Positions 1 to 64,000 of a stretch of DNA of 64,000 nt are shown here, in pieces. Every line of letters starts with the position of its first letter. Within the stretch, counting starts at the first letter, position 1. The translations under genes were made by a program, and so were the position numbers. The notes under the pieces were generated by a model. The model worked only from the letters and a program-made list of their open reading frames with translations. It ran no database searches and was not told the DNA's origin. Source of the stretch: an uncultured Pelagibacteraceae bacterium (GTDB taxonomy: Bacteria; Pseudomonadota; Alphaproteobacteria; Pelagibacterales; Pelagibacteraceae); assembly GCA_902609685.1 (NCBI GenBank), contig CACLSR010000001.1, forward strand, positions 49,505 through 113,504. The letters run 5' to 3'.

Positions 1-84
1 TTGAGCATGTACCTCTAATCCAATTACAACTTCATATTGATTATCTTTCCGATTAATCAAATATTCTGTGTTTTTCTTATTCAT
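1..84 (-). CDS. gatB: Asp/Glu-tRNA amidotransferase subunit B, first 28 codons only (gene runs off the window)
   Basis: Reverse complement of 1-84 reads MNKKNTEYLINRKDNQYEVVIGLEVHAQ, which contains the GatB VIGLEVH motif. The ATG at 82-84 overlaps the gatA stop (ATGA). Confidence 0.75.
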   Translation of the reverse strand, partial: MNKKNTEYLINRKDNQYEVVIGLEVHAQ

Positions 85-1538
85 TTAATCCACCAATCAG
101 TGATTTTGTTTTTAAAATTTATTTTCTCCTCCATAGCAAAAGCTATGTTTAATATATTTTGTTCATCAAAAGCTTTACCGATTATTTGTAAACCCAGAGG
201 ATAACCTTTAGTATCGTGTCCTGCAGGAATTGATATACCAGGCAGGCCTGCCAAATTAACTGGTACTGTAAATATATCATTTAAATACATCGAAACTGGA
301 TCATTTGTTTTTTCACCTATTTTAAAAGCTGAGCTAGGTGTTGATGGAGTTAAAATTGCATCAACTTTCTTATATGCTTCATCAAAATCATTTTTGATTA
401 GTTTTCTCACTTTTTGAGCTTTAAGATAGTATGCATCATAATAACCAGATGATAATACATAAGTTCCAATCATAATTCTTCTTTGAACTTCTGCACCAAA
501 GCCTTCAGATCTAGTTTTTTCATACATATCAATTAAATTTTCACCTTTGGCTCTGTATCCATACTTTACACCATCATATCTTGCTAAATTAGAAGATGCC
601 TCTGCTGGAGCAACAATATAATACGTTGGTAAAGCATAACTTGTATGTGGAAGTGATATGTCGATTGTTTCAGCACCACAATCTTTTACGTACTGAATAC
701 CTTTTTGCCAAAGGTCCTCTATTTCTTTAGGCATACCATCAACTCTGTATTCTTTTGGAATACCAATTTTTTTTCCTTTTATATTTTTTGTAAGTTCCTT
801 GCTATAATGATTTCTTTTAAAATTAATTGAAGTAGAATCTTTTGAATCATATGTACTGATTACTTCTTGCAATAAAGCACAATCTTTTACATTTTGGGCC
901 ATTGGTCCTGCCTGATCTAATGAGGAAGCAAAAGCAACTATCCCATATCGTGAGCAACTTCCATATGTTGGTTTTAAACCTACAATTCCAGTAAATGAAG
1001 CTGGCTGTCTAATTGATCCTCCAGTATCAGTACCAATTGTGATTGGAGTTAATTGTCCAGCAACTGCTGATGCTGAACCACCCGATGAACCACCGGGAAC
1101 TAAATTCTTATCAATAGGATTTTGTACGTTTCCAAAATGACTTGTCTCATTAGATGAACCCATTGCAAACTCATCACAATTTAATTTACCCAGAAGTATT
1201 GCACCTTCATTCCAAATATTTTCAGTAACTGTAGACTCATAAGTTGGTACAAAATTATTTAAAATTTTACTACCAGCAGTTGTTTTAACATTTTTTGTAC
1301 AGAATAAATCCTTAACTGCCATAGGTATACCAGGTAATTTTAAATCTAAATTTGGGTTCTGATCAAATTTTTTTGCTTTATCTAAAGCAGGTGCAAAATC
1401 ATCTGTGATATAAGCATTTAACTCACTAGACTTTTCAGACCTTTGAATAAATGCTTTGGTCACATCTGTTGAAGAAAGTTTCTTATTTTTAATATTCTCT
1501 ACTAATTCTGTTAAAGATTGTTTTGTAATGTCTGACAT
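81..1538 (-). CDS. gatA: Glutamyl-tRNA(Gln) amidotransferase subunit A
   Basis: 485-aa ORF with the amidase signature GGSSGGSASAVA. It lies between gatC and gatB with overlapping stop and start codons. Confidence 0.95.
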   Translation of the reverse strand: MSDITKQSLTELVENIKNKKLSSTDVTKAFIQRSEKSSELNAYITDDFAPALDKAKKFDQNPNLDLKLPGIPMAVKDLFCTKNVKTTAGSKILNNFVPTYESTVTENIWNEGAILLGKLNCDEFAMGSSNETSHFGNVQNPIDKNLVPGGSSGGSASAVAGQLTPITIGTDTGGSIRQPASFTGIVGLKPTYGSCSRYGIVAFASSLDQAGPMAQNVKDCALLQEVISTYDSKDSTSINFKRNHYSKELTKNIKGKKIGIPKEYRVDGMPKEIEDLWQKGIQYVKDCGAETIDISLPHTSYALPTYYIVAPAEASSNLARYDGVKYGYRAKGENLIDMYEKTRSEGFGAEVQRRIMIGTYVLSSGYYDAYYLKAQKVRKLIKNDFDEAYKKVDAILTPSTPSSAFKIGEKTNDPVSMYLNDIFTVPVNLAGLPGISIPAGHDTKGYPLGLQIIGKAFDEQNILNIAFAMEEKINFKNKITDWWIK

Positions 1539-1825
1539 TATTCAATTACCTTTGGTACAACAAAATAATCCTCATTATCTTCAGGAGAGTTTTTAATTAT
1601 TTGTTCTCTAATATTTTTACTTTTGATCTCATCAGATCTGAATTTTAAAGTTGTTTCGGCTATTGACGTTAATGGTTTTACATCATCTGTTTTTAATTCA
1701 TTGAGCTTTTCAATAAATTCAAAAATTGAATTCAAATCATCAGCTAATTTTTCTGCCCTTTTTTCATCAACAGAAATTCTTGATAATTTAGATATATGTT
1801 TTATTGTTTTAAGATCTATACTCAT
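1538..1825 (-). CDS. gatC: Glutamyl-tRNA(Gln) amidotransferase subunit C
   Basis: 95-aa ORF of GatC size and composition. It shares nt 1538 with the gatA start. Confidence 0.85.
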   Translation of the reverse strand: MSIDLKTIKHISKLSRISVDEKRAEKLADDLNSIFEFIEKLNELKTDDVKPLTSIAETTLKFRSDEIKSKNIREQIIKNSPEDNEDYFVVPKVIE

Positions 1826-1875
1826 ATGCTATTTAGGTATGACGCAAACTATCATTTAAGTTAAAAATATACAAT

Positions 1876-2331
1876 ATGATCACGTTAGAGGAATTTAAAA
1901 AAAATCACTTAGATAAGTGCAGATTGATAGGCTTAGACCTTGGTTCAAAAAGAATAGGAGTTTCAATTTGTGACGAAAAACAATTAATTGCCACACCATT
2001 TATAACTATAGAAAAAAAATCCTCTCAAAACCTCATAGATCAACTTAAATCAATAATCATCGAAAACAACATAAAGGGAATCATAATAGGGAACCCCTTA
2101 AATATGGATGGCTCTTCTGGCAAATCTTCTCAATCAGTAAAAGATGTTTCTACGTATATTGAAAAAAACATTGATATTCCAATTTGTTTATGGGATGAGA
2201 GACTATCAACTGTTGGTGCATTTAATCTTTCCAGTCAATTAGATGTTAATGTGAGTAAAAGAGAAAAAAAAATTGATGAAAATGCTGCTGCCTTTATATT
2301 GCAAGGAGCAATAGATTTTTTGAACAATTAA
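1876..2331 (+). CDS. ruvX: YqgF/RuvX-family putative pre-16S rRNA nuclease / Holliday junction resolvase-like protein
   Basis: 151 aa with the motif GLDLGSKRIGVS near the N-terminus. Confidence 0.88.
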   Translation: MITLEEFKKNHLDKCRLIGLDLGSKRIGVSICDEKQLIATPFITIEKKSSQNLIDQLKSIIIENNIKGIIIGNPLNMDGSSGKSSQSVKDVSTYIEKNIDIPICLWDERLSTVGAFNLSSQLDVNVSKREKKIDENAAAFILQGAIDFLNN

Positions 2332-2373
2332 TACTTGCTATTATACAACTTTATAGCTATAGAGTTGGTTTTA

Positions 2374-3315
2374 ATGGCAATTAAAACAAATAAAGCTATT
2401 AAAATTTCCCAAAAACATCTGTTAGGTATCCAAGATTTATCTATAAATGATGTTAATCTTATACTTGATGAAGCTCACGATTTTATAAAAGTAAACCAAA
2501 GCAAAAATAAAAAAATTGATGCACTAAGAGGAAAAACACAGATCAATTTATTTTTTGAGCCCTCAACAAGAACGCAAAGTTCATTTGAATTAGCAGGAAA
2601 AAGACTTGGAGCTGATGTGATGTCAATGAATATAAGTAATTCTGCAATTAAAAAAGGTGAAACTCTTATTGATACAGCAATGACACTAAATGCTATGCAT
2701 CCTGACATTATTGTAATAAGACACCAAGACTCTGGCGCATGTAATCTACTTTCTCAAAAAGTTAATTGTGCAGTTTTAAATGCTGGAGATGGAAGAAGAG
2801 AGCACCCTACTCAAGCTTTATTGGATGCTCTGACAATTACAAATCGAAAAAAAAAAATTGAAGGTTTAAGAATTGCCATCTGTGGAGATATCCTACATTC
2901 AAGAGTTGCACGATCTAATATTTATTTACTGAATATGTTAGGAGCAGAAGTAAATATAATTGCTCCCACAAATTTGATGCCGAAGGAAATAGAAAAATTT
3001 GGTGTCAATACATTCACCGATATGAAAAAAGGATTAAAAGATTGTGATATTGTAATGATGTTAAGATTACAAAATGAAAGAATGACAAGTTCTTATCTCT
3101 CATCTAACAGAGAGTATTATGAATATTATGGCCTTACACCAGATAAATTAGAACATGCAAAAGCTGATGCATTAATCATGCACCCAGGTCCAATGAATAG
3201 AGGTATTGAGATAGATACTAATTTAGCTGATGATATCAATAAAAGCGTAATTAAAGAACAAGTAGAACTAGGAGTTGCAGTAAGAATGGCCTGTTTAAAG
3301 ATTTTTTGTACTTAA
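2374..3315 (+). CDS. pyrB: Aspartate carbamoyltransferase catalytic chain
   Basis: Motifs STRT(QSSFE), HPTQ and HPGPMNRG. The ATG at 2374 (MAIKTNK...) is preferred over the TTG at 2335 used by the ORF track. Confidence 0.93.
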
Positions 3316-4602
3316 ATGAAAAAACAATATTTTATAAACGCAAATATAATTGACCCACATAATTCAATTAACGAGACAGGTGGTCTTATAATCTCTGAAG
3401 AAGGAAAAATAGAAGCGGTAGGAAAAAAGGTTAATACAAATAATCTTCCTAATAGAGAAAAACCAATTGACTTAAAGGGGAAATATATATTTCCAGGTTT
3501 AGTTGACATGAGAGTATTTGTAGGTGAACCAGGCTATGAATATAAAGAAAATTTTAGAACCTTAAGTAATGCTGCTTTAGCTGGTGGCGTAACTTCTGTG
3601 GTAACAATGCCAAATACTGATCCGATAATAGACAACGTATCTATAGTCGATTTTCTAAAAAGAAGAGGAAGAGATAAATCTCGAATAAACATTTTTCCGT
3701 GTGCATCACTTACAAAAAATATTGAAGGAAGCAATATGACAGAATTTGGTCTTCTGCAAAGTAAAGGTATAATAGCATTTACTGATGGTATTAAAACTAT
3801 TCAAAATCCCAGATTAATGTCTCGGATAATGAATTCTGCAAAAGATATTGGCTGTTTAATAATGCAACATGCAGAAGATTATGAACTTGCAAAAAATGGG
3901 ATGATAAATTCAGGCATTATCGCATCTAAATTAGGATTATCAGGTATTCCTGAGATCGCAGAAAGAATTTTGATTGAAAGAGATCTTACTTTACTTGAAA
4001 AAGTAAAATGCAGATATCATATTTCTCAATTATCATCGCAAAAATCTATTGAAGTGATCAAACATAGGAAAGAAATTGTAAAATTCACATCCGGTGTTTC
4101 GATAAATAATCTCTCTTTAAATGAAAATGATATTGGTGATTTTAGAACTTTTTTAAAACTATCTCCACCTTTGAGGCGTGAGGAAGATAGAATTGCTCTA
4201 GTGGAAGGATTAAAGGATGGATTAATAGATGTGATTGTTTCAGATCACAAACCTGAAGATGAAGAGTCAAAGAGATTAACATTTTCTCAAGCTGCAACAG
4301 GCGCATCAGGTATAGAAACTCTATTATCTTTAAGTTTAGAGTTATATCATAATGGATCTTTAAAATTAGAAACATTAATTAAAGCGCTTACTTCAAATCC
4401 TGCAAAAATTCTCAAAATAGATAAAGGTAACCTCTCCATTGGTAATGATGCAGATTTTTGTGTTGTAGATATAAGTAAACCATGGATTGTAAAAAAAGAA
4501 AAATTGGTTTCAAAATCAAAAAATACTTCAATTGAAGACAAAAAACTCCAAGGTAAGGTCACGAATACATTTGTAAAAGGAAAAGAATTATTTAAGCTTT
4601 AG
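3316..4602 (+). CDS. Dihydroorotase-like protein, probably non-catalytic (PyrC'-type ATCase partner)
   Basis: 428 aa with an amidohydrolase/DHOase-like layout directly abutting pyrB. The metal-binding D-x-H-x-H is replaced by VDMRVFV, and the later H-x-x-H reads HISQ. Confidence 0.8.
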   Translation: MKKQYFINANIIDPHNSINETGGLIISEEGKIEAVGKKVNTNNLPNREKPIDLKGKYIFPGLVDMRVFVGEPGYEYKENFRTLSNAALAGGVTSVVTMPNTDPIIDNVSIVDFLKRRGRDKSRINIFPCASLTKNIEGSNMTEFGLLQSKGIIAFTDGIKTIQNPRLMSRIMNSAKDIGCLIMQHAEDYELAKNGMINSGIIASKLGLSGIPEIAERILIERDLTLLEKVKCRYHISQLSSQKSIEVIKHRKEIVKFTSGVSINNLSLNENDIGDFRTFLKLSPPLRREEDRIALVEGLKDGLIDVIVSDHKPEDEESKRLTFSQAATGASGIETLLSLSLELYHNGSLKLETLIKALTSNPAKILKIDKGNLSIGNDADFCVVDISKPWIVKKEKLVSKSKNTSIEDKKLQGKVTNTFVKGKELFKL

Positions 4603-4603
4603 T

Positions 4604-5182
4604 ATGGATATTTTTTTGATAGGTATCATTTCCTACCTCATGGGCTCGATACCTTTTGGATATATACTTACAAAGATATTTTTAAAAAAAGATTTAAGAG
4701 AAATCGGATCCGGTAATATTGGAGCTACCAATGCTTTGAGAACTGGAAATAAAGGTATTGGTTATTTCACTTTAGTATTAGATATTTTAAAAGCAATTAT
4801 TCCAGTTATTTATGTAAAAATTTTCTACCAAGATTTTTTATATATTGCATCTTTATGTGCCTTTTTGGGTCATGTATTTCCAATTTGGCTTAAGTTTAAA
4901 GGTGGCAAAGGTGTTGCTACCTATGTCGGTATCTTATTTGCTATAAATTTATATTTTGGAATTATATTTTCTATATGTTGGTTTGTAACTTTTTTTATTT
5001 CTAAATTTTCATCTCTATCATCTTTAGTGGCTTCGATATCTATACCAATCTATCTATTAATTTCTATTCAGTTTAATCAGGCAATTTTTTTTACGATCAT
5101 GTTTATCTTGATTTTTTTTACTCACAGAGAAAATATTAAAAGATTGATAAATAAAGAAGAAACTAAGACAAAAATTTATTAA
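4604..5182 (+). CDS. plsY: Glycerol-3-phosphate acyltransferase PlsY
   Basis: 192-aa multi-TM protein with motifs GSGNIGATNA and FKGGKGVAT. Confidence 0.92.
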   Translation: MDIFLIGIISYLMGSIPFGYILTKIFLKKDLREIGSGNIGATNALRTGNKGIGYFTLVLDILKAIIPVIYVKIFYQDFLYIASLCAFLGHVFPIWLKFKGGKGVATYVGILFAINLYFGIIFSICWFVTFFISKFSSLSSLVASISIPIYLLISIQFNQAIFFTIMFILIFFTHRENIKRLINKEETKTKIY

Positions 5183-5218
5183 ATTGACTATCTAAAGCTT
5201 TTGGGTAGTTTGTAGTTT

Positions 5219-7804
5219 ATGAATTTGGTCATTGTAGAAAGTCCTGCTAAAGCAAAAACTATTAATAAATACCTAGGTGATAATTATAAAGTTCTAGCAA
5301 GTTATGGTCATATAAGAGATTTGCCGTCAAAAAATGGTTCTGTCAATCCAGATCAAGATTTTAAAATGGAATGGGAAGTTGATAGTTTTTCAAAAAAATA
5401 TTTAAAAGAAATAACTGATGCAGCTAAAGACTCATCTAAAATTATATTAGCAACTGACCCTGATCGTGAAGGTGAAGCAATTGCTTGGCATGTCAAAGAA
5501 TATTTGAATGAAAAAAAACTTTTAAAAGATAAAGAGATTGAACGAGTTGTATTTAATGAAATAACCAAAAAAGCTGTTATTCAAGGAATTGAAAATCCTA
5601 GGCAAATTGAGCCTTTACTAGTCGATGCGTATATGGCTAGAAGAGCCTTGGACTACTTGGTTGGTTTTAATATATCCCCGATCCTCTGGACAAAACTTCC
5701 AGGTTCAAAATCTGCAGGAAGAGTTCAATCTGTTGCTTTGAAATTAATTACTGAGAGAGAACATGCAATTGAGTCTTTTAAACCTGAGGAATTTTGGACT
5801 TTAAGTATTAAATTTGCTGATACTGCAAATCAAAATTTCACTGCTAGTATTAGTCAACTTGACAACAATAAAATTGAAAAATTTTCATTTAGAAATAAAG
5901 AAGAGATAAATAAAGCCATATCAAGAATTAATAAAAAAAAATTTAGTATAACTGATATTTCTAGCAAAATAGTAAATCGTAATCCCTCTGGACCATTTAC
6001 GACTTCAACTCTTCAACAAACCGCATCGAGTCGACTAGGTTTTGGTGCATCTAGAACAATGCAAATTGCCCAAAAACTTTATCAAGGTATAGAGATGGAG
6101 GGTGAAACAATTGGCTTAATTACTTATATGAGAACTGATGGAACTAATTTATCTAAAGATGCTGTTACAAGTTTCAGAAATTACATCCAAAACGAAATTG
6201 GTAATGAATACTTGCCTAAAGATGTTTTAAATTATTCAGGCAAAAAAGCTAAAAATGCACAAGAAGCTCACGAAGCAATCAGACCTACTGATATTATTAG
6301 AACTCCTCAAAGTGTTAAAAAATATTTAAGTACAGATCAAAATAAACTTTATGATCTTATCTGGAGTAGAGCTTTATCTTCTCAGATGCAGTCTGCTAAA
6401 TTTGATAGAAATACTATCACCATAACGTCAGATAATAATGATACAATTTGTAAAGCCAGTGGATCAGTTTTAAAATTTGATGGTTTCTTAAAGATTTATA
6501 ATAATCAAAGCAAAGATGATGATGAAACTATTTTACCCACTGTGTCTAAAGGGCCTATTAATATCGAGGCGCTAATAGATGAACAGCATTATACACAACC
6601 ACCACCAAGATATTCCGAAGCTAGTTTAGTTAAAAAGCTTGAAGAGCTTGGTATCGGGAGGCCTTCTACGTATGCAAGTATTATTTCTACTATTGCCAAT
6701 CGAGGTTATGCAGAGATATTGAATAAAAGATTTTTTCCTACAGATAGAGGTAAATTAATTTCAGCCTTTTTAGAAAAATTATTCTCAAAATATGTAGATT
6801 ACAACTTTACAGCAGGATTAGAAGATCAACTTGATGAGATCACTACTGGAAAAGAAAGTTGGATTAAAGTTTTGGAACTTTTTTGGAAAGACTTCAATAA
6901 TAATGTTTCGGAAGTGAAAGAAAAAAGAACTAGAGAGGTGTTAGATTTACTCAATGATAGTCTGGGTGAATTAATTTTTGATAAGGATAATGAGGGTAAT
7001 GTAGTAAGAAAATGTCAATTATGTAGTTCTGGAACACTTAGTTTAAAGAATAGTTTCAGAGGTGGCGCTTTTATAGGGTGTTCAAATTATCCAGAATGTA
7101 AATTTACAAGACCCTTATCTAAAGCAAAAGCTGCTGCTCAAGCACAATTAGCTGAACCAAAATTTATAGGAAAACATGAAAATGGAAATGATATATATTT
7201 GAAAAATGGAAGATTCGGCCCCTACCTTCAATACGAGAAAATCCCCTCTGATTTAGAAGTTGAAAAAAATAGTAAGAAAAAGAAAAAAACTAAAAAATTA
7301 AAGTCAGATGTAAATGAACTTTTAAAAAATGTTTCAATACCAAAAGGATTAGAATTAGAGAGTATTAATTTGGAAAAAGCTCAATTTTTATGTTCGCTAC
7401 CTAAATCTTTGGGAATAAATCCAGATAATCAAAAAGACATTACTCTAAACGTTGGAAGATTTGGTCCTTACTTAAAATGTGAAAATAAATCAGCAAGAAT
7501 AGAAAATGTAGAGGAAATATTTTCCATAGGTTTAAATAGAGCAATAACACTAATAGCTGAGGCTAAACCTGGTCGAATGTCCTCTTCTATCATAAAAGAT
7601 TTGGGAGAACATCCTGAGGACAAAAAACCTGTTAGAGTCATGAAGGGTCAGTATGGGCCTTATATAAAATATAAATCACTCAATGCAACTATTCCTGAAG
7701 AAAAAGACCCCACTGAATTAACGATGGAAGAAGCTTTAATATTGATTGAGAAAAGAAAAGAATACGATAAGAGTAAAAAATCAAAAGGTAAGAAAAAAAA
7801 ATGA
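5219..7804 (+). CDS. topA: DNA topoisomerase I
   Basis: 861 aa. TOPRIM start VIVESPAKAKTI, DPDREGEAI, active-site YMRTDG, one Cys4 zinc ribbon and a Lys-rich tail. Confidence 0.96.
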   Translation: MNLVIVESPAKAKTINKYLGDNYKVLASYGHIRDLPSKNGSVNPDQDFKMEWEVDSFSKKYLKEITDAAKDSSKIILATDPDREGEAIAWHVKEYLNEKKLLKDKEIERVVFNEITKKAVIQGIENPRQIEPLLVDAYMARRALDYLVGFNISPILWTKLPGSKSAGRVQSVALKLITEREHAIESFKPEEFWTLSIKFADTANQNFTASISQLDNNKIEKFSFRNKEEINKAISRINKKKFSITDISSKIVNRNPSGPFTTSTLQQTASSRLGFGASRTMQIAQKLYQGIEMEGETIGLITYMRTDGTNLSKDAVTSFRNYIQNEIGNEYLPKDVLNYSGKKAKNAQEAHEAIRPTDIIRTPQSVKKYLSTDQNKLYDLIWSRALSSQMQSAKFDRNTITITSDNNDTICKASGSVLKFDGFLKIYNNQSKDDDETILPTVSKGPINIEALIDEQHYTQPPPRYSEASLVKKLEELGIGRPSTYASIISTIANRGYAEILNKRFFPTDRGKLISAFLEKLFSKYVDYNFTAGLEDQLDEITTGKESWIKVLELFWKDFNNNVSEVKEKRTREVLDLLNDSLGELIFDKDNEGNVVRKCQLCSSGTLSLKNSFRGGAFIGCSNYPECKFTRPLSKAKAAAQAQLAEPKFIGKHENGNDIYLKNGRFGPYLQYEKIPSDLEVEKNSKKKKKTKKLKSDVNELLKNVSIPKGLELESINLEKAQFLCSLPKSLGINPDNQKDITLNVGRFGPYLKCENKSARIENVEEIFSIGLNRAITLIAEAKPGRMSSSIIKDLGEHPEDKKPVRVMKGQYGPYIKYKSLNATIPEEKDPTELTMEEALILIEKRKEYDKSKKSKGKKKK

Positions 7805-8052
7805 AAAAAATATTTATAATTTCAATATTTTTTTTATTTTCCACAAATATACTAATTGCTGATGAACATAAATGTTCTGGGATGAAAAAACTTTCGAAAG
7901 AGTATTTAGCGTGTACAACCAAAAATATTAAAGAAGGTGCTGTCAAAAAGAAAAATCAAGTTAAGGAAGGATCTATAAAAAAAACAAATCAAATTAAAGA
8001 AGGTACAAAAAAAATATTTAATAAAGTTAAAACTAAAATCAAAAAAAATTAA
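7801..8052 (+). CDS. Small secreted Lys-rich hypothetical protein with three 11-aa repeats
   Basis: 83 aa. N-terminal signal-like MKKIFIISIFFLFSTNILIA and a Cys pair, followed by IKEGAVKKKNQ / VKEGSIKKTNQ / IKEGTKKIFNK. The start overlaps the topA stop (ATGA). Confidence 0.5.
   Translation: MKKIFIISIFFLFSTNILIADEHKCSGMKKLSKEYLACTTKNIKEGAVKKKNQVKEGSIKKTNQIKEGTKKIFNKVKTKIKKN
7927..8025 (+). repeat. Three imperfect tandem 33-bp coding repeats inside the small Lys-rich ORF
   Basis: attaaagaaggtgctgtcaaaaagaaaaatcaa / gttaaggaaggatctataaaaaaaacaaatcaa / attaaagaaggtacaaaaaaaatatttaataaa. Confidence 0.5.
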
Positions 8053-8058
8053 TTGATT

Positions 8059-8520
8059 ATGAACTTTGAAGATAAAATTAAAGAACTTAATATACAGCTT
8101 CCTGAAGCGAAAGCACCAGTTGGTAATTATGTTGCAACAAAAATTACAGGAAAAATGTTATTCATATCAGGACAAATTTCTATTGATGATAATGGTGAAT
8201 TAATTAAAGGAAAAGTTGGTAAAGAATTGGATGTCACGGCTGGTTACAATGCTGCTAAGAGATGCGCTTTAAGTATTATTGCCCAAGTTAAAAAAGCCTG
8301 CGACAATGATTTATCAAAAATAAAATCATGTGTGAAATTAACAGGATTTGTAAATTCAACAGATGACTTTATTGATCAACCTAAAGTAATAAATGGCGCA
8401 TCTGATTTGATAGCTTCAATTTTTGGAGACGCAGGTATGCATACTAGAGCTGCTGTAAGCACAAATAGTTTACCATTAGGTGTTTCGGTTGAAGTAGATG
8501 CAATATTTGAGTTAAATTAG
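8059..8520 (+). CDS. RidA/YjgF/L-PSP family protein
   Basis: About 153 aa with YjgF-like length and a C-terminal ...RAAVSTNSLPLGVSVEVDAIFEL. The ATG at 8059 is preferred over the TTG at 8053. Confidence 0.8.
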   Translation: MNFEDKIKELNIQLPEAKAPVGNYVATKITGKMLFISGQISIDDNGELIKGKVGKELDVTAGYNAAKRCALSIIAQVKKACDNDLSKIKSCVKLTGFVNSTDDFIDQPKVINGASDLIASIFGDAGMHTRAAVSTNSLPLGVSVEVDAIFELN

Positions 8521-8524
8521 ATTA

Positions 8525-9823
8525 TTACTTTCCAACGCTGTAATATTTAAATCCTTGGTCTTTAATCTTTGATGAAGAATATATATTTCTCATATCAAAA
8601 ATCATGAACTTCTTACCTTTAACTAAACTTTTAAAATTAATTGATTTAAAATCATTCCATTCAGTATGAATAATTACAAGATCAGCTCCATGAACAGCAT
8701 CTTTTATTGAAGTCTTATTAATTACATTTTTAAACTTCATAAATTCAGTTTTATAACCAGTTGGATCAAAATATTTTATAGTTGCTCCTTTTTTTGATAA
8801 CCATGGTATCATTTTTAAACTTGAGGAATCTCTCATATCATCTGTATTAGCTTTAAATGTAACACCTAAAAAAGTAATTATTTTATTTTTAATTTTCCTA
8901 TTTAAGATTCTATTAATTCTATCTAGTAAAATTTTAGATCTATTTTCATTTGATTTAATCACTGATTTAACCACTGATAAATTTGTTTTAAATTTATCTG
9001 CTGTTGTAATAATGGCTTTTGTATCTTTAGGAAAACAAGATCCACCATAAGCAGGTCCTGCTCTAAGAAATCGACTGCCTATTCTTTTATCCAATCCCAT
9101 ACCTATTGATATATCCTCAACATTAATGTTGGTTTTTTCACATAAATTAGCTATTTCATTAATAAAAGTAATCTTTGTTGCCAAAAAAGCATTAGAGGCA
9201 TATTTAATCAATTCTGCGGCTCTTCTAGAAGTTTGTAAATAAGAAGCACCCTTAGAAATAAGTGGGCTATAAAGATTTTTTAAAATTCTACCTGCTTTTT
9301 TATCATTAGTTCCGATGACGACGCGATCAGGATAAACAAAATCTCTTATTGCTTCTCCTTCTCTTAGGAATTCAGGATTTGAAACAACAGAAAATTTCTT
9401 TTTGCTATTTCTTTTAGATAATATTTTTTCAATTTCATCTCCTGTCGTCACGGGAACTGTTGATTTTGTTATGATAATTTTAAATTTATTAATTGAAGAA
9501 CTTATTTCTTTAGAAACTTTGTAAATTTGACTTAAATCTGCTGAACTGCCGCCTTTTTTTGTTGGTGTACCAACACAAATAAAAATTATGTCTGAGTCTT
9601 TAATTGATTTTTTTAAATCTGTAGAAAAATTTAATTTTTTATTCTTAAAATTCTTTATTACTAATTCTGATAAACCAGGTTCATAAATTGGAATCTTACC
9701 TTTTTTTAGTAAATTTATTTTGTCAACATTATTATCTACACAAATTACATCATTTCCTAAATCAGCAAAACATACTCCGCTTACTAAACCTACATAACCA
9801 GTACCAATCATACACAATTTCAT
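8525..9823 (-). CDS. ugd: UDP-glucose 6-dehydrogenase
   Basis: 432 aa. N-terminal Rossmann motif IGTGYVGLVSG and catalytic GGSCFPKD. Confidence 0.92.
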   Translation of the reverse strand: MKLCMIGTGYVGLVSGVCFADLGNDVICVDNNVDKINLLKKGKIPIYEPGLSELVIKNFKNKKLNFSTDLKKSIKDSDIIFICVGTPTKKGGSSADLSQIYKVSKEISSSINKFKIIITKSTVPVTTGDEIEKILSKRNSKKKFSVVSNPEFLREGEAIRDFVYPDRVVIGTNDKKAGRILKNLYSPLISKGASYLQTSRRAAELIKYASNAFLATKITFINEIANLCEKTNINVEDISIGMGLDKRIGSRFLRAGPAYGGSCFPKDTKAIITTADKFKTNLSVVKSVIKSNENRSKILLDRINRILNRKIKNKIITFLGVTFKANTDDMRDSSSLKMIPWLSKKGATIKYFDPTGYKTEFMKFKNVINKTSIKDAVHGADLVIIHTEWNDFKSINFKSLVKGKKFMIFDMRNIYSSSKIKDQGFKYYSVGK

Positions 9824-10635
9824 GATTTAGCTATCTCTAAAGTTGATTTGATGTAACCACTCATGCTTCCACAATCAAGATATTTTCCAGAAAAATTATG
9901 AGCAATGAATTTTTTATCATTTTGAATTAATGTTTGGATAGCATCTGTAATATGTATTTCTCCTCCTTTACCTGGTTTTTGTTTAAGTAATTTTGAAAAA
10001 ATTTCTCTAGGTAAAATATATCTTCCAATCACCGCTTTATTAGATGGTGCTTTTTTTACAGAAGGTTTTTCAATAACATTTGAGATCAAATAATTATTCT
10101 TATTTATTTTAGTTTTTAACTTATAAATTCCCCATCTCGAAACATTATTTTTTTTAACATTCATACTAGCCATAACAGACGCATTGTATTTTTTATGAAT
10201 CTTTATCATTGATTTAGAACAATTTCTTTTAATAATAAGATCATCTGGTAACAACATTAAAAAAAAATTATGTTTTATAAATTTTTTTGTTTTTAAAACG
10301 GCATCTCCAGTGCCAAGTGGTTTGTTTTGATAAACAAATTTTATCATTTTTTTATATTTTAAAATTTTTTTATATTCTTCCTTAATTCTTTTATCTTTCT
10401 TTTTTTTAATAATTTTTTTATAAAAATTATCATTATAAAAATAAGTCTTTATCATTTTCTTCTTATTTGAAATTATAAAAATAACCTCTTTAATACCTGC
10501 ATCAATGCATTCATCTAGAATGTATTCAATTCCTGGTTTACCATTAATAGGTAAAAGTTCTTTTGGAAATACACTGGTTAATGGAAGTAAACGTGTACCC
10601 AAACCAGCTAAAGGAATAATTGCTTGTTTAATCAT
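9820..10635 (-). CDS. galU: UTP--glucose-1-phosphate uridylyltransferase
   Basis: 271 aa with the nucleotidyltransferase motif IPLAGLGTRLLPLT. It overlaps ugd by 4 nt. Confidence 0.88.
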   Translation of the reverse strand: MIKQAIIPLAGLGTRLLPLTSVFPKELLPINGKPGIEYILDECIDAGIKEVIFIISNKKKMIKTYFYNDNFYKKIIKKKKDKRIKEEYKKILKYKKMIKFVYQNKPLGTGDAVLKTKKFIKHNFFLMLLPDDLIIKRNCSKSMIKIHKKYNASVMASMNVKKNNVSRWGIYKLKTKINKNNYLISNVIEKPSVKKAPSNKAVIGRYILPREIFSKLLKQKPGKGGEIHITDAIQTLIQNDKKFIAHNFSGKYLDCGSMSGYIKSTLEIAKS

Positions 10636-10669
10636 TCAAATGTTTTACTTATTAAAAAGTTTTATACAA

Positions 10670-11479
10670 ATGAAAATTTTATTGAATAATAGTGATTTAA
10701 ATGAGGCATTAGAAAATGTGTCTAATCTAGGTTTTGTACCTACCATGGGAAGTCTTCATAAAGGCCATATATCGTTAATTAAAAAATCCAAAAAAAAATG
10801 TAATAAAACTATTGTAAGTATATTTGTGAATCCAAAACAATTTAATAATAAAAATGATTTTAAGAAATATCCAAGAAATAGAAAGAAGGACTTATCGATT
10901 TTGAAAAGACTTAAAGTTAATTATGTATATTTACCAAGTGTTAAAGAAATTTATAAAGTAAAGAGATCCTCTAAGATTACAATTTCAAAAAAAGACAAGA
11001 TATTATGTGCTAAGTACAGAAAAGGACATTTCGAGGGTGTAATTGATGTAATGGATCGCCTTATTGAATACATCAAACCTCAAAAAATTTTTATGGGGGA
11101 AAAAGATTTTCAACAATTATATTTTTTAAAAAAATATTTAAGAAAACACTCTTCGAAAATAATAGAATGTAGAACAATTAGAGAAAAAAATAAATTAGCA
11201 TTATCTTCCAGAAATTCATTATTACAAAAACGTGAAAAAAATTTGGCTGCAAAATTAATTACCAATATTATGAAACTTAAAAGAAAGTTAAATAAGGAAT
11301 CAAATATTAAAAAAGTACTCAATAAAACTGGAAATGAAATAAATAAATTACAAAATGTTAAGATTGAATATCTCGAATTAAGAAATATTAAAAATCTTAA
11401 AATTTCAAATAAATTAAAAAATTCAAAAATTTTCGTATCTTTTTATATTAATAATATAAGGTTGATTGATAATTTTTAA
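10670..11479 (+). CDS. panC: Pantoate--beta-alanine ligase
   Basis: PTMGSLHKGHISL (HxGH class). The ATG at 10670 (MKILLNN...) is chosen because the ORF-track start at 10505 lies inside galU on the other strand. Confidence 0.85.
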   Translation: MKILLNNSDLNEALENVSNLGFVPTMGSLHKGHISLIKKSKKKCNKTIVSIFVNPKQFNNKNDFKKYPRNRKKDLSILKRLKVNYVYLPSVKEIYKVKRSSKITISKKDKILCAKYRKGHFEGVIDVMDRLIEYIKPQKIFMGEKDFQQLYFLKKYLRKHSSKIIECRTIREKNKLALSSRNSLLQKREKNLAAKLITNIMKLKRKLNKESNIKKVLNKTGNEINKLQNVKIEYLELRNIKNLKISNKLKNSKIFVSFYINNIRLIDNF

Positions 11480-11483
11480 AATT

Positions 11484-12857
11484 CTATAAAAAATAAGCCC
11501 CAACACCTAAAAAAGAAACAAAACCTATTACATCAGTTATTGTTGTTACGAAAACACTAGAGGCAATTGCTGGATCAATTTTCATTTTTTTTAACGTGAC
11601 TGGAACAAGTATTCCAAATAAACCTGCCACTACCATTGTCAAAATCATTGAGATCGATATTATTAATGATAATTGGTAATCTTGAAACCAGACTTGAACG
11701 ATAAAAGAACTTATAACAGCAAAAATTATTCCATTGAGAATACCAATATTAAATTCCTTTATAATGTTTTGATTAAAGTTATTTTTTGTTAAATCATTTG
11801 TTGCTAAAGTTCTAACAGTAACTGCTAAAGTTTGCATACCTGCATTACCACCCATCGATGCAACTATTGGCATTAAAAATGCCAAGACAACCATTTGTTC
11901 AATTGTTGCACCAAACAAACTTATACAATAAGTAGCTAGAAATGCTGTGAATAAGTTTAATAGTAACCAGTTAAATCGTCTTTTAGTTTTTGTGATAACA
12001 CCATCTGTAATTTCTTCGTCACCAACACCAGCTAATCTTAAAGCATCTTCCTCAGCCTCTTCCTTTAAAACTGTTAATACATCATCGGAAGTTATCATTC
12101 CTACAAGTTTATTATTCTTATCTACAACACAAGCTGAGTTTAAATTGTAATTTTCAAATGAATTACCAACTTCTTCTCTATCCATATCCACTGGAACTAA
12201 AAAAATTGAATCATCCATAATTGAGGACATTTTTGTTTCTCTAGGTGTTCTTAATACTTTAGAGGATGGTACAGCACCAATAGGTTTAAAATTTTCATCA
12301 ACAATGTAAATTTCTAAAAACTCTTCTGGTAAGTCTTTATTCTCTCTTAAATAATCAATAGTTTGTCCTACCGACCAGTTACTTGGAATTGCTGTAAATT
12401 CTCTTTGCATTATCCTAGCAGCACTATCCTCTGGATAACTAAGACCTTCTAATAAAGCAAATCGATCTTTTGGGGGTAATAAACTTAATATTGAATTTTT
12501 ATCTTTTTCTTCAACATTTTCTAAAATAGCTATGGCATCATCAGACTCTAAATTTTTTAAAATCCTAACAATTGCATCTGAGGAGAGATATTTAATGATT
12601 TCTGATTGAACAGACTCGTTTAATTCAACAAATACTTCTGGATCAATCTTAAAATTATTTAATTTTATTAAACTTTCTCTATCATTTTCACTTAAATGCT
12701 CAATAATATCAGCAGCATCAGCAGGATGCATTTCCTCAAAAGATCTAGTTATAAAAGATGCATCATTTGAGGTAATTTTGTCTGTTACAACTTTTATATA
12801 TTCCTTATTGAATTCAAAATTGACTTTTTTATCTTTAATTTTTTTTATTAAAGTCAT
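11484..12857 (-). CDS. mgtE: Magnesium transporter MgtE
   Basis: 457 aa with an MgtE N-domain, a CBS pair and a C-terminal 5-TM domain. Confidence 0.92.
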   Translation of the reverse strand: MTLIKKIKDKKVNFEFNKEYIKVVTDKITSNDASFITRSFEEMHPADAADIIEHLSENDRESLIKLNNFKIDPEVFVELNESVQSEIIKYLSSDAIVRILKNLESDDAIAILENVEEKDKNSILSLLPPKDRFALLEGLSYPEDSAARIMQREFTAIPSNWSVGQTIDYLRENKDLPEEFLEIYIVDENFKPIGAVPSSKVLRTPRETKMSSIMDDSIFLVPVDMDREEVGNSFENYNLNSACVVDKNNKLVGMITSDDVLTVLKEEAEEDALRLAGVGDEEITDGVITKTKRRFNWLLLNLFTAFLATYCISLFGATIEQMVVLAFLMPIVASMGGNAGMQTLAVTVRTLATNDLTKNNFNQNIIKEFNIGILNGIIFAVISSFIVQVWFQDYQLSLIISISMILTMVVAGLFGILVPVTLKKMKIDPAIASSVFVTTITDVIGFVSFLGVGAYFL

Positions 12858-12917
12858 AAATACACCTATTATTTAGACGGATCTTTTAATACAAAATGAA
12901 AAGAATACAATTTTTAA

Positions 12918-13547
12918 ATGCCTATAGAAATTAAAAAGTCCCAAAATCCAGTAAAATATGAAGACGCAATATCATTTATGGAAGATCGACTTAAAGATAT
13001 TAATCTAAAAAAAGTAGATGATTTGATTTGGGTTTTAGAACATGATCATATCTATACATCGGGAACAAGCTATAAAGAAAATGAGATAATAGATAAATCT
13101 ATAAATATTATAAAAACTAATAGAGGTGGTAAAATAACTTATCATGGACCAGGACAACTCATTTGTTATTTTGTAATTGATTTAAAGAAAGGTAAGAAAG
13201 ATATCAGAAAATTCATATCTGTAATTGAAAAATCAATTATTGAAACCCTGAGCCTCTATGACATAGAAACATTTGCTGATAAAGAAAATATTGGTATTTG
13301 GTACAATGATAATTCAACCATAAAAAAAGTTGCTGCAATTGGGGTCAGGGTAAGTAAATGGATAGCTTATCATGGTTTTTCTATCAATATTAATAACGAT
13401 TTAAAAAAATATGACGCGATTATTCCTTGTGGGATTAAAGACAAAGGTATTACTAATCTCAAACAAATTAAAAATCAAAATTATGATGATTTAGAAAATA
13501 AGTTAATAGAAATATTTAAAACTAATTTGAAAAATTTAATCTTTTAG
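12918..13547 (+). CDS. lipB: Octanoyltransferase (lipoyl(octanoyl) transferase)
   Basis: 209 aa with motif [13 protein letters not shown] and a later PCG. Confidence 0.9.
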
Positions 13548-14433
13548 TCCTCAACAACTTATTGAAATAATCTGGTAATAATGCTTTGTAAGTATATTTT
13601 TTTTCATTAATCATAAATTTTATTTGATAGGAATGAAGCATTAAATTTTTATTTATACCTTTCGATGAAACAGACGAATTATATTTTTTATCACCAAAAA
13701 TTGAATGTCCAATGTTAAATAATTGTTTTCGTAATTGATGTTTTCTTCCTGTGATTGGTTTCATTTCTACTAAACTAGCATTGGTATTTTTATCTATCAC
13801 TTTAAAAATTGTTTTAGCTTTTTCAATAATTTTTTTTCCATTATCGTACCTTATCAAATTATCATTCCATTCACCTGAGTCTTTTTCAATTTCTCCGTTA
13901 CATATTGCCAAATAAGTTTTGTGTACTTTTCTTAATCTAAATAGAGAGGTCAATAGTTGAGCTGTTTGTCTATTTTTTGCAATAATAAAAACACCTGAGG
14001 TATCTTTGTCTAATCTATGAACAGAGAATGGTTTTGTTCCTTGAAATATTTCACTTTTTGCAAATATATCTACTAAATTTTTTTTTGACTTTGTTCCACC
14101 TTGAACCGATATTCCTGCACTTTTATTTAAGACTATAAAATCTTCATTGTTATCTATGATCAGATCCTCGTTAGATTTTATTACCTCAATGGATGGATTG
14201 AATTGTTTTTTATTGTGTTTAATTTTTTCTTTAAAATCAAAATTGAAGAGTTCTATTTTATCATTTGTTTTAATCTTAAAAGAGCTTTTTATCTTTTTTT
14301 TGTTTATTTTAATTTTTCCTAACCTTAAACTCTTTTCAATAAGACTTTGCGGCACTTTTCCTAATTTATTTCTTAACCATCTATCAATACGCATGTTATT
14401 ACACGTTGACTCAACGATAAAACTTCTAATCAT
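13522..14433 (-). CDS. RluA-family rRNA pseudouridine synthase (RluC/RluD-like)
   Basis: 303 aa with an N-terminal S4-like domain and the catalytic HRLDKDTSG. There is a 26-nt convergent overlap with lipB. Confidence 0.85.
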
Positions 14434-14452
14434 GAATATTTAAGGCTTTTAT

Positions 14453-14896
14453 TTATGCTGTGGCAGCTTTCTTATCTTCTTTTTTTTCAACTTCTTTTGC
14501 TGGATCTTTTTTTTTCTTATCAACTTTTTTGGCTTGAATGTCTCTATCAACAAATTCAATTATAGCCATAGGCGCATTATCTCCGTATCTAAAACCGGCT
14601 TTAATAATTCTTGTATAACCACCAGCTCTTTTTTCGTATCTTTTAGATAAAGTTTTTTTTACTTTATTGGCTGACTTAATATCCTGCAATTGAGAAATCA
14701 AAATTTTAGTATTATGCAAACTATCTTTTTTACCTAATGTGATTATCTTATCTGCCTGTGGCTTTAAAAATTTTGCTTTTGGTAAAGTTGTTTTTATTTG
14801 CTCATACTTTATTAGCGAATTAAGCATATTTTTGAGCAACGCTTTTCGGTGTTCAGAAGTTCTGTTCAACTTCTTATTTGCCATTCCATGTCTCAT
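14453..14896 (-). CDS. rplQ: 50S ribosomal protein L17
   Basis: 147 aa, bL17-like, last gene of the alpha operon. Confidence 0.95.
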   Translation of the reverse strand: MRHGMANKKLNRTSEHRKALLKNMLNSLIKYEQIKTTLPKAKFLKPQADKIITLGKKDSLHNTKILISQLQDIKSANKVKKTLSKRYEKRAGGYTRIIKAGFRYGDNAPMAIIEFVDRDIQAKKVDKKKKDPAKEVEKKEDKKAATA

Positions 14897-15924
14897 TAGA
14901 TGCTTTCCTCTAATTTTTTAGACATTTCTGCGATATTATCTGGTGGCCAATTTGGAATTTCCATCCCTAGATAAAGAGACATACCAGTTAAAACTTCTTT
15001 GATTTCATTTAATGATTTTCTTCCAAAATTTGGTGTTCTTAACATCTCACCCTCAGATTTTTGAACTAAATCACCAATATAAATTATATTATCATTTTTA
15101 AGACAATTCATTGATCTAACAGATAATTCAAGCTCGTCTACTTTTCTTAATAAATTTTTATTAAACTCAGGCTCTGTTGAAACTTCTTTGACCGGAGCTT
15201 CCACAGGTTCATCAAAATTAATAAACATTTTTAATTGATCTTGAAAAATTCTAGCAGAATAAGCAACTGCATCTTCAGCAGAAATTGATCCGTTTGTCTC
15301 AACTTCCATCGTTAATTTATCATAATCTAAAGCCTTACCTTCTCTTGCGGTACTTACTGAATAGGAAACCTTTTTAACGGGACTATATAATGAGTCTATT
15401 GCAATTAAACCTAAAGGTGGTTCTTCAGGTTTATTTAAATCAGCTGGAACATAACCTTTTCCAGTATTAACATTCATTTCCATATGGAAGTGAGTATTTT
15501 CATCTAAATTACAAATAACTAATTCAGGATTCAAAATTTCAACATCAGGAACTGATGCGATGTCAGATGCTTTTATTTCACCAGGTCCTTTAGCATCTAA
15601 TACTAGCTTTTTTGTTCCCTCAGCAGCACATTTTAATGCCAGAGATTTAACGTTTAATACAATATCAGTAACATCTTCTCTTACGCCTTTAATAGATGTA
15701 AATTCATGAAGTACACCATCAATTTGAATTGAAGTTACAGCTGCTCCTCTGATTGAGGACAATAAAATTCTTCTAAGTGAATTACCAAGTGTTAAACCAT
15801 AACCTTTTTCTAATGGTTCAGCGATAATTGTAGCGTGAGTTAAATCATCACTTATTTTAACATCAAGTTTCGCAGGTTTAATTAATGATTTCCAATTTTT
15901 CACATTTACATTTTCTACATCCAT
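14896..15924 (-). CDS. rpoA: DNA-directed RNA polymerase subunit alpha
   Basis: 342 aa with alpha NTD and CTD, in the canonical position after rpsK. Confidence 0.97.
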
Positions 15925-16373
15925 TAAACTCTCCTTTTTTTTGGTGGCCTAGTACCATTATGTGGCATCGGTGTTGTATCTTTAATTGATAAAATTCTAA
16001 ATCCTCTCGCTTGTAACGCTCTTAATGCTGTTTCTCTGCCTGAACCAGGACCCTTAACTTCCACAGATAAAGTTTTCATGCCAAACTCTAAGGCTTTAGA
16101 TGCAGCAGCATCAGCAGCTATTTGCGCAGCATATGGAGTTGATTTTCTAGAACCCTTAAAACCTTTTTGTCCAGCTGATGCCCATGAAATTACGTTTCCA
16201 TTAGTGTCAGCGATTGAAATAATTGTGTTATTAAAAGTTGATTGTACATATGCAATTCCATTTAAGATATTTTTTTTAGTTTTCTTTTTTTTTGAATAAG
16301 AACTTTTGACAGCTTTTTTTGGCGACTTTTCTTGACTCAGTTCTTTATTGTCTTTTTTTTCTGGTTTTGCCAT
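15924..16373 (-). CDS. rpsK: 30S ribosomal protein S11
   Basis: uS11 core with a Lys-rich N-terminal extension. Confidence 0.95.
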
Positions 16374-16375
16374 TT

Positions 16376-16759
16376 TTATTTCTTAAGTGGTGTTAATTTT
16401 TTTCCAGCAATTGCAATAGCTTTTCCTTTTCTCGTTCGAGCATTACATCGTGTTCTTTGACCTCTTACAGGTAATTTCTTTCTATGCCTCGAACCTCTAT
16501 AGCAAGCTAAATCAATTAGTCTTTTTATGCTCAGTGAATAATCTCTTCTAAGATCACCTTCAACTTTAAAATTTTGATCAATGTATTCTCTTATTTTCAA
16601 AATTTCATCATCAGTAAGTTGGTTCACTCTTTTTTCTTTAGGGATTGCTAATGATGTGCAAATTTGTTTTGAAAATTTATCACCGATACCATAAATATAA
16701 GTTAGCCCTACTTGAACTAATTTATTTTGTGGGATATTTATTCCTGCAATACGAGCCAT
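16376..16759 (-). CDS. rpsM: 30S ribosomal protein S13
   Basis: [10 protein letters not shown] start typical of uS13. Confidence 0.96.
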
Positions 16760-16782
16760 AATTTTTGAGATAAATTTAGCCT

Positions 16783-16810
16783 TTTATATAAGAAGTTCTT
16801 TTAAAGTCAA
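16783..16810 (-). promoter_or_regulatory. Candidate sigma70-type promoter for rpsM-rpsK-rpoA-rplQ
   Basis: The minus strand reads TTGACT-N16-TATAAA in the 55-bp adk-rpsM gap. Confidence 0.35.
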
Positions 16811-16814
16811 CGTC

Positions 16815-17378
16815 TTAAACATTGAGAAAAGTATCTATTTTAGCGGTTATTTGCTCAATTTTAAGCGCACCATCTATTTCATAAAAGTTTGAATTTTTGG
16901 AATAGAAATCTAAAACGGGGCGTGTCATATCCATATAGGTTTCATATCTTTTTAGAATAATATTTGATTCATCATCAGATCTTTTTTCTAAAGTTTTTCT
17001 TTTTTCAACTCGTTTAATTATTACTTCTTTTTGGACATTAAGAAAAAAAATATAATCAATCTTTTGATTTGAACTTTCTAAAATAGTTTCTAAATTTTTA
17101 GCTTGTTCTAATGATCTAGGATATCCATCAAAAATAAGTTTGTTTTTATATTTTTCATCAAAAATAACTTTTTTAATTAATTCGTTTACAATTTCATCAC
17201 TTACAAATTTACCATCGTTCATATCATTAATTATTTTTTTTCCTATTTCAGAATTTTTCTTGATTTCATCCCTTAACATATCACCTGTTGAAACTTGAAA
17301 ACCATTTATTTTTTTAACTAAATATTTTGCTTGTGTTCCTTTTCCAGCACCAGGAGGTCCAAATAGGATTATATTCAC
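16815..17378 (-). CDS. adk: Adenylate kinase
   Basis: 187 aa with P-loop GPPGAGKGTQ. Confidence 0.95.
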   Translation of the reverse strand: MNIILFGPPGAGKGTQAKYLVKKINGFQVSTGDMLRDEIKKNSEIGKKIINDMNDGKFVSDEIVNELIKKVIFDEKYKNKLIFDGYPRSLEQAKNLETILESSNQKIDYIFFLNVQKEVIIKRVEKRKTLEKRSDDESNIILKRYETYMDMTRPVLDFYSKNSNFYEIDGALKIEQITAKIDTFLNV

Positions 17379-17381
17379 GAA

Positions 17382-18662
17382 TTATCTTCCGAATTTTGTT
17401 TTTTTAATCAATTGTTCGTATTGGGAACTCATTAATCTTGTTTGTATTTGCGTAACAGTATCTATCGCAACAACAACTACAATTAAAATTGATGTGCCCC
17501 CCAGATAGAAAGGAATTGGATAATTAGCAATTAAAAACTCAGGCATTAAACAAACTAAGGTTAAATATAAAGCACCTATTGTTGTCAACTTTGTTAAAAT
17601 ATTTTCAATATAAATTGCTGTACTTTCTCCAGGTCTTATACCGGGTACAAAACCACCATATTTTCTTAAATTGTCAGCTGTTTCTATCGGATTAAAAGTT
17701 ATTGAAGTATAAAAAAAAGTAAAAAATATTATTCCTGATGCATAAAGCAACATATACAAAGGTTGTCCTTGAGTAAAATATGAACTTATATTTAAAAAAG
17801 TTTCATTATCAGAAAAATTAAAATTTGAAAAAGTTACTGGTAATAGTAATAATGCTGAAGCAAAGATTGCAGGAATTACTCCAGCTTGATTGATCTTGAG
17901 TGGCAAATGAGATGACTCTCCTCCATACATCTTATTACCAACTTGTCTTTTAGGGTAATTTATTAGTATTTTTCTTAAAGCTCTTTCCATAAAAACAATA
18001 AATAAAATTGTTAAGATTAACAAAACAAATAAAGCTAAGATCATTAATGTGGAGACTGCTCCTGTTCTACCAAGTTCGAAAGTAGTAACTAAAGCTCTTG
18101 GAATTTCTGCAACAATACCAGCGAAAATAATAAGAGATATACCATTACCAATTCCTCTTTGAGTAATCTGTTCTCCTAACCACATTAAAAAAATAGTTCC
18201 AGAGACAATTGTGGTGACAGTTGAAATTTTAAAAAAAACACCAGGATTAATTACTAACCCGGCTGAGGACTCTAGTCCTACTGCTAATCCATAACCTTGA
18301 ACTGTCGCAAGTAAGACAGTTCCATAACGAGTTATCTGAGTAATTTTTGCTCTACCAGTTTCTCCTTGTGATTTTAAATTTTTGAAATAATCAGAAACAC
18401 CTGTTAATAGTTGAACAATAATTGACGAGGAGATATAGGGCATGATTCCTAATGCAAAAATAGCCATTCTACTTACCGCACCACCAGCAAAAACATTAAA
18501 CATTCCTAATAATCCCTTTTGATTTCCTTCCATCATTATTTTAAGTTGTTCAGGATCTATCCCCGGCAAAGGTACAAAAGTACCAAATCTATAGACCACT
18601 AAAATAGCAAGAGTAAAAATTATTCTATTTCTTAAGTCAGTACTTGATGATGATGCGCTCAT
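17382..18662 (-). CDS. secY: Preprotein translocase subunit SecY
   Basis: 426-aa polytopic membrane protein in the canonical spc-operon position. Confidence 0.96.
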   Translation of the reverse strand: MSASSSSTDLRNRIIFTLAILVVYRFGTFVPLPGIDPEQLKIMMEGNQKGLLGMFNVFAGGAVSRMAIFALGIMPYISSSIIVQLLTGVSDYFKNLKSQGETGRAKITQITRYGTVLLATVQGYGLAVGLESSAGLVINPGVFFKISTVTTIVSGTIFLMWLGEQITQRGIGNGISLIIFAGIVAEIPRALVTTFELGRTGAVSTLMILALFVLLILTILFIVFMERALRKILINYPKRQVGNKMYGGESSHLPLKINQAGVIPAIFASALLLLPVTFSNFNFSDNETFLNISSYFTQGQPLYMLLYASGIIFFTFFYTSITFNPIETADNLRKYGGFVPGIRPGESTAIYIENILTKLTTIGALYLTLVCLMPEFLIANYPIPFYLGGTSILIVVVVAIDTVTQIQTRLMSSQYEQLIKKTKFGR

Positions 18663-18671
18663 TAAATCAAA

Positions 18672-19124
18672 CTATTTTTTTAATTGTATTGAGCCACCAA
18701 TTTTTTCAAGTTTCTCAACAGCAGACTTTGACGCAAGATCTGCCTCAATATTAATCTTATCTTTAATGGCTCCGGATCCTAAAATTTTTAATTTAATTGA
18801 ATTTTGATCAATTAATTTTAGTTTTTTCAGTAAATTTGAATTCAGCGTGTCTGTAGTTTTAATATTTTTTTTATCAATATATGATTGAATTTTATCTAGA
18901 TTTAATATTGCAATTGTCTTTTTATTAATAGGGTTGAATCCTCTTTTTGGAAGTCTTCTGTATAGTGGCATTTGTCCACCTTCAAAACTTTTAATCGCTA
19001 CACCAGATCTGGATTTTTGACCTTTAACACCTCTTCCAGATGTTTTGCCCTTTCCAGAACCAATACCTCTACCAACTCTGAGTTTACTTTTATTAATCTT
19101 ATTTCTATTATTTAATTTAATCAT
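18672..19124 (-). CDS. rplO: 50S ribosomal protein L15
   Basis: uL15 Gly/Lys-rich N-terminus [15 protein letters not shown]. Confidence 0.95.
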
Positions 19125-19639
19125 TATCCTCTTTTTTCTATAATCTCAGAAATCTTTTTATTTCTTATTGAAGATATTTGTTTAGGCGAATTTTGTTTCA
19201 ATAGTGCTTTCATTGTAGCTCTAATCACATTGTGGGCATTTGACGTACCCATTGATTTTGCAACAATATCTTTTACTCCCAAAACCTCACACACTGCTCG
19301 AACAGGGCCTCCAGCTATAATTCCTGTTCCTTTAGAGGCTGCTCTTAATACAATTCTACCAGATCCATCTTTAGCTTTTACATCATGATGAATAGTTCTT
19401 CCTTCTCGAAGAGGTATATGAATAAGTTTTCTTCTTGCCATTTCATTTGCTTTTTTTATAGCATCTGGCACTTGTTTAGCTTTAGCGTGAGCTATTCCAA
19501 TTTTACCAGACTGGTTTCCAACAACAACTAGTGCTGAAAAACCAAATCTACGTCCACCTTTTACAACTTTTGTTATTCGATTAATGTGAACTAATTTTTC
19601 TAAAATATCGTCAGTTTTTTTATTTTTATTATTATCCAT
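19124..19639 (-). CDS. rpsE: 30S ribosomal protein S5
   Basis: 171 aa, uS5-like. It shares nt 19124 with the rplO start. Confidence 0.95.
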
Positions 19640-19640
19640 G

Positions 19641-19997
19641 TTAAAATTCCATTCCGTTTTTACGTAAAGTTTCAGCGAAAACCTTCACTCTTCCATGATA
19701 TTTATAAATGCCTCTGTCAAAGTAAATCTTGGTAATTTTTTTTTCTTGTGCTTTTTTTGCTAACTTTTCAGCTACAATCTTAGATAATTCAGTTTTATTT
19801 ACTTTTTGGCCAGACTTAATATCTTTTTCAATTGATGATGCTGATAATAAAGTAACATTTTTCATATCATCAATTATTTGTGCAGAAATATTCTTTGATG
19901 ATCTAGAAATACTTAGTCTATATCTGTCGTCAGAAGCAACGTTTTTAACTTTGTTACTAACTCTAAATCTTTTTCTTTTACTAGTATCCAATTTCAT
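19641..19997 (-). CDS. rplR: 50S ribosomal protein L18
   Basis: 118 aa, uL18, in canonical order. Confidence 0.94.
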
Positions 19998-20536
19998 TAT
20001 TTCTTCTTTCCTTCTTTTTTTAAAATATGTTGACCCTTTTCTCTCACACCTTTACCTTTATATGGTTCAATTTTTCTGAGAGTTTTTAGTTTAGATGCAA
20101 TTGCACCTACTTGTTGTTTATCAGCACCACTTATTTTTAAAGTTGTTTGTTTTTCAACATTGATTTTAATCCCTTCTGGAATATCAAAATTAATATCATG
20201 GCTATAACCTAATTGTAGATTTAATTGATTGCCTTTTAAAGCAGCCCGATATCCAACACCTACCAATTCTAGTGTCTTCTCATATCCTGTACTTGAACCA
20301 ATAACTGCATTATTAATTAAACTTCTATTCATTCCCCATAATCGTTTGGTTTCTTGATCAATTTTTTTCGGTTTGATTGATATTTCTTTTCCATCTTTTA
20401 TATCAAGATTGAAAACATCTAAATCAATATTGATTGACTTTTTTCCAGAAGGCCCTTCTATATTTAAATTATTTCCGGCCAAAGCAACTTTGACTTTTTC
20501 AGGGATTGAAATATTAATTTTACCAATTTTAGACAT
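19997..20536 (-). CDS. rplF: 50S ribosomal protein L6
   Basis: 179 aa, uL6. Confidence 0.95.
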
Positions 20537-20931
20537 TAAAATACCTTACAAATTATTTCTCCACCCACTCTTTGCTTTCTTGCATCAATATCGGTCATAA
20601 CACCTTTGGGGGTTGATACAATTGCTATACCTAAACCATTATTTATTTTTGGTAAACTTTCTGCACTAGAAAATATTCTTCTCCCTGGTTTTGAAACTCT
20701 TTCAAAAGTACTTATAACTGGGTTTCCTGAATGATATTTAAGCTCTAAAGATAATAAAGATTTATTATTTTCTTTGTTCACTTTGAAATCTTTTATAAAT
20801 CCTTCATTCTTTAAGATATCAGCAATCTTAGTTTTAAAATTTGAAGAAGGTAATTCAACTTTCTTATGGCTTCTATCTTGAGCATTTTTTATTCTTGCTA
20901 TCATATCTCCAATTGGATCACTTAAACTCAT
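20536..20931 (-). CDS. rpsH: 30S ribosomal protein S8
   Basis: 131 aa, uS8 (MSLSDPIGDMIARIKNA). Confidence 0.95.
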   Translation of the reverse strand: MSLSDPIGDMIARIKNAQDRSHKKVELPSSNFKTKIADILKNEGFIKDFKVNKENNKSLLSLELKYHSGNPVISTFERVSKPGRRIFSSAESLPKINNGLGIAIVSTPKGVMTDIDARKQRVGGEIICKVF

Positions 20932-20941
20932 ATTTTCCTTT

Positions 20942-21247
20942 CTACCAACTTGATTTAACTAAACCTGGTATCTTTCCTTGCAGACCTAATTGTCTTAATG
21001 CAATTCTAGATATTTTCAATTTTCTATAAACTCCGTGAGGTCTTCCAGTGATCTGACATCTATTCATCACTCTTACTTTCGCAGAATTTCTAGGTAATTT
21101 TGATAATTTTTGTTGCGCTTTAAATCTTTCCTCTAAAGGGAGTTTTTTATTCATAACAATCTTTTTTAATTTTTGCCTTTTTTTAAATAGCCTATCCGAT
21201 AGTTTTATTCGCTTATTGTTCTTATTTATTGAGCTTAATTTAGCCAT
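20942..21247 (-). CDS. rpsN: 30S ribosomal protein S14 (long, non-zinc form)
   Basis: 101 aa with C-terminal ...[21 protein letters not shown]. Confidence 0.94.
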
Positions 21248-21248
21248 T

Positions 21249-21803
21249 TTAGTTATCTCCTTTTTTGATAAATGGAAAATTTAACTTTTCTAAAAGAGCA
21301 AAACTATGCTCTTTACTTTTAGCTGATATTACAATCACAATATCAATACCACGAACCTTATCAGCACGATCAAAACTTACCTCGGGAAATATGATATGTT
21401 CTTTAACACCAAATGTGTAATTTCCAAATTTATCAAAACCATTTGCAGACAAGCCTCTAAAATCTTTAATTCTTGGTAAAGCTATATTCACAAGTCTATC
21501 TAAAAATTCATACATTTTATCTTTTCTAAGTGTTACCTTTAAGCCAGCATTTGACCCTTTTCTTGTTTTAAAATTTGCAACTGATTTTTTAAATTTAGTA
21601 ATCACAGGTTTTTGACCTGTTATTTTTGCTAAATCCTCCTCACAAGACTTTAATATTTTAGAGTCATTTCCGTCTAAACCTAAGCCCATATTTAAAACAA
21701 TTTTTTCAATTTTTGGACCCATGTATAAATTCTTAAAACCAAATTGAGATTTTAATGCAGGTTGTATTTCTTTATAATAAAGTTCTTTCAATCTCGGAGT
21801 CAT
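21249..21803 (-). CDS. rplE: 50S ribosomal protein L5
   Basis: 184 aa, uL5. Confidence 0.95.
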
Positions 21804-22051
21804 TATTTTTTAGCCTCAGTTTTTTTTGTTTTTGTTTTTTCATCAATTAGTTTCAAATTTGATAAATGAATAAAACTTTCCTTTGAAAAAATTCCACCTT
21901 TTTTTTCCTTAGTTGTTTTTATGTGTCTCTTTACCATATTAATATCTTTAACTTTTGCTCTATTGTTTGGTCTATCAATTTCAATTACTTCACCTTCTTT
22001 TTTTTTATCTCTCCCTGATAAAACTCGAACTTTTAAACCTTTTTTAATCAT
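21803..22051 (-). CDS. rplX: 50S ribosomal protein L24
   Basis: 82 aa with a KOW-like N-terminus. Confidence 0.9.
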
Positions 22052-22419
22052 TACAAAACCTCTGGGGCTAATGAGATTATTTTCATTTGCCCTTTATTCC
22101 TTAATTCTCTAGTCACTGGACCAAAAATTCTAGTTCCAACTGGTTCACCTTTATCATCAACCAGAACAGCAGCGTTATTATCAAATTTTACTTTTGATCC
22201 ATCATCCCTATGAATTCCTTTTTTTACTCTGACCACCACTGCTTTGTGAACTGATCCTTTTTTTACTTTTCCCTTAGGAATTGCCTCTTTTACAGCAATC
22301 ACTATCGTATCTCCTATGCTTGCATATCTTCTTTTCGATCCACCTAAGACTTTAATACATTCAATTTTCTTTGCTCCAGTATTATCAGCTACATTTAATT
22401 CTGTTTGGACCTGTATCAT
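22051..22419 (-). CDS. rplN: 50S ribosomal protein L14
   Basis: 122 aa, [17 protein letters not shown]. Confidence 0.97.
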
Positions 22420-22655
22420 TATTTTGTGTTCTCCATTACTTGAAATTTCTTATTTTTTGAGAAAGGTTTGCTCTCAATGATTGAAACTTTATCACCTGTT
22501 TTAAATTTATTATTTTTATCATGGGCATTATATTTTTTTCTCACTTTGATAACTTTTTTTAATAATGGATGAGAATATTTTCGTTCAACTAAAACAGTTA
22601 TAGTTTTGTTAGGTTTATCACTTACAACTACACCTGTTAATATTTTCTTAGGCAT
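22419..22655 (-). CDS. rpsQ: 30S ribosomal protein S17
   Basis: 78 aa, uS17. Confidence 0.93.
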
Positions 22656-22848
22656 TTAATTTTCCTTTTAATATTGTTTTTAATCTAGCAATTGTTTTTT
22701 TTGTTTCACTAATTTTTGCAGGACTCGTAATCTGTGAATTCGTCTTTTGAAATCTAAAATTGAATAAATCTTTTTTAAATTTATCGATGTTTTTTATAAT
22801 TTGATCTTTTGATAGTTTTTTAATTTCTTGTTTTTTCATATTAGGCAA
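22648..22848 (-). CDS. rpmC: 50S ribosomal protein L29
   Basis: 66 aa, uL29, in canonical order. Confidence 0.9.
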
Positions 22849-23251
22849 ATCTCTTTATGGTTTTTGTTTTAATTGGCAATTTTGCAGATGCTTTATATAA
22901 CGCTTCTTTAGCTATCTGTTCTGAAACACCATCTACTTCAAATAAAATTCTTCCTGGTTTTACACGACATGCATAGAATTCTGGAGAACCTTTTCCTTTA
23001 CCCATACGTACTTCAATGGGTTTTTTAGAAACTGGAATATTTGGAAAAATTCTTGTCCAAACTCTTCCTTGTCTTTTCATGTGTCTTGTTAGAGCAACCC
23101 TAGCAGCCTCTATCTGTTTACCAGTAACCCTATCAGGAGATAGTGCTTTTAAAGCGTAGGCACCATAATTAATAAAATTTGCTCTTGAAGCAGTTCCATG
23201 AATTCTACCTTTATGAGCTTTTCTCCATTTTGTTCTAACTGGCTGTAACAT
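22841..23251 (-). CDS. rplP: 50S ribosomal protein L16
   Basis: 136 aa, [16 protein letters not shown]. Confidence 0.97.
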
Positions 23252-23932
23252 TTATTGTTTTCCCTCTTTAGGTGATGTTTTGTTTGTTTCTTGACTAAAT
23301 TCTTTGGCAAAAACTTCGCCTTTATAAATCCAAACTTTTATTCCAATTATTCCATATGTCGTGAGTGCTTCAGCCTCTGCATAATCTATATCTGCTCTTA
23401 ATGTGTGGGATGGTATGCTGCCATCTCTTAACCATTCAGTTCTAGCAATCTCATTTCCACCCAATCTTCCACTTACTGAAACTTTAATTCCTTTAGCGCC
23501 CAATCTTAAACAAGATTGCATTGCTCTTTTCATTGCTCTTCTATAAGAAATTCTTTTAACTAATTGTTGAGCAATATTTTCTGCAACTAAATAAGCATTT
23601 GTTTCAGGTTTTTTTACTTCTTTAATATTTAAAGTAACCTCATTTGAAGTAAACTTAGATAAATTATTTTTTATCTTATCTATATCACTACCTTTTTTTC
23701 CAATAACAAAACCTGGTCTAGAAGTGTAAATTGTAACATAACATTTATTTGCTGTTCTTTCGATCATCACTTTTGAAACCCCAGAATTAATTACATTTTT
23801 TTTGATATATTCTCTTATTTTAAAATCTTCTATGAGATAATTTCCAAAATCTTTCTTTTTAGCGTACCAAACAGAGTCCCAACCTCTGTTAACACCTAAT
23901 CTAAAACCTACCGGATTAACTTTTTGTCCCAT
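23252..23932 (-). CDS. rpsC: 30S ribosomal protein S3
   Basis: The canonical start [13 protein letters not shown] sits at the internal Met. The ORF-track start at 23974 adds 14 unlikely codons inside rplV. Confidence 0.95.
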
Positions 23933-24314
23933 GACTCTCCATTTTTTTTGCCTCTGATAAAATAATTGTAACACTTGAATAAGGTTTTAAAATTGGTGCA
24001 GCTCTTCCTTTTGCTCTTGGTCTAAACCTTTTCATAGTAATTTTCTTTCCACAATATGCCTCTTTAACTACAAGTTTATCAATGTCATACTGAAAATTAT
24101 TTTCTGCGTTTGCAACAGCAGATGAAATAGTCTTTCTGATATCACGAGTAATCCTTTTTTCTGAAAACTGAAGATCCCTGATAGCTAACTCTACTTTCTT
24201 GCCAACTATACCTTTTAAAATAGGATTAAGCTTTCTTACACTTGATCTAATATTGTTATTAATAGATTTCACTATTTTTTCTTTTTTTTTCACTAATTTC
24301 TTTTTTTTACTCAT
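23916..24314 (-). CDS. rplV: 50S ribosomal protein L22
   Basis: 132 aa, uL22, with a Lys-rich N-terminus. Confidence 0.93.
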
Positions 24315-24316
24315 AA

Positions 24317-24616
24317 TTATTTCTTAGCCTCTGCCTCAGCAGGTTTTGCTTTTTTATCTGCAGGTGTATGACCAAAAAAAGTTCTTGTTGGTGCAAATTC
24401 ACCTAACTTATGACCAACCATGTCTTCAGATATGGTAATGGGAATAAATTTTTTTCCGTTATAAATCAAAAAACTAACTCCAACAAAATCTGGAATTATT
24501 GTTGATTTTCTTGACCAAGTCTTGATAGGAATTTTTTTTGGATCAGTCTTATATTTATCAACTTTTTTGATTAAGCTTTCTTCCACAAAAGGTCCTTTCC
24601 ATACTGCTCTAGCCAT
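24317..24616 (-). CDS. rpsS: 30S ribosomal protein S19
   Basis: [11 protein letters not shown] start. Confidence 0.96.
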
Positions 24617-25455
24617 TATTTTGTATCCTTCCTTTTGTTTCTTCTCTTCACAATATATTTATCAGTTCTCTTATTGTCTCTTGTTTTCAATCCTTTTGCT
24701 GATTGTCCTTTAGGAGAAACTGGATGTCTTCCACCTGCTGATTTACCTTCTCCACCACCATGTGGGTGATCTACTGGATTTTTAACAACACCTCTAGTGT
24801 GAGGTCTTCTTCCTAACCATCTTGATCGTCCTGCTTTACCAATTTTGATATTTTTTTGATCAGGGTTACTTAATACGCCAATTGTTGCCAATGATCTTGA
24901 ATCGATTTTTCTAACTTCACCTGATGCTAATTTAATCAAACTATAATTCCCATCTAATCCACTAATCGTAACAGAAGTTCCAGCAGATCTAGCAATTTTA
25001 CCTCCTCCACCTGGTTGTATTTCAACATTGTGAATATCTATACCAACAGGGATATCCTGTAACGGCATGCAATTTCCAACTTTTATTTCTTTTTTTGATC
25101 CATTTTCAACTTTATCACCCACCTTTATTTTTTGTGGTGCAAGATAATATGCATGTGAATTATCATCGAATTTTACTAACATAATGTAACAAGATCTGTT
25201 TGGATCATATTCAATTCTTTCTACTGTCGCTGGCATATCAAATTTTTTTCTATAGAAGTCGACATGTCGATACATCTTTTTATGTCCACCAGCTCTATTG
25301 ATAGATGTAATATGACCATTGTTGTTTCTCCCTTTCATTGCATTTTTTGGTGAAACTAGAGATTTAAATGGTTTACCTTTCCAAAGACCAGTTCTATCAA
25401 CAAGAATTGTTCCTCTAGTAGATTTTGTATATGGTTTAAATGTTTTTAGTGCCAT
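24616..25455 (-). CDS. rplB: 50S ribosomal protein L2
   Basis: 279 aa, uL2 (…HPHGGGEGK…). Confidence 0.97.
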
Positions 25456-25456
25456 T

Positions 25457-25759
25457 TTAAATTCCAGTTGTTAGATCAATACTTTGACCTTTTTTAAGAG
25501 TTATAATTGCTTTTTTAAAACCAGAGACTTTAACTTTTCTTCCTCTAGTTAATTTAGTTCTATTTTGTTTATTTATAATATTTACCTTTGTAACATTTAC
25601 TTTGAAAATTTTTTCAATGTTGTTTTTTATATTTTTCTTATTTGCTTTTGATGGCACTTTAAAAACAATTTTATTTTGTTCTGATAAATTTGTTGATTTT
25701 TCAGTCACTAAAGGTGATAAAATTTTATCGTATAAATGTATCTTATCCATCTTAAGCAT
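25457..25759 (-). CDS. rplW: 50S ribosomal protein L23
   Basis: 100 aa, uL23. The start could be the Met 3 codons downstream. Confidence 0.92.
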   Translation of the reverse strand: MLKMDKIHLYDKILSPLVTEKSTNLSEQNKIVFKVPSKANKKNIKNNIEKIFKVNVTKVNIINKQNRTKLTRGRKVKVSGFKKAIITLKKGQSIDLTTGI

Positions 25760-26375
25760 ACCTCTTTTCTAATTCTTTTACGGATGTTTCGGTAAACACA
25801 ACTTTTTCAAACTTGACAATATCAAATGCACTGAAATGATTAATGTCTGTCACTTTAATATTTGGAATATTTCTAATTGATTTTTCAACATTATCTTTTG
25901 AGGTTTTGTCTAGAATTATAATTGAATTTGATATTTGAAATTTTTTTAAAATTAAGCTCATCTCTTTAGTCTTTTTTATTTTGGAACTAAAATCGCTAAA
26001 AATTAGAAGGTTGTTGTTCTTTATCTTGTCACTAATTAAAGATGCTATACTTTGTTTTTTTTCACTCTTATTTAATTTTCTTTTTTTGTATGATAGCTCT
26101 CCTTTAGGGCCATGAGCTATACCACCACCAACAAAGATTGGGGCTTTTCTACTTGCGTGTCTAGCATTACCTGTTCCTTTTTGTGCATAAATTTTTGATG
26201 TTGGACCTGAGACTTCGTTTTGCTGCTTAGTTTTTGCATGCCTACCTTTATAATTAGCATTAGTCTTATATAAAACTGTATTCACTAATTTCTTATTTAT
26301 CTTAGCTGAAAAAATCTTATCTAAGACTTCAATAGAACTTTTTTTACCATCTAAATTAATTTTATCGACTTTCAT
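25752..26375 (-). CDS. rplD: 50S ribosomal protein L4
   Basis: 207 aa, uL4. Confidence 0.94.
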   Translation of the reverse strand: MKVDKINLDGKKSSIEVLDKIFSAKINKKLVNTVLYKTNANYKGRHAKTKQQNEVSGPTSKIYAQKGTGNARHASRKAPIFVGGGIAHGPKGELSYKKRKLNKSEKKQSIASLISDKIKNNNLLIFSDFSSKIKKTKEMSLILKKFQISNSIIILDKTSKDNVEKSIRNIPNIKVTDINHFSAFDIVKFEKVVFTETSVKELEKRYA

Positions 26376-27085
26376 TATTTTTTCTTTTTCTCCGGTGTTT
26401 TCTTAGCTAATTCAGCAGCTTTATGTTTTTCACTGATAGTCATTTTTTTTATATTTTTAACTGAACCTTTTACGAGAATTTCAGAGTTTTTTGCTCCTGG
26501 GATAGAACCTTTTAAATATAGAAGCTCATTTTCTAGATCCGTTTTGATAATTTCGATATTTTGCATAGTTCTTAATTTATCTCCCATATGTCCAGCCATT
26601 TTTTTTCCCTTAAATACTTTACCAGGATCTTGTCTTTGACCTGTTGAACCATGTGATCTATGTGAAATTGAAACACCATGTGTAGCTCTCAAACCACCAA
26701 AATTGTGTCTTTTCATAGCTCCTGCAAAACCTTTTCCAATCGTTTTTGATCTAGTATCTACAAATTTAACATCTTTAAAAATCTCTAAACCAAATTCATT
26801 TCCCTCTTTATAATTTTCAATATTTTGAACTCTATATTCTTTAAGTTTCCTTTTAGCTTCAGTATTTCTCTTTGAAAAATAACCTTTCATAGCCTTTGTT
26901 AGTTTTGAGTTTTTGATTTTTCCGTATCCAAGTTGAACAGCGGTGTAACCTCTTTTTTCTTTATCTATTACCTGGATTACTCTAGCTTTTTCCATTTTTA
27001 ATACAGTAACTGGCACCAACTGACCAGATTTATAAAATTCTCTAGTCATTCCAATTTTTTTTCCTAATAAAGCAATCTCACTCAT
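26375..27085 (-). CDS. rplC: 50S ribosomal protein L3
   Basis: 236 aa, uL3. Confidence 0.95.
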
Positions 27086-27087
27086 AA

Positions 27088-27396
27088 TTATATCTTAATC
27101 TCCACATCGACACCTGATGCTAAATCTAACTTCATTAAAGCCTCGACAGTCTGTGGTGTTGGCTCAATTATATCAATTAATCTTTTATGGGTTCTCGACT
27201 CAAATTGTTCTCTACTTTTTTTATCTATATGAGGAGATCTTAAAACTGTATATCTTTCAATTCTAGTTGGTAATGGAATTGGACCTTTTATTGTAGCCCC
27301 AGTTCTTTTGACTGTATTAACAATTTCTTCAGTTGAAGCATCTAAAATCTTATTGTCGTAAGCTCTGAGTTTAATTCTAATATTCTGTTTTTCCAT
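27088..27396 (-). CDS. rpsJ: 30S ribosomal protein S10
   Basis: 102 aa, IRIKLRAYD motif. Confidence 0.97.
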
Positions 27397-27397
27397 T

Positions 27398-29476
27398 TTA
27401 GCCTGCTATTTTTTTTGTTACTTCGTCTTGAACATTTTGTGGGACTTTTGCATAATGATCAAAAAACATTGAATATTGTGCTCGCCCTTGTGACATTGAT
27501 CTTAAACTATTAATATATCCAAACATATTCGCTAAAGGCACCATTGCAGTTATTACTGTTGCATTACCTCTTTGCTCTTGAGTACTTATTTGTCCTCTTC
27601 GACTATTTAAGTCTCCAATAACGTCACCCATATAGTCTTCGGGTGTTACGACCTCAACTCTCATGACTGGTTCTAATAATTTTAAACCACCTTTCGTACA
27701 AGCATCTTTGAAACATGCTCTGCTTGCGAGTTCAAAAGCTAATACACTAGAGTCAACATCGTGATGTAAACCATCTAAAATTGTAACTTTATAGTCAATC
27801 ATTGGAAACCCTGCTAAAATTCCACCATCAGATACTGTTTCGATACCTTTTTCAACGCCTGGAATAAATTCTTTTGGAATTGCTCCACCTTTAATTTTGC
27901 TTTCAACAGCTCTCCCTTTACCAGGTTCTTGCGGTTCTACTAATAATTTTACTTTTGCAAATTGTCCTGCACCACCACTTTGTTTTTTATGTGTGTATTC
28001 TACTTCTGAAGAGTTTTCGATTGTTTCTCTGTATGCTACTTGTGGGGCTCCAACATTTGCTTCAACTTTAAATTCTCTTTTCATTCTATCAACAATGATA
28101 TCTAAGTGTAATTCACCCATTCCTTTTATAATCGTTTGTCCAGATTCTTCGTCAGATGAAACTCTAAATGAGGGATCTTCTTTGGCTAATCTGCCTAATG
28201 CTTCTCCCATTTTCTCTTGGTCAGCTTTTGTTTTTGGTTCAACAGCAATTTCAATAACTGGGTCAGGAAATTCCATAGGCTCGAGAAGAACTGGATTATC
28301 TTTATTACATAGCGTGTGTCCAGTAATGGTATTTTTCAAGCCAGCTAGTGATACAATATCACCTGCATTAGCTTCTTTGATATCCTCTCGGGAGTTAGCA
28401 TGCATTAATAACATTCTACCAACTCTTTCTTCTTTTTCTTTTGAAGAATTATATACAGCAGTTCCTGTTTTTATTGTACCTGAATAAACTCTAATAAATG
28501 TTAATGATCCAACAAATGGATCATTTGCCACTTTAAATGCTAAAGCAGAAAATGGCGCACTATCGTCAAATTTCATTTCTATTTCATCCTCTGATCCTAA
28601 TTTAGTTCCTTTTATTGAACCAATATCAATAGGGCTTGGAAGATAATTAATCACTGCATCAAGTAGTGGCTGAACACCCTTATTTTTAAAAGCTGAACCA
28701 GTTAACACAGGAACAAAATCAAAATTTAATGTTCCTTTTCTTATACATTTAATTAAATCTTCTTCTTTAATTTCTTCACCATTTAGATAGGACTCCATCA
28801 ATTTTTCGTCTTGTTCTACAGCCATTTCGACTAATTCTGTTCGGTATTTTTGAGAGATTTCTTTAAGATCCTCTGGAATATCTTTATATTCCCATTCGGC
28901 ACCTAGAGCTTCATTTTTCCAAACTTGTGCTTTCATTTTAACAAGGTCAACAACACCAGTCAAAGAAGCTTCAATACCAATTGGTACTTGTATGACCAAT
29001 GGTTTTGCTCCTAATCTGTCTTTGATCATATCTACACATCTAAAAAAGTCTGCACCAGTTCTATCTAACTTATTTACAAAACAAATTCTTGGTACTTTAT
29101 ATTTGTCAGCTTGTCGCCATACTGTTTCTGATTGAGGTTCCACACCTGCTACACCATCAAATACTGCAACCGCACCATCAAGTACTTTAAGTGATCTTTC
29201 TACCTCAATGGTAAAATCTACATGACCGGGTGTATCGATAATATTAATTCTATGATCTTGCCAGAAACAGGTTGTTGCTGCTGATGTAATTGTAATACCT
29301 CTTTCTTGTTCCTGTTCCATCCAATCCATGGTAGCTGCACCATCGTGAACTTCACCAATTTTATGACTTTTCCCTGTGTAATATAAAATTCTTTCAGTTG
29401 TAGTTGTTTTACCTGCATCAATGTGGGCCATGATCCCAATGTTTCTATATTTGTCTAATGTGTGAGATCTAGCCAT
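27398..29476 (-). CDS. fusA: Elongation factor G
   Basis: 692 aa with G-domain motifs AHIDAGKTT and DTPGHVDF. Confidence 0.98.
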
Positions 29477-29482
29477 AATATT

Positions 29483-29953
29483 TTACCACCTAAAGTGTGC
29501 AAAAGCCTTATTAGACTCTGCCATTTTGTGTACATCCTCTTTTTTCTTTACAGCTGCACCTTTTTTTTCATATGCATCATAAAGTTCATTAAAAATTTTA
29601 TCAGACATATGTTTATCTTTTCTTTTTCTTGCTGAATCAATAAGCCATCTGATAGCTAAAGCTTGTGCTCTTTTACTTTTAACTTCAACTGGAACTTGAT
29701 AGGTAGCTCCACCTACTCTTCGTGATCTTACTTCTACAGTCGGTTTAATATTATTGATTGCTTCATTAAAAATATTGATAGGTTCATCTTTTGACTTCGT
29801 TTTAATCTTTTCAATTGCATCATAAACTATTTTAGTAGCTACACCTCTTTTGCCATCGTACATAATATTATTTATTAACTTGGGGATAATTGTAGAATTA
29901 AATTTTGGATCAGGAATAATATTTTTTTTAGGTTGTGTTTTTTTTCTAGACAT
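29483..29953 (-). CDS. rpsG: 30S ribosomal protein S7
   Basis: 156 aa, uS7. Confidence 0.96.
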   Translation of the reverse strand: MSRKKTQPKKNIIPDPKFNSTIIPKLINNIMYDGKRGVATKIVYDAIEKIKTKSKDEPINIFNEAINNIKPTVEVRSRRVGGATYQVPVEVKSKRAQALAIRWLIDSARKRKDKHMSDKIFNELYDAYEKKGAAVKKKEDVHKMAESNKAFAHFRW

Positions 29954-29955
29954 AT

Positions 29956-30327
29956 CTATTTACCTTTTTTTGTTCCGTACAAAGATCTTCTTTTCTTTCT
30001 ATTTGCCACTCCTTGAGTGTCTAAATTACCTCGTAAAATGTGATAACGTACACCTGGTAAATCTTTTACCCTACCACCTCTAATTAATACGACAGAGTGT
30101 TCTTGAAGATTATGACCTTCTCCAGGTATATAAGCAGTTACTTCAAAACCATTTGATAATCTCACCCTGGCAACTTTTCTTAAAGCTGAATTAGGTTTTT
30201 TTGGAGTTGTTGTATAAACTTTTACACAAACACCTCGCTTTAAAGGTTGTTTTTGTAATGCAGGAACTTTATTCCTAGCAATTGGTTTGGATCTTTTTTT
30301 TCTTAACAACTGGTTAATAGTTGGCAT
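29956..30327 (-). CDS. rpsL: 30S ribosomal protein S12
   Basis: [10 protein letters not shown] start. Confidence 0.97.
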
Positions 30328-30436
30328 ATTTGTAAATTTTATAATTGTTTATTTTTGAATGAAATAACTGACAGGTTATTTGTGGCAGCGTTTAGTGTCT
30401 AAAGTTAACACTACATTCCAACCAAAAAATATCGCC

Positions 30437-30464
30437 AAAATACTTATTAATTTAATTTTGTCAA
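30437..30464 (-). promoter_or_regulatory. Candidate sigma70-type promoter for rpsL-rpsG-fusA-S10...
   Basis: The minus strand reads TTGACA-N16-TATTTT in the 166-bp rpoC-rpsL gap. Confidence 0.35.
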
Positions 30465-30493
30465 ACTAAAACTAATTGACAAACGTGTTATTT

Positions 30494-33400
30494 TTATTGA
30501 TTTACAGGGGTTTCTGACTGTTCAATTTTATCCTGCTCAGAAAGAAATTTATTGTCATCTTGTAGAGCTTTTTTATTCCATTTATTTTTAATATTACCAG
30601 TTCCAGCAGGTACTAATCGCCCAACTATAACATTCTCTTTTAAACCATTAAGTGGATCCACTTTACCTTTGATAGCGGCATCTGTAAGAACTCTTGTAGT
30701 TTCCTGGAATGATGCAGCAGAAATAAATGACTCTGTCTGCAGAGAAGCTTTGGTAATTCCCATTAAAACTCTTTCACCAGTAGCTGGTTTTTTACCTTCA
30801 GATTTTAATTTTTCATTAACGTTATCAAATTTTATTCTATCAATGATTTCTCCAGGTAAATAAGATGAATCACCAGTTGTTTTTACCTCAACTTTTTTCA
30901 ACATTTGTCTTAAAATAGTTTCTATGTGTTTATCGTTAATAATTACACCCTGCAATCTATAAACCTCTTGAACCTGATTAACGAAATATTCAGTTAATTC
31001 TTTTATACCCATAATTCTAAGAATATCGTGAGGTAATGGTTGTCCATCTAATAAATATTCTCCTTTTTTAATTTTTTCACCCTGATTAAAATTAATATGT
31101 TTTCCTTTCGGTATTAAATAGTTAGATGGTTCTGATCCATCTTCAGGCACTATTGATATTCTTTGTTTTCCTCTAACTTCTTTTCCAAATATAACTTGTC
31201 CATCATTTTCAGCAATGATTGCACTATCTTTAGCTTTTCTAGCTTCAAACAATTCAGCAACTCTTGGTAGACCTCCAGTGATATCCTTAGTTTTCGTTGT
31301 TTCTTTGGGTAATCTAGCAATAACATCACCAGCAGAAACTTTTTGACCATCTTTAACTGATAAAATTGAATCAGGAACTAAATAATATCTTGCTTCATTA
31401 TCATCCGCCTTTTTAATAACGTTTCCTTTTTCATCTCTTAAAGTAATTCTTGGTTTTAAATCTGTGCTTTTAGATTGAGATCGCCAATCAACCACTGATT
31501 TTGAAGAGATTCCTGTCGCATCATCTGTTGTTTCTTGAATAGACACGCCATCAATTAAATCAACATAGCTTGCAATACCACTTTTTTCAGCAATCACCGG
31601 TGTAGTGTAAGGATCCCACTCACAAATTTTTGTATTAGCTTTAACTTTGTCATCATTTTTAAAAAATAATTTCGAACCATAAGCTACTTTATAAACAGCA
31701 ATTTGAACTCCATTATCGTCCTCAATAGATAATTGAGTATTTCTACCCATGACAATTAAGTTCTTTTTAGAATCTTCCAAAATATTTGAATTAATAATTT
31801 TTAAAGTTCCTTCGTTTTTAGTTACTATTTGTGAGTCTTGTTTAACTGAAGCAGTACCACCTACGTGGAAAGTTCTCATTGTTAATTGTGTCCCTGGTTC
31901 TCCAATTGATTGTGCAGAAATCATTCCAATAGCCTCACCAACATGCACCATTTGACCTCTGGATAAGTCTCGTCCATAGCAAGTTGCACAAACACCTTCT
32001 TTAGAACTACACGTCATAACTGAAAAGACTTTCAATGATTTTATTCCAGCTGAGTCAATTTTATCACAACCAAATTCATCAATCATTGATGATTTCTTGA
32101 TTATCACCTCACCAGTTATAGGATGTTTTACATCAGTCGCGACAACTCTTCCTAAAGCTCTTTCAGATAAACTCACAACGACATTACCACCTTCTAATAT
32201 TTCTGATAATTCTATGAAACCAGGATTGTCACAATTTTTTTTAGTAATTGTTAAATCTTGTGCAACATCACAAAGTCTTCTAGTTAAATAACCTGAACTC
32301 GCCGTTTTTAGGGCTGTATCAGCTAGACCTTTTCTAGCACCATGGGTAGAATTAAAATATTCTAGTGCAGTTAAACCTTCTTTAAAATTCGAGGTTATTG
32401 GACTTTCAATAATTTCACCTGACGGTTTTGCGATAAGTCCTCTCATTCCGGCTAATTGTTTCATTTGTGCTGCAGATCCTCTTGCACCGCTATCTGCCAT
32501 CATAAATACTGAATTTATTTTTAATCCCTCTGAAGTTTTTTCTGTTGCAGAAATTCCTTTCATCATCTCACCAGCAACTTTATCTGTACATTTTGACCAA
32601 GCATCAACGACTTTATTATATTTTTCACCTCTGGTGATTAAACCCTCTGCATATTGCGTCTCATAATCAGCAATTAGTTTTTTTGTATCATCAATTAATT
32701 GAGTTTTATTTTCAGGGATAACTAAATCATCTTTACCAAAAGAAATTCCAGCTTTAAATGCATGCTTAAATCCAAGATCTTTTAATTTATCACAGAAAAT
32801 GACTGTTGTTTTTTGGCCGCAAAATCTAAAGACAATATCAATTATTTCTGACACTGTTTTCTTTGGTAAAATTCTATCAATTAAAGAAAACTTAATATTA
32901 TTATTTTTCGGTAATAAGTTAGCTAATAGAAATCTTCCTGCAGTAGACGTATACTTTTCAAATTTTTGATTACCCTTTTCATCGATAGTTTCAAATCTAG
33001 AAATAATTGTGCTGTGAACTTTAATTTGACCAGAAGATAGAGCAAATTCAATTTGATCTGCATTTAAAAAATATCCAGCTGGCTTATCAGTAACTGGCTC
33101 TTGAGATAAATAATAAATTCCTAAAATCATATCCTGACTTGGGACAATTATTGGTTTTCCGTTAGATGGAGAAAGAATATTGTTAGTCGACAGCATTAAT
33201 ATTCTAGCCTCGAGTTGTGCCTCTAAACTTAAAGGAACATGAACAGCCATTTGATCGCCATCAAAATCTGCATTAAACGCAGCACATGTTAAAGGATGTA
33301 ATTCAATCGCGTCTCCCTCAATTAATTTTGGTTCAAAAGCTTGAACTCCCAACCTATGAAGTGTTGGAGCCCGATTTAATAAAACTGGATGTTCTCTAAC

Positions 33401-34657
33401 AATTAATTCAAGTGCGTCCCAGACAGCGTTAGTTTCTTTTTCAACTAATTTTTTTGCTTGTTTAATTGTTGAAGCTAAACCTAGTTTATTTAGTCTTGCA
33501 TATAAAAATGGCTTAAATAACTCTAACGCCATTTTTTTTGGCAATCCACATTCGTGTAATTTTAGGTCTGGACCTACTACTATGACTGAACGGCCTGAAT
33601 AATCAACTCTTTTACCAAGAAGATTTTGTCTAAATCTTCCTTGTTTTCCTTTTAGCATTTCAGCTAAAGATTTTAATGGTCTTTTACCTGTTCCAGTAAT
33701 TACTCTTCCTCTTCTCCCATTATCAAAAAGTGCATCGACAGATTCTTGTAACATTCTTTTTTCGTTTCTGATGATAATATCTGGCGCCTTAAGATCCATA
33801 AGTCTTTTTAAACGATTATTTCTATTAATAACTCTTCTATAAAGATCATTTAAATCTGATGTAGCAAATCTTCCACCATCTAGAGGAACTAAAGGTCTTA
33901 ACTCTGGTGGAATAACCGGAACAACAGTCATGATCATCCATTCAGGTTTTTGTCCAGTCTCAATAAAAGACTCTATCAATTTTAATCGCTTTATAGCTCT
34001 TTCCTCATTTACTTTTGATTTTGTTTCTTTGATATAATCAACAAGATTTTTTCTCTCAGAATCTAGGTCTAGATTTTTCAACATTTCTAAAACTGCTTCA
34101 GCTCCAATTCCAGCTGTGAATGCCTCTTCACCGTATTCATCTTGATATTTTGCTAGTTCTTCCTCATTTAAAAGCTGATTTTTTTGTAGACCAGTTAAGC
34201 CTGGCTCAATGACGATAAAATTCTCAAAATATAAAACTCTTTCAACTTCTTTAAGCTTCATATCAACAGCAAGTGCTATTCTACTTGGTAGTGATTTTAA
34301 AAACCATATATGTGCAACAGGTGTTGCTAAATTAATATGACCCATTCGCTCTCTTCGAACATTTGATTTTGTTACTTCAACACCACATTTTTCACAAATG
34401 ATACCTCTAAATTTCATTCTTTTATATTTTCCACACAAACACTCGTAATCTTTAATTGGACCAAATATTCTGGCACAGAAAAGACCATCTTTCTCTGGTC
34501 TGAAAGTTCTATAATTAATAGTTTCTGGTTTTTTAATTTCACCATAAGTCCAAGATTTAATCTTTTCAGGACTAGCTAATGAAATCTTAATACTATTAAA
34601 ATTTTGTGCTTCAGATATTTCTGAATTTTTAAATAGATCTGTTAATTCTTTTTTCAT
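30494..34657 (-). CDS. rpoC: DNA-directed RNA polymerase subunit beta'
   Basis: 1387 aa with catalytic NADFDGDQM. Confidence 0.98.
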
Positions 34658-34659
34658 AA

Positions 34660-37600
34660 TTAATTTAATTCCACATTTAATGCCAATGATTTAATTTCTT
34701 TAACAAGGACGTTAAATGACTCTGGTATTCCAGACTCAAAGTTTTCTTCACCCTTAACAATAGTCTCATAAACTTTTACTCTACCAGCGACATCATCAGA
34801 TTTGACAGTAAGTATTTCTTGAAGTGTGTATGATGCACCATATGCTTCCAGTGCCCATACCTCCATTTCACCAAATCTTTGCCCACCTAATTGAGCTTTT
34901 CCACCTAATGGTTGTTGAGTTACCAAGCTATAAGGACCTGTAGATCTTGCATGAATTTTATCCTCAACCAAATGATGAAGTTTAAGCATATAAATTATTC
35001 CAACTGTTACTGGTCTGTCAAATTTTTCACCTGTTCTTCCATCCCATAAATAAGTTTGTCCTGACTTAGGTAAATTTGCTAACTCTAACATTTCAGTTAC
35101 ATTTTTTTCCTTGGCTCCATCAAATACAGGTGTTGATATGGCTATACCATTTTGTAAATTTTCACATAAATCTTTGAATTCTGTTTTACTTAATTTATCT
35201 ACTTTTTGATCAAATATTTCTTCGCCATAAACAGATTTTAGAAAATTTTCTATTTTTTCATTTCTTTCAATCTTTTTATTATTTTCATTAACTAGATTTT
35301 TAATTTTTTCTCCAAATTCTTTGCAGGCCCATCCCAAATGAGTTTCAAGTATTTGCCCCACATTCATACGACTTGGCACGCCTAAAGGATTTAATACTAT
35401 ATCTACTGGTCGACCATCTTCTCTATACGGCATATCTTCGACTGGAACTATTTTACTAACAACGCCTTTGTTGCCATGACGTCCAGACATTTTATCACCA
35501 GGTCTCAATCTTCTTTTAATTGCAACAAAGACTTTTACCATTTTCATTACACTGGGTAATAAATCATCACCACTTCTTATTTTTAAAACTTTGTCCTCAA
35601 ATCTTTCCGTAATATCTTGTTTTGCTTTGTTATACTGATCTTTTAATTGTAATAATGCGTTTTCATTTTTTGGATTAAAAATAGTAAGCTTAAATAGATC
35701 ATTGATAGATATTCTACTAATTGTTTCAAAATCCAATTTAGAACCAGCCTCAACATCCTTTATTTTCTTAGAAAGAGTTTCCCCTGATAAAATTTGAGCA
35801 GCTCTTTGTTTGATACTTCTTTCCAAAATTTCTTCCTCAACAATTTTGTCTTGTTGTACTTGGTCAATTTCAGCTCTTTCAATTGTAATAGATCTTTCAT
35901 CTTTTTCTATTCCATGCCTATTAAATACTCTTACATCAACAACAGTACCACTGCTTCCTCTAGACATTCTAAGAGAAGTGTCGGTTACATCTATAGCTTT
36001 TTCTCCAAAGATTGATCTTAATAATTTTTCTTCAGGACCTGATGCAGAATCTCCTTTAGGTGTTACTTTTCCTACTAGGATATCACCTGCATTTACCTCA
36101 GCTCCGATATATACAATTCCTGACTCATCTAAGTTTTTTAATGCTTCTTCATTAACATTTGGTATATCTCGTGTAATTTCTTCTTCACCTAGTTTTGTAT
36201 CTCTCGCCATTATCTCATATTCAACAATATGCACCGAAGTAAATACATCATCAGTTACACATCTTTCTGAAATTAAAATAGAGTCCTCAAAATTGTATCC
36301 TTGCCAAGGCATAAAAGCTACAGTAACATTTTTACCTAAAGCTAACTCACCTAATTTGGTTGAAGGACCATCAGCAATTATATCGCCAGTTTTTACTTTA
36401 TCACCTACTCTAACCAAAGGTCTTTGATTAATACATGTATTTTGGTTAGATCTTTTAAATTTTTGTAAATTATAAATATCAACACCAGATTTTGAGAAAT
36501 CAGTTTCCTCTGTAACTTTAATTACGATCCTCTTACCATCTATTTTATCTACCACACCATCTCTTTTGGCAACAATTGTAACTCCTGAGTCTAGTGCAAC
36601 ATCACTTTCTATTCCAGTACCCACCAGAGGTGCTTCAGGTTTTAATAAAGGAACCGCTTGCCTCATCATGTTAGAGCCCATTAAAGCTCTATTTGCATCA
36701 TCATTCTCTAAAAAAGGTATTAATGAAGCAGCAACCGAAACCAATTGTTTAGGTGATACGTCAATATAATCTATCGTTTCAGGTTTTGCTAAAAGGAAAT
36801 TTAAATTTTGTCTACAAGAAACTAATTCTTCAACTATTTTTCCATTTTTATCAATTTTAGTATTTGCTTGCGCTATTGTAAATTTTGTTTCTTCCATTGC
36901 TGACAAATATTCTACTTTGTCTTGAACAACCCCCTCTTTCACCCTCTTATAAGGACTTTCAATAAAACCATATTTATTTATTTTTGCATAAGTAGATAAA
37001 CTGTTAATCAATCCAATATTTGGACCTTCTGGAGTCTCAATTGGACAAATTCTTCCATAATGGGTTGGATGCACGTCTCGTACCTCAAAACCAGCTCTTT
37101 CTCTTGTTAATCCACCAGGACCTAAGGCTGAAACTCTTCTTTTGTGTGTAATTTCTGAGAGTGGGTTTGTTTGATCCATAAATTGAGAAAGTTGAGAACT
37201 CGCAAAAAAATCTTTCAGTGAAATTGTAAGTGGTTTTGCATTTATCAAATCTTGCGGCATTGCTGACTCGATATCTAAAGTAGTCATTTTTTCTTTAATA
37301 GCTCTTTCCATTCTATAAACACCAATACGAGCTTGATTTTCAACTAATTCACCTACAGATCTAACTCTTCTATTTCCAAGATGATCAATATCATCAACAT
37401 CATCCTTACCATCTCTTAGGTCTAGCATTTTACGAATTATAGCTAAAATATCATCATTTCTTAAAATTGTAATTTTATCTGAACATTCTAAATCTAATCT
37501 TGAATTCATCTTAACTCTTCCAACGTCGGACAGGTCATATCGATCTGAACTAAAGAATAAATTATTGAAAATTTGAGCTGCTATTTCAATTGTTGGGGGT

Positions 37601-38751
37601 TCACCAGGTCTCAACATTTTATAAATTTCAGTAATTGCCTCATCTTTAGTATTATTTTTATCATTCAAAATTGTTGTAAGTAAATAAGGACCTTTGTTGA
37701 TAGAGTTTGTTACAGAAATATCTAAACTTGTAATATTTGCATCTAAAATTTGTTGAATAATTGTTTCATTTAGCTCGGTACCAATTTTTAATAATCCATC
37801 CTCTTGGTCGTTTAACTTAATATCTTTATGTAAAAACTTTCCATATAATGATTCTTTCGCAACTAGTATATCTTTTAATCCATCGTTAGATAATTTTTTA
37901 GCGTTTAAATAATTTATCTTCTCTCCTAATTTGATTACAACTTTTCCTGATTTAGCATCAACAACTTCCTCAGAGAAGTTTTTGGCTTTGTAGTTTTCAG
38001 GATTAAATTTTGTTTTCCACTTTTCAGATTTTGAATCAAAAGTAAATTTTTCTGACTCATAAAATTCATTTACTATTTCATTTTTTGAATAACCAAGAGC
38101 AAGCAATAAAGTAGAAGCCAGAATTTTTTTCTTCCTATCAATTTTAAAATATAAAAAATCTTTTACATCATATTCAAAATCTAACCAAGATCCTCGATTA
38201 GGTATCACTCTACAATTAAATAAAAGTTTACCGCTTGCATGTGTTTTACCCTTGTCATGATCAAAGAAAACTCCTGGACTTCTATGCATTTGATTAACAA
38301 CAACTCTTTGAACGCCATTAGTTATGAATGTGCCACTGTTAGTCATCATTGGCACTTCACCCATATAAACCTCTTGTTCTTTTGCTGATAAGATATCTTT
38401 TGTATTTGTTTCTTGATTGATTTCATAAACAACTAATCGCAATGTACATTTTAAAGCGGAGGAATAAGTTAAACCTCTAGCAATACACTCTTCTACGTCA
38501 AATTTTGGTTTTTCTAGTCTATAAGAAACGTATTCTAAAGTTGCTTTATCATTTAAGTCTTCAATGGGAAAAATACTTTTAAAAACCCTATCAAAACCTT
38601 TTGTTAAATCACCTGCTTCAGGATTAAAAAATGTTAATTCGTCGTAGGAATTTTTTTGAACTTCTATTAAATTAGGAATGGACAAACTCTCTTTAAGTTT
38701 TCCAAAGCTTTTTCTAATATTTTTCTTTTCAGTAAAAGATATTTGCATCAA
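34660..38751 (-). CDS. rpoB: DNA-directed RNA polymerase subunit beta
   Basis: 1363 aa with a conserved beta-subunit layout, 2 nt upstream of rpoC. Confidence 0.98.
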
Positions 38752-38759
38752 TGTCCTAA

Positions 38760-38785
38760 TACTGATTAAGATTAATTAATCAGTA
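38760..38785 (-). terminator. AT-rich hairpin in the rplL-rpoB spacer (attenuator or processing-site candidate)
   Basis: tactgattaa-gattaa-ttaatcagta: a 10-bp perfect stem with a 6-nt loop and no U-tract. Confidence 0.35.
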
Positions 38786-38805
38786 CTTAAAAATTTCCTA
38801 TTAAT

Positions 38806-39171
38806 TTATTTAAGTTCTACTTTTGCCCCTGCAGCTTCTAACTTAGCTTTAATTTCTTCTGCTTCTTTTTTTGGAACACCAGCTTTTACTTCTTTAGGTG
38901 CACCTTCAACTAAATCTTTTGCTTCCTTAAGACCAAGAGAAGTAGCTGCTCTCACTTCTTTAATAACATTAATTTTTTTATCACCTGCGGAAACAAGCAT
39001 GATTGAAAAATCATCTTTATCTTCTGCTGCTGCTGTTGCACCAGCTGCTGCTGGAGCTGCTGCCGCCATTGGCGTAACACCCCATTTTTCCTCTAATTGT
39101 TTTGAAAGATCTGCTGCCTCTGCAACAGTTAAACTTGATAAGTCCTCGATAATTTTATTTAGATCTGGCAT
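38806..39171 (-). CDS. rplL: 50S ribosomal protein L7/L12
   Basis: 121 aa with an Ala-rich hinge and a C-terminal ...[14 protein letters not shown]. Confidence 0.97.
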
Positions 39172-39174
39172 AAT

Positions 39175-39696
39175 TTACTCTTTAGGTTGTGTTTCAGAAT
39201 TTTCTGGGGGTAAACTACTCATTTTTTCTGATCGTGCAAGCAAAATACTTACTAATTTTGATGCAGATGCATTCAAAATACCCACAATATTAGCCCTTGC
39301 TTCGTCTAAGGTAGGTAAATTTGCGACATTCATTACTCCAGCTTGGTCAAGAATTTCATTTTCCATCATTCCACCGATCAATTTAAGATTCTCATTATCT
39401 TTTGCAAACTTAGATAAAATTCGTGCTGACATTATAGCATCTTCTCCAAATGCAACAGCTGTTGGACCTGTGAATAAATTTGATAAATCTTTACACTTAG
39501 TTTTTTCTAAAGCTAATTTTGTAATTCTATTTTTTGTGATTTTAAAAATAATCCCATGTTCTCTCATTTTTGATCTTAATTCATCTAATTGAGTCATTGT
39601 CAGACCTTGATAATGAGTAACCATAACCGCTTTACTATTCTCAAACTGAGTTGTCATTTCAGCAATATAGTTTTTCTTTTGCTCTTTGTTCATCAT
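39175..39696 (-). CDS. rplJ: 50S ribosomal protein L10
   Basis: 173 aa, uL10, in canonical order. Confidence 0.94.
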   Translation of the reverse strand: MMNKEQKKNYIAEMTTQFENSKAVMVTHYQGLTMTQLDELRSKMREHGIIFKITKNRITKLALEKTKCKDLSNLFTGPTAVAFGEDAIMSARILSKFAKDNENLKLIGGMMENEILDQAGVMNVANLPTLDEARANIVGILNASASKLVSILLARSEKMSSLPPENSETQPKE

Positions 39697-39699
39697 AAC

Positions 39700-40389
39700 T
39701 TAAATATTCTTACCTAATTTTAATTTATACGAAACGCCCATTGTTGATGTTATAAATGCGGTTTTTACTAGGTCCCCTTTTATCGTATTATTTGATTTTT
39801 CTTTTTCAAGTATTTCTATAACAGCATTAAAATTTTTAATTAACTTTTCGTCACTAAAAGATTTTTTTCCAATACTTACTCCGATGTTTCCATCTTTATC
39901 ATTTCTAATTTCTGCCTGACCAGATTTTGCATCTGAAATTGCTGTTTTTAAATTTTCAGTCACAGTTCCTAACTTTGGGTTAGGCATTAAACCTTTTGGT
40001 CCCAATACTTTTCCTAATTTGGATAATTTAATCATCATAGATGGAGTACAAATTAATTTTTCAAAATTTATTTCACCATTTTTAATTCTTTCAATAAATT
40101 CATCACCACCTACAATATCTGCACCAGCGCTTTTTGCTTCATCTGATTTTGTATCTTCACATACGACAGCAACTTTTATTTTTTTGCCAGTACCACCAGG
40201 AAGATTCACAACAGTCCTAATATTTATCTCACTTTTTTTTTGTTTATTATTGATCTGAAAACTTAAATCAACTGACTCATCAAATTTAGTCGTACAATTT
40301 TTCTTGACCACTGAAAGTAATTTTTCAATCATCTCAGCAGGAAGTTCAGTAGTTTTTTTAGGAAGTTTTTTAAATCTTTTTGAAGACAT
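39700..40389 (-). CDS. rplA: 50S ribosomal protein L1
   Basis: 229 aa, uL1. Confidence 0.95.
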   Translation of the reverse strand: MSSKRFKKLPKKTTELPAEMIEKLLSVVKKNCTTKFDESVDLSFQINNKQKKSEINIRTVVNLPGGTGKKIKVAVVCEDTKSDEAKSAGADIVGGDEFIERIKNGEINFEKLICTPSMMIKLSKLGKVLGPKGLMPNPKLGTVTENLKTAISDAKSGQAEIRNDKDGNIGVSIGKKSFSDEKLIKNFNAVIEILEKEKSNNTIKGDLVKTAFITSTMGVSYKLKLGKNI

Positions 40390-40391
40390 AA

Positions 40392-40823
40392 TTAATCTTT
40401 TACCTCAATACCCATTGATCTTGCAGAACCAGCAATAATTTTAACCGCTTGATCTAAATCAAGAGCATTTAAATCCTCCATCTTTTGCTTAGCAATTTCT
40501 TCTGCTTGTTTTTTCGTTATCGACGCAACAATATTTCGCCCAGGTTCTTGTGAACCACTCTTTAATTTTGCAGCTTCCCTGATAAAGAAAGATGCTGGTG
40601 GTGATTTAATTTTAAAATCAAATTTTTTGTCTTTATAAACAGTAATTTCAACTGGCACAGGTTTGCCAGCCAACTTTTTTGTTTTGTCATTAAAGGCTTT
40701 ACAAAATTCCATTATGTTAACTCCACGTTGACCCAATGCTGGTCCAACTGGCGGAGCAGGATTTGCTTGACCACCTTTGATTTGTAATTTTATAAAACCA
40801 CTGATCTCTTTTTTAGCAGCCAT
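40392..40823 (-). CDS. rplK: 50S ribosomal protein L11
   Basis: 143 aa, uL11 (…[22 protein letters not shown]…). Confidence 0.97.
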
Positions 40824-40827
40824 AATT

Positions 40828-41358
40828 CTAACTTACTTTCTCCACTTGATTATATTCTAAATCAACTGGTGTTGGCCTTCCAAATATCGAAACTGACACC
40901 TTAAGTCTAGACTTTTCTTCATCGATTTCTTCAACCATTCCACTAAAGGATGCAAAAGGTCCATCAATTACCTGTACTTTTTCACCAACTGTATACTCTA
41001 TTGCTGATTTTGGTTGAGCAACTCCATCTTTTATTTGACCTAAAATTTTATCAATTTCTTTGTCTGATACGGGGACAGGCATACCTTTAGTTCCAAGAAA
41101 ACCACTCACACGTTTTATGTTTTTTATCATGTGATAAATATCATTGTCCATCTCACTCTTGATTAAAACATAGCCCGGAAAATACTTTTTTTTTCTTTGA
41201 ATTCTTTTACCTCTTTTGACCTCGGTTACATCATGTGTGGGAACGATAATTTCCTCAAATTTTTCAGAAATTTTAGCCTTATCTGCCTCTTCTTTGATAA
41301 GTCCCGCAACTTTGTTTTCAAAACTAGAGTGAGATTGAACTATGTACCAATTTTTCAT
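40828..41358 (-). CDS. nusG: Transcription termination/antitermination factor NusG
   Basis: 176 aa with NGN and KOW domains. Confidence 0.95.
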
Positions 41359-41558
41359 TAAATGCTCACTCTAAGTAATAGTTCTAAAAAAAATTTTAAA
41401 ACCTGATCTAATAATAAAAAAAATAAAGACATTACTACTGCCATTGCAAAAACCATCAATGCACCCTGGAGTGTCTCCTTTCCTGTAGGCCAAGAAACTT
41501 TGAATGCTTCCTGTTTTACTTCTTGTATAAATTTAATCGGGTTCTTCATAATTTTCAT
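41358..41558 (-). CDS. secE: Preprotein translocase subunit SecE
   Basis: 66 aa with a single C-terminal TM, directly upstream of nusG. Confidence 0.88.
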   Translation of the reverse strand: MKIMKNPIKFIQEVKQEAFKVSWPTGKETLQGALMVFAMAVVMSLFFLLLDQVLKFFLELLLRVSI

Positions 41559-41567
41559 TTTTTATAT

Positions 41568-41643
41568 TGGCAGGAGCGGAGGGACTCGAACCCTCAGCCT
41601 CCGGTTTTGGAGACCGGCGCTCTACCAATTGAGCTACACTCCT
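41568..41643 (-). tRNA. tRNA-Trp (anticodon CCA)
   Basis: Reverse complement AGGAGTGTAGCTCAATTGGTAGAGCGCCGGTCTCCAAAACCGG...GGTTCGAGTCCCTCCGCTCCTGCCA folds as a cloverleaf. The CCA end is encoded. Confidence 0.9.
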
Positions 41644-41652
41644 ATATAGAGT

Positions 41653-42843
41653 TTACTCTATAATCTTAGTTACTACTCCAGCTCCAACAGTTCTTCCACC
41701 TTCACGAATAGCAAAGTTCAGTTTTTCTGACATCGCAATAGGTGTTATTAATTTAACTGTAAATTTAGCATCATCACCTGGCATCACCATTTCGGTACCA
41801 GCTGGCAATTCTACCTCTCCTGTAACATCAGTAGTTCTAAAATAAAATTGCGGTCTATACTTTGTAAAGAAAGGTGTATGTCTTCCGCCCTCTTCTTTTT
41901 TAAGTACATACGCTTGAGCTTCAAATTTAGTATGTGGTGTAACAGAACCTGGTTTACATAAAACTTGTCCTCTTTCAATATCGGTTCTTTCTACACCTCT
42001 TAAAAGTACTCCAACGTTATCTCCTGCTTCACCAGAGTCTAAAAGTTTTCTAAACATTTCAACACCTGTACATACAGATTTTTTAGTTTCTCTGATACCA
42101 ACTATCTCAAGCTCATCACCTGTTTTGAGTACACCTGACTCTACTCTTCCAGTTGCAACTGTACCTCTACCTGAAATAGAAAAGACATCTTCAACAGGCA
42201 TTAAGAAATCTTTATCTTTTGGTCTGTCTGGTTGTGGAATGAATTCATCAACATTCTTCATCAATTCTAAAATTGAATTTTTTCCGATTTCATCATCTCT
42301 TCCCTCAACAGCTGCAAGTGCTGAACCTTTTGCGATAGGAGTTTTGTCACCCGGAAATTTATAAGAAGTTAATAATTCCTTAATCTCTTCTTCAACTAGA
42401 TCAATCATTTCTTTATCATCAACTTGATCCACTTTATTTAGATAAACGCAGATAGCAGGAACTCCAACTTGCCTTGCTAAAAGAATGTGCTCTCTTGTTT
42501 GAGGCATTGGACCATCAGCAGCGTTAACAACTAAAATTGCACCATCCATTTGTGCTGCACCTGTAATCATATTCTTTACATAATCAGCATGACCTGGACA
42601 ATCTACGTGCGCGTAGTGTCTTTTTTCAGTTTCATACTCAACGTGTGCTGTTGAAATTGTAATACCTCTTTCTTTCTCCTCTGGAGCTTTATCAATTTGA
42701 TCATAGGCAACAGCTTGAGCTCCACCAGTTTCAGATAAAACTTTTGTGATAGCAGCAGTTAAAGTTGTTTTACCATGATCGACATGCCCGATTGTTCCAA
42801 TGTTACAATGCGGTTTATTTCTTACAAATTTTTCTTTTGACAT
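41653..42843 (-). CDS. tuf: Elongation factor Tu
   Basis: 396 aa with motifs GHVDHGKTT and DCPGHADY. Confidence 0.99.
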
Positions 42844-42888
42844 TACTTATATTCCTCACTTTTATTTTTTTATAAACTTAATATTTCT

Positions 42889-42962
42889 TGGAGCGGGTAA
42901 AGGGAATCGAACCCTTACATCCAGCTTGGAAGGCTAGCGTTCTACCATTGAACTACACCCGC
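42889..42962 (-). tRNA. tRNA-Gly (anticodon UCC)
   Basis: Reverse complement GCGGGTGTAGTTCAATGGTAGAACGCTAGCCTTCCAAGCTGG...GGTTCGATTCCCTTTACCCGCTCCA. Confidence 0.88.
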
Positions 42963-43006
42963 ACAACCCCAAGAGTAACACTCCAGTATTGTCGAAAATT
43001 ATTGAA

Positions 43007-43092
43007 TGGTGGAGGGGGAAAGATTCGAACTTTCGAAGACCGAAGTCAACGGGTTTACAGCCCGCCCCATTTGACCGCTCTGGAACCCCTCC
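43007..43092 (-). tRNA. tRNA-Tyr (anticodon GUA), long variable arm
   Basis: Reverse complement GGAGGGGTTCCAGAGCGGTCAAATGGGGCGGGCTGTAAACCCGTTGACTTCGGTC...AGTTCGAATCTTTCCCCCTCCACCA. Confidence 0.88.
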
Positions 43093-43139
43093 CTTAGGGG
43101 AAGTGTCCCCTTGTTCAATAAGCTTCAAACAACAAGCGT

Positions 43140-43167
43140 TTTATATATTTTATTTGTCTAAATGCAA
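43140..43167 (-). promoter_or_regulatory. Candidate sigma70-type promoter for tRNA-Tyr/tRNA-Gly/tuf
   Basis: The minus strand reads TTGCAT-N16-TATAAA, about 45 nt upstream of the tRNA-Tyr 5' end. Confidence 0.35.
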
Positions 43168-43221
43168 CACGTGATTTATTAAGAAAATATTTGAAAAAAC
43201 GTGTAAAACGTAGGTAATTTT

Positions 43222-43968
43222 ATGTATAAATCATCTTTTTTTATTATTGGTCAACATGCTGTAATCGAAGCTCTACGCAATCCTAAAAGGAAGGTTTTAA
43301 GAGTATTTTTAACTGAGGAAAGTAAGAAAAACATTCATAAAAAAAGCCCTAACAAAAACTTATTAAATGACATCAAGGTATATTTTAAGACAAAAAAAGA
43401 ACTTGATAAATATAGCACTAGAGAAAACTTGCAGCATCAAGGATATGTTGCGGAAGTTGAACATTTTCAAAAACCAATTCTTAAAGAATTTATTAAAGAA
43501 AAGAATGACGTTACTTTAATTTGTCTTGATGGTGTAACTGATCCAAGAAATATAGGATCTTTGATAAGAAGTGCAGCCTCTTTTAATATTGATGGAGTAA
43601 TTATTAAAGAAAGAAACTTTCCTAGTGAAAGTAAACTTATGTATAAAGCATCAAGTGGTGCAATTGAATATATGAATATATTTGAAGTTTCAAATATCAA
43701 TTCGACACTAAAAAATTTAAAAGAAAAAAATTTTTGGGTGTATGGATTTGATAGTAATGGAAAGAAAAGTTTTACTGATATTGAATGGAAAGGAAACAAT
43801 ATATTATTATTTGGATCAGAGGGGTCAGGTATGCATAAACACACATCTAAATATGCAGATTTTTTGGTCAAGATTGAGATAAATAAAAAAATTGAGAGCC
43901 TAAATATATCAAATAGTGCCGCAATTGTATTTCATCATTTAAGCTATCTTAAAAAAAGAGTTGATTAA
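43222..43968 (+). CDS. SpoU/TrmH-family RNA 2'-O-methyltransferase (RlmB-like)
   Basis: 248 aa with motifs DGVTDPRNIGSLIRSA and LLFGSEGSGM. Confidence 0.85.
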   Translation: MYKSSFFIIGQHAVIEALRNPKRKVLRVFLTEESKKNIHKKSPNKNLLNDIKVYFKTKKELDKYSTRENLQHQGYVAEVEHFQKPILKEFIKEKNDVTLICLDGVTDPRNIGSLIRSAASFNIDGVIIKERNFPSESKLMYKASSGAIEYMNIFEVSNINSTLKNLKEKNFWVYGFDSNGKKSFTDIEWKGNNILLFGSEGSGMHKHTSKYADFLVKIEINKKIESLNISNSAAIVFHHLSYLKKRVD

Positions 43969-43997
43969 TTAAAAAATAATTAATAATTAATACGCAT

Positions 43998-44073
43998 GCC
44001 CTTGTAGCTCAGCTGGTAGAGCAATTGATTTGTAATCAATAGGTCCGCGGTTCGAATCCGTGCGGGGGCACCA
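43998..44073 (+). tRNA. tRNA-Thr (anticodon UGU)
   Basis: GCCCTTGTAGCTCAGCTGGTAGAGCAATTGATTTGTAATCAATAGGTCCGCGGTTCGAATCCGTGCGGGGGCACCA. The anticodon stem is ATTGA/TCAAT with loop TTTGTAA. Confidence 0.9.
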
Positions 44074-44082
44074 TCACTCAAT
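44020..44082 (+). repeat. Direct repeat copy 1 (attL-like): 3' 54 nt of tRNA-Thr plus 9 nt downstream
   Basis: agcaattgatttgtaatcaataggtccgcggttcgaatccgtgcgggggcaccatcactcaat. Confidence 0.9.
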
Positions 44083-44189
44083 TAATTCAACACTAATTAT
44101 TTTTACAAGATTACTTTTAAATAAAATTTTTGGGATAATTGTGCCAGCATTGGACCAGTATTGTGCCGTGATCAAGTAGTCAAGGGATA

Positions 44190-44903
44190 TTATCCACCCA
44201 CCTTGTCACTTTTTTTTAAATTATGTCTTCTGCATAGAAGTTGAATATTTTTTGCATCTTTTGAAGTGCCGCCCTTTGAGAAAGGAATAATATGATCTAA
44301 ATGTATGTGGTCTTTTGATCCGCACTTAACACATTGTCCCTTGTCTCTTTTATAAACCTCAATCTGAATATGTCCTGGAATAATTCTGTTATCTTCAGGT
44401 AAATAGCCGTCTTCATTTTGGAAATCTTCTACGCTTTCATTTGTTAAAACTAATTTAAATATATGAACTTTTCTGTTGTTTGAATTTTCTTGGGAAACAT
44501 CAACCAAATCAAAAACTCCATTGAATGACCAAAGTCCCTTTTTAATTTTTTGATAAACTCTAACTTTTTCTGGTTTTTGCAACTCATCCTTAAAATAGTT
44601 TGCAGCTTTAGCAAACTTACCATTTTGAGTAAGTTTTCCGCTTGGGAAAAAAAGTGGTTGATCAACTGTATAAGGATCCTTACCATCGCAATATCTTTTA
44701 TTAAGATTATGACCAACATAATAAATTATTTTACCATCCTCACTTATTTTGTCTTCATAAGGTGCATCGTCACGAACTGACATTAAAACTATAGAATAAT
44801 TTTTATTATTTGTTCTAAAATTCATTCCACTTTCAGGGCGAAAACCCTCAGCATCTTCAATCTGTTTATATGAAATAATCTGTGTCACGTAATAATAAAC
44901 CAA
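44190..44903 (-). CDS. SRA/YDG-like domain + HNH nuclease (candidate type IV, modification-dependent restriction endonuclease)
   Basis: 237 aa. The N-terminal half has EGFRPESGMNF...YSIVLMS...YEDKISEDGKIIYYVGHN...EKVRVYQ...WSFNGVFDLVDV, laid out like an SRA domain. The C-terminal HNH reads CVKCGS...HLDHIIPFSKGG...NIQLLCRRHNLKKSDK. A TTG start is implied, because the SRA-like sequence begins before the first Met. Confidence 0.6.
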   Translation of the reverse strand: MVYYYVTQIISYKQIEDAEGFRPESGMNFRTNNKNYSIVLMSVRDDAPYEDKISEDGKIIYYVGHNLNKRYCDGKDPYTVDQPLFFPSGKLTQNGKFAKAANYFKDELQKPEKVRVYQKIKKGLWSFNGVFDLVDVSQENSNNRKVHIFKLVLTNESVEDFQNEDGYLPEDNRIIPGHIQIEVYKRDKGQCVKCGSKDHIHLDHIIPFSKGGTSKDAKNIQLLCRRHNLKKSDKVGG

Positions 44904-44931
44904 GAACCACGATCCCTAAAAGTTTTTTCAT

Positions 44932-45246
44932 TTAATGATTTGTATATGCATCCGGATAGTTGGTTAAATGTTCATCTGAAATTGGTATCATTACAGCACT
45001 CTCTAGAACAGCACCTGCTTCTTTTCTTTTCTCAGCAAGTTCCTTATCATCTTTAAAAGCTTGAAGTGATCCCATATTTGGAAATTGCATTACTGTATGA
45101 AGTTTTGTCGGGTCATCTTTTTGTACCCCTGCAAAAACAAATTTTATTCCATGCTCTTTTAATTTTCCATCCTGTGCATAGACCATTTCTTTCCATGTTT
45201 TAAATCCTTTAGTAATTGTAATTTCACCTTTTACTAATATTGCCAT
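44932..45246 (-). CDS. Small hypothetical alpha+beta protein (ferredoxin-like pattern; resembles, from memory, DUF3764-type proteins of marine picoplankton)
   Basis: 104-aa ORF with a strong SD (AAGGAG 5 nt before the ATG), 28 nt upstream of the nuclease gene on the same strand. Confidence 0.5.
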   Translation of the reverse strand: MAILVKGEITITKGFKTWKEMVYAQDGKLKEHGIKFVFAGVQKDDPTKLHTVMQFPNMGSLQAFKDDKELAEKRKEAGAVLESAVMIPISDEHLTNYPDAYTNH

Positions 45247-45298
45247 ATGAATCTCCTTATTTATATTTTTAAAGTTTTTTTATTATTAAAACTTTAGC

Positions 45299-45320
45299 AG
45301 TGTGCCCATAGTGTGACCAG
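45299..45320 (+). repeat. Motif copy A: AGTGTGCCCATAGTGTGACCAG
   Basis: 17/22 identical to copy B. Both are followed by ..ATATTT..AGATT. Confidence 0.45.
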
Positions 45321-45371
45321 ACTAAAAATATTTAAAGATTATTGTTGCAAACAAATGTTTATTTAAACTTT

Positions 45372-45434
45372 AGCAATTGATTTGTAATCAATAGGTCCGC
45401 GGTTCGAATCCGTGCGGGGGCACCATCACTCAAT
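45372..45434 (+). repeat. Direct repeat copy 2 (attR-like): partial tRNA-Thr pseudo-copy
   Basis: Identical 63 bp to 44020-44082. It lacks the tRNA 5' half. Confidence 0.9.
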
Positions 45435-45453
45435 AAAATCAATAATTTTTTAT

Positions 45454-45474
45454 AATTTGATTTTTAATCAAATT
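45454..45474 (+). other. Perfect 9-bp AT-rich hairpin 20 nt after the attR-like repeat
   Basis: aatttgatt-ttt-aatcaaatt followed by tt. Confidence 0.3.
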
Positions 45475-45483
45475 TTAATATGA

Positions 45484-45505
45484 AGTGTGACTATAGTGTA
45501 GTCAG
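45484..45505 (+). repeat. Motif copy B: AGTGTGACTATAGTGTAGTCAG
   Basis: 17/22 identical to copy A. It lies 50 nt after the attR-like repeat. Confidence 0.45.
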
Positions 45506-45550
45506 TTTTTTATATTTTTAGATTTTATGTATTTTAAGTTATAAATAAAA

Positions 45551-46591
45551 ATGGATAAATTAGTCGTAATAAATAATGAAAAAATTTCACAACAAAATCA
45601 AAGTTTTTTTTCAAGAAATTACATCCTTAAAAGATTGCCTGAAGGGCTGACCAAATATTTTAATGTTGAGTTAATAGCAAGAAAATCGAATTTGAGTGAA
45701 AACCATGAATTAAAATTAAACAATATAAGAATAGCATCAAATATTTTTCAATTTATTTTTTTTTTAATTTCATCTTTTAAAAATGAAAATACAAAATATT
45801 TCATTATTAGTATTACACCATATACTTTTATATCGTGCCTTGTTTTGTTTATTTGTAGGAAAAAAGTTTTTTTATATTTGATAAGCAATGGTCAAGAAGA
45901 ATGGAAAAATTTATTTGGAAGTTGGTCTGTATGGATTTATAATGTTATGTTTTCTATAGTCACATCTTTATCAATTGTGATAACTATCAGCGAAAAAATT
46001 AATCAAAGGAATAAATTTCATTTAGTTGACTCATCATTTTTAGATGAAAAGTGGTTTGTAAACTTTAAAAAACCTCTAATTGACAAAATCAGATTTTTAT
46101 ATGTAGCAAGAATTAATCCAGTCAAAGGCTTAAATGAATTTTTAAAAATTTTTAAAAACATTAAATTTGACTCAGAATTATCGATAATTGGAAAAACAAG
46201 TAATCTCAAACATCAGAGAGAATTAGAGAAAATAATAAAAAATACAAAAAATATCAAATTTTATGGATACATAGATAAAAGACAAGATTTAATAGATGCA
46301 TTTGATAGTCATAATATATTAATTTTACCATCTTACACAGAAGGTCAACCATCTGTTGTAGATGAGTCTTTAGCAAGAAGAAGACCTGTTATAATTTTCA
46401 AAGACATTGCTCATATAATAAAAGATAGGAAAGGAATTTTCGTGTCTAATAGAGACATAGATTCTTTAAGTGAAACTGCAAGATTTATTATAGAAAACTA
46501 TAAAAAAATTCAAAATGAAATTGAGCAAAATAAATTTATTCTCGAAAAGGAGATGTTTAAACAAATTTCAGAAATCATCAAAAAATATTAA
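45551..46591 (+). CDS. Glycosyltransferase, GT-B fold (GT4-like)
   Basis: 346 aa. The C-terminal half has ...ILILPSYTEGQPSVVDESLARRRPVI..., typical of GT4 donor-binding domains. Confidence 0.7.
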   Translation: MDKLVVINNEKISQQNQSFFSRNYILKRLPEGLTKYFNVELIARKSNLSENHELKLNNIRIASNIFQFIFFLISSFKNENTKYFIISITPYTFISCLVLFICRKKVFLYLISNGQEEWKNLFGSWSVWIYNVMFSIVTSLSIVITISEKINQRNKFHLVDSSFLDEKWFVNFKKPLIDKIRFLYVARINPVKGLNEFLKIFKNIKFDSELSIIGKTSNLKHQRELEKIIKNTKNIKFYGYIDKRQDLIDAFDSHNILILPSYTEGQPSVVDESLARRRPVIIFKDIAHIIKDRKGIFVSNRDIDSLSETARFIIENYKKIQNEIEQNKFILEKEMFKQISEIIKKY

Positions 46592-46618
46592 AATTAGATA
46601 TAAATTTGGTAGGATCAT

Positions 46619-48871
46619 CTAATAATATTTAGATATATCTTTCAAATTTTCTATGAGTTTATTTTTATCCCCTTTTAAAAAGTTTACTTTTAATTTTTCA
46701 AAATAAATTTGAAATTTATCTAAATTTTGTTTTTTATTATTAACCACAAAAATTTCATTACTTATTTTTTTTAAAGTCTCTTTTTTATCCTTAAGAGTTT
46801 CATTTAATTTTTCACCAGGTTGTAATCCTATTTCTCGATATTCAAAGTTATAATCATTATTTATTTTATTTTTAATTTTAGCTAAGTTTTTTGCTAATTG
46901 TAAAATATTTACTGGTTTACCCATATTTAAGATAAATGTATTTGCTTTAAAATTTATATTAGTTGTTTGTAAAACAAGGTGGCATGCCTCCAAAACTGTC
47001 ATAAAATATCTAGATGCTTTTTTACTTGTGATTTCAATAGTACTTCCACTATTTATCTTATCTAGAAAATTATTTATTGCTGACCCTGAACTTCCAAAAA
47101 CATTTCCGAACCGGACTATTTTTATCTTTTTTTGGCTCTGATATTTTTGATTAAAAAACTCACATACTTTTTCAGCTGATCTTTTAGTATGTCCGAGAAT
47201 AGATATCGGGTTAGCAGCCTTGTCCGTAGATATGAATATCATTTCACAGGAATTTTTAAGAGCTAATTTACAAATGTTGAATGTGGCCATAACATTATTT
47301 TTAACAGCCGAGTAAACGTTATTCTGCAGTATGTTTACATGTTTGTATGCTGCAGCGTGAAAAATTATTTGAACTTGATTTTTTTTAATTATTTTTTCCA
47401 AAAATGAGTGATCACTGACATCAATTAGTTGATAATCAATTTTATTACTAAATATTTTTTTACGATGGTTGTAAATACCAATTTCTGATTTATCTACAGC
47501 TATTACTTTTTTAACGTTATGCTGAATCAATTGTCTACATATTTCAGAACCTATCGTACCAGCTGCACCTGTGACTAAAATAGTTTTATTTGATAATTTT
47601 TTAATCTTTTTAAACTTTATTTGTTTTCTATTAAGAATAGAATTAATTTCATTTAAATTAAGATCTTCAATATTAATCTTATCTGAAATCAAAAATTTTT
47701 TTTCCGGTAAATATCGAACATCAAAAAAATTAGTTTTAATTTTTTGAATCATTTTTTCTAATGTTTTTTTATTGAGAGAGGGAATTGTCAAATAAATTCT
47801 TTTAATTTTAAAATTCTTTCTTATTTCGAGTAGACTTCTAAAACTTATTATAGGAATACCTTCATAATTAGTATTTTGTATCTTCAAATCGTCATCGACA
47901 AAAAAAAGTGTATTCTCATTATTCTTATTTAACTCGTGATAAATTTGTTTTCCAGCATTCCCTGCACCATAAATAACCACTCCATCAAGTTCACTTATTC
48001 TCACCTCTTTTTTTTGATTTATAGTGGGTTCTATAATTTTTTTATTTATCTTTAATTTTTTCTTTAAATATTTTCCAAGATTTAAGAATTTAAAATTTTT
48101 AAGCATTCTGATTAAATTTTGATTTTGTGCTACAGAGTTATGTACTTCATCAATATTATTTATCTTAATGATTTTTGAGTTTTTAAAATTTGAAAAATCG
48201 ACAATATCTTTGATTAAATATCCACTACCTGTGCCAACATCATAAATTCCACTAATAATTTTCTTTTCAATAAATTTTTTATAAATTATTGCAATATCTT
48301 TTACATGAATAAAATCTCTTATAGAATTTCCATTATTTATTAGGAAAATTTTTGTATCTTTCTTTTTGGAATTTATTATATTTTCAACAAAGGAAAACTT
48401 ATCTAATGGATCTCCATATGTATTATATAATCTCATAATAAAATATTCTTTTTTCTTTTTATTGGCGTAATTTATTATCAGCTTTTCAGCGGCTAATTTA
48501 AAAGAGGAATATAATTCTCTGTTGTAATTATCTTTTTTTGTATAATTCAAATGTTCAGAAATTCTATAAATTGAAGCACTACTTGTGTAAATTATCTTAT
48601 TTATTTTGTATGATGGAACTTTTTGAAAGATGAGTGAAATTTTTTCAAGAGATAATTCACAAAATTTTTTATAATCATTATGATTTAACATATTTAAATT
48701 TTTTGACGGATAAAAATTATTAAAAATTAAGTTAATCTTTTTAAATTTTTTAAATCTATCTTTAAGATTTGTTTCATTTAATTCATTTGCAGAAAATAAA
48801 AGTGAATTTTTTAAATCTTTATAAATGTATTTTGATATTGAGCTATTTTTACCAATAATTATATTTTTCAT
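46619..48871 (-). CDS. Fusion of an N-terminal extended-SDR epimerase/reductase-like domain with a CapD/WbpM/PglF-type nucleotide-sugar 4,6-dehydratase
   Basis: 750 aa. In aa 1-275: YTSSASIY, YSSFK (YxxxK), RLYNTYGD, IRDFIHVKD. From aa 300 on: IYGAGNAGKQI and LVTGAAGTIGSE, a CapD-like layout. There are no N-terminal TM helices. Confidence 0.75.
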   Translation of the reverse strand: MKNIIIGKNSSISKYIYKDLKNSLLFSANELNETNLKDRFKKFKKINLIFNNFYPSKNLNMLNHNDYKKFCELSLEKISLIFQKVPSYKINKIIYTSSASIYRISEHLNYTKKDNYNRELYSSFKLAAEKLIINYANKKKKEYFIMRLYNTYGDPLDKFSFVENIINSKKKDTKIFLINNGNSIRDFIHVKDIAIIYKKFIEKKIISGIYDVGTGSGYLIKDIVDFSNFKNSKIIKINNIDEVHNSVAQNQNLIRMLKNFKFLNLGKYLKKKLKINKKIIEPTINQKKEVRISELDGVVIYGAGNAGKQIYHELNKNNENTLFFVDDDLKIQNTNYEGIPIISFRSLLEIRKNFKIKRIYLTIPSLNKKTLEKMIQKIKTNFFDVRYLPEKKFLISDKINIEDLNLNEINSILNRKQIKFKKIKKLSNKTILVTGAAGTIGSEICRQLIQHNVKKVIAVDKSEIGIYNHRKKIFSNKIDYQLIDVSDHSFLEKIIKKNQVQIIFHAAAYKHVNILQNNVYSAVKNNVMATFNICKLALKNSCEMIFISTDKAANPISILGHTKRSAEKVCEFFNQKYQSQKKIKIVRFGNVFGSSGSAINNFLDKINSGSTIEITSKKASRYFMTVLEACHLVLQTTNINFKANTFILNMGKPVNILQLAKNLAKIKNKINNDYNFEYREIGLQPGEKLNETLKDKKETLKKISNEIFVVNNKKQNLDKFQIYFEKLKVNFLKGDKNKLIENLKDISKYY

Positions 48872-48885
48872 ATTTAGCCTTGTTA

Positions 48886-49656
48886 CTATGAGGTTTCTCG
48901 GCGTAATTGTTCTAGTTTAATCTTTTTTTGCAAACTTTTATTCTTGTCATACAAGAGGTTGAATTTTATTTTTTGGTTTGTTTTTACAACAATATTCTTA
49001 GCATTTCTTATTTCAATGTTATCTGCAACGGCACTGATAGGTCTTTTTTTTGAATTTAAGTTTTTAATTAAAATCTTTGACCTATCACTTACTATTTTCC
49101 CTTTCCATCTTCTAGGTCTAAATGGACTTATAGGTGAAATAGATAGTTTTTTTGAGTTTAAACTCAGGATTGGTCCATGAACTGAAAGATTATACGCTGT
49201 ACTTCCAGCGGGTGTTGAAACCAAAACACCATCAGAAACAAGTTTTTTAATAACTTGTTTAGAGCCATGATTAATTGATAAAGAAGCGGCTTGTCTACTT
49301 TGTCTTAAAATTGAAACTTCATTTATAGCTATATGTTTTTTAGTTTGATTTTTATTATTCTTAACAACCATCTCTAGTGGAGAGATGGTTATCATTTTTG
49401 CTTTATGTAAATTATTTATGAGATTTTTTGACGAAAATTTATTCATCAAAAAACCATAACTTCCTGAATTTATGCCGTAAAAAAATTTTTTTGATTTTCT
49501 ATTTTTTTTTAATGTTTGCAGCATGAAGCCATCACCACCAATAACAATTATAATGTTAGATCTTTTAACTTTATTTTGACTAATTTTTTTTTGGATTACT
49601 GATTTTATTTTTGAAGATTTTTGGTTTTTATCAGATATGATTTGAACCCTGTTCAT
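48886..49656 (-). CDS. nadK: NAD kinase
   Basis: 256 aa with motifs IVIGGDGFML and VSTPAGSTAYNLS. Confidence 0.9.
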   Translation of the reverse strand: MNRVQIISDKNQKSSKIKSVIQKKISQNKVKRSNIIIVIGGDGFMLQTLKKNRKSKKFFYGINSGSYGFLMNKFSSKNLINNLHKAKMITISPLEMVVKNNKNQTKKHIAINEVSILRQSRQAASLSINHGSKQVIKKLVSDGVLVSTPAGSTAYNLSVHGPILSLNSKKLSISPISPFRPRRWKGKIVSDRSKILIKNLNSKKRPISAVADNIEIRNAKNIVVKTNQKIKFNLLYDKNKSLQKKIKLEQLRRETS

Positions 49657-49660
49657 TTAA

Positions 49661-49746
49661 TGGTGCCCTCGGCCAGACTCGAACTGGCACTCCGCAAGCG
49701 GCAAGGATTTTAAGTCCTTTGTGTCTACCAATTTCACCACGAGGGC
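49661..49746 (-). tRNA. tRNA-Leu (anticodon UAA), long variable arm
   Basis: Reverse complement GCCCTCGTGGTGAAATTGGTAGACACAAAGGACTTAAAATCCTTGCCGCTTGCGGAGTGCCAGTTCGAGTCTGGCCGAGGGCACCA. Confidence 0.9.
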
Positions 49747-49755
49747 ATAAATGAA

Positions 49756-49833
49756 TTTCATGAGTGTTTATGCTAATATTTATAGTTCAACAAGGGTAAT
49801 AAGTAAAATTTTTTTCATGAGTATTTATACTAA
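49756..49833. repeat. Two 21-nt imperfect direct repeats (19/21) upstream of tRNA-Leu
   Basis: tttcatgagtgtttatgctaa (49756-49776) and tttcatgagtatttatactaa (49813-49833). On the minus strand they contain CATAAA and TATAAA. Confidence 0.6.
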
Positions 49834-50564
49834 ATTTTGATTTTTAAATTTTCATTTTTGATCCAAATCCAATTATTTATAAATACTGGATTAGTAATCA
49901 TGTTGAGTCTAGGTATATAGTATTTAGTATTCTCAAAATTTAATTGTTCAGTAATATTTGCCATCACACTATTTGTCATAAACAACATTTTTGCTTTTTC
50001 AATCACTTTTAACCAGTCAAGCACAAAACCATCATTGGTAATTTCAACAACCTGAAAATCTTTTGGGATTAAAGACAAATCAAAAGCTGCAGTGTGATTA
50101 CTTGCTTTTATATGTGTAACAACAAAGTTTTTATTTTTTACAAACCTGTTAAATATCTCATCTTCTCTATGAGTATCTCTTTTTATACATTCATTTAATT
50201 TCCATTTATAAAAAAATGGAACACCAGCTTTAATATATTTAAATTTATCAAAAGGTACGAAAGGAAAATATGGCGTATTAGATAATTCAGGTTTTGATCT
50301 TAAAAAATTATACAAAGGAATTTTTTTTTCTACTCCAATTGAATCTAAAATCTTTACTGGTTCATTATAAGCTTGATCTTTATTTTCTCTTGATATTCCT
50401 ATCCAATTAATCCAGGGCACATAATGTTTCATTTGGGTAACCCAGTTTTCAATTATTGGCCAATATATTTCAAAATTTTTTTTATGATAAAACAATGCTA
50501 TAGGCAAAGCTATATGAATATCACCCAAGCCACCTGTTTGTATCAATCCCAATTTTTTCTTCAT
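49830..50564 (-). CDS. Hypothetical protein, possibly a compact GT9 (heptosyltransferase)-like glycosyltransferase
   Basis: 244 aa. N-terminal LIQTGGLGDIHIALPIA and C-terminal ...LDWLKVIEKAKMLFMTNSVMANI resemble GT9 signatures. The similarity is weak. Confidence 0.4.
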   Translation of the reverse strand: MKKKLGLIQTGGLGDIHIALPIALFYHKKNFEIYWPIIENWVTQMKHYVPWINWIGISRENKDQAYNEPVKILDSIGVEKKIPLYNFLRSKPELSNTPYFPFVPFDKFKYIKAGVPFFYKWKLNECIKRDTHREDEIFNRFVKNKNFVVTHIKASNHTAAFDLSLIPKDFQVVEITNDGFVLDWLKVIEKAKMLFMTNSVMANITEQLNFENTKYYIPRLNMITNPVFINNWIWIKNENLKIKI

Positions 50565-50585
50565 TTTATTAAAAATTAGTCTTTA

Positions 50586-52274
50586 TTAATCATTAAGCTT
50601 TCTTAATGAAGAAAATTTAGCTCCATTTCTTGTTATAACCAGTTGATCTTCACCATCATAATATGAAAAACAAGTTGTTTTTACTCCTGGTGTTCTTATA
50701 ATTTTAACTAAATCCTCTTTTATAACCACACCTTTATCATTTATAAGATGAGATATTGACGGATGATTAAAATCCAAAAATGATCTATTTGTCAAAATGA
50801 TATGTGTTGCTTTTAATGGTCTCTCATTAGTATTGTAAAGTTTTTTAACGCCAAAATTTTTATTTAGATAATATAATAAAAGACCGTCACCCCCGAAGCA
50901 ATCAGCAATTCTAAAACTTTGAACTTCTGTTATCGTATATTTAGATTTCATTTCTCTTACAAGTTCCTTATACGAAGTCGCCCAATAATCTTGTTCAAAC
51001 TTATCTACTGTTTCTTTAAAAGTCGGATACATTAAATTTACGTAGGTATATTGATAAGGTGTAAGTGTTATAAATCTATAAAAAGAAAATGAAAATAAGA
51101 TTAAAATTATAAAAACTGATATCTTATTTTTAAGGTTTTCATTAAAAGTTCTAAATAATTGATACAACGAAAAAGAAGCGATTATTGAAAATAGAGGAAT
51201 AACAAATAAAAATAATCTTATATTATCATAAACACTAGCACTTAAAATCAAAACTAGAAGAATTGGAAATAAAGCTATCAAATTAATGATTTGAAATTTT
51301 CTATTAAAATCATTTATCTCATTTTTGATTTTTAGTTTTCCAAAACATACTAGGTAATATGAAAAAATTAAGATTATAGAAAAATAAATTGGTAAACGAT
51401 AAAAAATAAAATATAAAAAATATGACTTTGGTGTATTAAAAACTTCGTAATACTCACCATTCAATAACCCTATTTTTGGACCTTCATTCCAATTTATAGT
51501 GTTCTTTATGATGGTAAATAAGAATGAAAAAAAATTATCATTTTTTATTGCAACATATATATGTGGCCAACAAAGAAAAATTAAGAAAATGGTTATGAAA
51601 AAAGCTATTAAGATGTGTGGAAACAATCTTTTTGCTAAATCCAAATAATTAGATTTATATTTATTAAAAAGGTAAATTAATCCACAAGCTACTGCTGGGA
51701 ATATAACAACTAAAAAAGTTAATCTTACTCCACACCCAAATCCCAAAAAGAATGATGATAATAGTAAATTTTTAATAATTTTTTCATCTTCAACACAATA
51801 GAGATAGAAATAATAAATAAACCAAATTAATGAGAAAAAAATTATAATATCTTTTGAATTCATTCCCATGTGGCCAAAGAAAAAAGGATTCAGTAGAGTC
51901 AAAAGGACAGAAATTAATGCTATCTCTTTATTAAATATTTTTTTTGAAAATACATATAAACCTAACAGACTAAACGTAGAGAACACAACATTTACAAAAT
52001 GCATTACAACATCAATATTATTGACGTAGAATTTCTTATTAATTAATAGAATGATCTGACCAATAGCATACGAAAATGTATCATATAATCCTGGATAAAA
52101 TTGATTATTCCTTAATTGAAAATTTTTATCTGCTCCAAAAGATGTCAAAAAATCATATCTTTTTGAACCGTTTATATGATGAAAAAATTCATCAGTTGAC
52201 AATCCTATTGTTAAAGCTGACCACCAAGCAAATATTATTAAAAATGATATAGTGATAATTAGTATTCTATTCAT
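50586..52274 (-). CDS. GT-C fold membrane glycosyltransferase (ArnT/PMT-like)
   Basis: 562 aa with more than 10 predicted TM segments, a first-loop DE motif (GLSTDEFFHH) and a soluble C-terminal domain. Confidence 0.65.
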   Translation of the reverse strand: MNRILIITISFLIIFAWWSALTIGLSTDEFFHHINGSKRYDFLTSFGADKNFQLRNNQFYPGLYDTFSYAIGQIILLINKKFYVNNIDVVMHFVNVVFSTFSLLGLYVFSKKIFNKEIALISVLLTLLNPFFFGHMGMNSKDIIIFFSLIWFIYYFYLYCVEDEKIIKNLLLSSFFLGFGCGVRLTFLVVIFPAVACGLIYLFNKYKSNYLDLAKRLFPHILIAFFITIFLIFLCWPHIYVAIKNDNFFSFLFTIIKNTINWNEGPKIGLLNGEYYEVFNTPKSYFLYFIFYRLPIYFSIILIFSYYLVCFGKLKIKNEINDFNRKFQIINLIALFPILLVLILSASVYDNIRLFLFVIPLFSIIASFSLYQLFRTFNENLKNKISVFIILILFSFSFYRFITLTPYQYTYVNLMYPTFKETVDKFEQDYWATSYKELVREMKSKYTITEVQSFRIADCFGGDGLLLYYLNKNFGVKKLYNTNERPLKATHIILTNRSFLDFNHPSISHLINDKGVVIKEDLVKIIRTPGVKTTCFSYYDGEDQLVITRNGAKFSSLRKLND

Positions 52275-52303
52275 GTGGTTTTTTTGATTATTATAAATTA
52301 ATT

Positions 52304-53719
52304 TTATCTGCCGTTTTTTATTGGATCTATTAAAAGTTTCTTATGATTATATTTAAATCTATCATAATTATAGTGAAGTGAATTAAGAACAACTATTCTT
52401 GAATTTTCCATATCAATTAAAATTGCTCTTCCTCCATAGCCACCCATTCCAAAAATAACTTTGTCTTTCAGCCCTGGATAATCCATATGGAATTGGCCAC
52501 CGTAAGATTTTGTTCGATTAAAATGAGGTTCATCCATGTGTTTAGTGCTTTTTTTGGGCACTCTTCTTTTGTGAATTTCTTTTAGATATTTACCAACGCA
52601 AGTGTCATTTTGATAATCATCCATCATAGCTTTTGCAATTCTCAACCAATCATATCTGCTTACACGTAAATTTGGGTGTAAGTTTCCGCTCTCTTCTGGT
52701 GCATCAGAATTAGAAAATGTGGGAAAAATACTATATTTAATTTTTACCTTATCCACAAAAATTTCATTCAAAAGTTTTTTATAATCATCACCTGTCTTAT
52801 ACTTTGTATAATTGGTTATAATTTGTGTCATAAATCCATTATAATAATATTTACTTTTTGATTTTACTGAGCCTTTTAAAAAACGGCGGGTAGTTGTATT
52901 AATACTGTTATCCTCATAATAAAAATATGGATCTCCCAAAAAAGTTCCATCATTTTTTAAATATTCATCTATATATTTTTGGTCTCCAGTGCTCATGTTC
53001 AAAAAATCAATTAACTTTTGATTGTGATAAAGAGTATTTTCAATTGGAGGCCAATCATTAATTCTTGCGTCAACTCCTTCGATATATCCACCGCATATAG
53101 CATGACCTAAAATATAAGAGGTTATAGACTTCCCCATTGACATTGAATAAAATGGTGTATCATTATCTATAAATTCACCAAACCGTTCTTTGGGAGAAAT
53201 TTCGTCAATTAAAATTTGGCCATCTTGAAAGTATAAATAACTCAATATACCTTTTGTTTTCATTTGTTTTTTTACAAATTGATCGTCAATTAAATTGAAT
53301 TTAAATTCATATGGTTTTTTAGAAGGTTTAATCTCGTAGTTATCTGTCTTCCTAAAGGCGTAATTCCATAGATAATAAATAAGTGTGTCTCTGTTCGGGT
53401 TTGATTTAAAAGCAAGATTATTTTTTTTTTTATTCAATTTAAGTTTTAAATTGGTAGGATAAATCAAAGTAACTTTGCGATCTTTGGTTGGTATTAATTT
53501 TCCATCAACTCCAACACATTCGTCCCAATATGATTCAGATGTACAAAGCGATCTATCAAGCACCATATCAAGAGGATCACCTGTTTTATCTAAATACTGA
53601 TCATAACCATTTAAGTTAACCCATTTGGAAAAATCACGTATTTTTCGTTCAAGCTGATCGGCTGATAGCATATGTGGAAATAAATAACTGAATAAAATGA
53701 CTAATAAGAGTTTTTTCAT
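52304..53719 (-). CDS. Secreted beta-lactamase-fold serine hydrolase with an extra N-terminal domain
   Basis: 471 aa with a signal peptide, SxxK (SMGK), YYN, and a late GMGGYGG box. Confidence 0.55.
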   Translation of the reverse strand: MKKLLLVILFSYLFPHMLSADQLERKIRDFSKWVNLNGYDQYLDKTGDPLDMVLDRSLCTSESYWDECVGVDGKLIPTKDRKVTLIYPTNLKLKLNKKKNNLAFKSNPNRDTLIYYLWNYAFRKTDNYEIKPSKKPYEFKFNLIDDQFVKKQMKTKGILSYLYFQDGQILIDEISPKERFGEFIDNDTPFYSMSMGKSITSYILGHAICGGYIEGVDARINDWPPIENTLYHNQKLIDFLNMSTGDQKYIDEYLKNDGTFLGDPYFYYEDNSINTTTRRFLKGSVKSKSKYYYNGFMTQIITNYTKYKTGDDYKKLLNEIFVDKVKIKYSIFPTFSNSDAPEESGNLHPNLRVSRYDWLRIAKAMMDDYQNDTCVGKYLKEIHKRRVPKKSTKHMDEPHFNRTKSYGGQFHMDYPGLKDKVIFGMGGYGGRAILIDMENSRIVVLNSLHYNYDRFKYNHKKLLIDPIKNGR

Positions 53720-53757
53720 CAGTATGAATATATGTTATTCTCTCTCTTAATAATAGT

Positions 53758-55863
53758 TTAGAATGTATTTCTTAATTCAAGGTTTGTTCCATATTCAGGA
53801 ATTTCACTTAATAAACTATAGTTGGAACTTATGTTGATATCAAAACCACTTAAATTTCTTTTATAATTTAAAGATGCTTTATTATTATCTAATTTCATAG
53901 CATACTCAGTACTTTCATCAGGTACATAGCCAAACCCTATATATAAAGTATCGTTATGAGCAATTTCACTTTGACTTCTTTCATAGATGGTCATTAGAGA
54001 TAAACCATTATCAATTTCTAAATCAAATCCAATATTGCCTCTAATACTTTTAGAATCTTGACCTATGCCTCTAGTATATTCTGTTGTTTGTGAGATATAC
54101 CTATATGTTGCATCTGAAGTGGGGCTAAAGTCTAAACTAAATTCTAAACCTGCATTTGGTTCAAAAGTTAATGAGTTATAGTCAATAATATTACTTAAAT
54201 TAAAACCTGAAGATATCATTCCAGTTTCAACTACTTGTTTATTATAAACAAGACTAGCTACCCCTGTTTCTGAATACTTTGATAATTCTGTGTAGCTGAG
54301 ATCAATTCTTATATTAGGAGAAATATTGAATTTTTCTTTTTGATAAGTAGTAAAATAATTAATTGAGCCAAATACTTGTGATCCATTTCGATTACCTGTT
54401 CGAGTATTCCCTCCTCCCTTTCTAACATGATCAGTCTTTAACTTGCTTACGCCCAAAATACCTTCAACAAATCTTTCATCATCCTGAGGAAAAGTTCCAT
54501 AAAGTGATAAACTAACTGAGTCAGTATCTAAAGTCGTGCCAAAAGAGCCTACATCCACTTCATCTCGACCATACCGGAATGCGTATCCATATAATTTATT
54601 TTCACTTATCTTTTTATCCATTCCAAACGAGATACCTTTACTATCAATTTTTTTTGACGACGAATGTGAGGTATCTCCTGCTCTTCCAAAACTAATACTG
54701 CCCTCACTCCAAAATGACCATTCATCCGACAATTTATCTAACACCTCATTAGTTTTATTAGATACTGGGAGCATTTCTGATAATGAGGCCATCATTGAAT
54801 TAGAAAAATTTAATCTAATATTTTGGTTACTTAATTGGTCATTACTTCTGTGACGTCTTAACCAAAACATACGATTTAATACTGGCGTAGTGGCGTGGAT
54901 GGCAATTTGTTTAGCGGTTGTTGTTTGTGAGTCAATTATAGCTAAATGATCTTTACCGCCTTTATATTTACCAACAGGATCATCACAAGCACTATCAATT
55001 AAACTCCAATTACAACTTAGGTTAAATTCATAAACTTTATCGTTTGTATCACCAATGAAAAACATTTTACTTCCATCATTACTCAAGGCAACCTCTCTTG
55101 GTGCGATATCATAAGAACTTACATCAAAGGTACCTTCAAGGGATAAAGTAGAAACATCATAAGGTGTAGTTAATTTAAACTGAGAAATCTGTTCAGTCTC
55201 ACTATCAATGGTATACATTTTAGTACCATCATCTTTAAAAGTAACCCCGTCTATGTAGTCGTGGTAAGAACTCATATCTTCGGTATTAACATGTGTAACT
55301 CCTGAGCTAAGATCAAATGCTGTATCTAGTGAAAATTCATGAACACGCTCTTGTGAATTATTTCCTACACCAGCAATAAACATTCTGGTACCATCATTAT
55401 TAAATGCAATTGAATTAGCTCTTTGTTCTTTACCAATGAGACTATATAAGCCATCAAATGAAGCAGTTGAAACATCAAATGCAGTGGTTAGTGACCAGTA
55501 ATCTACTGACCTTCTATTAGCATGGTTAACAACAAACATTTTTGTTCCATCGTTATTGAACACTACTTGTGTTGGTACATGAGAGTCGTTACCTCCACTT
55601 ACATGTACTACTTTAGTATTATTTACGGTTGCCGTTGAAATGTCATATGCGGTAGTTAATATATGTTCAATAACTGCATCCGTTGTTCCTCCGCTTCTTA
55701 AAGTATACATTTTTGTTCCATCATTATTAAATGTAAGTCCATAATAAGTGGCTGTGTCGATTGATTTGCTTTGCACAAAGGTTGGCTCCGCCATAGATTT
55801 TGAAAAAACCAGAATTAAAGGAATTAGAAATATAAAAGATCTTAAAAAACTCTTTAATTTCAT
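53758..55863 (-). CDS. Autotransporter-type outer-membrane protein with a five-repeat (propeller-like) passenger
   Basis: 701 aa with a signal peptide (...SKSMA/EP). Five 51-57-aa repeats carry [FL]xNDG[TS][KR]M[FY] and T[TA][AP][YF]D[IVL]S[TS]. The C-terminal ~300 aa show a beta-barrel alternating pattern ending ...LELRNTF. Confidence 0.65.
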   Translation of the reverse strand: MKLKSFLRSFIFLIPLILVFSKSMAEPTFVQSKSIDTATYYGLTFNNDGTKMYTLRSGGTTDAVIEHILTTAYDISTATVNNTKVVHVSGGNDSHVPTQVVFNNDGTKMFVVNHANRRSVDYWSLTTAFDVSTASFDGLYSLIGKEQRANSIAFNNDGTRMFIAGVGNNSQERVHEFSLDTAFDLSSGVTHVNTEDMSSYHDYIDGVTFKDDGTKMYTIDSETEQISQFKLTTPYDVSTLSLEGTFDVSSYDIAPREVALSNDGSKMFFIGDTNDKVYEFNLSCNWSLIDSACDDPVGKYKGGKDHLAIIDSQTTTAKQIAIHATTPVLNRMFWLRRHRSNDQLSNQNIRLNFSNSMMASLSEMLPVSNKTNEVLDKLSDEWSFWSEGSISFGRAGDTSHSSSKKIDSKGISFGMDKKISENKLYGYAFRYGRDEVDVGSFGTTLDTDSVSLSLYGTFPQDDERFVEGILGVSKLKTDHVRKGGGNTRTGNRNGSQVFGSINYFTTYQKEKFNISPNIRIDLSYTELSKYSETGVASLVYNKQVVETGMISSGFNLSNIIDYNSLTFEPNAGLEFSLDFSPTSDATYRYISQTTEYTRGIGQDSKSIRGNIGFDLEIDNGLSLMTIYERSQSEIAHNDTLYIGFGYVPDESTEYAMKLDNNKASLNYKRNLSGFDINISSNYSLLSEIPEYGTNLELRNTF
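55012..55758 (-). repeat. Five tandem coding repeats (blade-like units) in the autotransporter passenger
   Basis: NDG/DDG cores at aa 47, 104, 156, 211 and 262. Confidence 0.6.
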
Positions 55864-55874
55864 AGTACTAAAAA

Positions 55875-57083
55875 TTACTCTTTTACACTACCAGCTGTTA
55901 GACCGCTGACTAAATATTTTTCAAAATATATGAAAATAAAAAGTACAGGTAAAGTAACGATTACAGAGCCAGCCATTAAATATTGACGTGGTGTTTCTGC
56001 ATCACCGCTTAGATATTGAATTGCTCTTGATAAAGTAAAGGACTTAGGACTATCTAAAAACATTAATGAAAAAAGGAATTCATTCCAAGCTATCATGAAG
56101 ACATAAAGTGCAACGGATGCAATAGCTGGTAAACTTAAAGGAATAATAATCTTTAAAATTATACCAAACCAATTTTGACCATCCATAATGCCAGCATCTT
56201 CAATTTCTTTTGGAATACTTTTGAAATAACCTTGTAACATATAAATAGCAACCGGCAAGGTTGTGGCCGTATAAACAATCAATAGACCAAAGATTGAGTT
56301 TCTTAAGCCAAGTTGACTAAACACAGTATATAAAGGGATCACTAATACTATGGCTGGAAACATATAAATAATCAAAATTGATGTTGATAAAAAGTTTTTG
56401 CCAAAGAAATTTAATCTTGCAACAGCGTAAGCTGCAGGGATTGCAAATAATAGAGTGACAATAACAGTACCAATTGAAACTGCTGAACTTATTAAGATGT
56501 ATCTACCAAAATTATAAGTTTCAAAGATAACAAAATAAGATTTGAACAACTCAGTTAAGCTTTTTGTAAAATCTAGACTAAAGTCTAAAGGATTAACTAA
56601 TAAAGCGATCTGAGTTTTAAAACTGGTAACTAGCATAATGTAAAATGGGAATAAGATTACAAATGCAAAGAAAACAATCCCAAATAAGGTAATAAAATCA
56701 AAAATAATTTTTTCAGATATGAAATCTTCCTTTAAAGATTGCATATTATATTTTTTGAGTTTGTTCGTAAAAAATAAAGTAATTAAGAAAACTCCAAATA
56801 TATACCAATATGGAGATGCTTCATTTAAGTAAAAATATGAAATTGAAAATATAAAAGATAATAAAAGAATCTTTATTAAGTGGTTAAGTTTATTACCGAT
56901 TAAGACAAATGTTAAAGATAATAAAATACCAATTAAGAATACAGGTGTGATGTTTAAATTAGTGAAACTTAAACCTTGGAGCGTAGCCATGATTTTCCAA
57001 ATTGACAAAATACATGTCAGAAAAAAAGATGAAATGATTAGAAATATTGCAAGAGACTTAAACTTCATTAGCCCTCTTTCCAA
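55875..57083 (-). CDS. Sugar-type ABC transporter permease (MalG-like) with a ~113-aa, 4-TM N-terminal extension
   Basis: 402 aa with EAA-loop-like EIEDAGIMDGQNWFGIILKIIIP. It overlaps the upstream permease by 26 nt. Confidence 0.85.
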   Translation of the reverse strand: MERGLMKFKSLAIFLIISSFFLTCILSIWKIMATLQGLSFTNLNITPVFLIGILLSLTFVLIGNKLNHLIKILLLSFIFSISYFYLNEASPYWYIFGVFLITLFFTNKLKKYNMQSLKEDFISEKIIFDFITLFGIVFFAFVILFPFYIMLVTSFKTQIALLVNPLDFSLDFTKSLTELFKSYFVIFETYNFGRYILISSAVSIGTVIVTLLFAIPAAYAVARLNFFGKNFLSTSILIIYMFPAIVLVIPLYTVFSQLGLRNSIFGLLIVYTATTLPVAIYMLQGYFKSIPKEIEDAGIMDGQNWFGIILKIIIPLSLPAIASVALYVFMIAWNEFLFSLMFLDSPKSFTLSRAIQYLSGDAETPRQYLMAGSVIVTLPVLFIFIYFEKYLVSGLTAGSVKE

Positions 57084-58317
57084 TTAATCTAAAATAAATA
57101 ACCATGAAACTAAGAAGTAACATCACAATGACTATTGAAACAGCAGAGCCCATCCCAATATCTGAAACTGCAAAACCTTGTTGATAAACATTAATAGGTA
57201 AAGTTCTTGTACCTGATGCCCCACCCGTTAATAAAAAGATATCTTCAAATTTATTAAAATTCCAAATAAACCTAATCATAAATAAAATTGAGATGATGGC
57301 TGTAATTTGAGGCAGTGTAATATGGATAAATTTTTGAATAGGACTTGCTCCATCCACCTCTGCTGCTTCATACAAACTTTGTGGTATTGCTTGCAATCTT
57401 GCTAAAATAAATAGAAAGGCTAGTGGAAAATAGCGCCAAATTTCAAAAAAGATAACTGTGGTTAAAGCCAACCTTAATTTAAATTCAAATCCTAAAATAC
57501 TCATGGTTATATATTTTTGACCTAATAAATTAATTGGTTGTTCTATGATATTAAAATTAACTAATAATGCATTTAAAGTTCCACTATTTGGATCTAGTAA
57601 TAAAGTCCAAGTATAAGCTAAAGCAACTACAGGGCCCACATATGGAAAAAGTAAAATACCTCGCATGTATGTTCGACCTTGAATATTTTGATTAACTAAT
57701 TGTGCTGCTAAAATTCCAAAGATAATAGCACCAACTGTACCAAAAAAAGTGAAGTAAAATGTCGTTAAAAGTAATTCAACAAAATTATTTTCATAAAAAA
57801 CTTTTTTAAAATTTTCTAAAGTAAAATTCGTAGTAAGTAGTGGGTTATCTGCTTTCCCACTTAAAATTGGTTTTTGAGATTTAATAATTTTTTTATTAAT
57901 TATTTCACCATTGTTATTCTGTATAGTTATCTCAAAATTTTCCCTATATTTTGCCTGCCAATTTCCAAAATTACAAACAACTTTTTTAGATTGAAAAGCA
58001 CATCTTGGATCAAGATTGACTGGTGAAACATTTGTTGGAAATTTATCTTGAAACTGAACATTTCTTATTTCTTGAATTAAAGAACTATTTCGTAATTTAT
58101 AAATAATTTTTAACTCTGATTGATTTTCTGAAATTGATTTAACAATTTTTTTGGCTCTAGGTTCTGGGATTCTAATATCTTTTAATTCAATATCTTTGAA
58201 ACTGATCCAAACATTGGCAAATATGGGAAATAATACGATGGCAAAAACTAATAGGACTGCAGGTAAAACTAAAGTGTAAGCAGTTCTTTTTTCTAATTTT
58301 GATAATGAATCACTCAT
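57058..58317 (-). CDS. Sugar-type ABC transporter permease (MalF-like, large periplasmic loop)
   Basis: 419 aa with YEAAEVDGASPIQKFIHITLP and a ~130-aa loop after TM1. Confidence 0.85.
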   Translation of the reverse strand: MSDSLSKLEKRTAYTLVLPAVLLVFAIVLFPIFANVWISFKDIELKDIRIPEPRAKKIVKSISENQSELKIIYKLRNSSLIQEIRNVQFQDKFPTNVSPVNLDPRCAFQSKKVVCNFGNWQAKYRENFEITIQNNNGEIINKKIIKSQKPILSGKADNPLLTTNFTLENFKKVFYENNFVELLLTTFYFTFFGTVGAIIFGILAAQLVNQNIQGRTYMRGILLFPYVGPVVALAYTWTLLLDPNSGTLNALLVNFNIIEQPINLLGQKYITMSILGFEFKLRLALTTVIFFEIWRYFPLAFLFILARLQAIPQSLYEAAEVDGASPIQKFIHITLPQITAIISILFMIRFIWNFNKFEDIFLLTGGASGTRTLPINVYQQGFAVSDIGMGSAVSIVIVMLLLSFMVIYFRLIGKRANEV

Positions 58318-58324
58318 AATAAAA

Positions 58325-58349
58325 AGCGGATAATAAAATATTATCCGCT
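58325..58349 (-). terminator. Intrinsic terminator/attenuator between the binding-protein and permease genes
   Basis: Minus strand: AGCGGATAATA-TTT-TATTATCCGCT followed by TTTTAT. The stem is 11 bp. Confidence 0.6.
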
Positions 58350-58366
58350 CTTTATAAATTTATTAT

Positions 58367-59695
58367 TTAAAACTTAGCTAATTCAGCGTTAATTTTCTTA
58401 ACTGCTTCATCAACTGAGATCTGATCATCAATATATTCTCTAGTGATTCTATTTAAGAATTGAGAATTAATGATTTTTGATGCTCGAGATAGTTCACCTT
58501 CTTTAACACCCCATCTGTTTGCAGTATCTAAACCTGCAACGATGTTATCAATAACATCTGCAGAATAAAGATCAGTTAAAGGAGCTTTTCTATCAACACC
58601 TACTGGTAATTTACTCCAAGCTTTAGTGTAAGCACTAGGATCACTCTTGTTTCCTCTTCTTACTGGAAATTTCCCTTCCGGAGCAATTCCTAATGTCGCT
58701 GTATAACCTTCACTCATAGAGTACTCTATGAATTTTTTAGCTTCATCAGTATCTGCATCCGCAGTAATACCAAAGTATCTTACATCAGCCCAAGCAGCAC
58801 CTTTTTTATTGTTCGGTCCACTAAAATTAGTAATGAAACCAGTTTTAGAAGCTAACTCTGGTGATGTTGGATCACTATTAATTGTTGGTGGAGCAGAGTC
58901 TCTTAAGCCTGCTAATTCATCCATAATAAATGGTGACCAAATAATCATTGGTGTTTTTCCAGCAAAATATAAAGCTCTTGATTGTTTCCAGAATAATTCT
59001 CCTGGAGGGCTTGCTTTCGCAATTACTTTATAAAATTCTAAAGAATTCTTTAAAGCTTTCCCTTGCTTTTTAGTTCCACCTTTTTTAACAAAATTAACTC
59101 CATTAGCTAAAAGTACATGTTCAAGTACTTGGCTCATAAAGTTTTCATCTGTTTTAGTAGCTGCTACAAAGCCAAACATATCATTGCTTGATAATGCATT
59201 CACCGCTTTGACGATGTTTGCATATGAAGTTGGTGGCTCTAAACCAGCTGCAGCAAATAGATCCTTTCTATAAACGACCATTTGCGTCCAGCCATCAACT
59301 GGCACAGCTGCAATTTTTCCACCCTTCTTAGCCATATTTAATGCGCCCGGTGCAAATGTTTTCTTACCTAACGACTTAACTACAGCGTTATTTGCATCAA
59401 CATCTAATATGCCTGCCTCAGCCCATGGTAAAACATATTGAAGAGTGTGATAAATCACATCTGGAAGATCTCCCGCTGCTGCTGCTGCAGTAGCTCTTGT
59501 ACCAAGATCTTTTTCCTCAATTGGTATGACTTCAACTTTGATGCCAGTTTTAGCTTCAAACGCTTTAGCCATCTCCTCTTGTTTTGCCATTCTTGCTGGT
59601 TGGACCTCTGTCGTCCAAAATTTAATATCCGCAAAACTAGTATTAGTAATTAGAAATACTAGAGCAAATATATTAATTATGATTTTTCTAATCAT
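58367..59695 (-). CDS. ABC transporter periplasmic sugar-binding protein (family 1 SBP)
   Basis: 442 aa with a signal peptide and a MalE/UgpB-like length and pattern. Confidence 0.85.
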   Translation of the reverse strand: MIRKIIINIFALVFLITNTSFADIKFWTTEVQPARMAKQEEMAKAFEAKTGIKVEVIPIEEKDLGTRATAAAAAGDLPDVIYHTLQYVLPWAEAGILDVDANNAVVKSLGKKTFAPGALNMAKKGGKIAAVPVDGWTQMVVYRKDLFAAAGLEPPTSYANIVKAVNALSSNDMFGFVAATKTDENFMSQVLEHVLLANGVNFVKKGGTKKQGKALKNSLEFYKVIAKASPPGELFWKQSRALYFAGKTPMIIWSPFIMDELAGLRDSAPPTINSDPTSPELASKTGFITNFSGPNNKKGAAWADVRYFGITADADTDEAKKFIEYSMSEGYTATLGIAPEGKFPVRRGNKSDPSAYTKAWSKLPVGVDRKAPLTDLYSADVIDNIVAGLDTANRWGVKEGELSRASKIINSQFLNRITREYIDDQISVDEAVKKINAELAKF

Positions 59696-59835
59696 GTATT
59701 CCCCCTCTTATATTGTTCCTCTCTGGTATTTAGTTTTCTCTGATGTTCGCGATTTTTTCATTGCGATAAATCTAGCAGTGTAATAAATTTTTAACAACAT
59801 TTAATGGTTAGTTAAAATCCCTTTAAATCAAATAA

Positions 59836-60888
59836 ATGTCAAAAATTGTTATTAAAAATCTCGAAAAATCTTTTGGCGAAAATAAAGTTATCAACAATTT
59901 TAACATAGACATAAAGGATGGGGAGTTCATAGTTTTAGTAGGTCCTTCAGGTTGTGGAAAATCAACTTTATTAAGAATGGTTTCGGGATTAGAAAGTATC
60001 GATAATGGAGAAATCTTTTTAGATACAAAGTTAATTAATAATTTAATTCCTTCTAAACGTGAAATTGCAATGGTCTTTCAATCTTACGCTTTGTATCCAC
60101 ACATGAATGTTTTTGAAAATATGTCATTTGGTTTAAAAATGGAAAAAATTTCAAAAAATGAAATTAATGAAAAAGTTAATCATGCAGCTGCAACACTTCA
60201 AATAGAGGATTTATTAGAGAGAAAACCTAAACAACTTTCAGGCGGACAAAGGCAAAGGGTTGCAATTGGTAGAGCAATCACAAGAAATCCAAAAGTATTT
60301 TTATTTGATGAACCATTGTCTAATCTGGATGCAGCTTTAAGATCTGAAATGAGAGTTGAAATTTCTAAATTACACAAAAAATTAAAAACAAATATTATTT
60401 ATGTAACACACGATCAAATAGAGGCGATGACATTAGCTGATAGAATTGTAGTGCTAAATAAAGGAATTATTGAACAATTTGGAACACCAAATGAAATTTA
60501 CACTGATCCCAATAACATTTTTGTTGCAGAATTTATTGGTTCCCCAAAAATGAATATTATCAAAATTGATAAAGAACAAATCATCAATTCAAACACTATA
60601 GAATTGTTTAAAAATAAAATAACATTTGAAAATTTGGATTTTAAAGATGAGATTTATCTAGGTATTAGACCTGAGGATATCAGTATAAAAAACGATCGTG
60701 AAATTAAGTTAGACGTTAAAGTAGATCTAATTGAAAATTTAGGCTTTGAAAAAATTATTTACGCTAAATTGTCAAATACCCAAGTTATAATTAAATCGTC
60801 AGAGGATATAATCAATCAGCCACTTAAAGTATCATTTTCTAAAGATAAGATTTTATTTTTTGACAAAAATAAAAATAGAATAAGATAG
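59836..60888 (+). CDS. ABC transporter ATP-binding protein (MalK/UgpC/GgtA-like)
   Basis: Walker [10 protein letters not shown], signature LSGGQRQR, Walker B FLFDEPLS, and a C-terminal regulatory domain. Confidence 0.93.
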
Positions 60889-60894
60889 ATTTCT

Positions 60895-61695
60895 TTGAGT
60901 AAAAAATTTTCATTAATTATATTTACCGATTTAGATGGCTCATTGTTACATAGAGATAATTTCAAATTTGATGCGATAAAAGATTATATAAAAAATCTTA
61001 TTGATGAGGGGATTATTATTATTCCTAATACTAGTAAAACTGAAAAAGAGATAGAGGAATTTATAAAAGAGCTTGGCACAAATCTTCCTTTTATATCTGA
61101 AAATGGATCCTCAATTCATGGATTGAATTTAATTAATAGTAATTTTCCAAATAAAATAGTTCTAAGTAGAGATAAACAGGAATTAATCAAAGTTTTTGAT
61201 TCTAAAGTTCCTGAAAATCTTAAAGCTAAATGTAAATTTATTTCTAAAATGAATTCAAAAGAACAAACCAATATTTTTGGTCTTCAAGAAAATAATTTAA
61301 AAAACGCTTTAAATCGGAAATATACAATTCCTTTTTTATTTGAGGGTGATAAAAAAGAAAAAAATAGATTATTTAATGTATTAAGATCTTCTTCGTTAAC
61401 AATGCAAGAAGGAGGTCGTGTTTTAAACCTGGGTGATAATACAGATAAAGTTAAATCAATGAATCAAGTTCTCAAAATATACAAAAAAGTAGAAAGTAAA
61501 ACAAAGGTCATAGCTGTAGGAGATAATTTTAATGATTTAGATATGTTGAGAAATTGTGATATTCCATGTTTAGTCTTTAATGATCAATTTAAACAAGATC
61601 AAATAAACATAGATAATCTAATAGTTTCTAACAAGCCATCACCTGAGGGCTGGGCTGATGTGATTAAAACGGCACTAGTTAAACTAGACTATTAA
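60895..61695 (+). CDS. HAD-IIB phosphatase of the mannosyl-/glucosyl-3-phosphoglycerate phosphatase family
   Basis: 266 aa with FTDLDGSLL, ...IPNTSKT..., GDNFNDLDML and PEGW, like YedP/MPGP. The TTG start is forced: an in-frame TAG sits 2 codons upstream and no ATG precedes motif I. Confidence 0.8.
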   Translation: MSKKFSLIIFTDLDGSLLHRDNFKFDAIKDYIKNLIDEGIIIIPNTSKTEKEIEEFIKELGTNLPFISENGSSIHGLNLINSNFPNKIVLSRDKQELIKVFDSKVPENLKAKCKFISKMNSKEQTNIFGLQENNLKNALNRKYTIPFLFEGDKKEKNRLFNVLRSSSLTMQEGGRVLNLGDNTDKVKSMNQVLKIYKKVESKTKVIAVGDNFNDLDMLRNCDIPCLVFNDQFKQDQINIDNLIVSNKPSPEGWADVIKTALVKLDY

Positions 61696-61710
61696 GATTA
61701 AAAACCCGGC

Positions 61711-62931
61711 ATGAGTGATTTTTCTCAAAATGGAGTAGTCTCAACTTTGCACGACTTTAAAACAAAGTCTACAGCAGTCATTGAAAGTGAGCTATCAAAA
61801 TTTTCAGAACAAAGAAAAATGGAATTAATTTTACCATGTCTTTATTCTGAATTAGAGGGAACTGCTTTACCAAAAATAGTAGAGGAAATAAGTAAAACAA
61901 AATATTTAGATCACATAATTATCGGGTTAGACAAAGCAAATGAGGCACAAGCAAAAAAAGCTTGGAAATTTTTTAAGAAATTAAAATCACCCTTTTCAAT
62001 TCTGTGGAATGACGGTCCAGGTTTAAAAAAATTAGATCAAGAATTAAAAAAAAATAACCTTGCACCAAGTGAACTGGGTAAAGGTAGAAATGTTTGGTAT
62101 TGTATAGGTATGTGTATCGCAAGAGATAGTGCGCGCTCAGTTGCTTTACATGATTGTGATATTAAAACTTATGATAGAAGAATGCTTGCAAAGTTATTTT
62201 ATCCAGTAGTAAATCCTCTCTTCAACTTTGAATTTTGTAAAGGCTATTATCCAAGAGTGGCAAATGAAAAAATGAATGGCAGAGTTGCAAGATTATTAGT
62301 TTTTCCATTATTGACAGCTTTAGAAAAAACTATTGGAAAAAGTGATTATTTGGACTTTATGAAATCATTTAAATATCCTTTGGCGGGTGAGTTTTCATTT
62401 AGGCGAAATGTTTTACCTGAATTAAGAATTTCCTCAGACTGGGGAATAGAAGTTGGAATTTTATCTGAAATGCAAAGAAGTTTTTCTCCTCAAAATATCT
62501 GCCAAGTGGATTTAGCGGATACTTATGATCATAAACATCAAGTGTTATCAATTGATGATGAAACAAGAGGACTATCAAGAATGTCAATTGATATCATTAA
62601 AACATTTATCAAAAAGCTAGCAACTCAAGGTAATACTTTTAGTAGGGAAAAGTTTAGATCGTTAAAAGCTACTTATTATAGAGCAGCCTTAGACTTAATT
62701 GATATATATAGAAATGATGCAGTAATGAATGGTCTAAAATTTGATTCTCATACTGAGGAAAAAGCAGTCGAATTATTTGCAATAAACATAATGAAAGCTG
62801 GAGAGGCTTTTATTCTTAATCCAATGGATACCCCTTTTATACCCACATGGAGCAGAGTAAAAAGCGCTATACCGGATTTTCTTGGAAGACTTGAAAAAGT
62901 AGTTAATGATGATAATAAAAAATATTATTAA
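61711..62931 (+). CDS. GT-A glycosyltransferase, glucosyl-3-phosphoglycerate synthase-like
   Basis: 406 aa with N-terminal FSQNGVVSTLHDF and a DxD (LHDCDI). It lies between the MPGP-family phosphatase and the GH13_18-like phosphorylase. Confidence 0.6.
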   Translation: MSDFSQNGVVSTLHDFKTKSTAVIESELSKFSEQRKMELILPCLYSELEGTALPKIVEEISKTKYLDHIIIGLDKANEAQAKKAWKFFKKLKSPFSILWNDGPGLKKLDQELKKNNLAPSELGKGRNVWYCIGMCIARDSARSVALHDCDIKTYDRRMLAKLFYPVVNPLFNFEFCKGYYPRVANEKMNGRVARLLVFPLLTALEKTIGKSDYLDFMKSFKYPLAGEFSFRRNVLPELRISSDWGIEVGILSEMQRSFSPQNICQVDLADTYDHKHQVLSIDDETRGLSRMSIDIIKTFIKKLATQGNTFSREKFRSLKATYYRAALDLIDIYRNDAVMNGLKFDSHTEEKAVELFAINIMKAGEAFILNPMDTPFIPTWSRVKSAIPDFLGRLEKVVNDDNKKYY

Positions 62932-64000
62932 TGTTAACTCAAAAAGATCAGAAAACTATAAGATCTAAATTAGATAATATTTACAAAATATTCTTATCGA
63001 AAAAAGATATTGATTATTTCGAAAAAGAAATTGTTCAAATCATTAAACAATTTAACAAAAAAAATCCAAAAAAGAAAAAGAGTATCTCTGAAAAAACTAC
63101 TTTAGTTATTTGTTATGGTGACAGCATTTATTCAGAAAAAAATAAATCAATTAGAGTATTTAAAAACTTCTTTCAAAAAAAATTAAAAAATTATTTTAAT
63201 ACAATTCATTTTTTACCATTCTATCCCTCAAGCAGCGATAGTGGTTTTGCAGTAAAAGATCATTACAAAATAGATAGCAAACTTGGAAATTGGTTTGATA
63301 TAAAAAGTTTTTCAAAAAAAAGTGATATCATGGCAGATATGGTAATTAACCATTCATCAGCAAGAGGTTTATGGTTTAAAAATTTTTTAAAAGCGAAACG
63401 ACCCGGCAAAGATTATTTTTTAACTATAGATTCTAAATTTAATACTTCAAAAGTTGTTAGACCAAGAGATCATAAACTTTTAAAAAAAATAGATATCTTT
63501 AATAAAACTGACTATCTTTGGCGAACATTCAGCCCAGATCAATTAGACTTGAATTTTAAAAACCCTGCAGTGCTATTACGTTTTATAAAAATCATGATTA
63601 ACCTAATTAATCATGGAGTAACCATTTTTAGATTAGACGCAATAGCTTACCTATGGAAAGAAAGTGGAACAAAGTGTATTAATTTAAACAAAACACATGA
63701 AATCATAAAACTCCTAAGAGTAATTTCAGGCTTACTTAATACTCAAACATTAATAGTTACAGAAACAAACTTACCTGAAAAAGAAAATTTAAGTTACTTT
63801 GGAAAAAATGATGAAGCAAACTGGATATATAATTTTTCCTTACCACCTTTATTAATCCATGCTTTTTTATTTGAAAACAACTCGTATCTTTACAATTGGA
63901 GTAAAAAACTTCCAAGAAGTAAAAATGGAAATTGTTATTTAAATTTCATCGCATCCCATGATGGAATTGGAATGAGACCCACTGAGGGTTTATTAAGTAG
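62931..64000 (+). CDS. GH13_18 sucrose-phosphorylase-family enzyme (glucosylglycerate phosphorylase-like), 3'-truncated by the window end
   Basis: Not in the ORF track because there is no stop in the window. My translation has ICYGDSI, HFLPFYPSSSDSGFAVKDHY, DMVINHSS, FRLDAIAYLWKESGT, TETNLPEKENLSYFG, NFSLPPLL and ASHDGIGMRP. The start overlaps the upstream stop (TAATG). Confidence 0.8.
   Translation, partial: MLTQKDQKTIRSKLDNIYKIFLSKKDIDYFEKEIVQIIKQFNKKNPKKKKSISEKTTLVICYGDSIYSEKNKSIRVFKNFFQKKLKNYFNTIHFLPFYPSSSDSGFAVKDHYKIDSKLGNWFDIKSFSKKSDIMADMVINHSSARGLWFKNFLKAKRPGKDYFLTIDSKFNTSKVVRPRDHKLLKKIDIFNKTDYLWRTFSPDQLDLNFKNPAVLLRFIKIMINLINHGVTIFRLDAIAYLWKESGTKCINLNKTHEIIKLLRVISGLLNTQTLIVTETNLPEKENLSYFGKNDEANWIYNFSLPPLLIHAFLFENNSYLYNWSKKLPRSKNGNCYLNFIASHDGIGMRPTEGLLS

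What the first reader, a model, noticed from the sequence alone, without database searches (positions are those of the whole stretch)
44020..45434. Perfect 63-bp duplication of the tRNA-Thr 3' half brackets a 1.3-kb two-gene insert with no integrase
Seen directly: 44020-44082 and 45372-45434 are identical (agcaattgatttgtaatcaataggtccgcggttcgaatccgtgcgggggcaccatcactcaat). Copy 1 is the last 54 nt of an intact tRNA-Thr(UGU) plus 9 nt of flank. Copy 2 lacks the tRNA 5' half. This is the classic attL/attR signature of site-specific integration into a tRNA 3' end. However, the 1,289 bp between the copies encode only an SRA-like/HNH nuclease and a 104-aa protein, with no recombinase. The insert is therefore either the decayed stump of a larger element or a mini-cassette mobilised in trans. 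A prophage origin is one option, since temperate pelagiphages have been reported to use tRNA genes as attB. In a genome with almost no spare DNA, retention of a perfect 63-bp repeat argues for a recent event or ongoing use. The ~300-bp gap at 45247-45550 is also very long for this window.
Basis: partly seen in the sequence, partly recalled or inferred. Interest (0 to 1): 0.78.

Follow-up and report, generated by a model that had tools for sequence, protein, structure and literature searches.

The report
Integrase-less gene cassette at tRNA-Thr
The duplicated tRNA-Thr end is real and brackets a 1.3-kb integrase-less gene cassette that still carries complete recombination arms, one unit of a cassette system found at this tRNA in at least 29 of 80 related SAR11 genomes, whose arms carry the same repeated word as a lineage of integrases encoded by small marine satellite-like elements.

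Summary
44020-44082 and 45372-45434 are identical: 54 nt of the tRNA-Thr(UGU) 3' end plus 9 nt.

In 80 Pelagibacteraceae genomes this tRNA is an integration hot spot:
- 18 show a clean empty site.
- 29 carry one to four extra partial tRNA copies, giving 39 cassettes with very diverse cargo.

Small cassettes share one layout. A roughly 110-nt left arm holds 2-4 direct repeats at 11-nt spacing. Cargo genes run antisense to the tRNA. A right arm holds 2 repeats, with the cargo start codon typically 116 nt from the next copy. This is a lambda-like attP split into attL and attR.

Integrase-bearing 5.5-9-kb elements, some assembled as circles or concatemers, have the same layout with the integrase in the cargo position. 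Nine integrase N-terminal variants each pair with a different repeat word. The window's word, TGTGCC, matches elements L105, L106 and L108.

The insert is best read as a non-autonomous cassette carrying an SRA-HNH nuclease and a DUF3764 protein. Mobilisation by a cognate integrase supplied from elsewhere is inferred, not shown. The 9 extra repeat bases and the long gap come from a roughly 90-nt stump of an older cassette after copy 2.

Partial tRNA repeats in SAR11 islands and Pelagibacter satellites have been reported. The arm architecture and integrase matching were not in the papers I found.

The parts
43998..44073 (+). Intact tRNA-Thr(UGU). Its 3' 54 nt (44020-44073) are repeat copy 1 and form the attL core.
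   Evidence: ARAGORN; Rfam tRNA at 70.9 bits; repeat family D1.
44074..44189 (.). Left arm of the cassette, equivalent to a P' arm. It starts TCACTCAAT, holds three arm-type sites at 11-nt spacing (TGTGCCA 44140, TGGACCA 44151, TGTGCCG 44162), and ends with the conserved motif ATCAAGTAGTC at 44171-44181.
   Evidence: Sequence. Homologous left arms occur in L006, L022, L036 and L061. TGTGCC occurs 8 times in 64 kb, and 3 of those are in the two arms.
44190..44888 (-). Cargo gene 1, an SRA-HNH nuclease of 232 aa from a GTG start. It resembles modification-dependent (type IV) restriction enzymes.
   Evidence: Pfam HNH. Homologues are 232 aa. 27 of 31 family members hit Pfam SAD_SRA. The family profile hits the SUVH5 SRA domain, PDB 3q0b, at E=6e-4.
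44866..44931 (-). A 21-codon stub (MKKLLGIVVLGLLLRDTDYFI*). It is the 5' remnant of a lipoprotein gene and marks where the HNH gene replaced two lipoprotein genes. It overlaps the HNH start codon.
   Evidence: Homology to L036 stops at 44182 and resumes at 44894. The roughly 45-nt motif recurs in many loci. Cluster representatives start MKKLLGIVVLGLLL. A similar stub precedes the 80%-identical HNH gene in L085 and L086.
44932..45246 (-). Cargo gene 2, a 104-aa DUF3764 protein (called DUF1330-like by one source).
   Evidence: Pfam DUF3764. The gene is 92-95% identical in DNA in L029, L036 and L058, while the adjacent rlmB is only 82-85% identical. Homologues are abundant in marine metagenomes.
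45247..45371 (.). Right arm of the cassette, equivalent to a P arm. It holds two arm-type sites at 11-nt spacing (TGTGCCC 45301-45307, TGTGACC 45312-45318), followed by the conserved core-proximal block ATTGTTGCAAACAAATGTTTATTTAAACTTT.
   Evidence: Sequence. The same block and sites occur in 12 other cassettes with unrelated cargo. The window's sites read TGTGCCCATAGTGTGACCAGA; integrase-bearing L105/L106/L108 read TGTGCCCATAGTGTGCCCAGA, a single mismatch.
45372..45425 (+). Partial tRNA-Thr, repeat copy 2 and the attR core. It has no 5' half and is not a functional tRNA.
45426..45516 (.). Stump of an older cassette's left arm. It begins TCACTCAATAAAATCAA and retains two arm-type sites of a different word (TGTGACT 45486, TGTAGTC 45497). 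The rest of that cassette and its right copy are deleted.
   Evidence: Comparison with the left arms of L004, L074 and L070_2. Homology to the native flank in L011, L013 and L020 starts at 45517. L049 shows a comparable stump.
45551..46591 (+). GT4 glycosyltransferase, the first gene of the native low-GC glycosylation island that adjoins this tRNA in this lineage.
   Evidence: Pfam Glycos_transf_1. Orthologues lie about 50 nt after the tRNA in L011 and L012, or after the last copy in L013 and L020. GC is 0.20-0.25.

Best explanation
The 1.3-kb insert is a non-autonomous integrative gene cassette. It entered the 3' half of tRNA-Thr(UGU) by tyrosine-integrase site-specific recombination. That event regenerated the tRNA (attL) and left a 54-nt partial copy (attR).

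Both ends keep a complete set of arm-type integrase-binding sites. Three TGTGCC-like sites lie in the left arm and two in the right arm, all at 11-nt spacing. Joined head to tail, they would rebuild a lambda-like attP.

The cassette encodes no integrase. Its cargo occupies the position and orientation that the integrase gene holds in related autonomous elements. The cargo is an SRA-HNH nuclease, probably acting against phages with modified DNA, plus a DUF3764 protein.

The cognate integrase would be supplied by a satellite-like element of about 8.7 kb whose own attP uses the same TGTGCCC word (the type seen in L106 and L108). This could happen in trans. It could also happen by accretion: a satellite integrates next to a cassette, the two excise together using the outer att sites, and after transfer the satellite later leaves alone.

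Repeated integrations at the intact tRNA push older units outward, building the arrays seen in relatives. Deletions erode older units, as in the stump at 45426-45516.

Status of each step:
- Shown: the repeats, the empty and occupied alleles, the shared layout, the pairing of arm word with integrase type, and the circular or concatemeric integrase-bearing elements.
- Inferred: integrase binding to the arm words, present-day mobility, the accretion route, and promoter activity in the right arm.
For: Repeat and tRNA.

Hot spot:
- 79 of 80 related loci have tRNA-Thr after rlmB, and 29 have 1-4 extra partial copies.
- 18 have a clean empty site, and 10 have the same native flank after the last copy.

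Layout in 34 small cassettes:
- All credible ORFs are on the minus strand.
- The gap from CCA to the nearest stop codon has a median of 110 nt.
- The gap from the start codon to the next copy is 114-117 nt in 19 of 34, and exactly 116 nt in 11.

Arm words:
- 31 of 40 cassettes share a periodic 6-mer between their own left and right arms. The figure is 23% for non-cognate pairs and about 0 for shuffles. The window's own cassette scores 0 on this strict test. Its case rests on the next point.
- In the window, 3 of the 8 TGTGCC occurrences lie in the two arms.

Autonomous relatives:
- L002, L028, L094-L097, L106 and L108 have the order integrase, P arm, tRNA-Thr core, P' arm.
- L094 (period 5.5 kb) and L097 (period 6.98 kb) carry the integrase twice, as expected of circles or concatemers. 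L098, a sibling that uses a tRNA-Asn-like core, has matching genes at both contig ends.
- Nine integrase N-terminal variants (GKWxVxIRRSF) pair with nine different arm words.
- The WAVS variant in L105, L106 and L108 pairs with TGTGCCCATAGTGTGCCCAGA. The window has TGTGCCCATAGTGTGACCAGA.

Cassettes as a lineage of their own: the core-proximal blocks TCACTCAATAAAATCAAC... and ...TTGCAAACAAATGTTTATTTAAACTTT are shared by cassettes with different arm words and differ from the autonomous elements.

Horizontal movement: the DUF3764 module with its right arm is 92-95% identical in genomes whose adjacent rlmB is only 82-85% identical. It occupies a different array position with different partner genes.

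Accretion hint: in L061 (HIMB4) a TGTGCC-type cassette lies directly next to a unit that carries cargo behind an integrase-type right arm with TGTGCCA/TGTACCA sites and only about four residues of an integrase-like start.
Against: - No excision product, attB/attP junction read or circular cassette was observed.
- Cassette arm sequences were not found in IMG/VR viral contigs.
- No integrase of the family is in the 64-kb window or in 79 of the 80 loci, so a helper may rarely be present.
- Matching arm words at both ends are also expected for a decayed autonomous element, because both arms derive from one attP.
- A SAG that is 99.5% identical over 9.8 kb carries the same insert, so the insert is stable at strain level.
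- The window's left arm has one degenerate site (TGGACC), and the window's cassette scored 0 on the strict periodic-word test.
- Promoter-like matches in the arms are no more frequent than chance.
Confidence: 0.68

Rival explanations
1. Decayed stump. A full integrase-bearing element of 6-9 kb integrated at the tRNA and lost its integrase and replication genes by internal deletion. The two genes and the arms are immobile relics.
For: Both arms of any integrated element come from one attP, so matching words do not exclude decay. L061 cassette 2 has an integrase-type right arm and only about four residues of an integrase-like start, with a 369-aa cargo ORF in its place. Stumps of arms exist in the window at 45426-45516 and in L049. 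In L091-L093 the attR core next to an intact integrase has been deleted.
Against: Random deletions would not place unrelated cargo start codons 114-117 nt from the next copy in 19 of 34 cassettes, nor make all cargo antisense. Cassette arms have their own conserved core-proximal blocks, shared across different arm-word families and distinct from those of the autonomous elements. No integrase fragment was detectable by tblastn in any cassette. In a genome this compact, about 240 nt of useless arms per cassette would be expected to erode.
Confidence: 0.18
2. Exchange by homologous recombination. The 47-57-nt tRNA repeats, the conserved arms and the conserved signal-peptide sequence act only as homology patches. 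RecA-mediated gain, loss and swapping of cassettes follows DNA uptake, with no present-day site-specific recombination.
For: Cassettes are mosaic. The HNH gene replaced two lipoprotein genes exactly between the inner end of the left arm and the conserved signal-peptide codons. L013 cassette 2 has non-matching arm words. In L058 the DUF3764 gene is fused directly to the tRNA.
Against: Homologous recombination does not explain why the arm repeats keep an 11-nt spacing and co-vary in word with integrase N-terminal variants. It also does not explain the original creation of a partial tRNA copy, which requires an attP carrying the tRNA segment. It probably acts as a secondary process that reshuffles cargo.
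Confidence: 0.08
3. Remnant of a temperate pelagiphage prophage that used tRNA-Thr as attB.
For: Environmental contigs related to pelagiphage HTVC106P were reported to carry an integrase plus a sequence identical to SAR11 tRNA-Thr or tRNA-Asn (bioRxiv 10.1101/2019.12.14.876532). HTVC019P-type pelagiphages integrate into tRNA genes (bioRxiv 10.1101/410191).
Against: There is no phage structural, lysis or replication gene in the insert. PHROGs returns only generic HNH hits. The elements sharing the attP design are 5.5-9 kb and encode an integrase, a primase/helicase (DUF5906 or AAA_25) and in some a small terminase. That content resembles satellites, not phages. The integration sites demonstrated for HTVC019P-type isolates are tRNA-Cys, tRNA-Leu and tRNA-Arg.
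Confidence: 0.03

Closest known systems
CIMEs (cis-mobilizable elements) and accretion-mobilisation in the Streptococcus thermophilus ICESt1/ICESt3 family (from my own knowledge: Pavlovic 2004, Bellanger 2011)
   Same: Elements bounded by attL and attR at a fixed chromosomal site. They lack an integrase and are thought to move when a related autonomous element integrates alongside them and both excise together.
   Different: Here the units are far smaller (0.7-2 kb). They stack up to four deep at a tRNA and have a rigid layout with cargo in the integrase position. They fall into many arm-word specificities. The helpers are satellite-like elements rather than conjugative elements. Mobilisation is not shown.
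Tycheposons and tRNA-anchored genomic islands of Prochlorococcus (Hackl et al., bioRxiv 10.1101/2020.12.28.424599)
   Same: Streamlined marine bacteria. Tyrosine-recombinase elements integrate at tRNA or tmRNA genes, tandem elements are separated only by a partial tRNA, newer arrivals push older ones into the island, and degenerate remnants are present.
   Different: Tycheposons are defined as integrase-carrying elements with hallmark genes. The units here carry no integrase but retain full arms. The host is SAR11. Whether the integrase family belongs to the tycheposon clade was not tested.
VEIMEs, marine phage-satellite-like elements found in Pelagibacter (Eppley et al. 2022, PMC9618062)
   Same: The integrase-bearing relatives (L002, L094-L098, L101, L102, L108) are 5.5-9 kb and encode a tyrosine integrase, a primase/helicase and sometimes a small terminase. 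Some appear as concatemers or circles. This matches the published description of Pelagibacter-associated modules.
   Different: The window's insert has none of those genes. It shares only the att architecture. Whether my loci are among the published VEIMEs was not checked.
Partial tRNA repeats in SAR11 and Methylophilaceae flexible genomic islands (Molina-Pardines et al. 2025, PMC11796062; Methylophilaceae islands, PMC10872708)
   Same: [quoted passage not shown] A Methylophilaceae additive island shows recurring 20-bp tRNA-Lys repeats.
   Different: In the text I read, those papers report the repeats only. They do not describe the arm-type sites, the fixed layout, the arm-word families or the link to specific integrase lineages.
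Integron gene cassettes
   Same: Arrays of small, mostly single-function, same-orientation cassettes at one site. Cargo is very diverse, and the recombinase is encoded outside the cassette.
   Different: There is no IntI and no attC hairpin site. The recombination site is a tRNA fragment with flanking arm-type repeats. Each cassette brings its own upstream arm rather than depending on a common promoter. Cassettes are antisense to the anchor gene.
Lambda-type heterobivalent tyrosine integrases and their attP (from my own knowledge)
   Same: A core flanked by arms that carry repeated arm-type sites. Here there are two in the P arm next to the int gene and two to four in the P' arm. The variable integrase N-terminal strand is consistent with an arm-binding domain.
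   Different: No binding data exist. The sites sit at a strict 11-nt spacing as direct repeats, and the int start codon lies within about 15 nt of the P-arm sites.
SRA-HNH modification-dependent restriction enzymes such as TagI (from my own knowledge)
   Same: An N-terminal SRA-like domain followed by a C-terminal HNH motif with zinc-binding cysteines.
   Different: The window protein itself does not reach the Pfam SAD_SRA threshold; only the family does. Activity and modification specificity are untested.

Membership tests
Site-specific integration into a tRNA 3' end (attL/attR) | Direct repeat made of the tRNA 3' segment, with the full gene at one end and a partial copy at the other | tested here: met
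   63/63 identity. Copy 1 lies in the intact tRNA and copy 2 lacks the 5' half.
Site-specific integration into a tRNA 3' end (attL/attR) | Empty (attB) alleles in relatives, with the same flank following the last copy in occupied alleles | tested here: met
   18 empty alleles, and 10 occupied alleles with the same native flank.
Site-specific integration into a tRNA 3' end (attL/attR) | An attP carrying the same core next to an integrase in an extrachromosomal element | tested here: met
   L002, L094-L097, L106 and L108.
Site-specific integration into a tRNA 3' end (attL/attR) | Integrase encoded within the integrated element | tested here: not met
   Only an HNH gene and a DUF3764 gene lie between the copies. 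tblastn with the 326-aa satellite-type integrases found no hit in the window; the P4-like type was not queried.
Non-autonomous integrative element (CIME-like, mobilisable cassette) | Both att sites complete, including arm-type sites, and no recombinase of its own | tested here: met
   Three sites at 44140-44168 and two at 45301-45318, at 11-nt spacing.
Non-autonomous integrative element (CIME-like, mobilisable cassette) | A related autonomous element exists with the same att specificity | tested here: met
   L105, L106 and L108 carry a WAVS-type integrase and arms reading TGTGCCCATAGTGTGCCCAGA.
Non-autonomous integrative element (CIME-like, mobilisable cassette) | Excision or transfer demonstrated when the helper is present | not testable with these tools
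   This needs junction reads, PCR or an in vitro recombination assay.
Integron gene cassette | An attC site (imperfect inverted repeat that folds as a single strand) and an IntI integrase with an attI site | tested here: not met
   The site between cassettes is a tRNA fragment plus direct-repeat arms. The associated integrases are lambda-like 326-aa proteins matching PF00589, or P4-like proteins. No IntI is adjacent.
Phage satellite / VEIME / PICI-like element | Integrase plus replication (primase/helicase) and packaging-hijack genes | tested here: not met
   All are absent from the insert. They are present in relatives L002, L094, L097, L101 and L102.
Tycheposon | Tycheposon-clade tyrosine or serine recombinase plus hallmark genes | not tested
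   No tycheposon recombinase sequences were available for comparison. The insert has no recombinase at all.
Prophage remnant | Phage structural, lysis or replication genes, or fragments of them | tested here: not met
   PHROGs returns only HNH families. No viral contig encodes a relative of the HNH protein.
SRA-HNH (type IV, modification-dependent) restriction endonuclease | N-terminal SRA/SAD domain fused to a C-terminal HNH catalytic motif | tested here: met
   HNH is found in the window protein. SAD_SRA is found in 27 of 31 family members, and the family profile matches the SUVH5 SRA domain. The SRA call is at family level only.

The most novel reading that the evidence does not exclude
SAR11, which is reputed to lack mobile elements, has a tRNA- and tmRNA-anchored cassette system comparable in role to integrons. 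It would comprise a large pool of 0.7-2-kb cassettes, each with its own lambda-type att arms. The arms would have diversified into many specificities in step with the arm-binding domains of integrases carried by phage satellites. Cassettes would be deposited and collected by passing satellites, making this a major route by which streamlined ocean bacteria gain defence and surface genes.
Probability: 0.4. Interest if true: 0.82.

Novelty: new variant of a known kind. Interest (0 to 1): 0.62.

Why it matters
SAR11 is the most abundant bacterial group in the ocean. It has a large flexible gene pool, yet its genomes are reported to contain almost no integrases, transposons or prophages. How it acquires genes is therefore unclear.

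This locus offers a concrete, testable mechanism: small cassettes that keep full recombination arms but borrow the integrase of transient satellite elements. The pairing of integrase N-terminal variants with arm words gives a natural specificity code that can be tested by binding and swap experiments. HIMB4 (L061), whose record is an isolate genome, carries an array, so experiments may be possible. The cargo seen here and in sister cassettes points to phage defence and cell-surface variation as the traded functions. It includes an SRA-HNH nuclease, type I restriction-modification genes, pilin-like paralogues and lipoproteins.

Tried and rejected
- A third, degenerate tRNA-Thr copy elsewhere in the window: none found.
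- Partial copies of the other four tRNAs in the window: none found.
- HNH relatives in IMG/VR viral contigs: none found.
- Cassette-type right-arm and left-arm sequences in IMG/VR: none found. There is therefore no evidence that cassettes are packaged.
- Integrase homologues in IMG/VR using an alignment query: only L002 and one distant hit, L083.
- Integrase remnants inside cassettes or in the window by relaxed tblastn: none found.
- PADLOC and NCBIfam on the two proteins: only weak generic HNH hits.
- PDB search with the single HNH protein: only a marginal IscB HNH hit. The family profile was needed to see the SRA domain.
- Promoter and terminator scans of 43900-45700: matches at or below chance, with no terminator. 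The promoter role of the right arm therefore remains inference.
- Homing-endonuclease reading of the HNH gene: considered because a lipoprotein signal-peptide stub precedes it here and in L085 and L086. Set aside because the family has an SRA domain and is widespread as a stand-alone gene in unrelated bacteria.
- 'Pelagibacter, resolved' (bioRxiv 10.64898/2026.04.03.716430): describes a different hypervariable region anchored by tRNA-Phe/His and tRNA-Arg, not this site.
- 'Ecogenomics of the SAR11 clade' (PMC7318151): does not mention tRNA-linked islands.
Full report
**1. The observation**

The window comes from a Pelagibacter (SAR11) genome; the closest relatives retrieved are all Pelagibacteraceae. 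The gene order here is rplA, rplK, nusG, secE, tRNA-Trp, tuf, tRNA-Gly, tRNA-Tyr, rlmB-like SpoU methylase, tRNA-Thr(UGU).

- 44020-44082 and 45372-45434 are identical over 63 nt, and 97% identical over 71 nt.
- A 32-nt core allowing up to 3 mismatches occurs exactly twice in the window, against none in 100 shuffles.
- Copy 1 is the last 54 nt of the intact tRNA at 43998-44073, plus 9 nt.
- Copy 2 has no 5' half. ARAGORN does not call it, and Rfam scores it below threshold.
- No third copy exists in the window.
- Between the copies lie two minus-strand genes, an HNH nuclease and a DUF3764 protein. No integrase of the satellite family is present anywhere in the 64 kb.

**2. Relatives show a hot spot with empty and occupied alleles**

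Using the upstream RlmB protein I fetched 80 syntenic loci from Pelagibacteraceae single-cell and isolate genomes.

- 79 have the tRNA-Thr.
- 29 have one to four further partial 3' copies downstream. This gives 39 cassettes of 0.4-9.9 kb.
- In 18 genomes the tRNA is followed directly by a conserved native flank (TCAAGAAGTTTCTTTTC...).
- In 10 occupied genomes that same flank follows the last partial copy.
- A second native flank is the glycosyltransferase gene found at 45551 in the window. It follows the tRNA directly in L011 and L012, and follows the last copy in L013 and L020.
- Cargo is extremely diverse: 127 ORFs in 91 clusters. It includes pilin-like paralogues, lipoproteins with a shared signal peptide, probable type I restriction-modification genes, a globin and others.
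- The partial copies are 47-55 nt long, and 24 of 40 are identical to the genome's own tRNA. Perfection is therefore the rule.

**3. A fixed cassette layout**

In the 34 cassettes under 4.5 kb, every credible ORF is antisense to the tRNA. The gap from CCA to the nearest stop codon has a median of 110 nt. The distance from the cargo start codon to the next copy is 114-117 nt in 19 of 34, and exactly 116 nt in 11.

The left arm runs as follows:
- It begins TCACTCAATAAAATCAAC..., or CTTCACTTAC... in a second family.
- It contains two to four direct repeats at 11-nt spacing.
- It ends with ATCAAGTAGTC just before the stop codon.

The right arm has two such repeats about 15 nt upstream of the start codon. 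A conserved core-proximal block follows, which in the window's family reads ATTGTTGCAAACAAATGTTTATTTAAACTTT.

The repeated 'word' differs between cassette families: TGTGCC/TGTGACC, TGTTGTC, TGCGGAC, TGTGTCG, TGCAGAC, TGTGTAC, TGTAGTCGA, TAAGTGAAT. Within a cassette it is usually the same in both arms. This holds for 31 of 40 cassettes, against 23% of non-cognate pairs and about 0 after shuffling.

The window's own cassette scores 0 on that strict test. Its left arm has TGTGCCA, TGGACCA and TGTGCCG at 44140-44168, and its right arm has TGTGCCC and TGTGACC at 45301-45318. Only 8 TGTGCC occur in the whole 64 kb, and 3 of them are in these arms.

**4. Autonomous relatives and a specificity code**

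The core occurs in viral contig L002 (8.9 kb), about 95 nt upstream of a 328-aa tyrosine integrase, with the P-arm sites between them. That contig also encodes a primase/helicase-like protein and a small-terminase-like protein.

One SAR11 genome, L028, has a 6.9-kb insert of this kind between tRNA-Thr and a partial copy. The integrase family has about 2,400 homologues in metagenomes.

Contigs L094 and L097 carry the integrase twice, with periods of 5.5 and 6.98 kb, as expected of circles or concatemers. L098, a sibling at a tRNA-Asn-like core, has matching genes at both contig ends.

All show the same order: integrase start codon, two arm repeats, about 70 nt, a 56-57-nt tRNA-Thr 3' core (a tRNA-Asn-like core with a GTT anticodon in L098 and L102), about 110 nt, two to three arm repeats, then A(A/T)CAAGAGTC.

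The integrase N-terminal strand GKWxVxIRRSF varies. Each variant I sampled pairs with a different arm word:

| N-terminal variant | Arm word | Loci |
|---|---|---|
| WHVE | TGCGGAC | L002 |
| WCVE | TGCGACC | L094-L096 |
| WQVS | TGCGGTC | L091-L093 |
| WGAW | TGTTGTC | L028 |
| WGVW | TGTTGCA | L097 |
| WFVQ | TGTGTTC | L098 |
| WLVQ | TGTGACT | L102 |
| WYVQ | TGTGTAT | L101 |
| WAVS | TGTGCCC | L105, L106, L108 |

L106 and L108 have an intact attP:
- P arm: ATGTTGTGCCCATAGTGTGCCCAGAT
- Core: tRNA-Thr 3' segment
- P' arm: ATTGTGCCCACAGTGTGCCCAAAACAAGAGTC

The window's right arm reads TGTGCCCATAGTGTGACCAGA at the corresponding position. An integrase lineage that uses the window cassette's arm word therefore exists in the ocean. 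A second, P4-like integrase type (L015, and L003 by shared left flank) pairs with the TGTAGTGAG word. TGTAGTGA-like words recur in integrase-less cassette arms and stumps such as L073.

**5. Anatomy of the window's unit**

- Homology to the sister cassette in L036 runs through the left arm to 44182 and resumes at 44894. L036 has the same left arm, DUF3764 gene and right arm.
- In between, L036 has two lipoprotein genes where the window has the HNH gene.
- A 21-codon stub of the lipoprotein signal peptide (44931-44866) remains and overlaps the HNH GTG start. A similar stub precedes an 80%-identical HNH gene in L085 and L086.
- Cargo is therefore also reshuffled inside cassettes, probably by homologous recombination at conserved sequences.
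- The HNH protein is full length, 232 aa like its homologues. It belongs to an SRA-HNH family.
- More distant homologues (56-66% identical) sit in similarly built cassettes at the permuted tmRNA gene. In L087 a repeat of about 30 nt from ssrA flanks the cassette, and ATGCCGAC-type repeats lie near both ends. L084 shows an analogous arrangement.
- The stretch after copy 2 (45426-45516) begins like a cassette left arm and carries TGTGACT and TGTAGTC at 11-nt spacing. Homology to the native flank in L011, L013 and L020 resumes at 45517.
- That stump explains why the repeat extends 9 nt past CCA (17 nt at lower identity). Together with the right arm and the partial tRNA, it also explains the roughly 300-nt 'gap'.

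**6. Mechanism**

The best reading is a non-autonomous cassette with a complete split attP. A cognate integrase supplied by a satellite-like element would mobilise it, either in trans or by accretion with co-excision.

All partial copies retain the anticodon stem-loop and everything 3' of it. This fits the anticodon-loop crossover typical of many tRNA-targeting integrases (my own knowledge, Williams 2002). It is an inference.

Because cargo sits where the integrase gene sits in autonomous elements, it is probably transcribed from the arm. That too is inference, because the promoter scan was uninformative.

Turnover at the site:
- The site's content differs completely among genomes about 90% identical in rlmB (L003-L006).
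- A SAG 99.5% identical over 9.8 kb has the same insert.
- Turnover is therefore faster than species divergence but slow at strain level.
- The DUF3764 module is 92-95% identical across backgrounds where rlmB is only 82-85% identical. This argues for horizontal spread.

**7. Rivals**

- A decayed stump cannot be excluded for this single unit, because both arms of any integrated element share one origin. It does not explain the uniform geometry, the cassette-specific arm blocks shared across word families, or the absence of integrase fragments.
- Pure homologous-recombination exchange explains cargo mosaics. It does not explain the arm periodicity or the co-variation with integrases.
- A prophage origin lacks any phage gene in support.

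**8. Relation to the literature**

- Tandem elements separated by partial tRNAs, and remnants in islands, are described for Prochlorococcus tycheposons.
- Satellite-like VEIMEs are reported in Pelagibacter.
- Partial tRNA repeats marking 'a gene cassette' were noted in four SAR11 islands, with no mobile elements found.
- Recurring tRNA-Lys repeats mark a Methylophilaceae island.
- Integrase-bearing pelagiphage-like contigs with tRNA-Thr or tRNA-Asn identity were noted.
- I found no description of integrase-less cassettes with full arm-type sites, their fixed layout, or the pairing of integrase type with arm word. My literature search was limited to the held library.

**9. Verdict**

It is a new variant of a known kind: non-autonomous integrative elements at tRNA hot spots. 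Its interest for SAR11 genome biology is moderate to high. Mobility is not demonstrated.

Noticed in passing
L087:5835-7852 and L084:5830-7961: Homologues of the window's HNH gene (56-66% identical) lie in similarly built mini-cassettes at the permuted tmRNA gene. A repeat of about 30 nt from ssrA flanks the cassette in L087. Direct repeats lie near both ends (AATAATGCCGACC... in L087, TGTGATC in L084). The cassette system is therefore not confined to tRNA-Thr.
   Followed up: partly
L091-L093:7900-12700: An intact integrase (WQVS type) is found with an identical protein sequence in at least 24 metagenome contigs. It sits inside a SAR11 glycosylation island with NeuB, glycosyltransferase and CTP-transferase genes, between tRNA-Thr and an NAD kinase gene. 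It keeps its P-arm sites, but the adjacent attR core has been deleted. It looks like a stranded cargo-carrying element.
   Followed up: partly
window 45551-49746: The low-GC (0.20-0.25) glycosylation island lies between tRNA-Thr(UGU) and tRNA-Leu(UAA). It holds a GT4 glycosyltransferase, a 750-aa epimerase/dehydratase-type protein and an NAD kinase. tRNA-Leu(TAA) is a published integration site of HTVC105P-type pelagiphages (bioRxiv 10.1101/410191). No partial tRNA-Leu copy is present in the window.
   Followed up: partly
L001:779-1618: A 15-kb viral contig carries a tRNA array (Thr, Ala, Asp). Its tRNA-Thr(UGU) is identical over all 76 nt to the window's host gene.
   Followed up: no
window 44866-44931; L085:1940-1985; L086:20-70: A short upstream ORF derived from a lipoprotein signal peptide (MKKLLGI...) ends at or overlaps the start codon of the SRA-HNH gene. 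This is seen in the window and in two metagenome contigs whose HNH is 80% identical. It may reflect translational coupling, or a recurrent recombination breakpoint at the conserved 45-nt signal-peptide sequence.
   Followed up: partly
L052:10967-17809, L070:13285-17030, L059:6175-7700: Some cassettes hold tandem arrays of up to ten type IV pilin-like paralogues (N-terminus FTLIELLVVVAIIGILAA). This was the largest protein cluster among cassette cargo, with 19 members.
   Followed up: no
L098-L100 and L102-L103: Sister integrases (WFVQ and WLVQ types) use an attP core whose anticodon reads GTT (tRNA-Asn-like) instead of tRNA-Thr, with the same arm layout. L103 has a roughly 95-nt deletion in its P arm relative to L102.
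   Followed up: no
L058:10829-11185: In this genome the DUF3764 gene is fused directly to the 3' end of the intact tRNA-Thr, with no left arm and no other gene between. This appears to be a deletion variant of the window's cassette family.
   Followed up: no
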